Shown in pieces: positions 1-64,000 of a DNA stretch of 64,000 nucleotides. Origin of the DNA: Nitrosopumilus sp. (GTDB taxonomy: Archaea; Thermoproteota; Nitrososphaeria; Nitrososphaerales; Nitrosopumilaceae); assembly GCA_965205215.1 (NCBI GenBank), contig OZ242041.1, positions 1,376,001 through 1,440,000 on the forward strand. The letters are read 5' to 3'. Each line of letters opens with the position of its first letter. The first letter of the stretch is position 1. The translations under genes and the position numbers were made by a program. The notes under the pieces were generated by a model. That model ran no database searches. It saw nothing but the letters and a program-made list of their open reading frames with translations, and had not been told where the DNA came from.

Positions 1-39
1 CCTGGTGCTGCGCTCCATGATCTCCCTTAGGGCGCGCAT
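1..39 (-). CDS. Possible 5' end of a gene running off the left edge (MRALREIMERSTR...)
   Basis: ATG at 39 on the minus strand with an open frame to the edge; only 13 codons are visible. Confidence 0.3.
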   Translation of the reverse strand, partial: MRALREIMERSTR

Positions 40-110
40 TGCGGGGCGGGGCGCGCCTGCCGGCGGTGCGGGAGGAAAATGACCCTGCGCCATTCTGCCG
101 GGCGCAGGGC

Positions 111-319
111 GGCGCCTGCCGCAATACGGCGCCTGCCGCAATACGGCGCCTGCCGCAATACGGCGCCTGCCGCAATACGGCGCCTGCCGCAATACGGCGC
201 CTGCCGCAATACGGCGCCTGCCGCAATACGGCGCCTGCCGCAATACGGCGCCTGCCGCAATACGGCGCCTGCCGCAATACGGCGCCTGCCGCAATACGGC
301 GCCTGCCGCAATACGGCGC
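111..319. repeat. Perfect tandem repeat, 17-bp unit GGCGCCTGCCGCAATAC x12 plus a partial copy
   Basis: Identical head-to-tail units read directly, no spacers. Confidence 0.97.
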
Positions 320-707
320 TCGCGTACCCTTCCTTTATTGCGGCGGCAGCTGTTGTGACAACGACGGCGGCGACCCCGATTGTAATTATGATACTGCCGC
401 CACCGCCGCCGCGCGATTCCGGGCGCCCGCGTGCACCGACGACGCTCCTCCAGTTGCATGCTGGGCGCCCGGCAACCGGACTGTGTAGCTCAACACGCGT
501 GCGCATGCTGCCGATGCCTGACCCGCAGCGTTGTGGCAGGGCGGCGAATGGCATTTGCCGTCAGCATGCCCGCCACCGCACGCGTGACCCCGCCTCCCGC
601 TGTCCGAACGCCCCGCTGTCCCCCCTCTCCCGCCGTCCCGCACCCGTCTGGCAATCTCGTACATGCCCAATGAAACACTTAATTCGACTCTGGCTTGAGT
701 TCGCCTT

Positions 708-2717
708 ATGCGCATACTGCAGCTCCACTGCGACAGCATAGAGTACACCCCCACAAAAAAGGAGAACAAGATGGCCGAAGATCTGGAGGACATGTCGACC
801 CTGCGCCTCGAGGAGGTGGTGGTGGCATTTGTCGCAGTGGAGGCCGGCGACAACTCTTCTGTGGCGACCGAGGCCATCCAGCAGATACGGGCCTCGATGC
901 TGAACGTCGGGTGCACCCGGCTGCTCCTGTATCCGTACGCCCACCTCAGCTCGGATCTTGCCAAGCCGTCGACCGCACTCGGACTGCTTGAGGAGATGGA
1001 GGATCATGCCAGGGAGGCAGACGGGACGCTTGAGGTGTCCCGGGCCCCGTTTGGGTGGACAAAGTCGTACCACGTCAAGGTAAAGGGGCACCCGCTTGCA
1101 GAGTCCTCAAAGGTGATCAGATCCGATTCGCTGGAACCGCAACATGCCACTTCCGCGCGTGAGCCGCCTGCGGGTTCGGCCACGGCCGCCACCACCGCGC
1201 CGCGCGCCCGATCTGGGAGGAAAGGAGAAGGAAAGGAAGGCGGCAGCGGCGCTGGTACTGATAATGACGACGACGACGACGACGACAAGTCGCACGCGCT
1301 CGAGCGCGAATCAAGGCTAAAGTCCCACTGGCGCATACTCACCTCGGACGGAAACCTGGTGGAGATAGACGAGTTTGACTTTACGGGGCACAAAAAGCTC
1401 GAGACCCTTGCAAAGTATGAGTCAGAAAAGCAGCGGCACGTCGACGAGCCGCCGCCGCACGTGGCCCTGATGAAGCGGCTTGCCATTGCCGACTATGAGC
1501 ACGCGTCGGATCACGGAAACATGCGGTTCTTCCCCAACGGCCGCCTCATAAAGTCCCTCATCGAGTCCCACGTTACAAACCGCGTAAAGGAGTACGGCGG
1601 CTACGAGGTGGAGACGCCGATAATGTACGACTCGGAGCATCCCAGCATGGTGAGCTACTTTAACAGATTTCCCGCAAGGCAGTACACGATAGACTCTGAG
1701 GGCAAGCGACTCTTTCTGAGGTTCGCTGCGTGCTTTGGGCAATTCCTGATGGCCCACCAGTTCCAGATGTCGCACCACAACCTTCCGTACCGGCTGTACG
1801 AGATGACGCGCTACAGCTTCCGCCGGGAGCAGACAGGCGAGCTGGTGGGGCTGCGCCGGCTGCGGGCATTCACAATGCCCGACTGCCACGCGTTCTGCAA
1901 GGACATGGACCAGGCAATCGACGAGATTGAAGTGCGCTTCAAGCTGTCGCAGCGCGTGCTGTCCGAGATGGGCATCCCGGGCGACGACTATGAGATGGCA
2001 ATAAGGTTTACAGAGGACTTTTACAACGATCACCGGGGCGTCATAAACCGGCTGGCCGCGGCGCACGGCAAGCCCATGCTGGTGGAGATGTGGAAGGAGC
2101 GGTTCTTCTACTTTGTGCTAAAGTGGGAGTTCAACTACATCGACAACATGGGCAAGGCATCTGCCCTCTCCACAGACCAGATCGACGTGGAGAACGGGAG
2201 CAGGTATGGCATCACGTTTGTCGACGAGGACAACAACCGGATCCATCCGATAATACTGCACAACTCGCCCAGCGGTGCAGTGGAGCGCATAATATACACG
2301 CTGCTTGAAAAGGCGGCCGCCGACTCCAAGGAGGGCAGGCGTCCCATGCTTCCGCTGTGGCTCTCGCCCACGCAGGTGCGGATCATACCCGTCAAGGAGG
2401 AGTTTGTGGGCCTTGCCGAGTCGTTTGCGTCGGGGCTCACGACGCGCGGCATAAGGGCCGACATCGACGACCGCAACCAGAGCATAGGAAAGCGGATCAG
2501 GGAGGCAGAAAAGGAGTGGGCCCCGTACACCCTGGTGGTGGGCGAGCAGGAGTCCAAGTCGGGAAGGCTGAGCGTCAGGAGCCGGGAGGACGGACGCGTC
2601 AAGGAGATGACGCCAGATGATCTGTTACGGGAGATAAGGTCAAAGACCGAGGGCATGCCGGCTGCCGGCCTCAACATGCCCGCGCACCTCTCTAAAAGAC
2701 CGCAGCTGATGGTGTGA
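708..2717 (+). CDS. thrS: Threonyl-tRNA synthetase, archaeal type with N-terminal editing domain
   Basis: MRILQLH start, YPYAHLS editing motif, FAACFGQF, FRREQxGE motif 2, PLWLSPTQVR and anticodon-binding domain. Confidence 0.97.
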   Translation: MRILQLHCDSIEYTPTKKENKMAEDLEDMSTLRLEEVVVAFVAVEAGDNSSVATEAIQQIRASMLNVGCTRLLLYPYAHLSSDLAKPSTALGLLEEMEDHAREADGTLEVSRAPFGWTKSYHVKVKGHPLAESSKVIRSDSLEPQHATSAREPPAGSATAATTAPRARSGRKGEGKEGGSGAGTDNDDDDDDDKSHALERESRLKSHWRILTSDGNLVEIDEFDFTGHKKLETLAKYESEKQRHVDEPPPHVALMKRLAIADYEHASDHGNMRFFPNGRLIKSLIESHVTNRVKEYGGYEVETPIMYDSEHPSMVSYFNRFPARQYTIDSEGKRLFLRFAACFGQFLMAHQFQMSHHNLPYRLYEMTRYSFRREQTGELVGLRRLRAFTMPDCHAFCKDMDQAIDEIEVRFKLSQRVLSEMGIPGDDYEMAIRFTEDFYNDHRGVINRLAAAHGKPMLVEMWKERFFYFVLKWEFNYIDNMGKASALSTDQIDVENGSRYGITFVDEDNNRIHPIILHNSPSGAVERIIYTLLEKAAADSKEGRRPMLPLWLSPTQVRIIPVKEEFVGLAESFASGLTTRGIRADIDDRNQSIGKRIREAEKEWAPYTLVVGEQESKSGRLSVRSREDGRVKEMTPDDLLREIRSKTEGMPAAGLNMPAHLSKRPQLMV

Positions 2718-3652
2718 TGAGCTACGCAGACCTGTACCTGGGGGGAAGCGGCCCGCTGATATCGGGATCCGCGCCGTCCGCAAGGCCACGCGACAGCGGC
2801 AGCGACGGCGACAGCAACGGCGGCGCGGGGCCCGCGTGCTCCGTATTTGGGGTGCCCTTTGACGCTACCCACTCGTACAGGCCCGGCTGCAGGTTTGGCC
2901 CCGGCGCCATACGCTCGGCGTTCCACAACATAGAGGTGTTTCATCCGGAGATGGGGGTCGACTTGGAGGCCGTCCCGATCCGGGATCTGGGGGACATGCC
3001 GCACACGGCCTCCCCCGAGCGCATGATCGACGCGGCGCGCCGCGTAACAGAGGACCTCCTGAACCGGGGGCAGGGGCCCGTCTTCATGCTGGGCGGCGAG
3101 CACCTTGCCACGTACGGGACATACACGGCGTTTCCAAGAGGCGTCGGATACGTGGTGTTTGACGCGCACTACGACCTACGCGACGAGTACGGGGACGTGA
3201 GGCTCAACCACGCCACGTACCTGCGCCGCATCGCCGAGGAGCGCGGGACGGACTGCATACTTCACGTCGGCGCGAGGGCCTTTGCGGCCGAGGAGCTCGC
3301 ATACCTGAAGGACGGCGGCATCAGGACCATATCCGACTCGGACGTGCGGGACGGCGGGGCGCCGCGGATACTCCGCGACTTTGCGTCCTCGTTTGACTCC
3401 GTGTACGCGAGCTTTGATCTCGACGTGCTTGATCCGGCGTTTGCGCCCGGGGTGGGGAACCCGGAGGCCGAGGGCATAACGCCGCGGGAACTGTTCGGAA
3501 TGGCAAGGACCCTTGCATCCGACGGCATACGCGTGGCGGGAGGCGACATCGTGGAGCTGAACCCGTCGTACGACACGGGCGCAACTGCAGCGCTGGCAGC
3601 CAAGATCCTGTCCACGCTTGTCGCCGCCTCGCAGTCGTCCGGGCGCGCGTAG
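2714..3652 (+). CDS. speB: Agmatinase (ureohydrolase family)
   Basis: GVPFD..SYRPG.RFGP, GGEH, DAHYDLRD, SFDLDVLDP, ELNP motifs; overlaps the thrS stop. Confidence 0.93.
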   Translation: MMSYADLYLGGSGPLISGSAPSARPRDSGSDGDSNGGAGPACSVFGVPFDATHSYRPGCRFGPGAIRSAFHNIEVFHPEMGVDLEAVPIRDLGDMPHTASPERMIDAARRVTEDLLNRGQGPVFMLGGEHLATYGTYTAFPRGVGYVVFDAHYDLRDEYGDVRLNHATYLRRIAEERGTDCILHVGARAFAAEELAYLKDGGIRTISDSDVRDGGAPRILRDFASSFDSVYASFDLDVLDPAFAPGVGNPEAEGITPRELFGMARTLASDGIRVAGGDIVELNPSYDTGATAALAAKILSTLVAASQSSGRA

Positions 3653-3711
3653 GCCTGCTGCCTGAGCCGGACGGGGCGCGTAAAACAGGACTTTATAGTG
3701 ATCCCGCGCAC

Positions 3712-4344
3712 ATGCAGTTGATGCTAAACAACCTCCGCGAGTCGCTCGGGCCCGCCCTTGAGAGGATGGGCCGCGGGTTTGCCGCGACCGGGCTGTCGCC
3801 CAACTTTTGGACCGGGCTGGGCCTTGCGCTCGCCATGGCCGCCGCCGTATCGTACGGGCTCGGACCGCACTTGGGGATGCACGAGGAGACGCACCTCGGG
3901 GTGTTGCGGCAGATGTCGGGGTACGGACTGCTTGCAGGCGGGATCCTGCTGCTCGGATCGGGGTTCTTTGACATGGTGGACGGGCAGGTCGCACGCGTCA
4001 CCGGAAAGGCCTCGCAGAGGGGCTCGTACCTCGACTCTGTGTCAGACAAGATTGCCGAGTCCGCGATATTTGTCGGGATCGCCGTGGGGGGGTATGCGGA
4101 GCCGTGGCTCGTCGTGCTTGCCGCCACGCTCTCGCTGCTCGTAAGCTATGCGAGGGCAAAGTCCGACGCGCTTGGGATACGCATGCAGGGTGTCGGGATC
4201 GGGGAGAGGGCCGAGCGCCTGCTCGTCATTGCCATAGTCGGGATGGCGGGGTACATGGAACTCGCCCTGGTTGTCGTGGCCGTAATATCGGCGGTCACGC
4301 TGGTTCAGCGCATGGCGTCGACGTCCAGGCAGCTGCCGCCCTGA
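3712..4344 (+). CDS. CDP-alcohol phosphatidyltransferase (archaetidylinositol-phosphate synthase-like); start may be ATG 3721
   Basis: DMVDGQVAR...GSYLDSVSDKIAE signature, ERAER motif, multiple TM segments. Confidence 0.9.
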   Translation: MQLMLNNLRESLGPALERMGRGFAATGLSPNFWTGLGLALAMAAAVSYGLGPHLGMHEETHLGVLRQMSGYGLLAGGILLLGSGFFDMVDGQVARVTGKASQRGSYLDSVSDKIAESAIFVGIAVGGYAEPWLVVLAATLSLLVSYARAKSDALGIRMQGVGIGERAERLLVIAIVGMAGYMELALVVVAVISAVTLVQRMASTSRQLPP

Positions 4345-4470
4345 TGACATTATCTGGCGCCGGCCTCCGATATTGGCTCTGCGCGGGGGCCTGGGCGCGC
4401 GCACTATCTTGAGCATCTGGTGTCCACGACGGCTCTGCGCCCGCGCATGCCTGCGGGGCACCCGCGCCAG

Positions 4471-4758
4471 CTAGCGCAGCTTGCCGCGCTTGCGCCTGTT
4501 GTCTGCCGACCTTATCTTTAGTATCTTGAAGTGTATCGCGCACGATATGCAGTACCACTTTAGGACGGTTGGGGACGCGATGTACGCACCCTGCGCCCGC
4601 AGCTCCTTTGCCAGCGTGTGCTCTACCAGGTTGAGCCGGGACGTGACCTTTTTTGCCTTGTCCTTTGGAACCGTCTGTCCGCAGTTGGTGCACTGGACCA
4701 CTCCAGAGTAGCCCTTGCCGCCTTTCGTGCGCCCGCGGCTCGCGCGCTTCAATGGCAT
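4471..4758 (-). CDS. rps26e: 30S ribosomal protein S26e
   Basis: MPLKRASRGR, CTNC..VPKDKA, YCISCAIH. Confidence 0.96.
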   Translation of the reverse strand: MPLKRASRGRTKGGKGYSGVVQCTNCGQTVPKDKAKKVTSRLNLVEHTLAKELRAQGAYIASPTVLKWYCISCAIHFKILKIRSADNRRKRGKLR

Positions 4759-4922
4759 GCAGTGCGGACGCCGTGCCTCCTTATAATCCTGCGCATGGCA
4801 ATCTGATCCGAGTCGGCCAAATAATCACAGCGTCCGCGGCTTGCCGCGCTCTTGGTTCCACGCGTATGTGACGTTTCACCGGCCATGCGCCGTGTACGTT
4901 GCAGGAGGCATCGGGTATGGGA

Positions 4923-4961
4923 TGGCAGTGGCAGTGGCAGTGGCAGTGGCAGTGGCAGTGG
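4923..4961. repeat. (TGGCAG)6 microsatellite
   Basis: Read directly, intergenic. Confidence 0.9.
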
Positions 4962-5311
4962 TGGCGGATACGACCTATTCGACTTTCATGCATTGCCTGT
5001 CGTTGGAAGGAACTCCTTCCTCCAAATGTAATGCCCGGCACGTGGCCAAAGAACGCATGGGGCAGTCAAAGGTACGCGAGCCCCGCCGCTTTCCGGCTTG
5101 TGTGAGCCCCAAGGGTCTGCCTGTTTCCTACTATGATCATCTTTTAATCTGAGTGTGTGCATAATGATGCATGGAGCACACGGTCGGACTGTGCCACTTC
5201 TGCCTGCGCTCAAACGTGAGGCTGATAGTGTCGCGCGGGCGCATACTGTGTGCGGACTGCTTGGAAAAGGCCGATGCAAAAAACTAAATCGGCACAGGAA
5301 GCCGGAAGCCT

Positions 5312-6199
5312 GTGGCAAAGAAAAGCCTTGCCGTGTACGGGCACTGCACCATCGACAGCATTACTGTAGGGGGCCAGACTCACGAGCAGATCGGAGGCTC
5401 TGCATGCTACTGCGCGCTCGTGGCGCGCCAGTTCGGGTTCGCGGCCCGCATGGTTACCCGGTTCGGCCCGGACTTTCCAAGACAGTACCTCGACGACAAC
5501 GGGATATCGTACAGTGGCGCCTCGGTGTCGGACTCCGGCACCACTCGGTTCTCAATCACCGTGGAGGGCGCCGAACGGACGCTGCGCCTGGCGCATGCGT
5601 GCGACGACATACCGTACGAGCGCGCGGACGGCGCGGACTGCACCATCGCAAGCCCCTTGTGCGGGGAGATCTCTACCGACGTCTTCTCGGAGATAAGGAG
5701 GGACTCGAGGTTCCTGCTTGTGGACCCGCAGGGGTTTCTGAGGGTGCGGGAGGGCCACGGCGGCGACGTGGCGCTCCGGGACACCGACCTGGACCTGGCG
5801 GGTGTGGGGGCCATAAAGGTGAACGCCGACGAGGCGCGCCACCTGACCGGCGGGTCCGGGCAGGACGCCATGGTTGCGCTACAGAAAAAAGGCGTGGAGA
5901 ACGTGCTGTACACCGACAAGGCGGACATCTCGCTTCTCAACGGGGACAAGGTATACTCTATCAGGCTGCCAAACAAGAGCATCCATGACACGACCGGGGT
6001 GGGGGACATGTTCTGCGCGGCGTTCTGCTGCACCATGGTAAGGGAGCGGGACTTTCTGTGGGCCCTGTGCTTTGCGGGCGGCGCCGCGCAGGCGGCGCTG
6101 GACTCCAAAAAGGTCGGGTTGCAAAAGGTGCCGCGCAAGGGCGCCGTGCAGACGAACGCCTCCTACTTTTACAACATGGTGAACTTCAGGACGCTCTGA
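5312..6199 (+). CDS. PfkB/ribokinase-family carbohydrate kinase
   Basis: N-terminal GGS motif, DPQG, KVNADE, DTTGVGD anion-hole motif; GTG start. Confidence 0.88.
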   Translation: MAKKSLAVYGHCTIDSITVGGQTHEQIGGSACYCALVARQFGFAARMVTRFGPDFPRQYLDDNGISYSGASVSDSGTTRFSITVEGAERTLRLAHACDDIPYERADGADCTIASPLCGEISTDVFSEIRRDSRFLLVDPQGFLRVREGHGGDVALRDTDLDLAGVGAIKVNADEARHLTGGSGQDAMVALQKKGVENVLYTDKADISLLNGDKVYSIRLPNKSIHDTTGVGDMFCAAFCCTMVRERDFLWALCFAGGAAQAALDSKKVGLQKVPRKGAVQTNASYFYNMVNFRTL

Positions 6200-6262
6200 G
6201 CGCGGGCGCCGCACGGCGCGCATCCTGCCACTCTTTTTATTGCACGCGCGCCTTGGCACGTC

Positions 6263-7267
6263 ATGCACATCTGCATCTGCAGGCCCGCCGTGTCGGCCTC
6301 GGCCGCGCGCTCGATACAGAGGATACTGGAGCGCGCCGGGATATCCTCGGTGTCCACCGCGTCCCCCAAGTCCGCCGGGGACGCGGACTGCATCATCGTG
6401 CTCGGGGGCGACAAGGGCATGCGCACGTACTTTCACCGCGCGCAGGACGCGTCGGTCCCGGTCCTGGGGATCAGCGAGGGCGAGAGCGGGGGGTTTCTTG
6501 CGCAGATAGACCTCAGGGAGCTGCCGTCGCACGTGGACGTGCTAAAGCGGCAGAACTACACGATAGAGGAGTTTCCGCGGCTCGGGGTCCGGATCGACGG
6601 CAGGAACGCCTACCCCGTGCTCAACGACGCGGCGGTATTCCCCTCGAAGAGCGCCATGCTCATGGAGCACACGCTGCGGGTTAACGGCGACGAGGTCTGG
6701 CACGACAGCAGCGACGGCGTCATCGTGTCGACCCCGATAGGCTCCTCGGCGTACTCCATGTCGGCGGGCGGGCCCGTACTGTTCCAGGACGCGAGCGTCT
6801 TTGAGATAATGTCGGTCAACTCGCTTGACGTGACGCGGAGGCCGGTCATAGCGTCAAACGACAGCGTGATAGAGGTGGAGGACATATCCTCCAAGCTCCA
6901 CTGCGAGGTGGTGCTCGACGGACTTGACCGCCTCCGGGTGGACAAGTCGATGGAGTGCACGCAGTTCCACCCGCCGGCGAGGATAGTGCGGCTTCGAAAG
7001 TCGCCCACCGCCATCGCGGCCCTTGCAAAGAAGGTGCACCTGGCCGAGGATCTCCTCCGCATGCCCCCGAGCTCCAAGCTCATACTCAAGACCCTCGAGT
7101 ACGAGGGCGAGCTCACTCACAGGGAGCTTGAGAGGAAGACGCTTCTTCCCGGCCGGACCGTCCGGCTGGCCCTCCGCAACCTGGTGGAGAAGGGATACGT
7201 CAAGAAAAAGATCTCGGCCCGGGACGCCCGCCAGAAGATATACGAGATGTCGCACGGGATCAAGTGA
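6263..7267 (+). CDS. NAD kinase-family protein fused to a C-terminal winged HTH
   Basis: LGGDKG (variant of GGDGT), GFLA, LND, DGVIVSTPIGSSAYSMSAGGP; C-terminal MPPSSKLILKTL...RTVRLALRNLVEKGYV..DARQKIY. Confidence 0.85.
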   Translation: MHICICRPAVSASAARSIQRILERAGISSVSTASPKSAGDADCIIVLGGDKGMRTYFHRAQDASVPVLGISEGESGGFLAQIDLRELPSHVDVLKRQNYTIEEFPRLGVRIDGRNAYPVLNDAAVFPSKSAMLMEHTLRVNGDEVWHDSSDGVIVSTPIGSSAYSMSAGGPVLFQDASVFEIMSVNSLDVTRRPVIASNDSVIEVEDISSKLHCEVVLDGLDRLRVDKSMECTQFHPPARIVRLRKSPTAIAALAKKVHLAEDLLRMPPSSKLILKTLEYEGELTHRELERKTLLPGRTVRLALRNLVEKGYVKKKISARDARQKIYEMSHGIK

Positions 7268-7288
7268 GCGCGGGGAGGACTGGCTCAG

Positions 7289-8998
7289 TCAGGCTGACCC
7301 GCCGCCTGCCGCGGAGCCGGCGCGCGCGTCGGCGCACTCCGCTGCTGCCCTGACAAAGGCCGCAAACGACTCCTCCGGGAAGCCGGGCCTGCTGTTGAAC
7401 TCGGGGTGGAACTGCACCCCCATGTAGAACCTGTGGGACGGAATCTCCAGAATCTCCATCCTCCTGCCCGCGTCGCTCTCGGCTGAGAATATGGCGCCCT
7501 TGTCCCTCAGGGCCGGTATGAACTCGGCGTTTATCTCGTACCTGTGGCGGTGCCGCTTTGATATCTGCGCCGCGCCGCCGTACACCCTCCGGGCCATGGT
7601 GCCCTCCGATATTGATATCGCGTTAGACCCGAGCCTCAGCGAGCCGCCCATCTCCGAGACGTTCTTCTGCTCCGGCAGCAGGTCCACCACCGGGTGCGGC
7701 GTGTCCGGGTTGATCTCAGTGGAGTTGGCCCCCTCCAGCCCTAGGACGCTCCTGCCAAACGCAATTGCCGCGAGCTGGAACCCGAAGCATATCCCCAGGT
7801 ACGGTATGTCGTTCTGCCGCGCATACGTGGCCGTGTCTATTATGCCCTCCGAGCCGCGCGTGCCGAAGCCGCCGGGCACCAGTATGCCGTCGTACTTTGA
7901 GAGCGCACCGCAGCCGGTGATCGACTCCGAGTCGATCCAGTCTATGTTTACCGGCCTCGATATGGACGCGCCGGCGTGCTTTAGCGCGTGGTTGACGCTG
8001 ACGTAGCTGTCCGCCAGCGTGACGTACTTGCCAACCATCGCGATGCTTATTGGATCCTTTCCCGGGTGCGCCATGCTCTTGACTATGGCGTTCCACCTGT
8101 CCCAGTTCGAGTAGGTGTTGAGCATTCCGAATATGCCGAACTTTGTATATATGGAATCCATTATGCCCTGCTCGTGCAGCATCTGCGGCACCTGGAGTAT
8201 GGACTCGGCGTCGTGGCACGACAGCACGTCCTGGGGCGTTACGTTTGTGAACATTGCAATCTTCTGCTTTATCTTATCGCCGAGCGGACTGGTGCACCTT
8301 GCGGCTATAAAGTCCGGCTGGATTCCTATGCGGCGTAGCTCCTGTACACTGTGCTGTGTGGGCTTTGTCTTCTGCTCGCCTACGACGTCAAGCTCGGGCG
8401 CGAGCGTCACGTGCACGAACAGCACGTTGTGCGGGCCCTCCTCTATGCGCATCTGCCTGAGGGCCTCTAGGAACGGGAGCGACTCGATGTCGCCTACGGT
8501 GCCGCCGCACTCCACGATGAGGAATCTGGGCTTGGAGTCGCCGTTGCCGTTGCCGTTGCCCCTGCCACCGTCGCTGCCGCCGAAGCCGTCCTCGCCGTAG
8601 GCAATCGCCCGTATGCGCCTCTTTATCTCGTCTGTTATGTGCGGTATTATCTGCACGCAGGCGCCAAGGTACTCGCCACGGCGCTCCGCGTCAATGACCG
8701 ATGCGTACACCTGGGCCGTCGTGATGTTGTGGCTCTTTGGTATGTTCTGGTTGAGAAACCTCTCGTAGTTTCCAATGTCCATGTCGCACTCGCCTCCGTC
8801 CTCCGTTACGAACACCTCGCCGTGCGCCACGGGGTTCATGGTGCCCGCGTCATAGTTCAGGTAGGGGTCTATCTTTACGCACGAGACCTTTTGATCCGCA
8901 AGCTGCAGGAGCTTTGCAATCGACGAGGTGGTGACCCCCTTGCCAAGCCCCGACATTACGCCGCCCGTCACGAAGATGAACTTGGCAACCGACTGCAT
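7289..8998 (-). CDS. pyrG: CTP synthase
   Basis: FVTGGVMSGLGKG, GGTVGDIES, KTKPTQ, GICFG, RHRHRYE, QFHPEF. Confidence 0.98.
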   Translation of the reverse strand: MQSVAKFIFVTGGVMSGLGKGVTTSSIAKLLQLADQKVSCVKIDPYLNYDAGTMNPVAHGEVFVTEDGGECDMDIGNYERFLNQNIPKSHNITTAQVYASVIDAERRGEYLGACVQIIPHITDEIKRRIRAIAYGEDGFGGSDGGRGNGNGNGDSKPRFLIVECGGTVGDIESLPFLEALRQMRIEEGPHNVLFVHVTLAPELDVVGEQKTKPTQHSVQELRRIGIQPDFIAARCTSPLGDKIKQKIAMFTNVTPQDVLSCHDAESILQVPQMLHEQGIMDSIYTKFGIFGMLNTYSNWDRWNAIVKSMAHPGKDPISIAMVGKYVTLADSYVSVNHALKHAGASISRPVNIDWIDSESITGCGALSKYDGILVPGGFGTRGSEGIIDTATYARQNDIPYLGICFGFQLAAIAFGRSVLGLEGANSTEINPDTPHPVVDLLPEQKNVSEMGGSLRLGSNAISISEGTMARRVYGGAAQISKRHRHRYEINAEFIPALRDKGAIFSAESDAGRRMEILEIPSHRFYMGVQFHPEFNSRPGFPEESFAAFVRAAAECADARAGSAAGGGSA

Positions 8999-9173
8999 GT
9001 TGATAGAACCCCGACGCTGTTTTTGTATGTTTGGCGCGTCGCGGTGCCGCGCCGCCGCGCCCTTCGGCGGGAGCCCCCGCCTTCGCGACGCGACTACTGC
9101 GGGCGCGCGCAGTCAACTGGTCATATCCGAATGTTTTACGACCTGTGCCCCTTGTCCCGGCACGGCCGTGCGT

Positions 9174-10106
9174 TCAGGACGCGCCGCGTGTTGCGGCCTT
9201 GAGCCTCCTTGTAAACGCGGACACGTTCCTCTCGACGTCCTTTGGCGCCGACTCTTTGATTATCTTCGCATATGCGCTCCCTACTATGACCGCGTCTGCC
9301 CCTGCCCCGACGTACTGCCTGGCGTCGGCAGGCGAGGAGATTCCGAATCCGACTCCTATCGGCAGCCGCGTCCCGGAGCGCCCTGCCGTGCGCTTGGCCC
9401 TGCGGATGGCATCAAGGGCATATCCTGCCACCGAGCCGTCGCCCGCCTTGCCCGCCTGCCTCCCGGTGCGCCTGTCTCTGACGCCCGTGGTCCCGTATAC
9501 TGCCACCATGTACAGAAAGCCCGTCGAGAGGCTCGCGATTCGCCGCAGCCTGCCTGTCGGGGTGTTGGGGGACGCCAGGAATATCGTGTCCAGCCCGTAT
9601 CTGCGGGCGGCCGCCACGTACGGCGCCGACTCGTCGGCCGCCATGTCCGGCAGTATAATCCCGTCTATGCCCGCGTCTGATATCATGGATGCCGCCCTGC
9701 CGTATCCGAGGTTGTACAGTATGTTGGTGTACGTCATGAGCACAAGTGGCACGTCCGGGTTGGCGCGCCTTATCCTTGATGCGGTCCTGAGGAACCCCTC
9801 AAAGGTGGCGCCCCTGCCGAGCGCCCCCGAGCTTGCCTCCTGTATCGCGGGCCCGTCTGCAAGCGGGTCGGAGAACGGAAAGCCCAGCTCTACGACGTCG
9901 GCCCCCCCTTTTATCATGCCGGAGACCGCGGCCACTGAGGCCCTCTCCGACGGGAACCCGGTCATTGCGTATGTGACGAGGCCCCTCTCGTTTCTGGCGC
10001 GCAGTTCTGCAAATTTGGATGCTATTCTGCTGACACCCCTGCCGCTGGCGCCGTTGTCGGCGTCCCCGCTCCTCCGGCCCCTTCTCTCTTTACCTGTCGC
10101 CAGCAA
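9174..10106 (-). CDS. trpA: Tryptophan synthase alpha subunit
   Basis: [39 protein letters not shown]. Confidence 0.96.
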
Positions 10107-11295
10107 GGTACCTCTGAACCTCCTCCACGTCCTTGTCCCCCCTGCCGGAGAGCGTGACCACGATGCGCTCTGATCTCTTCATCTGCGGCGCGATCTTGAC
10201 TGCCTCTGCTATCGCGTGCGACGACTCGAGGGCCGGTATTATCCCCTCCGTCCTGGTCAGCCTCATGAACGCGTCGACTGCCTCCGCGTCGGTCGCCGAA
10301 CGGTACGACACGGCGCCCGTCTCCTTGTAGTGCGCGTGCTCGGGGCCCACTCCGGGATAGTCGAGCCCCGCCGAGACGCTGTGCGTCTCAGTTATCTGCC
10401 CCTCCGCATCCTGCAGCAGGTAGGTCATCATGCCGTGCAGCACGCCGCGCCTGCCTGCCGAGAGCGTGGCCGCGTGCATTCCCGTGCCGAGCCCGCGGCC
10501 GGCGGCCTCGATTCCTACCAGCCTCGTGCCCGTGCCTGCAAGGGGATAGAACGTCCCTATCGCGTTAGAGCCGCCGCCCACGCAGGCAATCACCACGTCT
10601 GCGGTGCCGCCGCCCCCGGCCTGTCTTGCGACCTGCCTCCTTATCTCGTCGCCTATGACCCTCTGAAAGTCCCTGACCATCACGGGGTAGGGGTGGGGGC
10701 CGACTGCCGAGCCGAGCAGGTAGTACGTGTCGCCCACGTTTGCAATCCAGTCGCGTATGGCCTCGTTGATCGCGTCCTTCAGGGTGCGCGAGCCCGAGTC
10801 GACGGGCCGCATGGTGGCGCCCAGCATCTCCATGCGCAGGACGTTGGGCCTCTGCCTTGCCATGTCTATTGACCCCATGTATACCTCCGACCTCATGCCG
10901 AGCGCGGCGCACGCCATTGCAGTGGCCACCCCGTGCTGTCCGGCCCCCGTCTCGGCTATGACGCGCCGCTTTCCCATGCGCTTTGCAAGGAGCGCCTGCC
11001 CGAGCGTATTGTTTATCTTGTGGGCTCCGCCGTGCAGCAGGTCCTCCCGCTTGAGGTATATCCGGGCTCCACCAAGCTCGTCTGAAAGGTTCTTTGCGTG
11101 GTACAGCGGGGTCGGGCGCCCGGCATAGTTTTTTAGGTATGCGCCAAGCTCCGTCTTGAACGAGGGGTCGTCCCTGAACCTGAGGTAGCTCTCCTCAAGC
11201 TCCTCGACGGGGGGCACCAGCGTCTCTGGTATGTACCTGCCGCCGAACTCCCCGAACCTGCCGTTTTTTGGATACCTCCTGCCACTACTGCTCAA
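10090..11295 (-). CDS. trpB: Tryptophan synthase beta subunit (TrpB1)
   Basis: [37 protein letters not shown]. Confidence 0.98.
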
Positions 11296-12119
11296 TATGC
11301 GCCCACCATCTCTCTTACGGCCTCCTCTATATTGTGACTCTTCATTATGCTTGATCCTACCAGGAACCCGTCGGCCCCGTACCCGCGCACCTTCCTGATG
11401 TCGTCGGCCGATGCAATCCCGCTCTCTGATATCGTGACGCGCTCGTCACCGCCGTCCTTGTCCCCGGCCCCCCGGCGCGCAGACTGCAGTATGTCGCGGG
11501 TCACGTCGGTGCTGATTGCAAGTGTGTCCAGGTTGCGGTTGTTGATCCCGATGATGTCCGCCTTGGAGGCCGCGGCCTCCTCGTACTCCTGTACGGTGTG
11601 CACCTCCAGCAGGACCCCGAGCCCCTGCCTGTGGGCGTACTCTGCGAGTCCGCCTGCCGTCTGTCCCGTGCACGCGCCGGAGTCGAACACGGACTGTATC
11701 AGCAGTATGTAGTCGGCGCCTATCCGCACTGCGGCGTCGATCTGCCTCCTGTCCACTATTATGTCCTTCATCAGCATCGGCACGTCTACTGCCTGCCTGA
11801 CCTTTGCAAAGTATTCCGGGGAGCCGCCAAAGAGGTGGGGTTGGGTCAGCACGGACAGCCCGACGGCTCCGCCCTTGACCATGGCGGCCGCAATCGTGAC
11901 GGGATCCGATACGGTCCTGAGCCTGCCCTCGGACGGGGAGGAGAACTTGATCTCCGATATTACGGCCGCGTGGGGGGCCGTCCTGATGCGCTCTGCCAGG
12001 CTGTAGCCAGATCTGGAAAGGCTGCCTGCCGCGCCATCGTGCGCGTCCGCGTCGTATACGCCGTCGTCGAGCGCGGCCATGGAGTTTGCGACGAGCCTGC
12101 GCAGTATGTCATGCGCCAC
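11292..12119 (-). CDS. trpC: Indole-3-glycerol phosphate synthase
   Basis: [33 protein letters not shown]. Confidence 0.95.
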
Positions 12120-13203
12120 TGTTCCTTATCCCCTCCAGCATCTCCATGCTTCCGGCGTGCCTCACAAACGAGTCGAGTTCTGCCGACGCCCTGCCGCTCC
12201 TGACTACTTCCATGCACGCCGGTACCGCGTCCTTTAGGCTGTCGGCCGCCCCCGCGACCACGAGGGCCCCTGCCGCGTTGAACGCCGCGGTCTCTATTAC
12301 CGCCCTGCCGGCCGTCCCGTCTATGGCGCCCACCACCGCCCTTGCCGACTCCGGGGCGTCCGTAACCCTGATTTCGGAGATGTCGGATCTGTGCAGCCCC
12401 ACGTCCTCGGGCCTGACTGTGAATCTCCTGCTGCCGCTGTCACTGCCACCCGTGCCGCGCGACACCCGCACGGCGTTTGACGAGCTGGTCGACAGCTCAT
12501 CCATGCCCTCTGCTGACATTACGGTCATCGTCACCTCGGCCCCGCGCCCCGCCAGTATTATTGGTATCCTGTCCAGCAGATCCTCGGTGGAGACGCCCAC
12601 GAGCTGCCTGGATGTTCCCGCCGGGTTTGCAAGCGGCCCCAGCAAGTTGAAGACTGTCCTCTTTCCGAGCGCGCGTCGGGCGGACGCCACGTGCCTCATC
12701 GCGGGATGGAACCTCTGCGCAAACACAAAGCATATCCCGCACCTCTCCAGTATCTCCTGCACTCTGGACGGCTCCGCTGAGTTGTCATATCCGAGCGCCT
12801 CGAACACGTCGGCGCTACCGGAGGCCCCCGACGAGGACCGGTTGCCGTGCTTTGCGACTGCGAACCTGTCGCGCGCCGGGCCGCACGACGACGCGGCCGC
12901 GGCCACAAACGAGGCCGCGGTCGACACGTTGAACGTCCGCTGCATGTCGCCGCCGGTGCCGCACACGTCGATTATCGGGCCCCTGACGTTTGGGTGCAGC
13001 CGGACCGCCCTCTGCATCATCACTCCAAGCATCGACGCAAGCTCCGCGTCCGTCTCGCCCTTTGCCGACATGCACCCCAGAAACCTCGCGTTCTGCTCGT
13101 GACTCGTCTCGCCGTCCAGCATGGCCCCGGCCACGCGCTCGGCCTGCGCGCAGTCGAGGTCCCTTCCGGCGCACGCCGCGTCGACTATCCCCTCTATGTT
13201 CAT
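12109..13203 (-). CDS. trpD: Anthranilate phosphoribosyltransferase
   Basis: DVCGTGGD, NVST, KHGNRSSS, FNLLGPLANP; start moved to ATG 13203 (MNIEG), overlapping the trpG stop. Confidence 0.95.
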   Translation of the reverse strand: MNIEGIVDAACAGRDLDCAQAERVAGAMLDGETSHEQNARFLGCMSAKGETDAELASMLGVMMQRAVRLHPNVRGPIIDVCGTGGDMQRTFNVSTAASFVAAAASSCGPARDRFAVAKHGNRSSSGASGSADVFEALGYDNSAEPSRVQEILERCGICFVFAQRFHPAMRHVASARRALGKRTVFNLLGPLANPAGTSRQLVGVSTEDLLDRIPIILAGRGAEVTMTVMSAEGMDELSTSSSNAVRVSRGTGGSDSGSRRFTVRPEDVGLHRSDISEIRVTDAPESARAVVGAIDGTAGRAVIETAAFNAAGALVVAGAADSLKDAVPACMEVVRSGRASAELDSFVRHAGSMEMLEGIRNSGA

Positions 13204-13811
13204 CTTTCTTCCTCCTTCCCGGCCCCCCGGGCCATGCCCAGAAAGTTTGCGAGGATGGCCTTGCCGTGCTCTGTCATTATCGACTCGGGATGGAACTGGA
13301 CGCCCACTATGGGGTATCTCTTGTGCCTCACGCCCATGATCTCGCCGTCGTCCTCCGCGCGGGCGGTCACCTCGAGCACGTCCGGAACCACGGTGCGGTC
13401 CCCCACAAGGCTGTGGTACCTGGTGGCCCTGAACGGGGTCGGCACCCCTGCAAAGACCCCCGACCCAGAGTGGCCCACGGGGCTTGTCTTTCCGTGCCGC
13501 GCGCATCCTGCGTTGACCACGGCGCCTCCAAACGCGTGTATTATCCCCTGGTGCCCCAGGCACACGCCAAGTATCGGCGTCGTGGGGCCCAGCTCCCTTA
13601 TCACGTCGGTGCAGATCCCAAAGTACCTGGCGTCATCCGGGGTGCCGGGGCCTGGCGATATGACGATTGCGTCATATGCGCCCCTGGCAATGTCCGATAC
13701 CGAGGTCTTGTCGTTTCGCACCACCGTGCATTCCGCGCCCAGCTCCCCCATGTACTGGGCAATGTTGTACACGAAAGAGTCATAGTTGTCTATCACAAGT
13801 AGCCTTGTCAT
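13200..13811 (-). CDS. trpG: Anthranilate synthase component II (glutamine amidotransferase)
   Basis: IDNYDSF, SPGPG, GVCLGHQ, RYHSL, QFHPES; ATG at 13811. Confidence 0.96.
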   Translation of the reverse strand: MTRLLVIDNYDSFVYNIAQYMGELGAECTVVRNDKTSVSDIARGAYDAIVISPGPGTPDDARYFGICTDVIRELGPTTPILGVCLGHQGIIHAFGGAVVNAGCARHGKTSPVGHSGSGVFAGVPTPFRATRYHSLVGDRTVVPDVLEVTARAEDDGEIMGVRHKRYPIVGVQFHPESIMTEHGKAILANFLGMARGAGKEEER

Positions 13812-15388
13812 GACGATGCCTCCCTGAGCGCCTGGATCATCGCACCCGCCTTGTACTCTGTCTCTTTGAACTCGTTGTCCGGCGTGGAGTCGTATACTAT
13901 TCCGGCCCCCGCCTGGACGAACCCCTTCTGCCCGTTTATGAATATGCTGCGTATGGCGATTGCAAAGTCGCAGCACCCGTTGTATGAAAAGTAGCCGACG
14001 GCCCCGGCATACGGCCCCCGCGGCGCCGATTCCAGCTCGTCTATTATCTCCATGGCCCTTATCTTGGGGGCCCCGGAGACGGTGCCCGCCGGAAAGACGG
14101 CCCTGAACGCGTCAAACATGTCGGCCTCGTCTGATATCGTGCCCGCCAGATGGGTCACCATGTGTTGCACGTGGCTGAACCGCTTTATCATCATGAGTGA
14201 CACGGGGTGGACCGTCCCGAACCTGCAGACCCTGCCTATGTCGTTGCGTCCAAGATCCACGAGCATCGTATGCTCCGCCAACTCCTTTTGGTCCGCGAGC
14301 ATCTCGACGGCAAGCCTGTCGTTCTCTGCGTCGTCCCCCGTGATGCCCCTGGTGCCCGCTATGGGAAAGGTCTCGACCTCTGAACCCGTGACCCTTACTA
14401 GCATCTCCGGCGATGCGCCTATGGTGACGCGCCCGCCGTGCCTCACATAGTACATGTACGGGGACGGGTTGAGCCCCCGCAGCGTCCCGTATAGGGCCAG
14501 CGTGTCGCCGTCTACGTCAAACTCAAAGCGCCTGGAGAGCACGGCCTGGAATATGTCCCCGTCGTGGATGTATTTTTTGGCCCTGTTGACCATCTCTGCA
14601 AACTCTGCCGCGTCGATGTTGGGCCTAATGTTTGCCGCGCGAAATTTGCCGCGTGCGCGCCCGTTGCCTCCTTCGCCATTATTGTTAGCGTCACTGTCGC
14701 AATCGCCGCCCTCCGCGGCTTTTATCATGCTGTCATACCTGCTCTGGCCGCGATAAAAGTAGAACGGCCTGTCAAGCTTGTTGTCGTACAGTATGCCGTC
14801 GTCGTAGACCCCGAATTCCATGATCAACGGATCAGAACCGTTGGAGTCTGGGACGTCCTCGATTGCGCGAACCGCGTCATAATTTACCATTCCGACAGCA
14901 CCTCCAACGTACCTGTAATCGGGCTTTGCTGCGCCCGCGCCTTCTGCATCGGGGTCCGTCCCGGCCGTCGCCGCCGCAAGCACGTTCCTGATCGTGTCAA
15001 ACGGGTCGTCCGTACTTATCTCCATGCCCTCCGGCGCGACGCGCGCTTGCCCGGCCGTACCGTTGCTCTTTCCAGTGCCTCCGACGATACCGCCGCCGTT
15101 ACCGTCACTCTTGCGTGCTGCAGTCCTGCATATGGACCGCACGCGCTCCGCGGACGCTGCATCCCGGACTGCTTCGCCGGGCACGACCTCGACGCGGTCC
15201 CTGTACGCCCTCAGGATCAGCGTCGGGCCGAAGCCCATGATGGACGTCTCGGCAAGCGCGTCTGGGCCCGCAAGCGACTCGAATAGAAAGGAATGCTCGT
15301 ACCTGCGTGATATGCTGCTGTAGATCTGAAACTGGTTTCTGTTAGGAATGTCTAGCGGCACTATCCGCGTCCTTCCAAATACGTCCAC
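13808..15388 (-). CDS. trpE: Anthranilate synthase component I
   Basis: GDIFQAVLS, NPSPYM, EHTMLVDLGRND, FPAGTVSGAPK, QAGAGIV; GTG 15388 chosen because a TATA box lies about 27 nt upstream. Confidence 0.95.
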   Translation of the reverse strand: MDVFGRTRIVPLDIPNRNQFQIYSSISRRYEHSFLFESLAGPDALAETSIMGFGPTLILRAYRDRVEVVPGEAVRDAASAERVRSICRTAARKSDGNGGGIVGGTGKSNGTAGQARVAPEGMEISTDDPFDTIRNVLAAATAGTDPDAEGAGAAKPDYRYVGGAVGMVNYDAVRAIEDVPDSNGSDPLIMEFGVYDDGILYDNKLDRPFYFYRGQSRYDSMIKAAEGGDCDSDANNNGEGGNGRARGKFRAANIRPNIDAAEFAEMVNRAKKYIHDGDIFQAVLSRRFEFDVDGDTLALYGTLRGLNPSPYMYYVRHGGRVTIGASPEMLVRVTGSEVETFPIAGTRGITGDDAENDRLAVEMLADQKELAEHTMLVDLGRNDIGRVCRFGTVHPVSLMMIKRFSHVQHMVTHLAGTISDEADMFDAFRAVFPAGTVSGAPKIRAMEIIDELESAPRGPYAGAVGYFSYNGCCDFAIAIRSIFINGQKGFVQAGAGIVYDSTPDNEFKETEYKAGAMIQALREASS

Positions 15389-15414
15389 CCATGTACGTGA
15401 CGGCCGGGGGGTTT

Positions 15415-15422
15415 TATTTAAA
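15415..15422 (-). promoter_or_regulatory. TATA box of the trp operon (TTTAAATA on the minus strand)
   Basis: Archaeal TATA consensus at the spacing expected for a leaderless start at 15388. Confidence 0.6.
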
Positions 15423-15427
15423 CCGAT

Positions 15428-15535
15428 GAGATTTCGGATCTGATAGACTGCGGTGGCCTGGCCTTGTTGGTGCCTGAAGGCATGCCTTGTGGCTCTTATC
15501 CCGTTCTGGCAGGCCGCTGTTTGAAGGGTGACACA
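15428..15535 (+). repeat. Left arm of a diverged ~110-bp inverted duplication (partner 16906-17015)
   Basis: Manual alignment to the reverse complement of the partner: 41 of the first 57 positions identical without gaps, then shared GCATGCCTTG and GTTTGAAGGGTG blocks. Confidence 0.8.
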
Positions 15536-15685
15536 ATCGGCCTGCTTATGAAGTGGTACGACTACGACAGGCCACACATGTCACTTGACTGGGACGGCCG
15601 GGAGACACCTGCACGGGCATTTGAGAGGAAGGCCAGACCGTGGTTGACGGGCAGACGGGGGGGGGGGGAGTACGATATCTGGTAA
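15530..15685 (+). mobile_element. C-terminal remnant of an rve/IS481-like transposase
   Basis: Translates to WYDYDRPHMSLDWDGRETPARAFERK, matching the YN-x2-RPH-x-SL...TP tail of integrase-core transposases; no DDE core present. Confidence 0.7.
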
Positions 15686-15771
15686 CAGGGCCAACTGCTT
15701 TCTGAATCCCGCAATTTTCGGATCGGCCGCGATTTTCAACACTTTAGTACTCATTCCTTAAAACCCTCGCA

Positions 15772-16723
15772 TTGAGGGCTAGTTATGGCATAATTGCCGC
15801 TGCAGGAATTGCCAGTGGCCAGCGTGATACTGGTCCAACAAGGCGGGTATGACGACAAACTTGCAGAACTAAATGCCGGGATGGCCGAACAAGAAGAAGA
15901 AATAAGCAGGCTAAATGCCGGGATGGCCGAACAAGAAGAAGAAATAAGCAGGCTAAATGCCGGGATGGCCGAACAAGAAGAAGAAATAAGCAGGCTAAAT
16001 GCCGAGCTTGCCGAACAAGAAGAAGAAATAAGCAGGCTAAATGCCGAGCTTGCCGACTTGAGCATGTTTAGTCACAAACATGATGTCCGTGCCATACAGG
16101 CCCCAAAAATAGATCCGGACCCAACCCCTGTACCGACACTAACTCCAACTACACCTGGTAAGGCATCTGTTGATTTTGAGAGTGGCTTGGGTGGCTGGGC
16201 ATTGCATGCAATCCCGAGCGATAAGACCACTGTAGGATACCCCAGTCCGTACAGTTACTATCAAATGGAACTCACAAAGGATGACTCCTACCATATACCA
16301 TTAACAGTACCAGATCCATACAAAACCACAACACATGCGAAAATCTATGGCGAGGGCTGGGACACCTCATTTGGTCTTGCAAACATCATAGATACGTCTG
16401 GCACAGACAGACTCACACTGTCATTTGATGCCAAAGTTGCAGGGCTAAACAGGATATCATCCACGCCCGAGTCGATACCCAACCTGAGAATAGCCATACT
16501 CGATGACACATATGGTAAGGCAGTCAAACGCATTGTCCTTGTAGGCCATACTAGTGTGGATCAAACAGAGGACAACGGACCTTGGAAGAATTATGAGGTT
16601 GATTTAACCCCATACATCAAGGACGAAACCAGTCTACCACTCATGATATCGCAGTATGATTCTTGGTTTGCTGATGGAAAACAGGTATTATGGATAGATA
16701 ACATCAGATTTGCCACGGGTTGA
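15772..16723 (+). CDS. Surface or secreted protein: signal anchor (split by a +1 frameshift near 15812), coiled-coil repeats, Pro/Thr linker, CBM-like beta-sandwich domain
   Basis: ORF 15794-16723; the frame from TTG 15772 gives MRASYGIIAAAGIA; then (LNAGMAEQEEEISR)n, PDPTPVPTLTPTTP and DFESG...LSFDAK...WKNYEVDL...WIDNIRF. Confidence 0.7.
15869..16056 (+). repeat. Coding tandem repeat, 42-bp unit x~4.5 (14 aa, two heptads)
   Basis: CTAAATGCCGGGATGGCCGAACAAGAAGAAGAAATAAGCAGG x3 perfect, plus one variant and one partial copy. Confidence 0.95.
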
Positions 16724-16905
16724 ACTTCTATTTCAAAACCAACAGTTGTGGTCAAAATGCCGGGGAATCCTTAGACAAAGTGAGTCGGACTGATCGGGAA
16801 ATCCGGCGAGCATGCATTTTCTGCCCCGGGCAGGTTTTGTGTAGGCCACCGTTCGAACCCTCGTACATTGGAAGGCATTTGCAGGCGGTACATGTAGGGC
16901 TGGCC

Positions 16906-17015
16906 TATGCCACCCTTCAAACGGCGGACTTGCCTGACTCCTGAGAAGATCCGCAAGGCATGCTTTCAAACTCCCTCTGGGCCAAGTCACCGCAATTTAT
17001 CAGAGCCGTGATTTC
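16906..17015 (-). repeat. Right arm of the diverged inverted duplication (partner 15428-15535)
   Basis: Reverse complement reads GAAATCACGGCTCTGATAAATTGCGGTGACTTGGCC...GCATGCCTTGCGG...GTTTGAAGGGTGGCATA. Confidence 0.8.
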
Positions 17016-17259
17016 TATGTGCGTATTCGCGTCCACAGCCCGTGAAATCTGAAGATGCAGGGCGCAAAAAAGCCCTGACAAAGGCAGGAGCACAGAACCC
17101 TGCCGCTTTTGCGCATGGTTGCATACGCCGTCGTGGCAGGGTCAAGAATCCGGTGCACTTCCTGCCGTGATGCGGCTCCCGTGTCTGGCTACAAGTATGC
17201 AACCGTAAAAGAACTATAAAGTACGGTACTTTTATATTCGCGTGCCCTCTACTCATGTC

Positions 17260-17436
17260 ATGAGCACTATACTACAGGATCTCTACATGCCCAGGCCGCG
17301 ACTGGTCTGCACCACGGCCCGTCCCGTTGCGTGCAACGCCTGCGGCAGGGGTGTCGATGACGGGCGTGGAATCAGGGCCCTGCGCACCGACGGCGGCGAC
17401 ATCATGCTGTGCGACCTGCACTATCCAAAGCAGTGA
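17260..17436 (+). CDS. Small Cys/His metal-binding protein (CxxC...CxxH)
   Basis: MSTILQDLYMPR...CNAC...CDLH; TTTATATT TATA box near 17231. Confidence 0.7.
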   Translation: MSTILQDLYMPRPRLVCTTARPVACNACGRGVDDGRGIRALRTDGGDIMLCDLHYPKQ

Positions 17437-17574
17437 CGCGCCCGGCGCAGACAACGTGCGCCGCCGACGCGCCCTCTTTTTTTCTGACTTGTGTGCCTGC
17501 ACGCGTAGAGCCCCTACCACTATCTTGCATCAGTTGCCACAACCTGCCGGCCGCATGGGCTGACTTCTGTGCCG

Positions 17575-17973
17575 TCAGCCAAGCGCCCTTGTGGGATCCT
17601 TGCTGAGTATGCCGAGCACCTTTGAGACTATCTGCTTTTGGCCACCCTCGTGCATGTCGTAGCGCACGCTGTCTGATCCCATGCTTACAAAGATCAGGTT
17701 GTCGTCGCCGAGCGGGAACGTTATCCTTGTGATCTTTTGGAATGCCGCCATTGCGTACGTGCCCGGGCCGATCTTGGGGCTCAGCGCCTTGCGGCCCTTC
17801 CATGCGCTTGCGGCCCTTTTTAGCGATGCCTCGGTCTCCTCCTCTGATAGGTAGTTGGCCACCCCCTCGCGGTGGTTTACGGCAAGTATGTTCCCATCAA
17901 TGTCGGTGACTATGCTGTGCCTGATGTTGACGTCGGAGTCCATGATCCTCCGCAGCAGGTTTTCAAAATTCAT
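17575..17973 (-). CDS. Conserved thaumarchaeal hypothetical protein (roadblock/DUF6659-like)
   Basis: IRHSIVTDIDG...REG...KIG...Y...KITRITFP pattern; natural composition. Confidence 0.7.
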   Translation of the reverse strand: MNFENLLRRIMDSDVNIRHSIVTDIDGNILAVNHREGVANYLSEEETEASLKRAASAWKGRKALSPKIGPGTYAMAAFQKITRITFPLGDDNLIFVSMGSDSVRYDMHEGGQKQIVSKVLGILSKDPTRALG

Positions 17974-17993
17974 AGATGACGTGTGATCCTGTA

Positions 17994-18809
17994 TTACTTA
18001 AGGATTGATTTGGCGGCGCGATCCTCCGTGCCGGCCGCCCGGGTTCTGCCCGCCTCTGAGCACATGCTGACGAGGCGCCTCATGGGCCTGCAGTTTGCGC
18101 GAACAAACTCCGGGAGCGTACTGTGGCTTTGGTAGTAGTCATATATGTAGCGGTACATTCCGCCCTTCTCCGAGTCGAAGGATTCTGCGTCCTTCACCGC
18201 ATACCCGCGAGACGCCATTGCCCTGTGTATCTCGTGCATCTTTTGCCTGTATGTGGCGACTGCCACTATTGACGCGGCCGCGACCGGCAGTATGGCGCCG
18301 TCCGCCCCCGTCTGGCACACGATCCGCGGCGTCTCGCACGCGCGAGGACCTGACGCTGTAAACCCAATTCTGGATGAAACTACCGACGCAATGTCCGCCG
18401 ACAGCCCTAGCGCGTCGGCGTCAAACGAGTCTACGTATGCGGCCTCTATGTGCCGGTTGGCCGCACGGCATGCGGCGGCAAGCCGGACTATGATGTCGGC
18501 AACGCGGCTTATCTTTGCCTCCCTGAGCCGGGCGCCCCTGTCTCTCCTGCCGCCCCCGCCGACTTTGTCCGCCGCGGCCATGTCGAGTTCGCGCGGCGTT
18601 ATCTCCGATGTCCTGTACATGAGCATGCGCTGCGGTGCGCCTGCAATCCTCTTGTATATTGCTGACACCGCGCTGCAGGGGAGCGTCTTTGAGTCTGCAA
18701 CCCCCCACCGTCTCAGCGTACGGGACGACTCTGCCTGCATTGCGACTCCGGCAAACACCATGGGTCCTATTATGGACCCCACGCCAGATTCGTCAACGCC
18801 GCATATCAT
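17994..18809 (-). CDS. Ribonuclease HII-family protein, divergent
   Basis: ICGVDES..S.IGP, GVADSK, YVDS, AD....VAAASI; GRG and GSGYP motifs altered. Confidence 0.75.
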   Translation of the reverse strand: MICGVDESGVGSIIGPMVFAGVAMQAESSRTLRRWGVADSKTLPCSAVSAIYKRIAGAPQRMLMYRTSEITPRELDMAAADKVGGGGRRDRGARLREAKISRVADIIVRLAAACRAANRHIEAAYVDSFDADALGLSADIASVVSSRIGFTASGPRACETPRIVCQTGADGAILPVAAASIVAVATYRQKMHEIHRAMASRGYAVKDAESFDSEKGGMYRYIYDYYQSHSTLPEFVRANCRPMRRLVSMCSEAGRTRAAGTEDRAAKSILK

Positions 18810-19364
18810 GTCGCGCACGGTGATGTTATGGACGTCCGGTAATAAAAGAGGCAGGACTGCATGGTGCATGCCTTGGCTGCGCTCCTGTGCGGTTCGGGCT
18901 GCCCCCTGTTTCTGTCATGGCGTGCCCGTAATGCGGCAGCTTGGGGGTCGTGGGGAAGGGGGAGGGAGGAAGGGAGAGAGAGGAAGGAGAATGGACAGAG
19001 TCCAGAATCAGTCATAAGTCAAAAAAAAAAAACGGCTTGCAAACGGGCTGCCCGTGCGCTATTCGCCGTCGGAGATTAGCCACGATAACCCGATTACATC
19101 TTCCCATGCTTCTGCTTGCTCTTTTTCTTTCATGATTGTCTTTTGCACGACCGTTATATAACGACCAAGAACGATTTATTCATTTTTTTGAAGTGGCGGG
19201 CAGGACGGGCTGTGGACTGCGGGCCTGTGCTTCTGCGCCGTTCTGCAGCGGCCGGCCATGCCTGGCGCTGCCGATGGCTGCCAAGGCGGGTGCTGCCGTG
19301 CTTCTCCCCCCCCTGCCTTGCTGCAGGCGCGGCCGCATCCGCACCCTTGCCGCATGCTACAACG

Positions 19365-19868
19365 TCAGGATCCTGCCGTGGGCGTGGAAATTCTTCTGTC
19401 CGTCGACGTCTCGTTTGCAGTCTTCTCGTAGTGGTATTCCTGTCGCCTCAGATCCTTTTCTGATATTATGCGGCACTTTCTCATTGGAACCAGGCGAGAT
19501 ACCTGCTCGTACGTCCCCATGTCCCTCACGTCGGCCGCATACGCAATCTGTATGAGCGGGGGCTTCTCGAGGATCATGTGCTTTGCCTGCTCGTACCCGC
19601 TCCTCTGTTTCATGCCGGTGCGGAACAGCCCCGTGTTGGACTCGTCTTTTGAGACCTGCGGGTCTTGGTAGCAGCATATCGCAAACTCGTCGTCGTCCTT
19701 CTCTATTATGGTGAGGCGCGTGAACCTGTCGCTCCATCTCTCCACCGCCCTTGCGACGGCGGCTGCAATCCCGGTGTCCTCGAACACAAGCGATATCACC
19801 AGCCTGTCCTTCTCGTACGCCCATGATATGCCGTAGAACTCGGCCTGCCAGTCTATGGAAAACGACAC
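19365..19868 (-). CDS. Hypothetical protein
   Basis: 167-aa ORF with natural composition, directly downstream of the 19892-20425 gene. Confidence 0.6.
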   Translation of the reverse strand: MSFSIDWQAEFYGISWAYEKDRLVISLVFEDTGIAAAVARAVERWSDRFTRLTIIEKDDDEFAICCYQDPQVSKDESNTGLFRTGMKQRSGYEQAKHMILEKPPLIQIAYAADVRDMGTYEQVSRLVPMRKCRIISEKDLRRQEYHYEKTANETSTDRRISTPTAGS

Positions 19869-19891
19869 GCCTGACTTGAGGCGATCTCAAA

Positions 19892-20425
19892 TTAATTGCT
19901 TTGTGGCCGCCGCGCGCCATTGGCGCTTCCGCGCGCGCCGCGCCGCTGGCCTTCTGCCTTTCCTCGGCTCTCCCTCTTGGCGCCCGGCCGCCTCCCGTCC
20001 CTCTTGGCGCCCTCTTCCCTGCCGCCGCCCTGCGCCCTTTTGCCGTCTCTGGGATGGCCGCCGCGCCTGTCGCCCGCGCTTTGGCGGCCGCCTCTACCCT
20101 CTTCCTTCTCCTCGATCCTGCGCCTCCTGCCAGTGTTCAGTATCTCGTACTTCTTGCCGACCTCGAATATCTTCATCTCCCCCGACGTCGGATCGTGTAT
20201 TGACTCGAGGTTGCCTGCGGAGAGTAGCATTCCCACCAGGTTCCACGTCTCTGGCTCTGAAATGTTGAACTTTGTCATAATTGTGGAGAATTTTGTAAAG
20301 TAACCGTTCCTGGAGTTTCTCAGTATGAACATCTCGACCCTTTTTTCTACGGGCGGGGAGGGCTCGCGCCTCTTGGGCCTCGAAAAACGGCGCCCCCGTC
20401 CGTGCGCGCCCCTGACATGTGACAT
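19892..20425 (-). CDS. Hypothetical protein with an HTH-like core and an Arg/Gly-rich tail
   Basis: Globular segment KRVEMFILRNSRNGYFTKFST...LESIHDPTSGEMK followed by a basic low-complexity tail. Confidence 0.6.
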   Translation of the reverse strand: MSHVRGAHGRGRRFSRPKRREPSPPVEKRVEMFILRNSRNGYFTKFSTIMTKFNISEPETWNLVGMLLSAGNLESIHDPTSGEMKIFEVGKKYEILNTGRRRRIEEKEEGRGGRQSAGDRRGGHPRDGKRAQGGGREEGAKRDGRRPGAKRESRGKAEGQRRGARGSANGARRPQSN

Positions 20426-20928
20426 GGATGATCAATTTTTCGTGAATACTTAATGTTTGGGATTGTACCGCGCGTCCCGCATGGCATCTGGTGTCGGCAG
20501 ACGTCCCGCTGCTGCCACATTGGACGGTTGTATGGTGCGGCCGTTTGCGGCCAGAGGCCGCTGCCGCCGTGTGTTGATGTCATGTCCGGGCGGCGGGTGC
20601 AGGCCCCTCGGAGGGGAGATCCGCGGGCCTGACCAGAAGGCCCTGCCTGTGGGGAGGCGCGCCTTCCGTGCCGTCCGAACTCGGAGGCATGCCGGTCAGG
20701 CCTCTGCCAGTCTTGCCCTTTGGGGGACTGCGTGTGGCTCGCGCCTGGCAATAAAGCAACCTGCCTCCTCTGTCTGCTTTGATGTGTCGTTGCCGGCGCG
20801 CTATATCCTGCGCGATGTGTGATTTTTTGATCAATCAGGCCAAAAAATACCGTCCTGACCGGGGCCGTCGCACGCGTGGCAGTTTGGCCCGTCCATCCGG
20901 CCGGCTACCGCCGCCGTCGCAATACCAT

Positions 20929-21493
20929 TATGATGCCGCAGGTACCGTATGCCGTGAGCCGCCCCAATCCCATTCCGTGGTCCCCCGGCTTGGCACTGTC
21001 GTGGGCTGACTTTCAGGCCGAGCAGAATCCTGCCGAGCTCGAGGACGCCTACAGCGCAATACGCTACAGGCCAAGGTGGACGGTCGGGTCGGAGCAGTTC
21101 GCCGATGGCTCGATTCTCTTTGAGGTTTTGGATCTCCGCATAACCACCGAGTTCTGGCCTGCTCTTTCTTGGGCCCGCCCTGACTGCGACGATACCGTGC
21201 TGTGCCACCAGCAAGGGCACTTTGATCTTGGGGAGCTCGTAATGCGCGAGGAAGCCGGACGTGTGCGAGGCTCCGTGTGCGGAAGGCACTTTCCCACGCG
21301 CGGCAGGAACGAGGATCAGAGAATGCAGAACGCAAAAGAGGACTCCGCGCTTGTGGTAGAGTCCGCGGTGCGCAAACTTGAGGCCGTGCTTGCAGCGCGG
21401 CAGGCCCGGTACGACAGAGACACGCGGCACGGGGCCGACAGCGAGGCCCAGCGCAGGTTTGATGACATGCTGCGTGAGGCCCTGAGGGGATGA
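20929..21493 (+). CDS. DUF922-like zincin-fold protein with HQQGH in place of HExxH
   Basis: LSWADFQ, H-Q-Q-G-H-F-D-L-x-E, QARYDRDTRHG...Q motifs. Confidence 0.75.
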
Positions 21494-21591
21494 TCAAGAC
21501 ACCTTAAGCCACCGCCATTTATCGTAACTGACATTCCTTTCCATCTGTACTGCGTGCATGGCCGCGTGCGGCTATTCCTGCATTGCCGCTT

Positions 21592-21786
21592 CTATTCCGT
21601 TTCCACCGTGTGGTTCCTGCTACCGTCTGTCTCGCCGCCTTCTTCTCTTGCCTCTGCTCTTTCGGCCTTCTCTTTGTTTCTTGCCATGATCTCGCTGTTC
21701 CGCTCGGCGTCTGTGTGGATTTCTAAATGATCATATAATTTTTCCTTTGTGTCAAATATCTGGCTGCAGTAATAGCACTGGTGCAT
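21592..21786 (-). CDS. Small C2H2 zinc-finger protein
   Basis: CYYC-x12-HLEIH. Confidence 0.75.
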   Translation of the reverse strand: MHQCYYCSQIFDTKEKLYDHLEIHTDAERNSEIMARNKEKAERAEAREEGGETDGSRNHTVETE

Positions 21787-21866
21787 ACCACTGTATGTCT
21801 GTTATGCGTTTTAACCTTGACTGAGGTCGGGATTTGGTATGCTTGGCGCGGCCGCCGTGCCGTGCG

Positions 21867-21912
21867 CGGGGAGAAGGGGAGGGGGGAGAAGGGGAGGGGG
21901 GAGAAGGGGAAG
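21867..21912. repeat. Purine-rich 15-bp tandem repeat (GGGGAGAAGGGGAGG) x~3
   Basis: Read directly upstream of the helicase. Confidence 0.75.
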
Positions 21913-22073
21913 AGGTGGCTCTGTTGCCACGCTGGCACCACCGTTATTGTCGCAACCGTGTTACCGCAGCTGTTGCCGGTGACGGCGGCAGTTACTGCTT
22001 GCCGCATGCCTTGGCAGGCGCCGATACACCGCATCATGGTATTAATACTGACGCACCGGCACCAACCAATACC

Positions 22074-23756
22074 ATGTTGGAGGACAAGGTTCCGGCCCCG
22101 TTCGCGCCGCGCCCGATCCAGAAGCGCATCCTTTCTGAGATAGAGTCGTGCATCGAATCCGGATACCCGAACATCGTACTGTGCGCTCCCACCGGCGTGG
22201 GCAAGTCGCTTGTGGGCGTGACGGTGGCCCGCCACTTCGGTGGCTCGTTTGTGGTTACGGCCTCAAAAAACCTCCAGAACCAGTACGTGGGGGACTTTGC
22301 GTTTCTCAGCCCCGTCAAGGGCAAGTCGAACTTTGCCTGCCACCAGATAATGTCCGAACAGAAGATGGACGACGAGGTGTACGCGGCGCGCAACGGGATG
22401 ACGTGCGAGAAAGGGCGCTGCGTTACAAAAAAGACGGTCGGCGGCAAGCAGATCGTGGACACATGCAAGTTCAAGCCCACGATCAAGCAGGTGGACGAGG
22501 ACGACTGCCCCTCTGAGCCGTGCCCGTACTATGTGCAAAAGTACAGGGGGCTGCTCTCGCCCCACTCCCTCTGGAACTATTCGTCGTATTTTCAGATTAT
22601 AAAGTTCGGGCAGCCGCTGTTCGGCCAGTACCTGGAGAGGCCCGTCTCTATATTCGACGAGGCCCACACCCTGGAGGATCAGATAGTCCAATTCATCGGA
22701 TACGACATAAGGCAGCGGCACCTGGAGGAGGCGGAGATCCACGCCGACCGGTACGACCTTGGGAGCGTGGAGGATACGCTTGAGATCACTACCGAGATTG
22801 CCAAGTACTACTCGGGCCGGATCCGGGACGTGGAGGAGTCGGTATCGCCCGAGTCCCTCCCGGACTTTCGCATACTCAGCCGGCTCCGGTCCATCTACGA
22901 GGAGGCGGCCCATGCAAGGCAGGAGATCTCATCGGACATAGGGAACTTTGTGGTCAACAGGCCCGAGACCGACGCGGACGGCAACATAAGGACCATATCA
23001 ATAAAGCCGATAGACGTCTCGGGCTTTGCCGGGGAGTTCTTCACCTCCAAGCACAACCTGTTCATGTCCGCCACCATCGACAAGCCGAGCTTCTGCGAGA
23101 ACATGGGGCTCGACCCGGGCTCGGTCGCGATCGTGGACGCCCCCGAGTCGCCGTTTCCACTGGAGCACCGCGCCGTGGAGATGCTGCGCGTGAGACACCT
23201 CAACTACCGCAGCACGCCGGCCGACGAGGCGGCGGTAATATCAAAGATAGACGAACTGATGGACAAGCACGCCGACGCGCGCGGACTTGTCCTGACGTCG
23301 TCCGTATCAAAGTGCTACTACATCCTCAAGGGACTTTCAGAGCGCAACCGGCGCCGCGTCAAGATATGCCACAGCACCAACCCCGACGGCAGAACGCAGG
23401 GCGAGATAATAGCCGAGCACAGGGACGAGCCGCGCAGCGTCCTGCTCTCCTCGTCCCTGTGGGAGGGTGTCGACCTCAAGGACGACATGTCGCGGTTCCA
23501 GATAATTGCAAAGGTGCCGTACCCGAACTACTCGGAGGAGCGTACGAGGGCCAAGATGAAAAAATTTCCGCGCTGGTATGCGGCCCGCACGCTGACAAAG
23601 CTGCTACAGGGACTCGGGCGCTCCGTCCGCAGCGAGCAGGACTGGGCTAGGACCTACATACTCGACGCAGCGGCCGACAGGCTGCTGGCCCAGTCCCGGA
23701 ACTCGGTGCCGCTGTCGTATCGCGACATGCTGGGCATGCAGGCGGGGAGCGCGTGA
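22074..23756 (+). CDS. DinG/Rad3(XPD)-family SF2 helicase
   Basis: Q motif, APTGVGKS, KGKSNFAC plus Fe-S cysteines, DEAH, MSAT, WEGVD, QGLGRSVRS; start at ATG 22074. Confidence 0.9.
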   Translation: MLEDKVPAPFAPRPIQKRILSEIESCIESGYPNIVLCAPTGVGKSLVGVTVARHFGGSFVVTASKNLQNQYVGDFAFLSPVKGKSNFACHQIMSEQKMDDEVYAARNGMTCEKGRCVTKKTVGGKQIVDTCKFKPTIKQVDEDDCPSEPCPYYVQKYRGLLSPHSLWNYSSYFQIIKFGQPLFGQYLERPVSIFDEAHTLEDQIVQFIGYDIRQRHLEEAEIHADRYDLGSVEDTLEITTEIAKYYSGRIRDVEESVSPESLPDFRILSRLRSIYEEAAHARQEISSDIGNFVVNRPETDADGNIRTISIKPIDVSGFAGEFFTSKHNLFMSATIDKPSFCENMGLDPGSVAIVDAPESPFPLEHRAVEMLRVRHLNYRSTPADEAAVISKIDELMDKHADARGLVLTSSVSKCYYILKGLSERNRRRVKICHSTNPDGRTQGEIIAEHRDEPRSVLLSSSLWEGVDLKDDMSRFQIIAKVPYPNYSEERTRAKMKKFPRWYAARTLTKLLQGLGRSVRSEQDWARTYILDAAADRLLAQSRNSVPLSYRDMLGMQAGSA

Positions 23757-23828
23757 TGCGCCTTGGCGGGATCTGCCGGGGGCAGTAACTCGCCGCGTGA
23801 CGTCTTTGTGACCTCTACCGCCGCCGCG

Positions 23829-25574
23829 TCACTGCCGCACGACGGGCCTTGTAACCGCCCCTTCTGCTGCAGAGCCCACAAGTGACGCGAACTTTGCAAG
23901 GGCGCCGTGCGTATAGTTGGGCGGGGGCCTCTGCCACCCGGCCCTTCTTGACTCCATCTCGTCCTCTGATATGCGTACGTCTATGAGGTTTGACTCCGTG
24001 TCTATGGCGATCGTGTCACCGTCGCGCACCAGCGCTATGGGGCCCCCGACGTAGGCCTCGGGCGCCACGTGGCCCACCATGAATCCCCTGGTCCCCCCGG
24101 AGAACCTGCCGTCCGTTACCATTGCCACCTGCCTGCCGAGCCCCTGGCCCACCAGGGCCGCCGTGGTGGCGAGCATCTCGCGCATTCCGGGCCCGCCCTT
24201 CGGGCCCTCGTACCTGATCACCACCACGTCCCCCGGCACGATCCCGCCCTTTGAGACCTCCTCGAAGGCCGCCTCCTCCCGATCAAAGACGCGTGCCCTT
24301 CCCTCGAACGTGGTCATCTCGACCCCCGCGGTCTTGATTACGGCCCCGTCGGGAGCAAGCGTGCCGCGCAGTATCACGGCGGTGCCCGTCTTGTGTATGG
24401 GGCTGTCCGTGTCGCGCAGTATGCCGGGGGCCTCGGCCGCGCCGGCGCCGTCTCTGTGTCCGCCCTCCTGCGGACTGGAACCGTCCGGTCCAGCCGTAGC
24501 GTACGGCGCCACGGACGCCAGGTTCTGAGATATTGTTTTTCCGGTTACGGTCATGCAGTCCCCGTTGAGCAGTCCCGCGTCAAGCAGCTTTTTCATCACG
24601 AGCGGTATGCCGCCTATGCGGTCAAGCGAGTTCATCACGTAGCTCCCACCCGGCTTCATGTCCGTAATGTGCGGCGTCTTCTTCCTGATCCTTTCAAAGT
24701 CCTTGTACGTGAGGTCCACCCCGACCTCCCTTGAGAGCGCCAGAAGGTGCAGTATGCCGTTGGTTGACCCGCCCACCGCATTGAGCATCGCAATCGCGTT
24801 CTCAAATGACTCGAGCGTCAGTATGTCGCGGGGCCGTATGCCCGTCTCCAGCAGCAGCCTTGCGCACGCTGCCCCTGTGTCGTACGCCATCGCCTCGCGC
24901 CTCTCGTCCTCGGCGGGGGGGCTTGCGCTTCCGGGCAGCGCGAGCCCTATGGCCTCCGATATGGACGCCATCGTGTTTGCAGTAAACATCCCACCGCACG
25001 AGCCGGCGTTGGGGCACGCGGCATCCTCTATGTCCTTAAGCTGCTCAAGCGATATGCTGCCCGCGTCGTACGATCCGACTGCCTCGTACACGTCAACTAT
25101 GGTAAGCTCCCTGCCGTCGAGCATTCCCGGCATTATGGTCCCTCCGTACACGAATACGGAGGGTATGTCGAGCCTTGCCATCGCCATCATGGTGCCGGGC
25201 AGGCTCTTGTCGCATCCCGCTATTCCCACCAGCGCGTCGTACTGGTGCGCCCTTACCATCAGCTCTATGGAGTCGGCTATCACCTCGCGGGATACGAGCG
25301 AGGACTTCATACCCTCGTGCCCCATGGCTATCCCGTCGCTTACTGCAATGGTGGCAAACTCGCGCGGCGTGGCGCCCGCGTCCGCGACGCCCTGCTTTGC
25401 CTTGAGCGCAAGCTGCGGCAGGTGTATGTTGCACGGCGTGGCCTCGTTCCCGGTGTGGCATACGCCGACGAACGGCCTTGCTAGATCCTCGTCTGTCAGG
25501 GACATGGCCTTGTACATGGCCCTGTGGGGGGCCCTTGCCGTGCCCTCCACTACGTTCCTGCTCGATATGCTCAT
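23829..25574 (-). CDS. ilvD: Dihydroxy-acid dehydratase
   Basis: [44 protein letters not shown]. Confidence 0.97.
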
Positions 25575-25915
25575 GGAATGCACGCCACCCCGAGTCAATT
25601 ATAACATTGCCTTTTTTTTTTGGCCCTGCAACACCCTCATGATCTGCGGTGCGCTGCAAGGCAGGCGGCCTGACGGCGCGGCGCCCCCTGCGTCTTCAGT
25701 GCTGGTTAAATAACCCGGCCTGCCAACCCGCATATGAAAGCTAGATCTGCAATCATGTTGCGGCGCCGCTCCCTTTTCTCGGGGGCGAACGCGGGAGGAA
25801 CGCGGCCCGTTTGTGCCTGCGACGCTGGCAGTCTCCTGCTGGATCAGGGGTGTGGCAGGCCTGCAAGGATAGTGGACGTGGCGCGCGGATGACGGCCGGC
25901 TAGAGCGGGAAGGGC

Positions 25916-26554
25916 ATGCAAGGCGCAGCTGCGGCATTTTATGGCGTGATGGTGAGGCCAACCGCGACATTCCGCCGCATATCCGACAATCCTGCAGCAT
26001 ACCTTGCGCCGTCTGTTGCGATACTTGCGGCCTTGGTTGTCTTGAGCGCGCTGTTCCCACTGAGTGTCTTCGGACCCCGGATGAGCGAGATCTCGTGGGA
26101 TGGCGCTCTGTACGCCTTGGTTACGGGTCCAATAGATGCATTGGTGCCAATCCTTGGAATATTCTGGGTTGGAAGGAGGTGGGGCGGGAACCGCAGCCTT
26201 CGAAGGGCCTTCCCGACGCTGGCGTACTGCATGGTGCCTGCCGTACTGGGGTTCATGGCGGTTCATGCAGCGTGGGGCCTGTACGATCTTGCGGTTCCGG
26301 AGCCCCTCTTTCATGACGGGCCGACTAGGACCGCATGGTTTACGTTCGCTGGTGGTAGCATCCAACATGCCGTCGGGCTGCTCCCCGTAGGGTGGACGCT
26401 CCTGCTGCATCTAAAAGCGATCCGCGTACTGAACGGATTTGGGTACGCCAGATCCGCGGCAATCTTGGCGCTGGCCGTACTGTTCCTGTATGCAGCCGGT
26501 ATGGCCCAAGGCCTGGCCATGACAGTCATCAGCGGGCCCGTGCTGTTTGTATGA
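25916..26554 (+). CDS. YIP1-family membrane protein (start uncertain)
   Basis: RPTATFRRI N-terminal motif, about five TM helices, LAYCMVP, AIRVLNGF. Confidence 0.7.
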   Translation: MQGAAAAFYGVMVRPTATFRRISDNPAAYLAPSVAILAALVVLSALFPLSVFGPRMSEISWDGALYALVTGPIDALVPILGIFWVGRRWGGNRSLRRAFPTLAYCMVPAVLGFMAVHAAWGLYDLAVPEPLFHDGPTRTAWFTFAGGSIQHAVGLLPVGWTLLLHLKAIRVLNGFGYARSAAILALAVLFLYAAGMAQGLAMTVISGPVLFV

Positions 26555-26732
26555 CCGGCGCTAGGACACACCAAAAAAAAACCAGAGGAGCTCCAGCACG
26601 GTATGCGCTGTTTTGATCGGCAGGTTTGGGCCTGGGTAGGGGCTTAGGGTTCTGACGTGACCTGCCGACTTCTCAATTCATAGAAAGCTGATTATGCAAT
26701 CCCGCCGCGCCTGTAAAATTAGTTAATTACAA

Positions 26733-27137
26733 GTGCGTGTAACGCGAGTCGTGGGGGCGTATACCGCGATAATTGGAATAGTCGCCGGGGCGATCGTCAT
26801 GATGGCCTTGGTGTTTGGCATGGACGTGGTAAAGATGAGCATATCGACTGAGAAATACTCCGTGTTCGTGGATCCGATAATAGACCAGCAAAGCCTCTTC
26901 GTTGTGGGGCGCGTCACGGTTCAGAACACAGGCTCCGAGCCCCTGACAAACGTCCGGGTCAACTTTGGCTCCGGCGACGCGCAGGACCTTCCGGTACTAA
27001 AGCCGGGGCAGAAGATACTCCTGACGCCCCCCGAGGACAACCCGATGCAGGCCGTAACCGTGAGCGCCGACAACGGCGTGTACGAGATGAAGACGTACCG
27101 AGAGCTCCCGAAGATGGTCGGCATGATGGGCTCGTAG
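26733..27137 (+). CDS. Membrane-anchored protein with an Ig-like/CARDB-like domain
   Basis: N-terminal TM helix, VTVQNTGSEPLTNV...LKPGQ. Confidence 0.75.
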   Translation: MRVTRVVGAYTAIIGIVAGAIVMMALVFGMDVVKMSISTEKYSVFVDPIIDQQSLFVVGRVTVQNTGSEPLTNVRVNFGSGDAQDLPVLKPGQKILLTPPEDNPMQAVTVSADNGVYEMKTYRELPKMVGMMGS

Positions 27138-27196
27138 CGTGACGCGAGACGCGAGCCCTGCGTACTGAATATATTCATGCGACCGCACCGCACTGT

Positions 27197-27631
27197 GTGG
27201 ATTGCGACATACGCGCGTCTGAAAACGACGGCGACGACAGCGGCGACGACGACGCACGCGAGGGTTCCCCTGACGCATACCATGCGTTTTACCACGAGCT
27301 GATCGGGCTTGTCCGCCGCCACGCCGAAAGCGGCATCGCGCTCAGGGTAAAGCACGATGCAGAGAACCGGATCATTCGGCTGACGGGCCCCGAAGCCACC
27401 CCCCGGGCAAGGGCGGCAAGCGGCCTTGAGGACGTGGCGGAGCTGGCGCAGTCCACCGCGGAACACCACCCGTACTGGGGCCTATTGTACCACTCATCGG
27501 AGGTGGCAGACGAGGTACTGCGCTCGTGGGACGGGGCGCTGACGGCCGACCAAGTGGCGGACATCCGGTGGTCCATGCGCGAGATCGAGTCCGTCCTTGA
27601 CAGGCTGGCGCGAGACTCGGCCCGCGAGTGA
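27197..27631 (+). CDS. Hypothetical protein
   Basis: Helical ORF containing ELAQSTAEHHPYWGLLY; TATA-like AATATATT upstream. Confidence 0.65.
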   Translation: MDCDIRASENDGDDSGDDDAREGSPDAYHAFYHELIGLVRRHAESGIALRVKHDAENRIIRLTGPEATPRARAASGLEDVAELAQSTAEHHPYWGLLYHSSEVADEVLRSWDGALTADQVADIRWSMREIESVLDRLARDSARE

Positions 27632-27916
27632 CAATGGCGCCTTCGGCGCGTGCAACTATTGCGCCGGCAGCGGCCACCGCGGCGCGGCGGCCGCGTAGGG
27701 CGAAGGTACATTATCGTGCGCGGAATGTCAACGTGTCCGGCGCGTGTCCGGTTACGTGCGCGGCAACAGCAGCGGACTCGGGCCGGATGGCAAGAAGCAA
27801 GGCGGGACTTTCAGGGTTTGGCCCACCTGTCCCACCCCACTGAATACGTTCATGCCTGTATTACATGCCTAGAGATTCTGAAAAATGGATAAAAGGAACA
27901 ATGTGGTAACTATGGC

Positions 27917-28828
27917 ATGCAAGAAAACACGAATGAACAAGCCGCGAGATGCCCGATATGCACTTGCAGACAGATGGTAACAGACGACAGCACCGGTGAG
28001 ATCTTTTGCGGCATGTGCGGGTTGGTAGTCAACGACAGGATTGCCGACATGGGGGCAGAGTGGCGCTCGTTCTCAAACGACGATTCAAACAGGGCCCGTA
28101 CGGGCGCCAGCACCTCGCTGACAATGCACGACATGGGGCTCTCCACCGTGATCGGCCCCTCAAACAAGGACTCGACAGGCAGGCCGCTCGCCGCGGGCAT
28201 AAAGAGCTCCATTGAGCGCCTGCGGACGTGGGACAGCCGCACGCAGGCCCCGACGTCGGCCGACAAGAACCTGCGCCAGGCACTCAACGAGATGGGCAAG
28301 CTAAAGTACAAGCTTGCGCTCAACGACGCGGTCGTGACTAACGCCGCGTACATCTACAGAAAGGCCATGGAGAAGAAGCTCGTCAAGGGGCGCACTATCG
28401 GTGGGCTGGTGGCCGCATGCATGTATGCGGCATGCCGCAACGCCGAGACGCCGAGGACGCTTGATGACATCTCCGACGAGATGAACCTCCGGCGCAAGGA
28501 CGTGGCAAGATGCTACCGCCTGATATTCAGGGAGCTCGACCTCAAGATGCCCGTCGTAGACCCCGTAAAGGGCATATCCAGGATTGCCAGCTTGGTGGGG
28601 CTCAGCGAGAAGACGCAGAGGATTGCTGCCCGGATACTGACGGCGGCAAAGAAGAAGGGTATGGCGGCCGGCAAGGACCCCATGGGGCTTGCAGCCGCCG
28701 CCTTGTACCTTGCGTGCACAAGCTGCGGCGAGGCCAAGACGCAAAAGGACATCTCTGCGGCATCCGGCGTGACGGAGGTTACGGTGCGTAATAGATGCGC
28801 CGGGCTGCGAACGCTGATGGATGAGTGA
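27917..28828 (+). CDS. tfb: Transcription initiation factor IIB (TFB paralog)
   Basis: Zn ribbon CPIC...CGMCG, EWRSF, HDMGLST, two cyclin repeats, GVTEVTVRNR. Confidence 0.95.
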   Translation: MQENTNEQAARCPICTCRQMVTDDSTGEIFCGMCGLVVNDRIADMGAEWRSFSNDDSNRARTGASTSLTMHDMGLSTVIGPSNKDSTGRPLAAGIKSSIERLRTWDSRTQAPTSADKNLRQALNEMGKLKYKLALNDAVVTNAAYIYRKAMEKKLVKGRTIGGLVAACMYAACRNAETPRTLDDISDEMNLRRKDVARCYRLIFRELDLKMPVVDPVKGISRIASLVGLSEKTQRIAARILTAAKKKGMAAGKDPMGLAAAALYLACTSCGEAKTQKDISAASGVTEVTVRNRCAGLRTLMDE

Positions 28829-28898
28829 TCCGCAGGGGGCCGGGAGCATCCGCCCCTCTGCATTTTATTATTCTGATATGATGGTGGCCGCCCGGCCG

Positions 28899-29492
28899 TC
28901 ACCTTACTATGATCTGGTTGTTCAGGCGCAGTTGCTGCATTTCCAGCTGCTCCGGCGTCGCCCCGTATGATATCAGTATGCGGTCGTCCTCCATGGGTTC
29001 GTATTCGCGTATGTCTGTCGCCTCCTCGCCGTTTATCGTGTACACCAGCTTGTACGTGTCGTCAGTGCAGAACTGCCTGCCGTCCGGGAACACAAAACAG
29101 CTCTCGTCTATGCTTATCCCGAGGGTCTCAAACAGGTACCCCAGGGTAACCCCGGTTGCGTGCTTGTGGATCGTGGATCCGTCCCTTCCCTCAAAGTGAA
29201 TCCAGCTCGACTTTAGCTGGTATGACGGGACCGAAAAGTCGAACCTGTCGTCGAAGATCTCGACCAGGATTGCCGTGTGGTCGTGCGCGCTTCCTATTGC
29301 CCCTGCGTTCTCGGGGCCTCCCGGCGCCGTGCCTGGCAGGTTGATGAACTCGATGACCGCGTATCCCACGATGGTGCCGATTACTGCCAGCACCCCCATT
29401 GCAATCAGCAGGTGCTTTCTCTTTTCGGCAGAGTGCTTTGACGCATAACTCTGGCGCTTTTGCTCGCGCTCCCTCCTCTCCTTTCTGCCCAT
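28899..29492 (-). CDS. Membrane-anchored conserved hypothetical protein
   Basis: Basic N-terminus, TM helix, HDH, IHFEG..IHKHATGVTLG, two Cys, DDRILISYG. Confidence 0.75.
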   Translation of the reverse strand: MGRKERREREQKRQSYASKHSAEKRKHLLIAMGVLAVIGTIVGYAVIEFINLPGTAPGGPENAGAIGSAHDHTAILVEIFDDRFDFSVPSYQLKSSWIHFEGRDGSTIHKHATGVTLGYLFETLGISIDESCFVFPDGRQFCTDDTYKLVYTINGEEATDIREYEPMEDDRILISYGATPEQLEMQQLRLNNQIIVR

Positions 29493-29874
29493 GAATGTCT
29501 GGACTGATGGCCGACCCTAATTAAGGATTCGTAAGAGGGCGCACGCACCGCGGGCGTACCCTCTCCGAATAACCAGCCGCGACCGCGTTCAAAATAATTT
29601 GTACCACGGGCCATCTTTTTGTAACGTGCACGGCAATAGTCGGCGCGTGCGGGCCCTGCCGCGTCCGTCTCTTGATGCCCTTGGCGGCCTCCCGTCACGG
29701 CAGTATTCCGCGGGCTCCGGGGAAGGGGGCTCCGGTCCCGGCGCACTCGGATATGCCGGCTGCAGATTGTCCCGCCCCCTGTCTGCGGGACGCGCACGCA
29801 GGGCGACGGCTGGCGCGCCGCGTCTGCGGCGCCGGGCTGCATCGACTTATTAACAAAACCGCGCTTGGAACTGC

Positions 29875-30279
29875 ATGGGATGCGTGTTCTGCGAGATTGT
29901 CAGGGACACAGGCAAGGGCCACATAATATACGAGGACGAGGAGCACCTTGCGTTTCTTGACCTCTATCCGATAACCGAGGGGCACAGCTTGGTGGTGCCA
30001 AAAAGGCACCACGAGATGATAACTGACATGCCTCCTGACGATGCGGGCCGGCTCTTCTCAATCGTCCCGCGCATAGCGAGGGCGGTGCTTCTTGGCACGG
30101 GAGCGGACGCGTTCAGTCTGGGGCAGAACAACGGCAGGGCCGCCCGCCAGATCGTACCCCACGTGCACGTGCACATCATCCCCCGGTACAGCGGCCGCGA
30201 GACCATGTGGACCAGCCGGGGCATGCCCGAGCCCGGCGAGCTTGCGGATCTGGCATCGAGGATCCGAGGGCACTTCTGA
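29875..30279 (+). CDS. HIT-family nucleotide hydrolase
   Basis: CVFC start, GHSLVVPK, HVHVHIIPR. Confidence 0.95.
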   Translation: MGCVFCEIVRDTGKGHIIYEDEEHLAFLDLYPITEGHSLVVPKRHHEMITDMPPDDAGRLFSIVPRIARAVLLGTGADAFSLGQNNGRAARQIVPHVHVHIIPRYSGRETMWTSRGMPEPGELADLASRIRGHF

Positions 30280-30349
30280 GAGGATACTGGCATCCGTTCT
30301 GACATGCCAGTTGTACAGAAGGATCCTGCAGTGTGCGGCGCGAAGCACC

Positions 30350-31627
30350 CTACCCGTGCCCCGGATTGTACCTGAGGATGGCGCCTATCTTGCCTATGCT
30401 TGAGAGCGTGGCGCCGTGCTCGGCGGTTCCGGAGACCACCTCTATCCCGGATCCGGACTCCGCGGCGAGCAGCTGCAGGTAGTCTATTATGTCCTGGTTC
30501 CTTGTCACCGTGTCGAGCGCGTTGCACGACGGGCAGGGGTTGTTTGCAAGCGCAGTCTCTGTCGGAATCACCTCCTCTGCACTGACAACCTCTTCCCGCA
30601 TCTTGTGGCACCTGTTGCACTCTGACTCCACGCGGCGCAGCTTTGTGTCGTCGGTGATTATGACGGTCTTGACCGCCCTGTTCTTGAGGTGCGACACTAT
30701 CTCTGAGAGGCCGTAGACCCCGAGGCCACTGCGCGCGTTTATCTCCCTGATGAGGTCGTCGACAATCTTCTTCTCCTCCACCATGCGGAAGCCACTCAGT
30801 ATGTCCCCCGACTTTACAAAGGCCTCCCTGATGCCCTCTTCGCCCGAGTACGACGAGTCTATCGTGCTTATTATCATGTTCTGGAGCCTGTACTCTAGGT
30901 AGCTGCCGTTTACAAACTCCTCCTTTGTCGGGCCGGGGCCCGACACTATCAGCCCCTTTATCTTGTACGTGTCAATGAACAGCTCGCGCGTGGTCTCGGC
31001 CACGCGGTTGTAATAGTACGTAAGCTGCATCTCCCTGAGCTTTTGAAACCTCTTTGCGGACTGCCCCCCCTGCCTGTGCTTGCCTGCCACGCCCGAGCTG
31101 GTGTGCGACAGCACCTCGACCTTGCTTCCGTGCAGCAGTCCCCATCCTGCGTCCTTGGCGTCTATCGCAAGGAATCCTATCATGTTGTCGTCCTTGAGCA
31201 TGTCCTTGAGCAGGTCGACGTGAAAGTGGTTGTCGCACCTGTACAGGTACTGGTTGAGATCCTTTGGGGGGTCTATCTCCCACATCCTCACCACCTCGCT
31301 TCCAAGGGGCCCCCCGCCCTCCGGTGGAAGGGCGCCGCAGAACACGGCCAGGCCGCGCTCGGGGGTCTTTTTGTACAGCTTTAGGCGCTGCACCACCTTC
31401 TTGAGGGCGTCCACCACGTGCGTCCTGGTCGTGTCGGACTTTATGTTCTCGGCCGTCCCCTGCTCCTGCTGCAGCGTGCCTATCACGTCGTGCATCTGCT
31501 TGTTCTTTGGGATGTACACCGACACGAGCTCCGTGCCGCGCCCCGTCTTTTGCGACAGCTCCTCTAGGGCGCGGCGTATCCTGTACATCTTTACAGAGTC
31601 CTGCTTTTCGACGTCGATCTTTTTCAT
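30350..31627 (-). CDS. prf1: Peptide chain release factor aRF1
   Basis: GTELVS, NIKS, YRCDNHF, GGQSAKRF; ATG 31627. Confidence 0.96.
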   Translation of the reverse strand: MKKIDVEKQDSVKMYRIRRALEELSQKTGRGTELVSVYIPKNKQMHDVIGTLQQEQGTAENIKSDTTRTHVVDALKKVVQRLKLYKKTPERGLAVFCGALPPEGGGPLGSEVVRMWEIDPPKDLNQYLYRCDNHFHVDLLKDMLKDDNMIGFLAIDAKDAGWGLLHGSKVEVLSHTSSGVAGKHRQGGQSAKRFQKLREMQLTYYYNRVAETTRELFIDTYKIKGLIVSGPGPTKEEFVNGSYLEYRLQNMIISTIDSSYSGEEGIREAFVKSGDILSGFRMVEEKKIVDDLIREINARSGLGVYGLSEIVSHLKNRAVKTVIITDDTKLRRVESECNRCHKMREEVVSAEEVIPTETALANNPCPSCNALDTVTRNQDIIDYLQLLAAESGSGIEVVSGTAEHGATLSSIGKIGAILRYNPGHG

Positions 31628-31751
31628 TACACGCGCCTCCGCCCGTAGGTTATTAAATTTCATGAATCCGCGCAAGACGGCGTCTGCAACCGCGATCATT
31701 GCCGCCGCCGCCACCACCATGCGCCTGTGGCCCCGGCATGCCGTCACGGGG

Positions 31752-32429
31752 TCAGTTCTGCAGCAGCCCCTCTATGGCGCCCACAAAGACTTCCTGCGGC
31801 TGGTTTCCCCTTATCTTTACCACGTTCTTGTCGTCAAATATCATAAACGACGGGGTTGCGTCAATCCCGATGTCCTGGCCCGCCCTGTACGATTCTGCGA
31901 CCGCGTCCCTGTGCCTCCCTGACTCCATGCACCTCTCAAACTCCGAGATGTCAAGCCCCGCCGACTCTGCAAACGTGCCGAGGGCCTCGGCCGTTATCCA
32001 GCCCGTCTTCTCGCCGCCCCAGTTGCGGTACAGCATGTCGTGGTATTCCCAGTATCTGGACTGCTCTGCAGCGCACCTGGAGGCCTCCGCGGCGAGCGCC
32101 GAGTCGGGGCCGTTGAGCGCAAAGTCCTTGAATACGAGGCGCACCTTGCCGGTCTCCACGTACGAGTCTTTGATGTGCTGCAGCGTGCCTTCGTGGAACA
32201 GGTAGCAGTATGTGCACTGATAGTCGCCCCATTCCACCATGGTAACCTCGGCCGCCGCGTCCCCGAGCGCCGGCGAGCCGCCGGCAGTCAGGACGGACGC
32301 AGTAAGGGCGTGACCGGCGCCCGCATCTTGGGCGCCGCCGGCCGGTGACTCGTACGCTTGTGATACAAACGCGCCTAGCGCAATCCCCAGTGTTACGGGT
32401 ATTGCGAGGAACATCAGTCCTGTACTCAT
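31752..32429 (-). CDS. DsbA-family thiol-disulfide oxidoreductase, membrane-anchored
   Basis: TM segment, GDYQCTYC, GIDATPSF cis-Pro loop; ATG 32429. Confidence 0.9.
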   Translation of the reverse strand: MSTGLMFLAIPVTLGIALGAFVSQAYESPAGGAQDAGAGHALTASVLTAGGSPALGDAAAEVTMVEWGDYQCTYCYLFHEGTLQHIKDSYVETGKVRLVFKDFALNGPDSALAAEASRCAAEQSRYWEYHDMLYRNWGGEKTGWITAEALGTFAESAGLDISEFERCMESGRHRDAVAESYRAGQDIGIDATPSFMIFDDKNVVKIRGNQPQEVFVGAIEGLLQN

Positions 32430-32574
32430 TGGTGGGCGCGACACGGGGGCGTGAATTAACTGTTTTTGGCTGCATCCCTGTACAGTTCGGTCGCTCTCTT
32501 CACTTCCCTCTCTTATCGGGCGCTCGTGTGGTTCGCGCCGGTTGGCGAATCCATGTGGAGAGGTGTACAAGCCT

Positions 32575-32591
32575 TTGGGTATCTGTTCCAA
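32575..32591. promoter_or_regulatory. Second candidate TTGG-N9-CCAA operator
   Basis: TTGGGTATCTGTTCCAA; its reverse complement matches the 33363 site at 11/17 positions and is likewise followed by GGCTT. Confidence 0.4.
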
Positions 32592-32721
32592 TAGGCAATA
32601 TCGGCCTTGTCCAAAAACAGGCGCCGCTCCGGTCCAATAACAGCAAAGTCTAGAAAAGGCGGGAATGGGAGCATTCTTGTGTCCATCGGCACGTACACGC
32701 ACCCCTGTCATACGTGCAGGA

Positions 32722-33348
32722 TCAGGCCAGGGTGCGCAGCGCGGAGTTTTTGGCTGCAAGCTCTGCGGCAAACGGATCAGGCCCTGACGCGATTATTACA
32801 ACATCGCCTTCTTGAGGGCCAAGGGAGCCAAGGGTGCGGTGCAGCCCTGCATGGAGCTCAAGCGTACCAGTCTGCTCTCCGGGAAATGAAAAACTGCCAT
32901 TGCAAAAGACAAGCGTCAGTACGACAGAGGCGCCGTACATGATTGCAAAATCTCTCTGCTCAATGCCGGTCCGGACCAGTGAGGCACACCCCCGTACCAG
33001 GACGGCATGCCCATGCAAGTCTCCTAGGATCGCGGACTTTACGGGTACCTCGCACGAGATGACGGCGGCAAGGGATTTTGCCAGTACTGTGCCGTCGGGA
33101 GTAAGGTATGTGCCAGAGCGGATCGAGTCTGCCAATCCGCGTGCCTTGAGCCGTCGTATCATTGTCTTTACCGCGCCCTCGCCAAGATGAAGGGCACCAC
33201 AAAAGGAATTGCGGCTTACAAATCGGTCCTGCTGTAACAGTTGCAGTGCCTTGAAGACGTGCGGCACGCCAAATGTGAGCGGCCTAGTCTGGCCTTTTGC
33301 AGACGCGATATCCTCCAACTGTTTGACATGCTCTGGGTTCTGGGCCAT
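32722..33348 (-). CDS. Winged-HTH protein (DUF4443/DUF2111-like), putative regulator
   Basis: LTFGVPHVFKAL, LHLGEGAVKT HTH, GIEQRDFAI..GA; ATG 33348. Confidence 0.75.
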   Translation of the reverse strand: MAQNPEHVKQLEDIASAKGQTRPLTFGVPHVFKALQLLQQDRFVSRNSFCGALHLGEGAVKTMIRRLKARGLADSIRSGTYLTPDGTVLAKSLAAVISCEVPVKSAILGDLHGHAVLVRGCASLVRTGIEQRDFAIMYGASVVLTLVFCNGSFSFPGEQTGTLELHAGLHRTLGSLGPQEGDVVIIASGPDPFAAELAAKNSALRTLA

Positions 33349-33354
33349 CTTTGA

Positions 33355-33390
33355 TTTATAAATTGGATGTTGTATCCAAGGCTTTAAATA
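33355..33390. promoter_or_regulatory. Divergent promoter: TATA TTTATAAA (33355-33362), palindrome TTGGAT-N5-ATCCAA (33363-33379), TATA TTTAAATA (33383-33390)
   Basis: Read directly between the HTH gene and the cbt genes. Confidence 0.65.
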
Positions 33391-33412
33391 AGTTCCGTAC
33401 AGGGTCGTGCAT

Positions 33413-33568
33413 ATGTCTGGAACCAAAGCAGCAACGACATTCGCGTGTACGGTGTCAAAGTCTGTACCGGTTGCGCTAGCAAGCAACCGTTCGGCCCGTC
33501 TCGGGTTCGGGCACGGATTTGGCCATCCGTTTTGCGGCGTAGGCATAGGGGGCGAACGGTTGCTATGA
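33413..33568 (+). CDS. 51-aa upstream ORF (leader peptide or decayed CbtB-like gene); its stop overlaps the cbtB start (ATGA)
   Basis: MSGTKAATTFACTVSKSVPVALASNRSARLGFGHGFGHPFCGVGIGGERLL; ATG about 23 nt after the TATA box. Confidence 0.4.
   Translation: MSGTKAATTFACTVSKSVPVALASNRSARLGFGHGFGHPFCGVGIGGERLL
33468..33564 (+). promoter_or_regulatory. Candidate structured RNA leader upstream of cbtB
   Basis: 12-bp perfect stem 33482-33493/33553-33564 enclosing hairpins 33494-33512 and 33513-33530; competing stem 33468-33474/33483-33489. Confidence 0.45.
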
Positions 33569-33777
33569 GACAAGAGCAAATAACAAGTACGGCCAGCAAG
33601 CCTCCGGTGCTTGCAATTGCACTGCTTGCTGTCGTCTTTGCGTTCGGCCTATTCGTCGTAGGATTTGACCAAGGACATCTCTTTAGCATAGTCCAGGGGG
33701 CAGAGGCTTTTGATGAGCTCTACCTTCACGAGCTGACCCACGATATGCGACATGCGGCCGGGTTCCCTTGTCATTAG
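33565..33777 (+). CDS. cbtB: CbtB-type cobalt transporter subunit
   Basis: One TM helix, GFDQGH, C-terminal HELTHDMRHAAGFPCH signature. Confidence 0.9.
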   Translation: MRQEQITSTASKPPVLAIALLAVVFAFGLFVVGFDQGHLFSIVQGAEAFDELYLHELTHDMRHAAGFPCH

Positions 33778-33787
33778 GTGGAAGACC

Positions 33788-34525
33788 GTGAAGGCTCTTC
33801 TTTTTGTCTTCATTGTATTGGTTTCTGGGGCACTGGCCGGAACAATTCACGGGATAGCAAACCTTGCAATAGTGGAGCCGTATCTTGACGAGGCCATAGG
33901 AATTGAAAACCAGAATCTCTTTACGTCAGGCGAGGAGGAAGACACGCCCGAATTTTGGACGTCGTACAACGCATATCGCGACTGGCAAAAGGGCGGGCAG
34001 GTTTTGGCCGGCGCAATACTGGGCACGTCCATAGGCGCCCTGTTTGGGATAGTCTATGCGTTCTCAAGACGGGCACTGCCTGGAGATACGGATGTAAAGA
34101 AGGCAGTCCTGCTTGCCGGAATTATGTGGTGCACGCTATATCTGATTCCCTTCCTAAAGTACCCTGCAAACCCCCCGACTGTCGGAGACGGGGAGACTGT
34201 GGTCCTGAGGGCGGTCCTGTACCTGTCTTTTATTGCAATCTCGGGATTTGGCGCAGTGGGATTCTATCAAGTGTACAGGCGCCTGCGACAAAACACCCGG
34301 GTACTGGCATTTGTAGGATACGCAGCATTCATCGGGACGGTGTTTGTCTTAATGCCCGACAACCCCGACGAAGTGACGGCCCCGATGGATTTGGTAAACG
34401 GGTTCAGGGCGGCATCCGTGGTGGCAGTAACCATCTTTTGGGCATCTGCGGCGGTAATTTTGGGCATGTTGTGGCACAGACTACGGCCCGATTCTGAGAT
34501 ATTCTCAAAAAGCCAGAGTGGATGA
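33788..34525 (+). CDS. cbtA: CbtA-type cobalt transporter subunit
   Basis: EPYLDEAIGIE, PFLKYPANPPTVG, FRAAS...FW; multiple TM segments; directly after cbtB. Confidence 0.88.
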   Translation: MKALLFVFIVLVSGALAGTIHGIANLAIVEPYLDEAIGIENQNLFTSGEEEDTPEFWTSYNAYRDWQKGGQVLAGAILGTSIGALFGIVYAFSRRALPGDTDVKKAVLLAGIMWCTLYLIPFLKYPANPPTVGDGETVVLRAVLYLSFIAISGFGAVGFYQVYRRLRQNTRVLAFVGYAAFIGTVFVLMPDNPDEVTAPMDLVNGFRAASVVAVTIFWASAAVILGMLWHRLRPDSEIFSKSQSG

Positions 34526-34575
34526 TTCGCTCCGGCCCGTGGTGCGGCAAGCCTGTGCACAGTTCTGTGCTAGGG

Positions 34576-34844
34576 CCAAAGTAACCGCGTAACCCCGCAC
34601 AAGGCGGCTCGGGGCCAGGCAATCGGTGCTGGCAGGTGCGGCGCGCTATGCGGCGTTCGCGGACGTATTGCTGTTTGCAATGCCACAGAATCCGGATCCA
34701 GAGCCGGGCCTAGACGGCGCCCCGCTTGACGGGTTCAGGGCCGCGCCGATCGCGTCCGCGGCGTCCTTCTGGGCCGCGGCGTGCATGACGCCGGGAACAC
34801 TGTGGCCTCTCCGCAACCGCTGGGCGCCCGTGCAATCCAGTTGA
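34576..34844 (+). pseudogene. Decayed fragment of a second cbtA
   Basis: PK*PRNP (intact LKYPANP) and YAAFADVLLFAMPQNPD...DGFRAA.IAS..FWAA...GTLW align with the CbtA C-terminal half; in-frame stop, frame change and internal deletion. Confidence 0.75.
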
Positions 34845-34913
34845 AATATTGATTCTGATTCCATATATTGAGAATTGGACAATCCGCTTAAATAGATTCC
34901 ACACCATGCATAC

Positions 34914-35243
34914 GTGTTGCCAAAATTCACCCTGCCGCAGCTGAAAAAGTACGACGTAAACCAGAAGGTGATTCTGGCGCTCGCCGACGCCGAGTCGAGG
35001 GCCATCCTGTTCTCCATAACCAAAAAGTCAAAGTCCGCGCCGGAGCTTGCGGGCCGGCTGCGCATACCGCTCAGCTCCGTCTACAAAAAGCTGTCCGAGC
35101 TGCAGGCCCTGACGCTGATCGAGGTTGAAAGGACCGTCCTGTCTGACAGGGGCAGGCGGCTGAAGATGTACCGCAGCCGGATCAAGAGGGCCGACATATC
35201 CATAGGCAAGCCCGAGCCCGTGCTTACCCTGGTGCCCAACTAG
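34914..35243 (+). CDS. ArsR-like winged-HTH transcriptional regulator
   Basis: ALADAESRAIL, IPLSSVYKKL, GRRLKMYRSRI; TTAAATA upstream. Confidence 0.85.
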   Translation: MLPKFTLPQLKKYDVNQKVILALADAESRAILFSITKKSKSAPELAGRLRIPLSSVYKKLSELQALTLIEVERTVLSDRGRRLKMYRSRIKRADISIGKPEPVLTLVPN

Positions 35244-35254
35244 GTGCGTGAGAA

Positions 35255-35608
35255 TTGTCAAAGCCCGGAATCATAGAGCTCTCCGAAGTGGACGTCACGC
35301 AGAAGATGATGGAGGCGCTCAGCAACGTCTGCATAAGGTCCGTGCTGTTTGCGGTCCGGGAGCGCTCAAAGGACGCGGCCGAGGTGGCCCGCGAGCTGAA
35401 CCTGTCCGCGTCGACTGTGTACAAGTCGTTTGCGACGCTCGAGTACCTGGCCCTGGCCGAGGTCGACAGGTTTGACATATCGCCGGAGGGAAAGAAGATC
35501 AAGATGTACCGCAGCCGCATAGGCAAGGTGGAGATAACCATAGACGGCCACGAGCCCGTCCTCAACATATACCCGAACACCTCAAACCCAAAGCAAAAGT
35601 CCGGTTAG
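35255..35608 (+). CDS. ArsR-like winged-HTH regulator, paralog of the preceding gene
   Basis: LSASTVYKS, GKKIKMYRSRI. Confidence 0.85.
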   Translation: MSKPGIIELSEVDVTQKMMEALSNVCIRSVLFAVRERSKDAAEVARELNLSASTVYKSFATLEYLALAEVDRFDISPEGKKIKMYRSRIGKVEITIDGHEPVLNIYPNTSNPKQKSG

Positions 35609-35655
35609 TGGCGGCAGCGGCAGAATAGTCGCCGTCGCCGTCGCCGTCGCCGTTG

Positions 35656-36696
35656 TCACGTGGTCACGTCGCCGAGCCTGCCTGCCTCCGACGCCTGCCT
35701 TATCTCGCGGGCTATGCGCCTTCCCATGCTCATGGGCTCGCCGTACAGGAGTGAGTAGTAGGGCGAGCCGTCCATGTAGATGTTGGTGCCTGCCACTATC
35801 CTTGCCGAGAACTCAAAGGACGTGAATTTCGCGTCCTCGTCGTATACGCCCTCGATGCAGAACGGCCCGTTCATCCCGGGCGGCACCGCGTCGCGCGAGG
35901 CGCTTACAAACCTCTCGCCCATGGCGTACGCCTCCTCGAGCAGGGACTCGCGTAGCACGATCGGCGTGTTTCCTATCACGTTGAATGATGGCACGTCGGA
36001 GACGCCTCCAGCAAGCTGCTCTTTTGCGGGGACCCGGGCCAGCCCCTCTATGTCCGACTCGTGCCTCTGGTCGGCCCCGAAGAACTCTATGTCGCCGCGC
36101 AGGGGCGAGTAAAAGAACTGCAGGTATGCAAGCACCCCCGACGCGTACCTCTGTATGTAGAGCGGCTCGTCTGCTGATATGGTGCCGCTCTTGACAAGCG
36201 TGTCGCGCTTTGCACTGTAGTCGTCCGCGCTTGCCGCGATAAAGTATCCCTTGCCGCCCGCGGCTCCCTGCCGCTTTACTATTGCCGCCCCGTCGATGTC
36301 CTCGGGGGTGGATATGGGGTCCGGCATCCTCAGGTCGGCCCTTCGCATGAGCTCCTCCTTCATGGAGCGGTCCGATTCCCACCGCAGAATCCACTTGTTT
36401 CCGAACACGGGCGTCTTGATGGACTCTATCTCGTCTGAGCTCATCTGCGCGATCAGGGTGCCGTGGGGAATCAGCACCGCGTTGGATTCCCGCAGTCGGT
36501 CTTGGCAGGGCTCGGCAAGTATCTCTCGAAACGAGTCGACTGTGATCATGTCGTCTATGAACGGGAACCTTCTGTAGAGGCGCTCGCGCCTCTTTTCGCA
36601 CACGAGGACGGTCCTGAGCCCCTCGTCGCTTGCGCCCTTTAGCACCTGCAGCGCGCAGTGCGAGCCCAGGGTTGCCACGGAGACGGGCTCTGCCAT
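35656..36696 (-). CDS. purP: PurP-family ATP-grasp ligase (FAICAR synthetase)
   Basis: LGSHCALQ, GGKGYF, GNTPIVLRESLL, GPFCIE, FEFSARIVAGTN, MSMGRRIARE. Confidence 0.9.
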   Translation of the reverse strand: MAEPVSVATLGSHCALQVLKGASDEGLRTVLVCEKRRERLYRRFPFIDDMITVDSFREILAEPCQDRLRESNAVLIPHGTLIAQMSSDEIESIKTPVFGNKWILRWESDRSMKEELMRRADLRMPDPISTPEDIDGAAIVKRQGAAGGKGYFIAASADDYSAKRDTLVKSGTISADEPLYIQRYASGVLAYLQFFYSPLRGDIEFFGADQRHESDIEGLARVPAKEQLAGGVSDVPSFNVIGNTPIVLRESLLEEAYAMGERFVSASRDAVPPGMNGPFCIEGVYDEDAKFTSFEFSARIVAGTNIYMDGSPYYSLLYGEPMSMGRRIAREIRQASEAGRLGDVTT

Positions 36697-36718
36697 GAGC
36701 GCGGTGCGCCTGCATGTC

Positions 36719-36925
36719 TTATGAATTGTGGGCTAGCGTTACGGACTCGAATACCTCGTCTATCATGTCGGACGTCATGCCGTCCCTGTGCGCGGCCGGA
36801 ACCGCATCGAGCACGAATCCGTACATGTTGCTCCCGTCCGGCAGCTCGCCGCGCTCGCTGAGTATGGAGTATACCGCTATTGCGTTTGCGACCAGGGCTA
36901 TCGTGGTTTCGCGATCAGTCAGCAT
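36719..36925 (-). CDS. Small conserved hypothetical protein
   Basis: 68-aa ORF with natural composition upstream of purP; ATTAAATT about 25 nt upstream. Confidence 0.7.
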   Translation of the reverse strand: MLTDRETTIALVANAIAVYSILSERGELPDGSNMYGFVLDAVPAAHRDGMTSDMIDEVFESVTLAHNS

Positions 36926-37026
36926 GCGGGGGCTCTGGCACCGCGTAATTTAATCAGATCGCGGCATGTGGCTTGCGTGCAGTACGGAGGTGACGCCGTC
37001 ACAGTTGTTGCTGCTGCTACCGGCGA

Positions 37027-37245
37027 TCATAGCGCCGCGCCGGCGCCGCGCTCGCCCAGATCTGGCGCGTGGAGCGCGTGGACTGCGCCATGGCCGGCAT
37101 GGTGCGGTGTTGAGAGGGCCTGCGGCGCGTGGGGCATCTCCACGTCGTGACTCTCAAAGTTGCCCGGGTCCTGCGAGTAGTGATAGCCTACGTATGCGCC
37201 TGCGATGATAAAGGTGGCGATGACCAAGCCGATAAGCACGTCCAA
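37027..37245 (-). CDS. Small single-TM protein with a His-rich tail
   Basis: TTG start, MDVLIGLVIATFIIAGAYVGY, then 8 His in about 40 aa; TTATAA near 37270. Confidence 0.6.
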   Translation of the reverse strand: MDVLIGLVIATFIIAGAYVGYHYSQDPGNFESHDVEMPHAPQALSTPHHAGHGAVHALHAPDLGERGAGAAL

Positions 37246-37485
37246 TACGCCGTTGCTGCGGAGGTGCTCATTATAAGGATTCGCGCACGGCGGCGTGGCG
37301 CAGCATGCCGTAACGTGGTGCCGCGGGCCGGCGATCCCGCCCGCGCCGGACGGGTGGGCGGACTTGCGTTTTTTGAACGCGCGCAGTCCTGCGGCCTGCA
37401 GGCCGCCTCCCTGCGCCGAAGCACGGTCTGGGCGCATCCCCCCGCCGTGACAAAAACTAATTAGCTCTCGTGCCGCACGCACGAC

Positions 37486-38847
37486 ATGGCGATCTCAAGT
37501 GATCTCGGAGGCCTGAGGCGCACGCACTACTCCTCGGATCTTTCAGAGGAAATGGACGGGCAGGACGTGACCGTCATGGGGTGGCTTTTGACCGTCCGCG
37601 GGCACGGCGGCATCACGTTTGCGACCATATGCGACAGGGACGGGGAGGTCCCGATAGTCGCAAAAAAGGGAGGGGAGTGCCCCGACGAGGTGCGCGAGGC
37701 ACTGTCGTCGCTCAAGGCGCACTCCTCCGTGGCCGTCCGCGGGACACTGAGGGCCTCACCAAGGGCGCCCCGCGGCTTTGAGGTCGTCCCTGCAGAGCTC
37801 CGAATATTCTCAAGCGTGCAGAAGATACCTCCGTTTGAGCCCGTCGCAAAGACCGTCAAGAACATCGACACCCGGCTGGAGGCCAGGCCCATAGACCTGC
37901 GCAGGTCCGTGCTGCAGCACACCTTCAAGATGCGCAGCCGCATACTGCGCGCCGTCCGGGACTATTTTGAGCGCGAGGGGTTCATAGAGATAAACACCCC
38001 CAAGATAATATCGAGCGCGACGGAGGGCGGGGCCGCACTCTTCTCGATATTCTATTATGACAAGCCCGCGTTTTTGGCGCAGAGCCCGCAGCTTTACAAG
38101 GAGCAGCTCACAATGAGCTTTGAGAAGGTGTTTGAAATCGCCCCGATATTCAGGGCCGAGGCCTCCCGGACGCCGCGCCACCTCTCTGAGGCGATATCCA
38201 TAGACCTGGAGGAGGCGTTTGTGGACTACAACGATGTGATGGACCGTATAGCGTCCCTGATAAGGGCGTCTGCGGACGCCGCGCGCTCATACCTGGAGGG
38301 GGCCAAGAAGATCGCGGACGGGGATGTCCCCATCGAGGTCCCCGAGGTTTCTGATTCCATACCGCGCCACACGTACAGCAGCTTGGTCGACAGGCTGCAG
38401 GATGCCGGGGCAAAGACGCAGTGGGGCGACGATCTCTACCCGTCCGACCTCAAAAGGCTCGGACTGGACGGGTTCTATTTTATCGTGGACTGGCCGCTCG
38501 GACCGAAGCCGTTTTACGTAAAAGAGTCCGAAGGGGAAGCCGGCGGCGCCGGTGACAAACAGCAACAGCAGCGCATCTCCGAGTCGTTTGATCTGATGTA
38601 CGGTGAGCTGGAGATATCCTCTGGCAGCACGCGTATCGGGAGGCGGGATGACCTGGAGTCGCGCATGAGGGCAAAGGGCATGAACGTCGACTCTTTCGGG
38701 TACCATCTGGGCGCGTTCGACTACGGCGTGCCCCCCCACGCGGGATGCGGCATCGGGCTTGAGAGGCTCCTCATGGCGCTCACGGGAACCGCTAACATCA
38801 GGGATGCGACGTTTTACCCGCGGGACGTCGACCGGCTCGTGCCGTGA
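37486..38847 (+). CDS. aspS: Aspartyl-tRNA synthetase, non-discriminating type
   Basis: ATEGGA, LAQSPQLYK, FRAE, PPHAGCGIGLERL, YPRD; RGHGG His and RAPRG Pro are typical of ND-AspRS. Confidence 0.96.
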   Translation: MAISSDLGGLRRTHYSSDLSEEMDGQDVTVMGWLLTVRGHGGITFATICDRDGEVPIVAKKGGECPDEVREALSSLKAHSSVAVRGTLRASPRAPRGFEVVPAELRIFSSVQKIPPFEPVAKTVKNIDTRLEARPIDLRRSVLQHTFKMRSRILRAVRDYFEREGFIEINTPKIISSATEGGAALFSIFYYDKPAFLAQSPQLYKEQLTMSFEKVFEIAPIFRAEASRTPRHLSEAISIDLEEAFVDYNDVMDRIASLIRASADAARSYLEGAKKIADGDVPIEVPEVSDSIPRHTYSSLVDRLQDAGAKTQWGDDLYPSDLKRLGLDGFYFIVDWPLGPKPFYVKESEGEAGGAGDKQQQQRISESFDLMYGELEISSGSTRIGRRDDLESRMRAKGMNVDSFGYHLGAFDYGVPPHAGCGIGLERLLMALTGTANIRDATFYPRDVDRLVP

Positions 38848-39015
38848 ACTGGGATGGTTTGAGGGGATGGCTATGTGGATTACGGCGGCGTCCGGCATGC
38901 AGCGCGCCGCGATGTTTGAAGTTACGGCGGCAGCGCCGGCTCGTGACGATCCGGGTGACACGGCGCCTGGGGGAACCGGCGCCCCCGAGACGCGCATGCG
39001 GGGGGCGTCATAGGG

Positions 39016-39231
39016 ATGGAACTGGCGTCGCGGCGGCTGCCTCTGATGATAATAGGCGTGCTGCTTGCCATACTCGTGGTGCAATACGTGGCAAACACGT
39101 CTGATGGGCCCGCCACCAAACTGATTGATCCTGCCACCTGCCAGATCTACGAGCCCACCCCGGGGGGCGGCAAGTCATACCTGGACGAGTTTGACCAAAA
39201 GTGCCTTGACCTGCGGGCCCTTGCCCCGTAG
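39016..39231 (+). CDS. Small membrane-anchored protein with two Cys
   Basis: TM helix followed by LIDPATC...FDQKCLD. Confidence 0.65.
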   Translation: MELASRRLPLMIIGVLLAILVVQYVANTSDGPATKLIDPATCQIYEPTPGGGKSYLDEFDQKCLDLRALAP

Positions 39232-39288
39232 GCCCCGGCACGCATGCCGCCAAGATTAATAACGACTCTGGTCATACCACAGTCCGGA

Positions 39289-39552
39289 TTGGTGACAGAG
39301 GAGGAGATAGAGTCCGTCTCGAAGCTTGTAAGGATAAAGGTGGCCGACCACCGGGAGCACATTGAAAAGGTGCGTGACATGATAAACTTCTTTGAGATGC
39401 TCGACTCGGCCGGAGTCGAGGACGACGAGCTTGTGATGGACGACGTGCCCGTGTCGCGGCTGCGCGAGGACGCGCACGAGTCCTTTGGCGGGCTTTCTGG
39501 CTATGTCAGGGAGTACCGGGACGGCTACGTCAGGGTGCCGAAGATGGATTGA
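39289..39552 (+). CDS. gatC: Asp-tRNA(Asn)/Glu-tRNA(Gln) amidotransferase subunit C
   Basis: VTEEEIESVSKL, LRED, GYVRVPK; directly upstream of gatA. Confidence 0.8.
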   Translation: MVTEEEIESVSKLVRIKVADHREHIEKVRDMINFFEMLDSAGVEDDELVMDDVPVSRLREDAHESFGGLSGYVREYRDGYVRVPKMD

Positions 39553-39568
39553 CGGGAGGCCGCGCGCG

Positions 39569-41040
39569 ATGAACCACTCCTCGATAATAAGGGCCTCGGC
39601 GCTAGAGTACGTGCAGGGCGTCACTTCAGGCGAGTTTACCGCCGAGGAGTTTCTCTCCGAGACGCTCTCCCGCATCGAGGAGGCCGAAACCCGGTACAAC
39701 GCGTACCTGCACGTGGAGGACGGCCAGAAGCTGCTGGCGCGCGCCAGGGAGATCGACCGCGGCATCAAATCCGGGCAGAAGGTGGGGCTGCTTGCGGGCA
39801 TGCCCGTGTCGATAAAGGACAACATCTGCATGCGGACAGCCGCACCACCTGCGGCTCTAGGATGCTTGAGGGGTTCGTGGCCCCGTACGACGCCACCGCG
39901 GTGTCCCGGCTGAATGCGGAGGGGGGGATTATAGTGGCAAAGGCCAACATGGACGAGTTTGCGATGGGGCTCACCACCGAGTTCAGCGCGTACGGGCCCA
40001 GCCGCAACCCGTGGAATACCGGGTACGTGCCGGGGGGCTCGTCGGGCGGAAGCGCCGTCGCGGCCGCGACGTTCGAGTGCGTCGCGTCCCTGGGTTCGGA
40101 CACGGGGGGCTCTGTGAGAAACCCCGCAAGCTTCTGCTCCGTCGTGGGGTACAAGCCCACGTACGGGCTTGTGAGCCGGCACGGGCTTGTCTCATACGCC
40201 AACAGTATCGAGCAGATCGGCCCGATCGCAAGGACGGTGAGCGACGCGGCCCTTGTTCTGGGTGTAATTGCCGGGAGGGACGAGCATGACGACACCACTG
40301 CGGATGCCGCCACCGCCACCACCGACTATCTTGAGGGCATCGAGGGGGGCGTCGAGGGCATGCGGGTGGGCATAGTCGACGAGATGACGGAGGGCGCCGA
40401 CCCGGAGGTCGCGCGGGCCGCCGAGCGGGCCGCGGGGGATCTGGAGACGGCGGGCGCCTCGTGCGAGCGGGTATCGCTTGACATGGTCGGGTACTCGGTC
40501 CCGTCGTACTATACCATCACGGCGGCCGAGGCCGCAAGCAACCTGGCCAGGTACGACAACCTCCGGTACGGCTACGACCTACCGCTTGAAGGGTACGAGT
40601 TCAACTCGTACGTGTCCGAGGCCCGCGGCCGGTTCGGGCCGGAGGTCACGCGGCGCATGATTCTGGGGGGGTACGTCTCGTCCGCGGGGCACGCAGGCAG
40701 GTACTATCTAAAGGCGCTAAAGGTCAGAGCGAAGCTGACGCGCGAGGTGGCCGATGCGTTTGCCTCCTATGACATACTGATGGCCCCGACTGTCCCGATA
40801 CTGCCGTTTAGGATAGGCGAAAAGACCGACGATCCCGTCTCGCTGTTCATGGTGGACCTCAATACCGTAACGGCCAACCTGACCCGGAGGCCCGCCGTGT
40901 CCGTGCCGTACGCGGTCTCCACGGGGGGGCTGCCAATAGGCATCCAGATGATGGCCGACTCGATGCAGGACAAAACGCTGCTGAGGGCGGCGCGGGCGCT
41001 CGAGAAGAGGAGGGCCCCGCTTCCGGAGGTGCCGGATTGA
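39569..41040 (+). CDS. gatA: Amidotransferase subunit A, split by a single-base frameshift near 39834
   Basis: Frame 1 ends ...GMPVSIKDNICMR; frame 2 continues DSRTTCGSRMLE...NMDEFAMG...GGSSGGSA...GSDTGGS. Confidence 0.93.
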
Positions 41041-42563
41041 GCGGGGACGTCAGCGGCGCGGGCGGCGCCGCCCCCGGCACGGCCGCCCCGCGGCCCGTAA
41101 TCGGCCTGGAGATACACTGCCAGATGACCAGCCTCAAAAGCAAGCTCTTCTGCCCGTGCAGGGCCGACTACCGCGGCATGGGCCCCAACGAGAACGTCTG
41201 CCCCGTCTGCATGGGCATGCCCGGGACGCTGCCGCGTCTCAACGCGGAGGCCGTCCGCAGGGGAACTATGATTGCAATGGCCCTGGGATGCGCCATACCC
41301 GAGAGGATCTCGTTTTTCCGGAAGAACTATTTTTACCCCGACCTTCCAAAGAACTTTCAGATTACGCAGCTTGACATGTACGGCGACACCAGCATAGGGG
41401 GCAGGGGCTCCATACTGGTGGACGGCGGGGCCGTGGGGATACGCCGCGTCCAGCTCGAGGAGGATCCGGGGCGCATGATATACGAGGGGGCGTCTGCCCG
41501 GAACCGCATATCACTGGTCGACTACAACAGGGCCGGAACCCCGCTGGTCGAGATTGTGACGGAGCCGGACTTTGAGGGGCCCAGACAGCTGAGGCTGTTC
41601 CTGCAGATGCTCTCGGATATGGTGGAGAACCTGGGCGTGTGCAATCCCGCCCTCGAGGGCGCGATGAGGGCGGATGCCAACGTCTCGCTTGAGGGCGGGA
41701 ACAGGGTCGAGATAAAGAACATCAGCTCGTTCCATGACCTCGAAAAGGCCGTGGTGTTCGAGATTGCAAGGCAGGAGGCGCAGCACTCCCGCGGCCTTGA
41801 GGTGGTGCAGGAGACGCGCCACTGGGACGCGGCAAGAAAGATTACCATCCCCTCGAGGCTAAAGGAGGAGGAGAAGGGCTACCGCTACCTGCTGGAGGCG
41901 GACATCCCGTGGGTGAGGATAGACGCCGAGACAGTCGAGTCGCTAAAGTCCCGTATGCCCGAGAGCGTCTCTGAAAAGAGGGAGCGGTTCGTCTCCGAGT
42001 ATATGATCCCGCCGCAGGTGGCCGACGTGCTCTCCTCTGACAAGCTGTACTCTGACCTGTTTGACGCGGCCCGCACCGACAAGAATGCCAGAGAGCTTGC
42101 AAACATCATCACCACCGACTTGATGGGGCTCGTGATGGCGTCGGCAACGGCGCCGGCCCCGGATAGTGATGCCGCCGACGGCGGCGCGCAGAAAAAGAGA
42201 AAGCGCGACGATCCCGCGCCTGACGTGATAAGCGTGGACGGGCTGCGGGATCTTGCCGACGCGGTCGCATCGGGGCAGATGGCGCGCAACTCTGCAAAGC
42301 AGGCGCTGCACGAGATGGCAAAAACCGGCAAGAGCCTCGCGGAGGTGTCCTCTGAGATGGACCTGGGACTCGTATCCGACGAGTCGGAGCTCTTGGGCGT
42401 GGTGCGGTCCGTCATCTCGGAGGAGCCGCAGGCCGCCGAGCAGGCGTCCTCGAACCCGAACACCATAAACTACCTGGTGGGCAAGGTCATGCAGAAGACC
42501 CGCGGCAAGGCGGATCCGCAGGTTACGCTGGAGCTCCTGAAGCGGTGCCTCCTGGGGGACTGA
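41037..42563 (+). CDS. gatB: Amidotransferase subunit B
   Basis: IGLEIH, RKNYFYPDLPKNFQITQ, DYNRAGTPLVE, RVEIKN, GKVM...GKADP. Confidence 0.96.
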   Translation: MSGDVSGAGGAAPGTAAPRPVIGLEIHCQMTSLKSKLFCPCRADYRGMGPNENVCPVCMGMPGTLPRLNAEAVRRGTMIAMALGCAIPERISFFRKNYFYPDLPKNFQITQLDMYGDTSIGGRGSILVDGGAVGIRRVQLEEDPGRMIYEGASARNRISLVDYNRAGTPLVEIVTEPDFEGPRQLRLFLQMLSDMVENLGVCNPALEGAMRADANVSLEGGNRVEIKNISSFHDLEKAVVFEIARQEAQHSRGLEVVQETRHWDAARKITIPSRLKEEEKGYRYLLEADIPWVRIDAETVESLKSRMPESVSEKRERFVSEYMIPPQVADVLSSDKLYSDLFDAARTDKNARELANIITTDLMGLVMASATAPAPDSDAADGGAQKKRKRDDPAPDVISVDGLRDLADAVASGQMARNSAKQALHEMAKTGKSLAEVSSEMDLGLVSDESELLGVVRSVISEEPQAAEQASSNPNTINYLVGKVMQKTRGKADPQVTLELLKRCLLGD

Positions 42564-42756
42564 CCGTCCTGTGACCGGTTCCGGCCCTCCGTTGCTGACG
42601 TAATGCCGCCGCAGTCACTGTCGCTACTATGTTGCCACCACCGCCGCAATCCTGATCGTTCAGTCTCTATACTGACTCGGTGTTTGTACCCGTGTTTTAT
42701 TGAAAGGGGGGAAATGGAGTATGCGCGCATGCGCGGACCGTGCCTCCTCTCTCTCT

Positions 42757-44055
42757 CTACGCGCGTGGCCTCTTCTTCTTTTTCCTGAGATAGCCTGCAA
42801 CCATCGGGACAAACGCGCCCACGTCGGACACGATTCCGAGCGCCTGCCAGGTGCCCCTGTCCATTAGCTTTGTTACGGTAGGCTGGCTTATGTCCACCAC
42901 CACCACCTTTACGTCGGCCGGAATCATGTTCCCCGTCGCGATGGAGTGGAGCATGGTGGATATCATGATGACCATTCTTGCGTCCTTTAGCACCTTTTTG
43001 TACTCGCGCTGGGCCTGGGCCACGTCTGTAATGACATCCGGCAGGGGGCCGTCGTCCCTTATCGAACCTGCCAGCACGAACGGTACCTTGTTCTTGACGC
43101 ATTCGTACATGATGCCGCTTGTGAGTTTCCTGCTTCGGACCATTTTTGATATGGAGCCCGCCTTGAACACGGCATTGACTGCGTCCATGTGGTTGCGGTG
43201 CCCCTTGTGGGCCAGGGTCGCGTTATGCACGTTCATCCCAAGCGAGGTGCCCAGTATGGCGTGCTCTATGTCGTGCACTGCAAGCGCGTTTCCCGCAAGT
43301 ACGCCGTCGATGTAGCCACCGCGTATCATCTCTGCAAGCGCGCCAGCGGCCCCGGTATGCACTATTGCCGGGCCCCCTACTATGATGATCCTCCCGCCTT
43401 CTGATTTCGTCCTGTGTATGTCCTCGGCGACCCTCTTTGCAATGTGCTGCGTGGGACGCTCGCTTGAGCTGGAGCTTCCCATGAACTCAAAGATGTTGTT
43501 TGCCTCGCGCGGGCGCTCCGGTGGCACCACGGCCACGCCCTCGTCGCCCACCACGATCATGTCGTCCCGTCTTACGTCCCTGATGGGGGTGCAGAACGCC
43601 CTGCCGCCTCTCACCACGATGCACTTGTCCATCATCATGTTCTCCACGTCTATCCATTCTTCGTTGTGGTAGATGCGGGTGTGGTTGTTTGTAGTGCTGT
43701 AGAACTCGTCTGGCATGACGCAGTCCCTGGGGGCCCTTCTCATGGTCACGCCGGCCGGCTGCATGGGGCGCGCCCCCTCCCTGTATACGGAATCCAGCAT
43801 CTCCTCGAGGCCTTCCTTGCTCTTGGCCGTTATGCGCAACAGGGCCCTTGACTTTTCGGTCTTCCTCTTCCCGATCTCAAACTCCAGGACGTCAAACTCC
43901 CCGTCCATGTCCATTATGGTGTCAAATATCCTGGTCAGGATCATGGAATCGACCAGGTGTCCCTTGACCTCGATCTCCTTGGAATGGGCCGTCCGGGGGG
44001 GCGGTGCCCTCTTTGCCCCCTTTGCGGTCCCTGCTTTTGCCCCCTTTGCCGTCAT
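42757..44055 (-). CDS. TIGR00300 (LOR/SDH-domain) family protein, ornithine cyclodeaminase-like
   Basis: GHLVDS, FYSTTN, FEFMGS..SSE, GNALAVHDIE, LAGSIRDDGPLPD, TMLHSIATGN, KLMDRG. Confidence 0.88.
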   Translation of the reverse strand: MTAKGAKAGTAKGAKRAPPPRTAHSKEIEVKGHLVDSMILTRIFDTIMDMDGEFDVLEFEIGKRKTEKSRALLRITAKSKEGLEEMLDSVYREGARPMQPAGVTMRRAPRDCVMPDEFYSTTNNHTRIYHNEEWIDVENMMMDKCIVVRGGRAFCTPIRDVRRDDMIVVGDEGVAVVPPERPREANNIFEFMGSSSSSERPTQHIAKRVAEDIHRTKSEGGRIIIVGGPAIVHTGAAGALAEMIRGGYIDGVLAGNALAVHDIEHAILGTSLGMNVHNATLAHKGHRNHMDAVNAVFKAGSISKMVRSRKLTSGIMYECVKNKVPFVLAGSIRDDGPLPDVITDVAQAQREYKKVLKDARMVIMISTMLHSIATGNMIPADVKVVVVDISQPTVTKLMDRGTWQALGIVSDVGAFVPMVAGYLRKKKKRPRA

Positions 44056-44199
44056 AGCACACTGCCTCCTTCCCTGCATACTAAATGTCTTGCATCCCGC
44101 GATGTTCCTACGCCGCCACGCGCGTGCGCCGTATGATCGTCCCCACACAGTCGTCATAGCGGGCCGCACCGTGACGCTCCGACTCCTCCCATTCTCGCA

Positions 44200-44547
44200 T
44201 CATGCCGGCAGTATGACGTGCCCCTCGAACTTTGGTATGCCGTCTGCCACGAGGCTCTCCTCAAGCGTTTCTGCCTGTCCCGGCGTGACCCCTTGGACTA
44301 TGGCCTTTGAGATTCCCGACCCGTCGACCAGCGCAAGTATGTACCCGCTCGTATCTGTCAGCACAAATCCCTGTGATTCGCTGACAAACGCATAGAGGTT
44401 CTCCTTGCCCACCGGCTCCCAGCTGTTCGAGTTCGGGTTTGCAAGCGCCATGGCCGGCATGGCGTTGCCGCCGGTCAGCCCGTTGAGGTACTCGCGGGCC
44501 TCCGCCACGCGCCGCTGGCCCTCCTTTAGGGCGGCAAAATACTGCAT
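44200..44547 (-). CDS. Conserved hypothetical protein
   Basis: MQYFAALK...WEPVGKENLYA...SKAIVQGVT...VILP; natural composition. Confidence 0.7.
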   Translation of the reverse strand: MQYFAALKEGQRRVAEAREYLNGLTGGNAMPAMALANPNSNSWEPVGKENLYAFVSESQGFVLTDTSGYILALVDGSGISKAIVQGVTPGQAETLEESLVADGIPKFEGHVILPA

Positions 44548-44914
44548 GATGCATGGATCCTGCGTCGCTATAAAAACAGTCGCGATGGTTGGCGCATCCC
44601 TGCGCCCCCGCGGTCTTTCTCCCGCACTCTGCAGATTGCCGTGCCGCATAGGGCCGCGCGCCGCACGCCCCCGTGCGGATTCGGCATGCGGCGCATAGGG
44701 TTTTAGAGCGCGTTTCTTGCCATAACGGGTATCGGACCCGTAGCATAGCATGGATAGTGCGGGCGATTCCGGATCGCCAGGCCGGGGGATCGAAGCCCTC
44801 CGGGTCCTCCCAAACTATCGGTACCGCGGGTGCTCGCGCGACGCCCGGCTGTGCGCGCCTGGCGGATGTGCTTCATTGCCGCGCAGCTGCCCTGCAATGC
44901 GTGGCTGTGCGGCA

Positions 44915-45502
44915 TCACACTGATGAGGCCTTGCCTTCGCTGCCACCAGCGCCGCTGCCACCCTTCCCGTGTGACGTGATGTCAGAAAGCAATGCGCCTG
45001 CTGCCTCGTCCTTGATCGACGCGTATGCTGCATCCACGAACATGGATGCGCCTGCGCGCGACGCGCGGCCGGCCCCCTCGTAGGCGACTGCCTGGAGAGC
45101 CATGTCAATCTTGTCTGCCTGCGCCACGATCCTCGCCTCTGGCGTCTCGCCTGCGCAAAATTCGTCCCATATTGAGACGTATTCTGCCCTCATCCCCTCC
45201 GGCAGCGTGGACGCAATCCGCAAAAACGCCTCCGTCTCCAGCTTCTCCTTTTTGTCATGCGGCATGCTGTCCGGCGTGATGTCCCCTATCTCCGACTCTG
45301 CTATGTCGTGCAGCAGCGCCATCTTGACTGCGCGCTCCGAGTCGAGCCCCATGGCGTCCGATAGTATCATGGCCGTGACGGCGGCCCCAAACGAGTGGTC
45401 GGCGACCGACTCGCCGTCGGACATGGAGAACTTTTCTGCCCATCCTGCCCTCTTGAGTTCCTTGAGGCCTGCCGCTGCCCTGATAAACTCGCCAAGCGTC
45501 AT
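44915..45502 (-). CDS. HD-domain 5'-deoxynucleotidase-like hydrolase
   Basis: LKRAGW, ESVADHS, LLHDIAES.IGDITP, ADKIDM. Confidence 0.92.
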   Translation of the reverse strand: MTLGEFIRAAAGLKELKRAGWAEKFSMSDGESVADHSFGAAVTAMILSDAMGLDSERAVKMALLHDIAESEIGDITPDSMPHDKKEKLETEAFLRIASTLPEGMRAEYVSIWDEFCAGETPEARIVAQADKIDMALQAVAYEGAGRASRAGASMFVDAAYASIKDEAAGALLSDITSHGKGGSGAGGSEGKASSV

Positions 45503-45627
45503 TGCGCTGTGTGCGGGTGATGCCCCTTTTACAGATATGCACGGACCGGCAGTTCCTGTACTCCGCGTCGGCGGATTGCCTGGGCCCGCCCTACAGTTAA
45601 AAGAAGCAGGCTGTTCATACGCGGCAC

Positions 45628-46242
45628 ATGAAGATTTACACCAGGACCGGCGATGACGGCAACACGGGGCTGCAGGGGGGGCTGCGCATATCAAAGTCCC
45701 ACGTCAGGATCACCGCGTACGGCGCCATCGACGAGGCGAACGCGGTGCTTGGCGTTGTCCTGTCCGGCGAGCAGTGCCCCGAGGACGTCCGTGCAGTACT
45801 AGGCCGCATACAGAGCGACCTGTTCGTGCTTGGCGCGGACCTTTCAAACCCCAATCTGGGCGATCTCGGGATCCGCGTGACCCCGGACATGGCCGAGTCG
45901 CTTGAAAAAACAATAGACAGGTTCGAGTCGGAGCTGCCCTCCCTTACGAGCTTCGTCCTGCCCGGCGGGGGGACCGCCGCCGCCTCGCACCTCCATCACG
46001 CACGCGCCGTCGTGAGGAGGGCCGAATCACTCGCGGTGGAACTGAGCGAATCTGAAGAGATAAACCTGCACTGCGCCATCTATCTCAACAGGCTCTCTGA
46101 TCTGCTCTTTGTGCTTGCACGCGTCGCGGACCGGAGGGCGGGCCGCCCCGAGACGCCCTGGCTTCCGCCGCCGCGCGACGACGCCCCCGGACCTGGCGCA
46201 TCGGGGGCTCCTCGGGAGGGGAGTGCAAACGGCAAACTTTAA
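45628..46242 (+). CDS. PduO-type cob(I)alamin adenosyltransferase
   Basis: KIYTRTGDDG, YGAIDEAN, ARAVVRRAE, YLNRLSDLLF. Confidence 0.94.
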   Translation: MKIYTRTGDDGNTGLQGGLRISKSHVRITAYGAIDEANAVLGVVLSGEQCPEDVRAVLGRIQSDLFVLGADLSNPNLGDLGIRVTPDMAESLEKTIDRFESELPSLTSFVLPGGGTAAASHLHHARAVVRRAESLAVELSESEEINLHCAIYLNRLSDLLFVLARVADRRAGRPETPWLPPPRDDAPGPGASGAPREGSANGKL

Positions 46243-46270
46243 TTTCCAAGTCCGGGCCGTCCAACTGAGT

Positions 46271-46344
46271 GCCGGGGTAGCTCAGCCCGGGAGAGCACTC
46301 GGCTGAAGACCGAGCTGTCGCGCGTTCAAATCCCGCCCCCGGCA
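46271..46344 (+). tRNA. tRNA-Phe(GAA), intron-less, CCA not fully encoded
   Basis: Acceptor stem GCCGGGG/CCCCGGC, anticodon stem CTCGG/CCGAG with loop CTGAAGA, TTCAAAT T-loop; TTTAATT TATA box near 46238. Confidence 0.96.
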
Positions 46345-46556
46345 CCTCCATACTTTTGTGCTGTTGTGTACGCGCACGGTACGCGCGCATGCCGGTGCGG
46401 TGGCGGCCGTCGGACTGCGGCATGTGGGATCCTGTCTTGCAGCCGGCAGGCATCGCCTGCATCCTGGCACGCCGTTTGGCTGGGTTGCACCGCCCGCGCG
46501 CACGGGCAGATGACGCTAAATTTAATACCCTGCAAAATTCCCGTTTTTCGACTTTC

Positions 46557-47138
46557 ATGTCCAAAAAAGATGCCACCGCAGGCAGTAAATCGTCGGCAGC
46601 CGCGTCTGCTGTCACGTCATCTGATTCCAAACCCTCTGCCAAGTCCAAAAAGAGGGTGGCCGCTACGGCAAAAAAGCGTCCCGATCCGTCACGGACACCT
46701 GCAAAGGCACAGGCAGGCGCCGCCAGATCCAGAAAGGCAAAGGCCGCAGGAGCACCAAAGGCCGCCACCAAGTCGGGATCCAAGTCACCCTCCAAGACTG
46801 CCGCCTCCAAGACTGCCGCCTCCAAGACTGCCGCCTCCAAGACTGCCGCCTCCAAGACTGCCGCCTCCAAGACTGCCGCCTCCAAGACTGCCGCCTCCAA
46901 GACTGCCGCCTCCAGAAAGAAATCTGGCGCCGCCACCAGAAAGGCTGCAAAGGCAGGCAAGGCCGCCGCAAGGGGGAAGACAAAGTCCGGAGGCCGCTCC
47001 ACCCCTGCATCTGACACGGACATGGCAGACATCGGGATAGTGATTATGGATGACGCCATAGAAGTCGATCAGGAAAAGATCAACGAGGAGCGCAGGGCCT
47101 ACCTTGAAGAGGCCCGCTCCCAGGAAGCCTTTGACTGA
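46557..47138 (+). CDS. Lys/Ala/Ser-rich histone-H1-like protein with an acidic C-terminal helix
   Basis: KAA/SKTAA repeats followed by GIVIMDDAIEVDQEKINEERRAYLEEARSQEAFD; TTTAATA near 46521. Confidence 0.75.
   Translation: MSKKDATAGSKSSAAASAVTSSDSKPSAKSKKRVAATAKKRPDPSRTPAKAQAGAARSRKAKAAGAPKAATKSGSKSPSKTAASKTAASKTAASKTAASKTAASKTAASKTAASKTAASRKKSGAATRKAAKAGKAAARGKTKSGGRSTPASDTDMADIGIVIMDDAIEVDQEKINEERRAYLEEARSQEAFD
46791..46914 (+). repeat. Coding 15-bp tandem repeat TCCAAGACTGCCGCC x8 (SKTAA)
   Basis: Eight perfect copies read directly. Confidence 0.96.
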
Positions 47139-47280
47139 GGTGTCGGCAGCAGAATCTGTCTGTATGTGCGTATGTGCGCGGGGTAGAAGTTCCGCCTGCA
47201 GTACTTGGCCTTTTCACATTGCCTGGCTTATGATATGCGCCTTGCCAAATGTTTATCCGTGCCGTCCCCGTATCATACAC

Positions 47281-47520
47281 ATGCGTGCACTGTGCCTGAT
47301 TACAGTCAGGGCCGGCCAGATCGAGCACGTGATGGCGATACTCAGAAAAAAGCGCAAGATCATAAAGCAGATGATGGTCGTAACTGGTAGGGCCGACATC
47401 AGCGTCCTGCTTCAGGGCAACATACACCAGATAAACGGAATGGTGGTGAACTTTAAGAAAATCAAGGACATCTCGTCGACGGAGACCCTGCTTGAGGTGG
47501 AGGTGAACATGGGATGGTAA
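47281..47520 (+). CDS. Stand-alone Lrp/AsnC ligand-binding (RAM) domain protein
   Basis: MRALCLI, VTGRADI, ISSTETLL. Confidence 0.8.
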   Translation: MRALCLITVRAGQIEHVMAILRKKRKIIKQMMVVTGRADISVLLQGNIHQINGMVVNFKKIKDISSTETLLEVEVNMGW

Positions 47521-47732
47521 GGGCGATCATACTTGTCAAATCCCCCAAAAAACTCATCGCGGCCAGGCTCAGGAAGATCAAGTCCGTGTCTGACTCCTTC
47601 CCCACAAGCGGGCAGTTTGACGCCGTGGCCATGATCGAGGTGGACGAGCTGGCGAACCTCAAGGACGTGGCATACCAGATACAGACGATTGGCGGGGTGG
47701 AGCGCACCGAGACGATGGTCGAGGTGCAATGA
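47514..47732 (+). CDS. Stand-alone Lrp/AsnC ligand-binding (RAM) domain protein
   Basis: MVRAIILV, SGQFDAV, GVERTETMV. Confidence 0.82.
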   Translation: MVRAIILVKSPKKLIAARLRKIKSVSDSFPTSGQFDAVAMIEVDELANLKDVAYQIQTIGGVERTETMVEVQ

Positions 47733-47766
47733 AAATGGATTTAAGGCGCCGCTCCGCACCCTATCC

Positions 47767-48180
47767 GTGAACATAAAGCACGTGGGCAACGTCATACTCG
47801 CGGTAAAGGATCTTGACAAGTCGTTAGAGTTCTACCACGAGACCATAGGGCTGCCCATAAAGAACCAGAGGAGGGCGTGGGTCGATCTGGGTGCTTCCGG
47901 GGCCCTCCTGAGCCTCCATCCGGCATCGCTTACGGCCGCACACATTGGCAGCTCCATAGAGAACGGCATCACGATAGGCTTTATCGTGGGGGACGTAAAG
48001 TCAGCAGTCGAGGAGCTGAGGGCGCAGGGAGTTACCATACACCGCGATATCGTGGAAAAGGACGCCGGCAAGAACGCGGTGATCCGGGATCCGGACGACT
48101 ATCTGATATCTCTGTTTGAGCCCAACTTTGAAGACAAGGCAGAGCAGACGGGCGGATACCAGGGATTCACTCCTGCATGA
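47767..48180 (+). CDS. VOC/glyoxalase family protein
   Basis: ILAVKDLDKSLEFY, VEELRAQGV, DPDDYLISL; GTG 47767. Confidence 0.9.
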   Translation: MNIKHVGNVILAVKDLDKSLEFYHETIGLPIKNQRRAWVDLGASGALLSLHPASLTAAHIGSSIENGITIGFIVGDVKSAVEELRAQGVTIHRDIVEKDAGKNAVIRDPDDYLISLFEPNFEDKAEQTGGYQGFTPA

Positions 48181-48306
48181 GCAACCGCTGCCTATACTGA
48201 ATAGCCGCGGCATGCTGCGCGGTAGGCGGGCTGCCTGCAAGCGACATTGTGTGAGTGGGCGGGCCCTGCAATAGTGGGAAGCGGCCGCGACCCGTTGTTG
48301 TTACTG

Positions 48307-48765
48307 TTATTGCTGTTGCTGCTGGGGCAGCCCGTGTCCGCTGCCTGCCTCGTGCTTTTCAAGGCGCCTTTTGAGGTCGGCGTTCTCTTTTAGAAGGCCG
48401 TCGCGCTCGGCCTCTAGCGCGGCGATTGCCCGATGCCCGTCATACAGCGGATGCCCGGGCGGTATCGGTAGCACTCCCGTGGAAAGCAGGCCTGACGCCT
48501 TTGCGACAAACATTCTCTTGAGCCCTTCCACTGCCTCCCTGGCCTGCAAGTGGGCGGCCGTCTCTGCACCGGGCGCCTTGTTCCTTTCTGCCATTGCCAC
48601 CGCACCGGGATCCGGTCCCGGCATCCTGATGGGCCTGCCCAGCGGTTCTGGCGGTGTCATGCCCGGGGGCTGGGCGGCGGACGGAAGCGACGCGTGCATG
48701 CCAATCCAGTATGGGTCGTATGCGCGCCTGAACACGTCCGCTTCGTACATGCCCTTCTCCCGCAT
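48307..48765 (-). CDS. Hypothetical protein with a C-terminal coiled coil (start uncertain)
   Basis: Open frame ending in LEAERDGLLKENADLKRRLEK heptads. Confidence 0.5.
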   Translation of the reverse strand: MREKGMYEADVFRRAYDPYWIGMHASLPSAAQPPGMTPPEPLGRPIRMPGPDPGAVAMAERNKAPGAETAAHLQAREAVEGLKRMFVAKASGLLSTGVLPIPPGHPLYDGHRAIAALEAERDGLLKENADLKRRLEKHEAGSGHGLPQQQQQ

Positions 48766-48960
48766 GCCGCATATTTTTGTCTTAGGCTGGCCGGCTGGCC
48801 GGAACCGCTGGCGGTGGCGTGACTGCGATCTGTATAAAATATGCATTTGTGATGTAAATTTCCTTGCTACAGGCATGGATTTGTTATTTTTTTGTGATCT
48901 CGGCTCAAGATCGCTTGATCATCGATCTTTATACTTTCATTATTTGTACCACGTTTGCAG

Positions 48961-49104
48961 ATGGAGTCCAACATGACCTGCCACAAGTGCAGAATGTCCA
49001 TAGACGCGTCCGAGCTTCACAAGATCGTCATATACGTGGTCCGCGAGAGGTTCACAGAACACCACTATGAGCATGTTGAGTGTCCCGACAGGTTTACCGT
49101 CTAG
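48961..49104 (+). CDS. 47-aa Cys/His microprotein (absent from the ORF track)
   Basis: MESNMTCHKC...EHHYEHVECPDRFTV; CTTTATA near 48927. Confidence 0.7.
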   Translation: MESNMTCHKCRMSIDASELHKIVIYVVRERFTEHHYEHVECPDRFTV

Positions 49105-49136
49105 GCCGCACGTCGGCAGCGGCGTGCACGCGGCGG

Positions 49137-50126
49137 TCATTCCTGCGGATGACCCGTGCTCTTGGATCGCCTGTCGATAGGACTTACCTTGTATACCGAA
49201 TAGATCCCGCCTGACTTGCGCGAGCGGTACGACCACTCGTCCCTGTCCCACTTCATCAGACTGCACATCTTCTTTGTCTCAGGATGCAGCCTGTCGTAAA
49301 CGTCGGATCCTATCAATACGTGGTTGGCGGCCGCTTTGTTCTGAATCTTGGCCGCAATGTTCATCACCGGCCCTATCAGGTCCACGTGGGACGTCTTGGC
49401 GTCCGAGCCGTACCTGACCACTATGCTCTGACCGCTGTCGATCCCGATCTTTGCCTTTAGCTCGGGATAGTCGTACTGATCCAGTACGGGGTTTATGCCG
49501 TCGCGTATGACCGATATCATGGATCTTGCGCAGTTGACTGCATTGTCGGCCGTCAACAGCTGGTTTGCCTCTGCCACAAAGTATCCTATCACTGCGTCTC
49601 CCACGAACTTTAGCACGTATCCGTTGTATTGCTTTATCACATATGCCATCTCCTGCGCAAACGAGCTCATTATTATGGCGACCTTTTCGGGGGAGATCTC
49701 CAGCGCCATCTGGGTGGATCCTACCAGGTCCACGTACATTACTACCATCTCGATGTGCTTGAGGACGTTCTTGCGGAGGTATAGGTCCGACTCGTCCTCG
49801 ATGCTGTCATACTCGTAGCCTTCCTTGAGGGACTTCCAGACGCGTATCTGCGTATTTTGTATCATGGTCTCAAAGTCAGGCGTCCTTTCTGCGGTCTTGC
49901 CCATGAGCATGTCGACTACCGACGCGGCGCCGCCGCTACCTCCACGCGCCTCTGGCGCGTCCTTGCCGGTGTGCTTTGCATCGTCCGCGGCACTGGCCGT
50001 GTCGTCGGTGCCACCGTCGCCGCTGTTGCCGCTGCTACTGAGAATGCTTGACGTGGTGAGCTCCCTTGTCGATTCTTTCTCCGCTGCCGTCGCCGCCACC
50101 GGCTCTGCATCTGACTGCTCTGTCAA
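49137..50126 (-). CDS. Class III adenylate/guanylate cyclase
   Basis: YVDLVGST, KFVGDAV, KIGIDSG, DLIGPVMNIAAKIQ. Confidence 0.92.
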   Translation of the reverse strand: MTEQSDAEPVAATAAEKESTRELTTSSILSSSGNSGDGGTDDTASAADDAKHTGKDAPEARGGSGGAASVVDMLMGKTAERTPDFETMIQNTQIRVWKSLKEGYEYDSIEDESDLYLRKNVLKHIEMVVMYVDLVGSTQMALEISPEKVAIIMSSFAQEMAYVIKQYNGYVLKFVGDAVIGYFVAEANQLLTADNAVNCARSMISVIRDGINPVLDQYDYPELKAKIGIDSGQSIVVRYGSDAKTSHVDLIGPVMNIAAKIQNKAAANHVLIGSDVYDRLHPETKKMCSLMKWDRDEWSYRSRKSGGIYSVYKVSPIDRRSKSTGHPQE

Positions 50127-50129
50127 TTC

Positions 50130-50252
50130 TCACTCCAGCGGAAAGTCCACCATGCAGTGCATGCACTTGCCGCGCATGCCCGAATACCTGCGGTTGTAGT
50201 ACTCTGTGATTGCGCCACTGCAGTGCTCGCACTTGGTGCCGGTTTCTTCCAC
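50130..50252 (-). CDS. 40-aa zinc-ribbon microprotein (absent from the ORF track)
   Basis: GTG start, MEETGTKCEHC...RGKCMHCMVDFPLE; ends 3 nt before the cyclase start. Confidence 0.7.
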   Translation of the reverse strand: MEETGTKCEHCSGAITEYYNRRYSGMRGKCMHCMVDFPLE

Positions 50253-50845
50253 AGGTATCCGTTTACATCAGTGTTATTTAGATTTATTTTGATCATTTTG
50301 TACGCGCACGTGACTGTGTGAGTGCGCATGCGGGCGGACCGACGCCGTCGAAGGTGCGCGCTTTGTGCCGTGCGCGGCCTGGCCATGGCCGCGGCACTAT
50401 CCTCGAAGCCAGATGCGAGACTGGCCCCGTTCCTAATTGTGCCAGCGCTGCCGTGGGGGAGGAGTGGGGGAGGGAGAGGGAGGAAAAAGAAGGGGGGGGG
50501 GGGGGAAGGGTGGAAGCTTGCGGCTACAAACTCACTGGAAAAATGCAAAAGTGCGCCTGACGCGATTGGCAGCTGGGCGGATAAAATAATCTGAATTTGT
50601 GATGCGTCGGCGCCGCACGCGGCGCGCGTTGCAGTACGTGCCTGTTTGCGCTACTGCATGCGCTTCTTGATCTTTCTTTGCCGGGGCGCGGTGGCGCGGG
50701 TGAAGATGGCTGGCACCTCATAATTCGGCAAACTCATCACAGAGTCAGAGCAGTGTCTTGTCGCAGTTAATCATCGGCGGCCCTTGTACTGTGGGCGCTG
50801 CTGCGTTATTATTTGTGCTTGCGCGAGGGGGGCACGCGCCCGCCG

Positions 50846-51949
50846 TCAGGTGACTATGTCCCCGAGCCTGCTGTCGTTTGCGGCGCGCCTGATCTCCATG
50901 GCGATCCTTCTCCCGATGCCGAACGTCTGGCCGTACTGGTACTTTGTATATGGGCTGGTGGTGGCCACTATGGGGTTGCCGGGGACGCGCAGCGACACGT
51001 CGTACACTACCATCTCCAGGTCCTTTGTTATCACGCTCTGAAGCGAGAACGGCCCTATCACTCCGGGGCTGTACTCCTTTTTGACCGCCTCCACGAACAT
51101 GTCGCCCATGGCGAGCACCTTTTCTAGCAGCGACTCGCGTATGCTTGCGGGCGTGTGTCCGACCTCTATGTTCTGGAGGCTTCCGGCCATCCCCATGTCG
51201 ATCTGCTGCTCGGCGGGCAGGGCGTTGTAGTCGTGTATGTCGGTCTGGAGCCTCCTCTCTATCCCTATAAAGTCGACTTGGTCTGATATCGGGGTGTGGA
51301 AGTAGTTAAAGTTCATGTACGTGCCGATCGCCAGCTCCTCTATGCTTGCCTCTGCTAGTCCAGCTTCTGATACGGTGCCGCCAGACACCTTGGCGCTGGA
51401 TTTTTCCTCATAGTCTGCGTATGATGAGACCGTAAAGAACGCGCGCTCTAGCGGCCTGTCCTTTTCCTGCACCTTTACGATACACGGTCCCGCTATGTCG
51501 GCGGGATCCTGCACGACCCTCGGGTACCTGATCCCCGCCTTTTCGAGCAGGTAGTACTGCCCCCTTGCGGCGTTCCTCTCCTCCGCTGCAAAGAGGGACC
51601 TGTTACCAAATATCGGCACCCGCAAGTCGTTCTCTATGGCACCGTATCCGAGGTATGCAGTAAGCGACCTGTGCGGTATGATTACGGTGTTTTCCTCCAG
51701 CATCTTCTGCTGGTGCTCCCCTGAGAGCATATCGCCGAATTTGTCTACCACCACGACCTCGTCGGCAATCCTCCCGAACCTCTTGTATGGCGCCTCCCTG
51801 CCCCTCTGGCAGTATACAGTGGTCTTGAACCCCTCGTCCTTTGCGCCGTCCATTATTTCCAGCGCCGAGTGGCTCCCAAGCACGCATATCCTGATGTCGC
51901 CGGCGTCGTACGAGTCTGCCACGCTGGACATTTCTGACGCGCCTATCAT
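50846..51949 (-). CDS. Second PurP-family ATP-grasp ligase
   Basis: LGSHSALE, GAKDEGF, ERAFF, GHTPASIRESLL, GPFSLQ, DVSLRVPG, GRRIAME. Confidence 0.9.
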   Translation of the reverse strand: MIGASEMSSVADSYDAGDIRICVLGSHSALEIMDGAKDEGFKTTVYCQRGREAPYKRFGRIADEVVVVDKFGDMLSGEHQQKMLEENTVIIPHRSLTAYLGYGAIENDLRVPIFGNRSLFAAEERNAARGQYYLLEKAGIRYPRVVQDPADIAGPCIVKVQEKDRPLERAFFTVSSYADYEEKSSAKVSGGTVSEAGLAEASIEELAIGTYMNFNYFHTPISDQVDFIGIERRLQTDIHDYNALPAEQQIDMGMAGSLQNIEVGHTPASIRESLLEKVLAMGDMFVEAVKKEYSPGVIGPFSLQSVITKDLEMVVYDVSLRVPGNPIVATTSPYTKYQYGQTFGIGRRIAMEIRRAANDSRLGDIVT

Positions 51950-52261
51950 GCCATGGGTGCCGCCACGCCGTATATTATTATTATTTTAGCTGCGGGCGCA
52001 CGGGCCCGGGCCGGCGTGTTCCGCGACCCGGGCGCGCGGAGGGGCGTCTAGGCGTGCCGCGGCGATGGCGGCAGTGGCGGAGGCAACAGAAGGCGTCGCC
52101 GCTGCGGCCTACGCGGACTGCCCCCGCGCGTTCTGGGCAGTCGGGCCGCTGGTTACGGCCGGGTTCGGGCGCCAGAACGGCCGCCGGCTGCCATGCCGGG
52201 GCTCCGCGTTGCGCCATGTGGGGCGCATAACGCTTTTGAGCGCTGCTTGCGGTGGCAGTGT

Positions 52262-52504
52262 ATGCTGTATCACTTTGAGCTGCAGATGGCGGGAATCATA
52301 CTGCTTAGTGCCATGCTTGCATGCGGCGTGTTTCTGTATATACGGAGGCGCCGTGAGAGGCTCTTGCAGGAGTCAGAGGAGTCGAGATTCCTGTACGGCG
52401 ACGGCGACAATTCTGCCGCCGCCGCGGGCGATGCCCGCAGTGACGGCACGGAACCCAAAGACCGCGGCGGCGCCGACGACGACTCTGGCGACGGCAGGCC
52501 GTAA
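52262..52504 (+). CDS. Small single-TM hypothetical protein
   Basis: Hydrophobic helix followed by RRRR and an acidic tail. Confidence 0.5.
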   Translation: MLYHFELQMAGIILLSAMLACGVFLYIRRRRERLLQESEESRFLYGDGDNSAAAAGDARSDGTEPKDRGGADDDSGDGRP

Positions 52505-52625
52505 GGCCGCGTCCGCCCCGCCTGCCCTGCGGCGGCAAAGACAGCCTCTGGATCCTGCCTGCTGGACTGCCCGGCGCTTGGGACTCCAGCTCGCGACTTA
52601 ATAGCGCCCGCATCCAACCACTACC

Positions 52626-53156
52626 ATGCGCGGGCTTGTGATGGGGCGTTTTCAGCCGTTTCATCTGGGGCACCTTGCGCTGGCAAGGCAGGTCCTGTCC
52701 GAGTGCGACGGGCTGGTCGTGGCGGTTACAAGCGCCCAGTTCAACTACATGGAAAAGGATCCGTTTACCGCAGGCGAGCGGATTGAGATGGTCCACGACT
52801 CGCTTGTCGAGTCGGGCGCGGACATGTCAAGGTGCTTTGTGACCGCGATTGAGAACCAGTTTAACATCGCCACCTGGGGGGGATACCTGAGGGCTACCCT
52901 TCCGGAGTTCGGGCGCGCGTACAGCGGCAACCCGTATGTCGCAATGCTGCTGTCTGATCTGGGCATCGACGTGGTCATGCCGGACTTTGTTGACCGTCCC
53001 AGATACAATGCTAGTTCGATAAGGCACCTGATACGCTCCGGGGGCCGGTGGGAGGATCTGGTACCGGACGCGGTGCGCAGGCGCCTGGTCGACATGGACG
53101 CCAGGCGCCGGCTTGCGGCCATTTTCGACTCTGATACGAGGCCGACCGAGCATTGA
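52626..53156 (+). CDS. nadM: Nicotinamide-nucleotide adenylyltransferase (NadM type)
   Basis: GRFQPFHLGH, SAQ, PFTAGER, SGNP, WEDLVP. Confidence 0.93.
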   Translation: MRGLVMGRFQPFHLGHLALARQVLSECDGLVVAVTSAQFNYMEKDPFTAGERIEMVHDSLVESGADMSRCFVTAIENQFNIATWGGYLRATLPEFGRAYSGNPYVAMLLSDLGIDVVMPDFVDRPRYNASSIRHLIRSGGRWEDLVPDAVRRRLVDMDARRRLAAIFDSDTRPTEH

Positions 53157-53371
53157 CGGGCCCCGTACGCGCGTGCCCCGTGTGCCCGGAATGCGGCGGG
53201 AAAAAGTTTGCTAGGGTTGCGCGCGGCGACGCCCCGCGGCATCCGGCCCAGGGGGACGGCAAGCGCCCTGCAGGGCCCGGGATGATGGCCCTCAGGTGCC
53301 GCAACTGCGGCAGCGTCTCGGGATTCTGAGCGCGGTGGTTGATTAATATTAACTTCGCCAGTCCGCACCGC

Positions 53372-54370
53372 ATGGCCCAGACGTGGAAGGATGACGAGAT
53401 AAGCTTGGATCCCATCCGGGACCAGACTGTGGCCGTCATCGGGTATGGCATACAGGGCGACGCGCAGGCAAACAACATGAAGGACTCCGGGCTTGACGTG
53501 GTAGTTGGCCTCAGGGAGGGCGGCTCCAGCTGGGCAAAGGCCGAGTCCGACGGGCACGCGGTGCTTTCTGTGAGCGAGGCCGTCAAGAGGGCCGACATCG
53601 TACACGTGCTGATCCCGGACATGATGCAGGCCTCCGTGTACCGCTCGGAGATTGGGCCCAGCCTGTCTGCCGGGAACGCGCTCTCGTTTTCCCATGCCGC
53701 CGCGATATACTGGAAGTGGATAGATCCCCCCTCCGACGTCGACCTGATCATGGTGGCGCCCAAGGGACCGGGCTCCAAGGTCAGGGAGACGTACCTGGAA
53801 GGGTTCGGCACGCCGTCCATAGTTGCAGTCGAGCAGGATCATACCGGGACCGCGTGGGACCGGACGCTTGGAATGGCAAAGGCGATAGGCAGCGCAAGGG
53901 CCGGGCTGATCAAGACCACCTTCAAGGAGGAGGTGGAGACTGACTGGTTTGGGGAGCAGGCCGACCTGTGCGGCGGGGCCGCGTCGATGGTGACAAACGC
54001 GTTTGAGACACTTGTGGAGGCGGGGTACCAGCCTGAGATTGCCTACTTTGAGGTGCTCCACGAGCTGAAACTGATCGTGGACATGATACAGCGGTACGGG
54101 ATAAACGGCATGTGGAGGCGCGTAAGCGAGACTGCAAGGTACGGCGGGCTGACCCGCGGGCCGCTCGTAATGGACGACTCCACAAAGGAGCGCATGAAAA
54201 AGGTACTGGACATGATCCAGGACGGCACGTTCAACCGCGAGTGGGTGTCCGAGTACGAGAAGAGCGGCAAGGACGCGTTCGAGTCGCACATGCAAAAGTA
54301 CGACGAGCACCAGATAGAGCAGGTTGGAAAGAGGATGCGCAAGATGATGTGGCCTGATTCCACCGAGTGA
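53372..54370 (+). CDS. ilvC: Ketol-acid reductoisomerase
   Basis: IGYGIQG, MVAPKGPG, ETDWFGEQ, AYFEVLHE, SETARYG. Confidence 0.97.
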   Translation: MAQTWKDDEISLDPIRDQTVAVIGYGIQGDAQANNMKDSGLDVVVGLREGGSSWAKAESDGHAVLSVSEAVKRADIVHVLIPDMMQASVYRSEIGPSLSAGNALSFSHAAAIYWKWIDPPSDVDLIMVAPKGPGSKVRETYLEGFGTPSIVAVEQDHTGTAWDRTLGMAKAIGSARAGLIKTTFKEEVETDWFGEQADLCGGAASMVTNAFETLVEAGYQPEIAYFEVLHELKLIVDMIQRYGINGMWRRVSETARYGGLTRGPLVMDDSTKERMKKVLDMIQDGTFNREWVSEYEKSGKDAFESHMQKYDEHQIEQVGKRMRKMMWPDSTE

Positions 54371-54429
54371 CGAAAAGGCGCGTACCAGTGACGCCGCGCA
54401 CAAGACATGAACAGCTCGACTTTTGTGAC

Positions 54430-54438
54430 TTTTTTTTT
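54430..54438 (+). terminator. Oligo-T tract after ilvC, candidate archaeal terminator
   Basis: T9 run 60 nt after the stop codon. Confidence 0.45.
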
Positions 54439-54521
54439 GCGCGCCCGCCTGCTGTTGTCGGACAGGTTGACGCGGCGCGCCCGCCTGCTGTTGTCGGACA
54501 GGTTGACGCGGCGCGCCCGCC
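54439..54521. repeat. 36-bp tandem duplication x2.3
   Basis: GCGCGCCCGCCTGCTGTTGTCGGACAGGTTGACGCG repeated exactly. Confidence 0.92.
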
Positions 54522-54539
54522 GGCGACGGCAGCCGCCTG

Positions 54540-54965
54540 TCAGAGTTCCCGCAGCTTGGCGACGCCGGTGTTGATGTGGCTTATGATGGCCGGCAGCGGC
54601 GTTCCCGGACCAAACACGTGGTCCACCCCTGACTTTACGAGGTGCGCATGATCCGCCTCTGGAATCACGCCACCCCCGACAATCAGCACGTCGTTCATGC
54701 CCTTTTTCCGCATCTCCTTTACGACCCTTGGAAACAGCGTCCCGTGCGCCCCGTTGAGCAGGCTCATGGCCACTGCGTCCACGTCCTCGTCCTCTGCAAT
54801 CTGCGCAATCCTCTTCGGGGTTGCAAAGAGTCCCGAATAGATGACCTCCATCCCGGCGTCCCTAAAGGCCCTGCAGAGCACCAGGGCCCCCCGGTCGTGC
54901 CCGTCGAGGCCCAGCTTTGCCACGAGAACCTTTACGCTTCTAGTAGCGGTCTTCTGCCTGCTCAT
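54540..54965 (-). CDS. Methylmalonyl-CoA mutase small (cobalamin-binding) subunit
   Basis: KLGLDGHDRGA (DxHxxG), GMEVIY, GGVIP, FGPGT. Confidence 0.93.
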   Translation of the reverse strand: MSRQKTATRSVKVLVAKLGLDGHDRGALVLCRAFRDAGMEVIYSGLFATPKRIAQIAEDEDVDAVAMSLLNGAHGTLFPRVVKEMRKKGMNDVLIVGGGVIPEADHAHLVKSGVDHVFGPGTPLPAIISHINTGVAKLREL

Positions 54966-55241
54966 GCGCTGTACTGCGCGCAGTGCCATTTTAAAGTCTA
55001 CGCTGCCTGACTTGGAGGAGCCGGCGCAAAAAGGCGTCCGGCGCAAAGCATGCAGGTGGCAACCGCGATAACGGCAGCGGACGCAGCAGTGGCCGCGGCC
55101 GAGCCGCGGCAATGACAACAAAAAGAGGAGGGGCGACTTGCAGGCGCGATTTATCCTGGCGCCGCACGCTGTCTGCCACCTCTTGCGCTGCCGCCCCGGC
55201 CGTTCTGAAATCTACTTAAGGCCGCCCCGGCGTCCGTCGTC

Positions 55242-58190
55242 ATGGGTTATTGCGATTTTGAGCCCCTGCATTACGATCTGGAGTTTGAACCGGATCTTGA
55301 GAACTCCGTGTTCTCCGGCAGGGCCTCGATCAGGGCGAAGTGCACCGGTGGTTCGGCCCGTACAATAGAGATGGACTGCGCGGAGATTGACGTGCGCTCA
55401 TGCCGCGTTCGCGTGGTCCGGCAGAAGGGCGCAAGGGGACGCCTGCATACGGGTGAACCGATAGAAATACCGAGATCGTCCCTGTCGACAAATGAGAAAA
55501 AAGAACGGCTTGTGATAAGACTGCCGCGCAGTGTGGTGCTGGACGGCGGCAGTGTGGGGGGAAGAGGAGGAAGAGGACGGCGCGCCGGCAGTCAGGTTAT
55601 TATCGACTTGGAGTTTGACGGGGCGCTGAATGACCGGCTGCTTGGTTTTTACCGGAGCAAATCTAGTAGTAGCAGCAGTGCCGGCGCCGGCGGCGACAAA
55701 AAGACGTCGTACATGGCCACTACGCAGTTTGAGGCGTCTGACGCGAGGCGCGCATTCCCGTGCTGGGACGTGCCCTCCGCCAAGGCCACGTTTGGGATCC
55801 GCATCACGGTACCCGGCCCGAGATACTCTGCGGTGTCAAACATGCCCGTGTCTCAGGTAAGGCGCGATCCGCTGTCTGCGAGTCGCACGTTCTGCTTTGC
55901 AGCCACCCCGGCCATGTCGACATACCTGGTCTATCTGGGAGTCGGCGAGTTTGCATACGTGCAGGACTCCGGCGGTTCTGGGAGGGGGAGGAAGAAGAAG
56001 GGGAAGGAAGGAGACACGCTCATACGCGTCATTACCACAAAGCATGTCGACAGAAGGCTTGCGCGGTTCGCCCTGAAGTGCGCAAGAACCCTGCTGGAAC
56101 TCTACGAGTCGTACTTCGGCATTGCGTATCCGCTGCCCAAGCTAGACCTGATTGCGGTGCCAGACTTTGCGGCGGGCGCCATGGAGAACTGGGGGGCCAT
56201 AACGTTCAGGGAGAACCTCCTGCTGTACGACCCGAAAAAATCATCCACGCGCACAAAGCAGCTTGTCGCCGAGGTGATCTCGCACGAGCTGGCCCACCAG
56301 TGGTTCGGGAACCTGGTCACCATGAGGTGGTGGAACGATCTGTGGCTCAACGAGAGCTTTGCGACCTTTATGGCAACAAAGCTGCTTGACCGGATGTACC
56401 CGGAGTGGGACATGTGGGGGCAGTTTCTGACCGACGCTATGAGGACGGGAATGGACCTGGACTCCATGAGATCGACCCACCCGATAGACGTGGAGGTGGC
56501 GTCGCCCTCCCAGATACGCGAGATATTTGATCCCATCTCGTACGACAAGGGGGGGTGCGTGCTGCGCATGCTTGAACAGTACGTGGGCGGGGACTCGTTT
56601 AGAAAAGGCCTGAGGCTTTACCTACGAAAATTCGAGTACGGCAACGCGGAAGGGGCCGACCTGTGGAGGTGCATCGAGGCCGAGTCGGGCAAGCCGGTGT
56701 CGAGAATGATAAGGTCGTGGCTGACGACTCCGGGGTTTCCCGTGGTGCACCTCTCGCTCAAGGACAACGGCTCAAAGCTGCACGCGCGCCAGGAGCGGTA
56801 CGTCTCATATTCCGGCAGAAAGCGCCCACTGTCGCTGTCGTCATCCGGCCCCGCGCCGGCGCCCCCATCCAGCGGTTTCTCAGGCGCGCCCGACGCGTGG
56901 CCCATCCCGCTCTCGCTACGCCATGTGCCGGGCGGGCGCCCCGCGTCGACCGTGCTGTTCTCAAGGAGATCAATTCGCGTCGACCTGGACGCGGCGGGCG
57001 CAAAACCTGGCGCAGGACGCGCGGCCGCAACGGCCGCTGCGGGCAGGCCGCCCCGCAAAGGCCGTGGCGTCCCTTGCGCGATAATTGCAAATCCCGGAAG
57101 GACGGGCTTTTACCGCGTGCGGTACGACGGCGCAATGATGCTTGACATGCTCATGCTCGCCGACTCGGGGCGCCTTGGGGCCCCCGATCTGTGGGCCCTG
57201 CAAAACGACCTCTTTGCAATGTGCGTGTCGGGGCTCGCCTCGATACGGGATTACCTGGAGCTGCTCGACGCGTACCGCAACGTGGACACCCCCGTGGTGC
57301 TTGCAGACGTGGGGCTCAACCTGTCTCGGCTGTTCCGTATGTCGTTTGACAGCCCGCTGCCGGCCGGCGAGATAAGGTGGCACGCAACCGAGTTTTACAG
57401 GCGGGTGCACGACATGGTGGGCTGGAAGGTCCGCGGCGGCGAGCCACACACGGTCTCGCTCCTGCGCGGGCCCGTCATTACGTCGCTGGGGCTCTTGGGC
57501 GACCGGGGCGTGGTTGAGAGGTGCATGGACATGTATGATGCACTGTCCGCGTCCGGAGGGGCGCACGCACGGGGCTCGATTCACCCCGACCTAGTGGATC
57601 CCGTCTGCACGGTTGCGGCGTGGAACAGCGACAGGCGTGGCGGCGGCAGCAGCAGCGGCGGCGGCGGCAGCAGCAGCAGCGGCAATGCGCCTGCCAAGAG
57701 ACGTGAGACGCCTGCGAAGATGCACCGCAGGCTTGCGGCGCTGCACAAGGCAGCCGACACCACCGAGCAGAAGATGCGCTTCCTTGGGGCCATGTGCGGG
57801 TTCAGGGACCCTGTACTGCTCGAGCGCACCCTGAAATTCGCACTGTCTGGCGAGGTGCGCTCGCAGAACTTTTTTGCGCCCGTCCTGAGGGTGTCTGAGA
57901 ACCCCTACGGATCCCATATGCTGTGGGCGTGGGTCCGGAAAAACTGGCCCCTCGTATCAAAAAAGGTGGGCCACGGGAATCCGCTGCTTGGAAGGGTGAT
58001 CTCTTCGCTTGCAAACGTGTGTGGGCGCGGGGACATACCCGACGTGCGCAGGTTCTTTGCAAAAAACCCCGTGCCGGGCACTGAGCGCACCGTCGCGCAG
58101 GCAATCGAGAGAATAAGAATTGCAGATGCCATGCGCGAGCGCATGAAAAGGGAGTTCGCCGGCCCGGGCACAGGGATGCGCGCGTTGTGA
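55242..58190 (+). CDS. M1-family aminopeptidase (tricorn-interacting factor / puromycin-sensitive type)
   Basis: TQFE..ARRAFPC, GAMENWG, HELAH-x18-E, YDKG. Confidence 0.95.
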   Translation: MGYCDFEPLHYDLEFEPDLENSVFSGRASIRAKCTGGSARTIEMDCAEIDVRSCRVRVVRQKGARGRLHTGEPIEIPRSSLSTNEKKERLVIRLPRSVVLDGGSVGGRGGRGRRAGSQVIIDLEFDGALNDRLLGFYRSKSSSSSSAGAGGDKKTSYMATTQFEASDARRAFPCWDVPSAKATFGIRITVPGPRYSAVSNMPVSQVRRDPLSASRTFCFAATPAMSTYLVYLGVGEFAYVQDSGGSGRGRKKKGKEGDTLIRVITTKHVDRRLARFALKCARTLLELYESYFGIAYPLPKLDLIAVPDFAAGAMENWGAITFRENLLLYDPKKSSTRTKQLVAEVISHELAHQWFGNLVTMRWWNDLWLNESFATFMATKLLDRMYPEWDMWGQFLTDAMRTGMDLDSMRSTHPIDVEVASPSQIREIFDPISYDKGGCVLRMLEQYVGGDSFRKGLRLYLRKFEYGNAEGADLWRCIEAESGKPVSRMIRSWLTTPGFPVVHLSLKDNGSKLHARQERYVSYSGRKRPLSLSSSGPAPAPPSSGFSGAPDAWPIPLSLRHVPGGRPASTVLFSRRSIRVDLDAAGAKPGAGRAAATAAAGRPPRKGRGVPCAIIANPGRTGFYRVRYDGAMMLDMLMLADSGRLGAPDLWALQNDLFAMCVSGLASIRDYLELLDAYRNVDTPVVLADVGLNLSRLFRMSFDSPLPAGEIRWHATEFYRRVHDMVGWKVRGGEPHTVSLLRGPVITSLGLLGDRGVVERCMDMYDALSASGGAHARGSIHPDLVDPVCTVAAWNSDRRGGGSSSGGGGSSSSGNAPAKRRETPAKMHRRLAALHKAADTTEQKMRFLGAMCGFRDPVLLERTLKFALSGEVRSQNFFAPVLRVSENPYGSHMLWAWVRKNWPLVSKKVGHGNPLLGRVISSLANVCGRGDIPDVRRFFAKNPVPGTERTVAQAIERIRIADAMRERMKREFAGPGTGMRAL

Positions 58191-58220
58191 TGGCGGCGGC
58201 AGCAGTGGATGTGACGATTA

Positions 58221-58709
58221 ATGCGCGACTCTTCTTTTTCTACCCCCGGACGCGGCCGCAAAACCCGTATTCTTGCCGCGACGCTGGCGTCTGTGGCGGT
58301 GGCCGCGATCGCGCTCACCGTCGTATTCTCTGCGCCCGTGGCGACGGATCTGCCGCGCGGCGGCAGCAGCAGCAGTATTGACGCGCGAACCGCGCAGGAA
58401 TCCATACGCATCGACGCGATATACTATGAACAAAATAAAACCGCGGTAATTACATACGTCGACGACACCGGCGCAAAAGTCCCGGTGACGGTGGAGGTAC
58501 TTGGAATGGCCGACACGTACAGGAGGGAGTTTACCGGCCCCCAGTTTTCCACGTCCTTGCATTTCCCATCGGTGCCAAAATACGGCTGGGCGGTGAACCC
58601 GGTGGTCTCCGAGGTGCGCCATCCGGTATTTGGGGACGTTCAGATAAAGACGGAGATCCGCGGGGAGGGCCAGCCGGCGCCGCGCACCATATACGCCGAC
58701 CTGCAATGA
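58221..58709 (+). CDS. Membrane-anchored hypothetical protein
   Basis: Basic N-terminus, TM helix, beta-rich domain containing PKYGW. Confidence 0.65.
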   Translation: MRDSSFSTPGRGRKTRILAATLASVAVAAIALTVVFSAPVATDLPRGGSSSSIDARTAQESIRIDAIYYEQNKTAVITYVDDTGAKVPVTVEVLGMADTYRREFTGPQFSTSLHFPSVPKYGWAVNPVVSEVRHPVFGDVQIKTEIRGEGQPAPRTIYADLQ

Positions 58710-58935
58710 CGCTCTGCTGGGGGGACTCGTCGCGCACCTCTTAACTCTGCGGAGCAAGCCTCCGCCCCGGCGTGCAGCACGCCGCATGCCGTACAACCAT
58801 CATCCGTCATCCATCATCATCCGCCCGCCTTATCCCCCGCCCCCGCCCCCAAAACGGATTGGTAAAAACAATCTAACAAAACGGATCAACATTTCTTACA
58901 CGTCGTAGGTTATACCGAACGCCGCATTGTACGAC

Positions 58936-60141
58936 ATGACACACGACGACACCGAGATCATCGGGAAGTCCGTCAAGGACATCTACGGCTCATACATGGG
59001 CAAGATAGTCGGCACGATAACTGAGATTGATGGTTCAATCCAGTCCGTCGGCGTCGACTGCGGCTCCAATGGACTGCAGATGATCCCCGACGAACACCTG
59101 GTGGTTCAGGGCGACGTAGTCATCTTCATACCAAAATGGCGGCTTGACTCGCAGAGGCTGATTCGGGAGAACCAGCTGACGCTGCGCCGCCTGAGGGCAA
59201 TGGTCGAGATCGTGGCCGGAAACGACGAGATGCGCGTGGATGCGGAGATCCTAGAGGAGAGATACCGCACCAAGCTCGACTCACTCCAGAAGATGATGGC
59301 TGAACTCAAGGCAACCTTGGATGCAAGGCTTGCCGAGCTTGAGGATCAGTCACGATCTGCCAAGATGCTCTTCTTTGATGCAAAGATCCAGTACAAGAGC
59401 AGCGAGATCCCAGAGTCGACGTTCGAGTCCGTAAGGATGGCAACAGGCGGCCTGATAGAGAACGCGTCTCACGAGACTGCAGAGATCAGCAACATCAAGG
59501 AGCGGATCCGCGGACTGGAGACTGAGATACGCGAGGTCAACGATCTTGTAAGAAGCGGAGAGGGAATCACTGCAGGGGATGCGGCGCAGCCGCATGCCGA
59601 GCAGCTGGCAGTATCCTCCGAGCCGATGCAGGCAGTTCTGCCCGAGACGCCGAGGGGCGACTTTGCAGAACACGCGACCGTGCCGGATGAAGTGGCTATA
59701 GGCGCCGCGACAGCAGCTACGACGACGCCGCCGTCGTCGGAGGTAACAGGAATGGTATCTCCGGACGGCGCACAGGGGGCTTTGACACAGGCAGCAGGGT
59801 CCCCCGACGAGGAGCAACCCTCTTCACCCGGGACGTCCAGCATACCGGATGCCTTCTCCAGCGCGAACCTAAACGCAGGCGCCGCCGCGGCTGCAGGCGC
59901 GGATGGGGCGACCACGATGCCGGGCCTGAACGTGCCAAGAGAGGATGTTGCGGCCCCCTCGCCAGCAGAGGCAGAGGCCGCCGACTCCCCGTATGCGCCA
60001 GGACCGGGAGCCCCGGAACCCGAACCCCCCGCTAGCGCGGAGTTTGCGTTTCCGGAACCCCCGCGCAACACGGCGGTTCGGGACACCCAGACGTCTCCAA
60101 AGAACGACGACGACTGGCTGTCGCGCATGGAGTCCCAGTAA
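58936..60141 (+). CDS. cdvA: Cell division protein CdvA
   Basis: IGKSVKDIYG...G PRC-barrel, IPKW, long coiled coil, Pro/Ala/Glu-rich tail ending DWLSRM. Confidence 0.85.
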   Translation: MTHDDTEIIGKSVKDIYGSYMGKIVGTITEIDGSIQSVGVDCGSNGLQMIPDEHLVVQGDVVIFIPKWRLDSQRLIRENQLTLRRLRAMVEIVAGNDEMRVDAEILEERYRTKLDSLQKMMAELKATLDARLAELEDQSRSAKMLFFDAKIQYKSSEIPESTFESVRMATGGLIENASHETAEISNIKERIRGLETEIREVNDLVRSGEGITAGDAAQPHAEQLAVSSEPMQAVLPETPRGDFAEHATVPDEVAIGAATAATTTPPSSEVTGMVSPDGAQGALTQAAGSPDEEQPSSPGTSSIPDAFSSANLNAGAAAAAGADGATTMPGLNVPREDVAAPSPAEAEAADSPYAPGPGAPEPEPPASAEFAFPEPPRNTAVRDTQTSPKNDDDWLSRMESQ

Positions 60142-60154
60142 CCACTGCCACCTC

Positions 60155-60162
60155 TTTTTTTT
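60155..60162 (+). terminator. Oligo-T tract after cdvA
   Basis: T8 run 13 nt after the stop; could also serve as the TATA region of acs. Confidence 0.4.
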
Positions 60163-60174
60163 AACATTTAGATA

Positions 60175-62172
60175 ATGTGGGCGCATACAGAGCGCATGTC
60201 GGATGCCGGCAGCGGCGGCAGCAGCAGCAGCATTGAACACGGGGGCGACTCCGGCGAGGCCGGGGCGGCCGGTCGCGACGGGCGCGGCCTCAGGGAGTCG
60301 GCCGAGGCCGACCCCGAATCGTTCTGGGCGCGGCAGGCCGAGGAGGGACTGGAGTGGTTCAAGCCGTTTGACGTGACCCTGGAGTGGGACCATCCGTTTG
60401 CAAGGTGGTTCGTGGGAGGCACCACGAACGCCTGCTACAACGCGGTGGACAGGCATCAGCAGGAGCGCGCCGACAAGCCGGCCATAATATGGGAGGCCGA
60501 GGACGGGAACCAGAGGCGCACGATATCATACGGCGATCTGTTCGCGGACGTGCAGCGCTTTGCAAACGTCCTGAAGTCGCTTAGCGTCCGGAGCGGCGAC
60601 CGCGTCACCATATGCCTGCCGATGGTTCCCGAGCTCGCAGTCGCGATGCTCGCGTGCGCCAGGATCGGGGCCGTGCACACCGTGATATTCTCCGGGTTTA
60701 GCGCCGCGTCCATCAGGGAGCGCGTCTCTGACTCGGGCTCCAAGATAGTCATCACGGCCGACGGCGGGTACAGGCGCGGGCGCAGAGTAGAGCTCAAGAA
60801 AACGGTAGACGAGGCCCTGTCCGGGCTTGACTCGGTCAGACACGTGGTGGTGCTGCAAAGAACGCGGCACGATATTGCAATGTCGGGGACGCGCGACAAG
60901 TTCTGGGACGACCTGGTGGCCGCGGCGCCCGACGCCTGCCCCGCCGTGCCACTTGAGAGCTCCCACCCGCTGTTCATACTGTACACGTCGGGGACCACGG
61001 GCAAGCCCAAGGGGGTGTTACACGGGACGGGCGGGTACCTGACGCACGTGCACAGCACGTTCGGGTGGGCATTCGGGGCCGGCGACGACGACGTGTACTT
61101 TTGCACCGCCGACATAGGATGGGTGACGGGGCACAGCTACGTGGTGTACGGCCCGCTGATGCACGGGATTACGTCCGTGATGTATGAGGGGGCGCCCGAC
61201 CATCCGGGGCCGTCCCGGATGTGGCAGCTGATACGGGATCATAATGTAACCATATTTTACACGACGCCGACCCTGCTGAGGATGCTGATGCGGTTTGACG
61301 GCCCGGGGGAGGACGGCGGCCGGCACGGGGGCCCGTCCGGGCTTGACACCCTGCGGCTGCTCGGCACCGTGGGGGAGCCGATAAACCCCGAGGTGTGGAG
61401 GTGGTACCATGACAGGGTGGGCCAGGGGCGCTGCCCGGTCATAGACACTTGGTGGCAGACTGAGACCGGCGGGATGCTGATATCGCCGCTGCCTGCAATC
61501 GAGGATGCGATCCCAAAGCCCGGCTCGGCCGCGAGGCCGGTTCCCGGCGTCGAGATAGACGTGCTTGACGACGAGGGAAACCCGATCCCCATAGGCACGA
61601 AGGGGCAGCTCGTGGTGAGAAAGCCCTGGCCGGGCATGCTGATGACGTTGTGGGGCGATGACGCCCGCTACAGGGAGGCGTACTGGAAGAGGTACCCGGG
61701 GCTGTACCACCCCGGGGACTATGCGCGCATAGACGAGGACGGGTACGTGTGGCTGCTGGGCAGGGCCGACGACGTACTAAAGGTGGCCGGCCACCGGATC
61801 GGAACCGCCGAGCTGGAGGGATGCGTGGTCTCCCATGACGCGGTGGCCGAGTCCGCTGTATGCGGGGTCCCCGACGAGGTAAAGGGCCAGTCCATAGTGG
61901 TCTTTGCGGTCCCGAGGAGCGGTATACCTGAGGCTGGCCACGGCCGCCTCGCGTCTGAGATTGCAAAAAAGATACGCGGCGAGGTGGGCTCGATTGCAAC
62001 CCCGGGCGCCGTATACGTGGTGCCGCGGCTGCCAAAGACCCGGAGCGGCAAGATAATGCGGAGGCTCCTAAAGTCGCTTGCAGTCGGCGGCGAGGTCGGC
62101 GACACCAGCACGCTTGAGGACGCCGACGTGATAGAAGAGATAAGGCGGTTGCTGTCGTCGCAAAAACCCTGA
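60175..62172 (+). CDS. acs: AMP-forming acetyl-CoA synthetase family ligase (start may be 60196)
   Basis: YTSGTTGKPKG, ADIGWVTGH, VGEPIN, DTWWQTETG, PKTRSGK. Confidence 0.93.
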   Translation: MWAHTERMSDAGSGGSSSSIEHGGDSGEAGAAGRDGRGLRESAEADPESFWARQAEEGLEWFKPFDVTLEWDHPFARWFVGGTTNACYNAVDRHQQERADKPAIIWEAEDGNQRRTISYGDLFADVQRFANVLKSLSVRSGDRVTICLPMVPELAVAMLACARIGAVHTVIFSGFSAASIRERVSDSGSKIVITADGGYRRGRRVELKKTVDEALSGLDSVRHVVVLQRTRHDIAMSGTRDKFWDDLVAAAPDACPAVPLESSHPLFILYTSGTTGKPKGVLHGTGGYLTHVHSTFGWAFGAGDDDVYFCTADIGWVTGHSYVVYGPLMHGITSVMYEGAPDHPGPSRMWQLIRDHNVTIFYTTPTLLRMLMRFDGPGEDGGRHGGPSGLDTLRLLGTVGEPINPEVWRWYHDRVGQGRCPVIDTWWQTETGGMLISPLPAIEDAIPKPGSAARPVPGVEIDVLDDEGNPIPIGTKGQLVVRKPWPGMLMTLWGDDARYREAYWKRYPGLYHPGDYARIDEDGYVWLLGRADDVLKVAGHRIGTAELEGCVVSHDAVAESAVCGVPDEVKGQSIVVFAVPRSGIPEAGHGRLASEIAKKIRGEVGSIATPGAVYVVPRLPKTRSGKIMRRLLKSLAVGGEVGDTSTLEDADVIEEIRRLLSSQKP

Positions 62173-62224
62173 GATGTAACTCTTCTGGGCCGTTGCCCCC
62201 GCTACCACTGCCGCTGCCGCCGAC

Positions 62225-62770
62225 TCACGCGGCGTCGTCCACCATGCCTGCCAGGTCGACGCCTGCCAGCATCTCGAACATCTGCCTCAGCCCGTCGTAC
62301 TCGGACTTTGAGGTGTCGTCCATAACCTCGTATTGCTCCCTTCTGATATCCTCGAGGCGCCTGTTGGCGTCCCTTATGAAATCATTGCATGTCTTGATTA
62401 GGGACCTTTTCGCAGCCATCTCCTCAAGGTCAAATATTGCAGTGTTGCTTCCCATCAACACGCCCGTGCGGTCGTAGATGCTCGTGGCCTGGAGCAGCCC
62501 GGGGAACTTGGTGCCGTCCTCCTTGAGGAAAACGATCTTTTGATCCGTGACCTTGCCCGTCTCAAACCACCTAGTCAGCGACTTGGTCATGCCGTCCCAC
62601 GACTCCTTGGGGACGTGCTCAAATACCGTCTTGCCAATTATCTCCGACTTTGCGTACTGGAGCTTTGCGGCATACGTACTGTTGCAGTCGATTATGACCC
62701 CTATCGAGTTTATCCTCCTCCACATGATGGGCGCGTCCTTGAGCGTCCTCCTGGCCTCTGTCTGGATCAT
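62225..62770 (-). CDS. Stand-alone PAS-domain protein with a C-terminal helix
   Basis: GVIIDCN...EIIGK...KEDGTKFP...IYDRTG...FD PAS/PAC pattern. Confidence 0.8.
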   Translation of the reverse strand: MIQTEARRTLKDAPIMWRRINSIGVIIDCNSTYAAKLQYAKSEIIGKTVFEHVPKESWDGMTKSLTRWFETGKVTDQKIVFLKEDGTKFPGLLQATSIYDRTGVLMGSNTAIFDLEEMAAKRSLIKTCNDFIRDANRRLEDIRREQYEVMDDTSKSEYDGLRQMFEMLAGVDLAGMVDDAA

Positions 62771-62943
62771 GCCCTGTGTGCCAGAGCTTTGTAATTAATT
62801 GTTGAGCTGGGGGGGGGGGGGCGGCGTGAGTCCCGCATACCCCCATCGCAGCCGCAAGTCACGCTCGTAACAGTGGCAGCGCCCCCCCCGCATGGCAGCA
62901 GAATCATATGCCGCCGCAGGCGCCGCAACGGGACGATCGCGCG

Positions 62944-63969
62944 TCAGAACCACTTCTCAAGGCTCTGGCCGCGCCTTTCTTGGGCCTTTTCAAGCCTGTG
63001 GAGCGCGGACTGTATCCTCTCCGCGCTAAAGTCCCTTTCCGCTGCCAGATACTCGAGTATGCCGTCGCGGTCAGGCGAGCCGAACTCCAGGGCGTACCCG
63101 TCGGGCACCTTGGGCGCGAGAAATATCCTGCGTATCTCCTCGTACTCCGTCCTGCCCAGCTGCTCCTGTATGGACGGTATGTCCTCCAGCCTCTTGTGCC
63201 TCTTGATCAGCTTTAGCGCGGTCTTCGGGCCGATCCTCTCAAAGCCGCGAGGGTTAAAGTCCGTCCCTACGAGTATCCCGATGTCGACTATCTGTTCGTG
63301 GGTTATGCCCAGCGCGTCGTACACCTTGCGCGCCTCGATTATCTCGGGCACGACGTCGACGTACGTGTTGCTGTTTGGGTTCCTCCTCCTCTTGCCGCTC
63401 GTAAAGTTCCTGACGAGCCGCTTTGCCCCGAACAGCACAGAGTCAAAATCCTGGCTTGCAGACGCAAAGGCGACTCCCGTGCTTGCCATGTGCGCCGAGA
63501 CCGCCTCGCCTTCTGACGGGGCGTCCACGTACGGGATGCCCAGCAGATCCAGCAGCTGCTTTGACTCTTGTATCATCCCGTCCTGAAGTGACGTGGTCTG
63601 CTGCGCAAACTTTCTGGCCTCGGCCATGTCGCCCCTGGATACGGCCTTTTCGTATTTTATGGCCGCGTCCCTCTTCACTTGACGCCTCCTCTCCACCTCC
63701 GCAGACTTGAGGGACGGCGGCTTGCCGTCAAACACGTAGACGGGCTTGACGCCGGTTACAAGAAAGCTGATGTTGCGGTTGAACAGCCCGCTGAGGTGGC
63801 TTGTCACCCTTCCGCTCGAATCTGTCATCTGGGCCCCGTCGACGCCGCGTATGCTCGAGAGGAACTGGTATATTGCGTTGTATGCGTCGATTGCCACGAC
63901 CTTTGAGGCAAAGTATCCTATGTCGGTTCTCTCTCTTGTCGTGATTATGTCCTTTATGTTTACGCCCAT
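62944..63969 (-). CDS. fen: Flap endonuclease 1
   Basis: [46 protein letters not shown]. Confidence 0.97.
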
Positions 63970-64000
63970 GCCCCGGTTGCAGGCGCGTCGTTATTTTGTG

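Follow-up and report, generated by a model that had tools for sequence, protein, structure and literature searches.

The cobalt-transporter genes cbtB (33565..33777, + strand) and cbtA (33788..34525, + strand) lie next to each other in the window, by which we mean the whole 64,000-nt stretch of DNA that was analysed and to which all coordinates refer. Both genes are intact, with Pfam matches to CbtB (PF09489, E 6.8e-11) and CbtA (PF09490, E 3.2e-54), respectively. A GTG codon was taken as the start of cbtA, and an alternative in-frame ATG is located at 33752. The genome carrying the locus (G000 in the following) consists of a single 2.10-Mb contig with an archaeal SSU rRNA, and as archaeal amoA was found in it (E 2.5e-117), the host is an ammonia oxidiser. 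Two related species, G155 and G112, were used for comparison.

Upstream of the pair, and transcribed divergently from it, a regulator gene (32722..33348, − strand) encodes a protein with a winged-helix N-terminus and a DUF4443 domain (Pfam, E 3e-23). The N-terminal part gave matches to the Pfam families PH0730-like_N and CggR_N, both under the cut-off, and a literature search on DUF4443 returned no publications. Homologues of this regulator adjoin cbtB in many relatives. The spacer between regulator and cbtB is 216 nt long in G000, as compared to approximately 70–100 nt in relatives with an adjacent regulator, an estimate based on tblastn coordinates. Read from its sequence, the spacer contains a first TATA-like box (TTTATAAA, 33355..33362, no strand assigned), which is kept in the intergenic regions of relatives, followed by the palindrome TTGGAT-N5-ATCCAA (33363..33379, likewise without strand), a candidate operator, and a second TATA-like box (TTTAAATA, 33383..33390, + strand). 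The palindrome thus sits between the two boxes, 202 nt from the cbtB ATG. A scan for bacterial-type promoters gave one sigma-70-like match within cbtB, which is irrelevant in an archaeon.

The 152 nt directly ahead of cbtB form a leader that is at the same time an open reading frame (uORF; 33413..33568, + strand) of 51 codons and a TGA stop. The stop codon (33566-33568) overlaps the cbtB start codon as ATGA (33565-33568), and the encoded peptide includes the motif GHGFGHPFC, all of which was described in a first-pass annotation of the sequence and is confirmed here. In an alignment of the three species that is gap-free over 33340-33800, the frame is open and the ATGA overlap identical in G000, G155 and G112, and the leader contains no indel; uORF and cbtB are therefore co-directed frames with a 4-nt stop/start overlap in each of them. 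Other reading frames across the region were rejected. An N-terminally extended CbtB beginning at GTG 33445 is excluded by stops in that frame in G155 and G112, and a 101-codon ORF on the minus strand (33384-33689) also has stops in both species. An upstream in-frame extension of the regulator gene (33349-33579) was judged non-coding although no stop interrupts it in any of the three species; it crosses the conserved TATA boxes and the palindrome, differs in 13 residues between G000 and G155, and starts with TTG, for which G155 has CTG.

Just 3' of cbtA, again in all three species, lies a decayed fragment of a second cbtA (34599..34808, + strand) corresponding to about residues 164–230 and scoring 18–37 bits against the profile; in G155 and G112, residues of about 47–77 are additionally retained. 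This relic differs at 43–45 of 206 positions among the species (divergence 0.21), and its alignment has 147 gap columns. The GC content is 0.52–0.53 in cbtB and cbtA, 0.59 in the leader, and 0.70 in the cbtA relic.

Promoter geometry and the origin of the upstream frame

The distribution of the leader was assessed with a 401-nt query (33380-33780) against 151 genomes of the genus. Over the leader, it was matched in three of them, G000 itself, G155 (90% identity) and G112 (89%); the other matches listed all began at query positions of at least 194, i.e. within cbtB. Furthermore, two exact-pattern scans of metagenome contigs, one using the junction and one using the middle of the leader, gave 0 matches each.

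Twenty-nine cbtA loci of relatives were taken, of which 27 were usable (L036 is cut off where its contig ends, and L042 lacks a neighbouring cbtB). In 27 of 27 loci, a TATA-like box ends 20–26 nt upstream of the first codon of cbtB, and exactly 22 nt upstream in 17 of these, which is the spacing of a leaderless mRNA. In G000, the distance from the second box to the cbtB ATG is 174 nt, or 22 + 152 nt, and it is thus the uORF ATG that stands at 22 nt and that has the spacing of a leaderless start. The heptamer ATGTCTG opening the uORF also opens cbtB in 13 of the 27 loci, and the palindrome, which is located 50 nt upstream of the uORF ATG in G000, is found approximately 50 nt upstream of the cbtB start in 14 of them. 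As the 22-nt box spacing of the uORF matches the geometry of cbtB in relatives, the comparison shows the uORF ATG to occupy what would have been the ancestral start position of cbtB. Leaderless transcription has been inferred with GeneMarkS-2 in 11 of 11 Thaumarchaeota genomes, and promoter boxes 22–24 nt from gene starts are described for Halobacterium salinarum in the same publication (PMC6028130). Our literature search on leaderless transcription in Nitrosopumilus and the Thaumarchaeota found no start-site map for the group.

As an alternative to its regulatory proposals, the first-pass annotation had suggested that a decayed copy of cbtB forms the uORF. This alternative is favoured by our results, chiefly from the position of the start codon, the likeness in sequence being weak. 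When the uORF peptide was aligned semi-globally to the first 55 residues of CbtB from 41 relatives, the mean score was 27.7, compared to 11.4 ± 4.0 for shuffled peptides, and the real mean score was attained by 4/300 shuffles for G000, 2/300 for G155 and 11/300 for G112. The uORF peptide resembles the N-terminus of CbtB, but weakly (p about 0.01–0.04). An hhalign comparison placed uORF residues 1–24 on CbtB residues 1–24 with a P of 0.042, and BLASTP gave an E-value of 4.1. A profile made from the CbtB sequences of the 41 relatives gave no signal on the uORF, with 140/1000 shuffles scoring equally well or better. At the DNA level, the leader scored 9 in a local alignment to G000's own cbtB, the shuffle mean being 8.8 and the score being attained by 260/500 shuffles. 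At this level, the idea that today's cbtB was recently duplicated in tandem is rejected, the likeness between leader and gene being that of shuffles, and the short direct repeats observed (D1–D4) are accordingly at chance level.

The ancestry of the intact genes was addressed through CbtA. In a maximum-likelihood tree of 43 rows, the clade of G000 was located within a group of 15 rows with 100/100 support. This group contains no other purP-linked copy, and the remaining 21 purP-linked copies are all found outside it. Where a genome has both kinds of copy, it is the purP-unlinked CbtA that is nearer to that of G000 (5 of 5 genomes), and the identity of PurP to the genus is flat at 70–78%. These comparisons show the intact CbtA to belong, as judged by its sequence, to a paralogous clade that is located elsewhere in other genomes. 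The cbtA relic itself scores alike against the profiles of both paralog types.

Taken together, the position and likeness of the uORF, the cbtA relic, the placement of the intact CbtA among the paralogs and the differences in GC content favour a displacement, in which the resident cbtB-cbtA pair would have been replaced by a paralogous pair and would have left a cbtB stump on the 5' side and a cbtA stump on the 3' side. The scenario falls short of proof, as the cbtA relic fits neither paralog type specifically. Partial duplications in two separate events would fit as well.

Divergence of the leader and of its encoded peptide

The promoter and the leader have diverged to very different degrees among the three species. 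In the promoter stretch (33349-33412), 1–2 of 64 positions differ, and the old promoter is by this comparison strongly constrained, whereas 18–20 of 152 positions differ in the leader. The divergence of the leader is 0.54–0.63 times that of the pooled synonymous sites (p 0.03–0.11), compatible with neutrality and apparently close to neutral. Among near-identical strains in public sequencing runs, the 152-nt leader has 3 SNPs, compared to 2 across the remaining 1249 nt covered (Fisher p 0.011).

The uORF peptide evolves neutrally: dN/dS is 0.96, 1.57 and 0.61 for the uORF in the three-species comparison, and 0.07, 0.06 and 0 for cbtB, of which 0.06–0.07 are the values for G000 compared to G155 and G112. 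That the frame has remained open despite 18–20 substitutions is unremarkable, and by estimate approximately one frame in six would contain 51 open codons by chance at the GC content of the leader. A working small protein, such as a peptide binding metal through His/Cys or a helper resembling CbtB, would agree with a frame kept open in each of the three species, with the presence of GHGFGHPFC and with the leaderless position of the start codon. Set against this are the dN/dS of about 1 and the fate of the motif, which reads GHGFDHPFC in G155, where a glycine is replaced, and GHGFGQPSC in G112, where a histidine and a phenylalanine are. In addition, the stretch aligned to the membrane helix of CbtB, ASNRSARLG, is not hydrophobic. 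The peptide had no match in Pfam (E up to 0.1) and no homologue among the 28–90-residue proteins of a collection of 5.8 billion proteins, and a search of the genomes of 60 relatives gave nothing convincing (best E 0.019). A functional small protein is therefore regarded as very improbable; the best reading, of which this is one part and to which we give slightly better than even chances as a whole, is that the uORF peptide does not itself serve a function.

Folding of the leader RNA and the question of a sensor

The pairing elements described in the first-pass annotation are all present. The outer stem is formed by a 5' arm within the uORF (33482..33497, + strand; core AGCAACCGTTCG at 33482-33493) and a 3' arm (33549..33564, + strand; core CGAACGGTTGCT at 33553-33564), the last base of which is directly 5' of the cbtB ATG (33565). 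The cores AGCAACCGTTCG and CGAACGGTTGCT are perfectly complementary over 12 bp, and the arms extend to 16 nt with 94% complementarity, into a GGGGG tract at 33548-33552. The stem encloses two hairpins (GCCCG/CGGGC, 33494-33512; ACGGAT/ATCCGT, 33513-33530), and an alternative 7-bp helix can form between CGGTTGC (33468..33474, + strand) and GCAACCG (33483-33489). RNAfold reproduced the outer stem and predicted inner hairpins that differ from those first described. In each of the three species, the minimum-energy fold includes a predicted stable helix between the cbtB start region and the upstream coding sequence (z-scores -3.2, -2.1 and -2.8). For G000, folding of a hand-picked stretch of 93 nt gave a z-score of -3.17 (33478-33570); with the leader in full (33413-33580), the value was only -1.69.

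Within the leader, the stem is unlikely to be due to chance, as only 1 of 5000 dinucleotide shuffles gave a perfect inverted repeat of at least 12 bp. Across the entire window, there are 3 such perfect repeats (loops of 3–100 nt) compared to a mean of 0.59 in shuffled windows, and one 12-bp inverted repeat somewhere in a 64-kb window is unremarkable, as 45 of 100 shuffled windows have one or more.

The outer stem persists across the species, its 12 pairs including 3 G·U and 1 A·C in G155 and G112. For the fold first described, with its 23 pairs, pairing holds in 66 of 69 cells over the three species and 0 of 23 pairs show a two-sided change, i.e. the covariation looked for gave no compensatory substitution. 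Substitutions affect 4 of 46 stem positions and 14 of 106 other leader positions (p 0.59), and pairs of the inner hairpins are broken by one species change and one strain SNP. In the alternative 7-bp helix, 21 of 21 cells are paired, and one pair forms the series U-A → U·G → C-G; this covariation was equalled by 338/500 shuffles, there being three sequences only, and RNAalifold can place both changed bases in a small local hairpin as well. With three species, selection on the leader structure is neither demonstrated nor ruled out.

Bacterial cbtAB genes are often under the control of B12 riboswitches. From this background and from the fold, the first-pass annotation had derived a sequester/anti-sequester switch responding to cobalt or B12, or a leader-peptide attenuator. 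The position ahead of cobalt-transporter genes and a fold of several helices by which the start region is masked would indeed suit a new cobalt- or cobalamin-sensing element, as would the frequency of B12 riboswitches on the bacterial genes. However, an Rfam cmscan of 32800-34600 on both strands (E up to 10), which would have included the Cobalamin and NiCo families, gave only an unrelated sR19 match (E 0.72) inside cbtB, and we agree with the earlier observation that the sequence has no B12 box. The annotation had itself named relatives lacking the leader as an argument against a switch, and this is what was found: the leader is missing in 148 of the 151 genus genomes, whose cbtB has leaderless spacing. 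It also derives from coding sequence, or at minimum begins as such, and the absence of compensatory change and the broken inner-hairpin pairs noted above do not suit a maintained sensor. An attenuator fares no better; terminator-like sites were not found in 33250-33850, G112 has an interruption in the T4 run that follows the second hairpin (33530-33533), and the uORF has no run of regulatory codons. Neither proposal is supported, and a riboswitch or attenuator of a new kind is considered extremely improbable.

A translation-sensitive switch without a small-molecule ligand was also considered. Here, the 7-bp helix and the 12-bp stem would be mutually exclusive, and cbtB output would be tuned through them by ribosomes on the uORF, by temperature or by a bound factor. 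The helices are kept in all three species (66/69 and 21/21 cells) and the only double-sided change falls in the 7-bp helix. The same change is, on the other hand, the one equalled by most shuffles and also accommodated by the local hairpin, and in strength the 7-bp helix falls far short of the stem of 12–16 bp. We find such a switch improbable.

Translation of cbtB and comparison with known systems

A Shine-Dalgarno-like AGGGGG (33547..33552, + strand) is located 12 nt upstream of the cbtB AUG and partly within the extended stem. It is invariant in the three species and complementary, with one G·U pair, to the 3' end of the organism's own 16S rRNA (...GGATCACCTCCT). The 12 nt that separate the motif from the AUG make up the stem's 3' arm. 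Apart from this putative site, cbtB seems to have no start signal of its own.

A rival view is that the leader is an inert relic, in which decaying junk without a role precedes a cbtB that is initiated alone, either from AGGGGG or from an unrecognised internal promoter, and in which the stems are accidental products of a pseudogene rich in GC. This is what one might expect of a leader that changes at a near-neutral rate, is enriched in SNPs, has stem positions conserved no better than its remaining positions and shows no compensatory stem change, and an inverted repeat of 12 bp is not unusual in 64 kb; the motif itself could pair with the 16S rRNA. A spacing of 12 nt is, however, long for a Shine-Dalgarno site, and the stem fills all of these 12 nt and, when extended, takes up part of AGGGGG as well. 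An internal promoter finds no better footing, as there is no TATA-like box 20–26 nt upstream of the cbtB ATG, only a CATA 17 nt away, whereas the old promoter is strongly constrained. The frame and the ATGA overlap have furthermore been kept without an indel while the neighbouring cbtA relic is full of them, and a perfect 12-bp repeat is rare in shuffles of the leader itself. An inert leader is thus judged rather unlikely.

The reading that we prefer, and consider somewhat more probable than not, is that the leader is a lineage-specific leftover, the stump of a displaced cbtB, which is coupled to the translation of the present cbtB and is not a ligand sensor. In the common ancestor of the three GC-rich species, an intact cbtB-cbtA pair of another paralog type would have been placed after the front portion of the resident cbtB, and the resident promoter would have been retained with its TATA-like box, palindromic operator and divergent DUF4443 regulator gene. 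Transcription would still start at approximately 33413 from this old promoter, and since the uORF would then be the 5'-terminal frame, it would be translated by default. The present cbtB would have become the second frame on the mRNA, with its start region locked in the 12-bp stem by an arm of the uORF. A ribosome finishing the uORF would melt the stem and terminate on the UGA of AUGA, after which it might reinitiate at the cbtB AUG or leave the path open to a further ribosome. If metal or B12 exerts any control, it would do so through the DUF4443 protein at the operator and not through the RNA.

Translation of cbtB through coupling is on this model the most likely route. The coupled uORF of the first-pass annotation is borne out as far as the ATGA overlap is concerned, which is kept in three species, while its function in coupling is an inference. 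That annotation had also considered that, if the uORF were a decayed copy, the stems would be incidental. They need not be, as they fit the classical layout of an upstream ORF whose translation unmasks a downstream start. A frame and an overlap that are kept free of indels, combined with a peptide that is free to change, are what a coupling role predicts, a pattern of small statistical weight with three species. Co-transcription of the leader and cbtB is weakly supported by a 210-nt contig (33444-33653) that bridges the two. It is the single contig from the one RNA library with part of the stretch, a metatranscriptome library that may include DNA.

The stump might also have been co-opted more fully, such that it makes a message of two cistrons out of a leaderless mRNA and cbtB is made only if ribosomes traverse the stump and melt the clamp, with the competing 7-bp helix, which has the one compensatory change (U-A to C-G), setting how frequently the clamp is formed. 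We hold this to be doubtful at best; if true, it would represent a pseudogene-born RNA throttle on cobalt uptake, acting above the DUF4443 repressor.

On the preferred reading of a coupled stump, one candidate archaeal riboswitch is removed, and cbtBA in this clade instead has leaderless-type promoter spacing beside a divergent DUF4443 regulator and a conserved palindrome, the regulator being a better candidate than RNA for control by cobalt or B12. As a type of feature the leader is nothing unusual, and its evolutionary history is a tidy one. It would provide a compact natural case of a gene displacement that leaves a translated stump ahead of a working gene, a stump that may become needed for the translation of the gene behind it. 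The case also calls for caution, as stable folds that mask a start codon and overlap a uORF can come from gene decay without any role in sensing.

Compared to known systems, the leader resembles the bacterial Cobalamin (RF00174) and NiCo riboswitches in being a structured 5' region ahead of cbtB and cbtA that could mask a start, but differs from them in having no Rfam match, no B12 box and no conservation beyond three species. It is closer to gene pairs in which pairing between an upstream ORF and a downstream start region is opened by translation, as described in a study that also reports termination-reinitiation where a stop codon overlaps a start codon (ATGA) for gene pairs of Haloferax volcanii and Escherichia coli (PMC6728339). 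As in translation-unmasked pairs, the start region is paired inside the upstream frame and has to be opened by a ribosome; here, however, the upstream frame would be a neutrally evolving stump instead of a gene, and the archaeal mRNA is probably leaderless. With the reinitiation cases, it shares the 4-nt ATGA overlap and a Shine-Dalgarno-like motif within the upstream frame, but those cases couple two real genes, often for subunits of one complex, whereas the uORF seems to be a mere path for ribosomes. Finally, a promoter-proximal stump with the old start codon, a 3' cbtA remnant and differing GC contents are features of the remnants left by displacement or partial duplication. Unlike such remnants, the stump would still be on the route of transcription through a working operon, and it ends exactly on the start codon of the next gene.

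A palindrome between the regulator gene and cbtB

The region separating the DUF4443 regulator gene from cbtB contains a palindrome, TTGGAT-N5-ATCCAA, which together with two flanking TATA-like boxes occupies positions 33355-33390 of the window. The palindrome is kept in 14 of the 27 relatives' loci (loci L022-L049), and at loci without an adjoining regulator gene it is often the half-site ATCCAA alone, located before the box, that remains. The palindrome is likely an operator for an uncharacterised cobalt-uptake regulator; no papers on DUF4443 came up in a literature search.

A minus-strand frame of 77 codons (33349-33579), continuous with the regulator gene, stays open across the whole leader preceding cbtB in all three species that share this leader. 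It was considered as a coding sequence and rejected, being judged non-coding: the frame runs over the TATA boxes and is free to change in sequence.

Further features of the window

Two neighbouring small helix-turn-helix genes of similar sequence (34914-35243 and 35255-35608; 109 and 117 residues) lie between cbtA and purP, and their ArsR/TrmB-like Pfam matches are weak and under the cut-offs. At 723-842 and 23418-23461 the window has two further inverted repeats, with perfectly paired arms of 12-13 bp and loops shorter than 100 nt.

Decayed and unusual cbtA and cbtB copies

A decayed second cbtA with a high GC content (0.70) is found at 34599-34808, and such a copy is likewise present downstream of cbtA at two relatives' loci, L052 and L053. 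This remnant carries an internal deletion and differs by numerous indels from one species to another; the related species G155 and G112 retain residues about 47-77 fused to residues about 182-229. The purP-linked cbtA of the relative G032 (L074, G032:C1:1357252-1357958) is in two pieces, one spanning residues 2-111 and the other 104-237, and this genome encodes an intact second copy at a separate site; the split gene is a further instance of the linked copy decaying.

The arrangement at L042 (G023:C57) is unusual, with cbtB located beyond the regulator gene, on its far side. The cbtA-bearing frame of this locus is open over 328 residues, and no cbtB match adjoins it.

The two cbtB paralogs of the relative G034, L024 (G034:C10) and L056 (G034:C11), have an identical C-terminal stretch (IFSVIQGVDAYEELYIHEL...) and differing N-terminal halves, a sequence pattern which suggests gene conversion between them.
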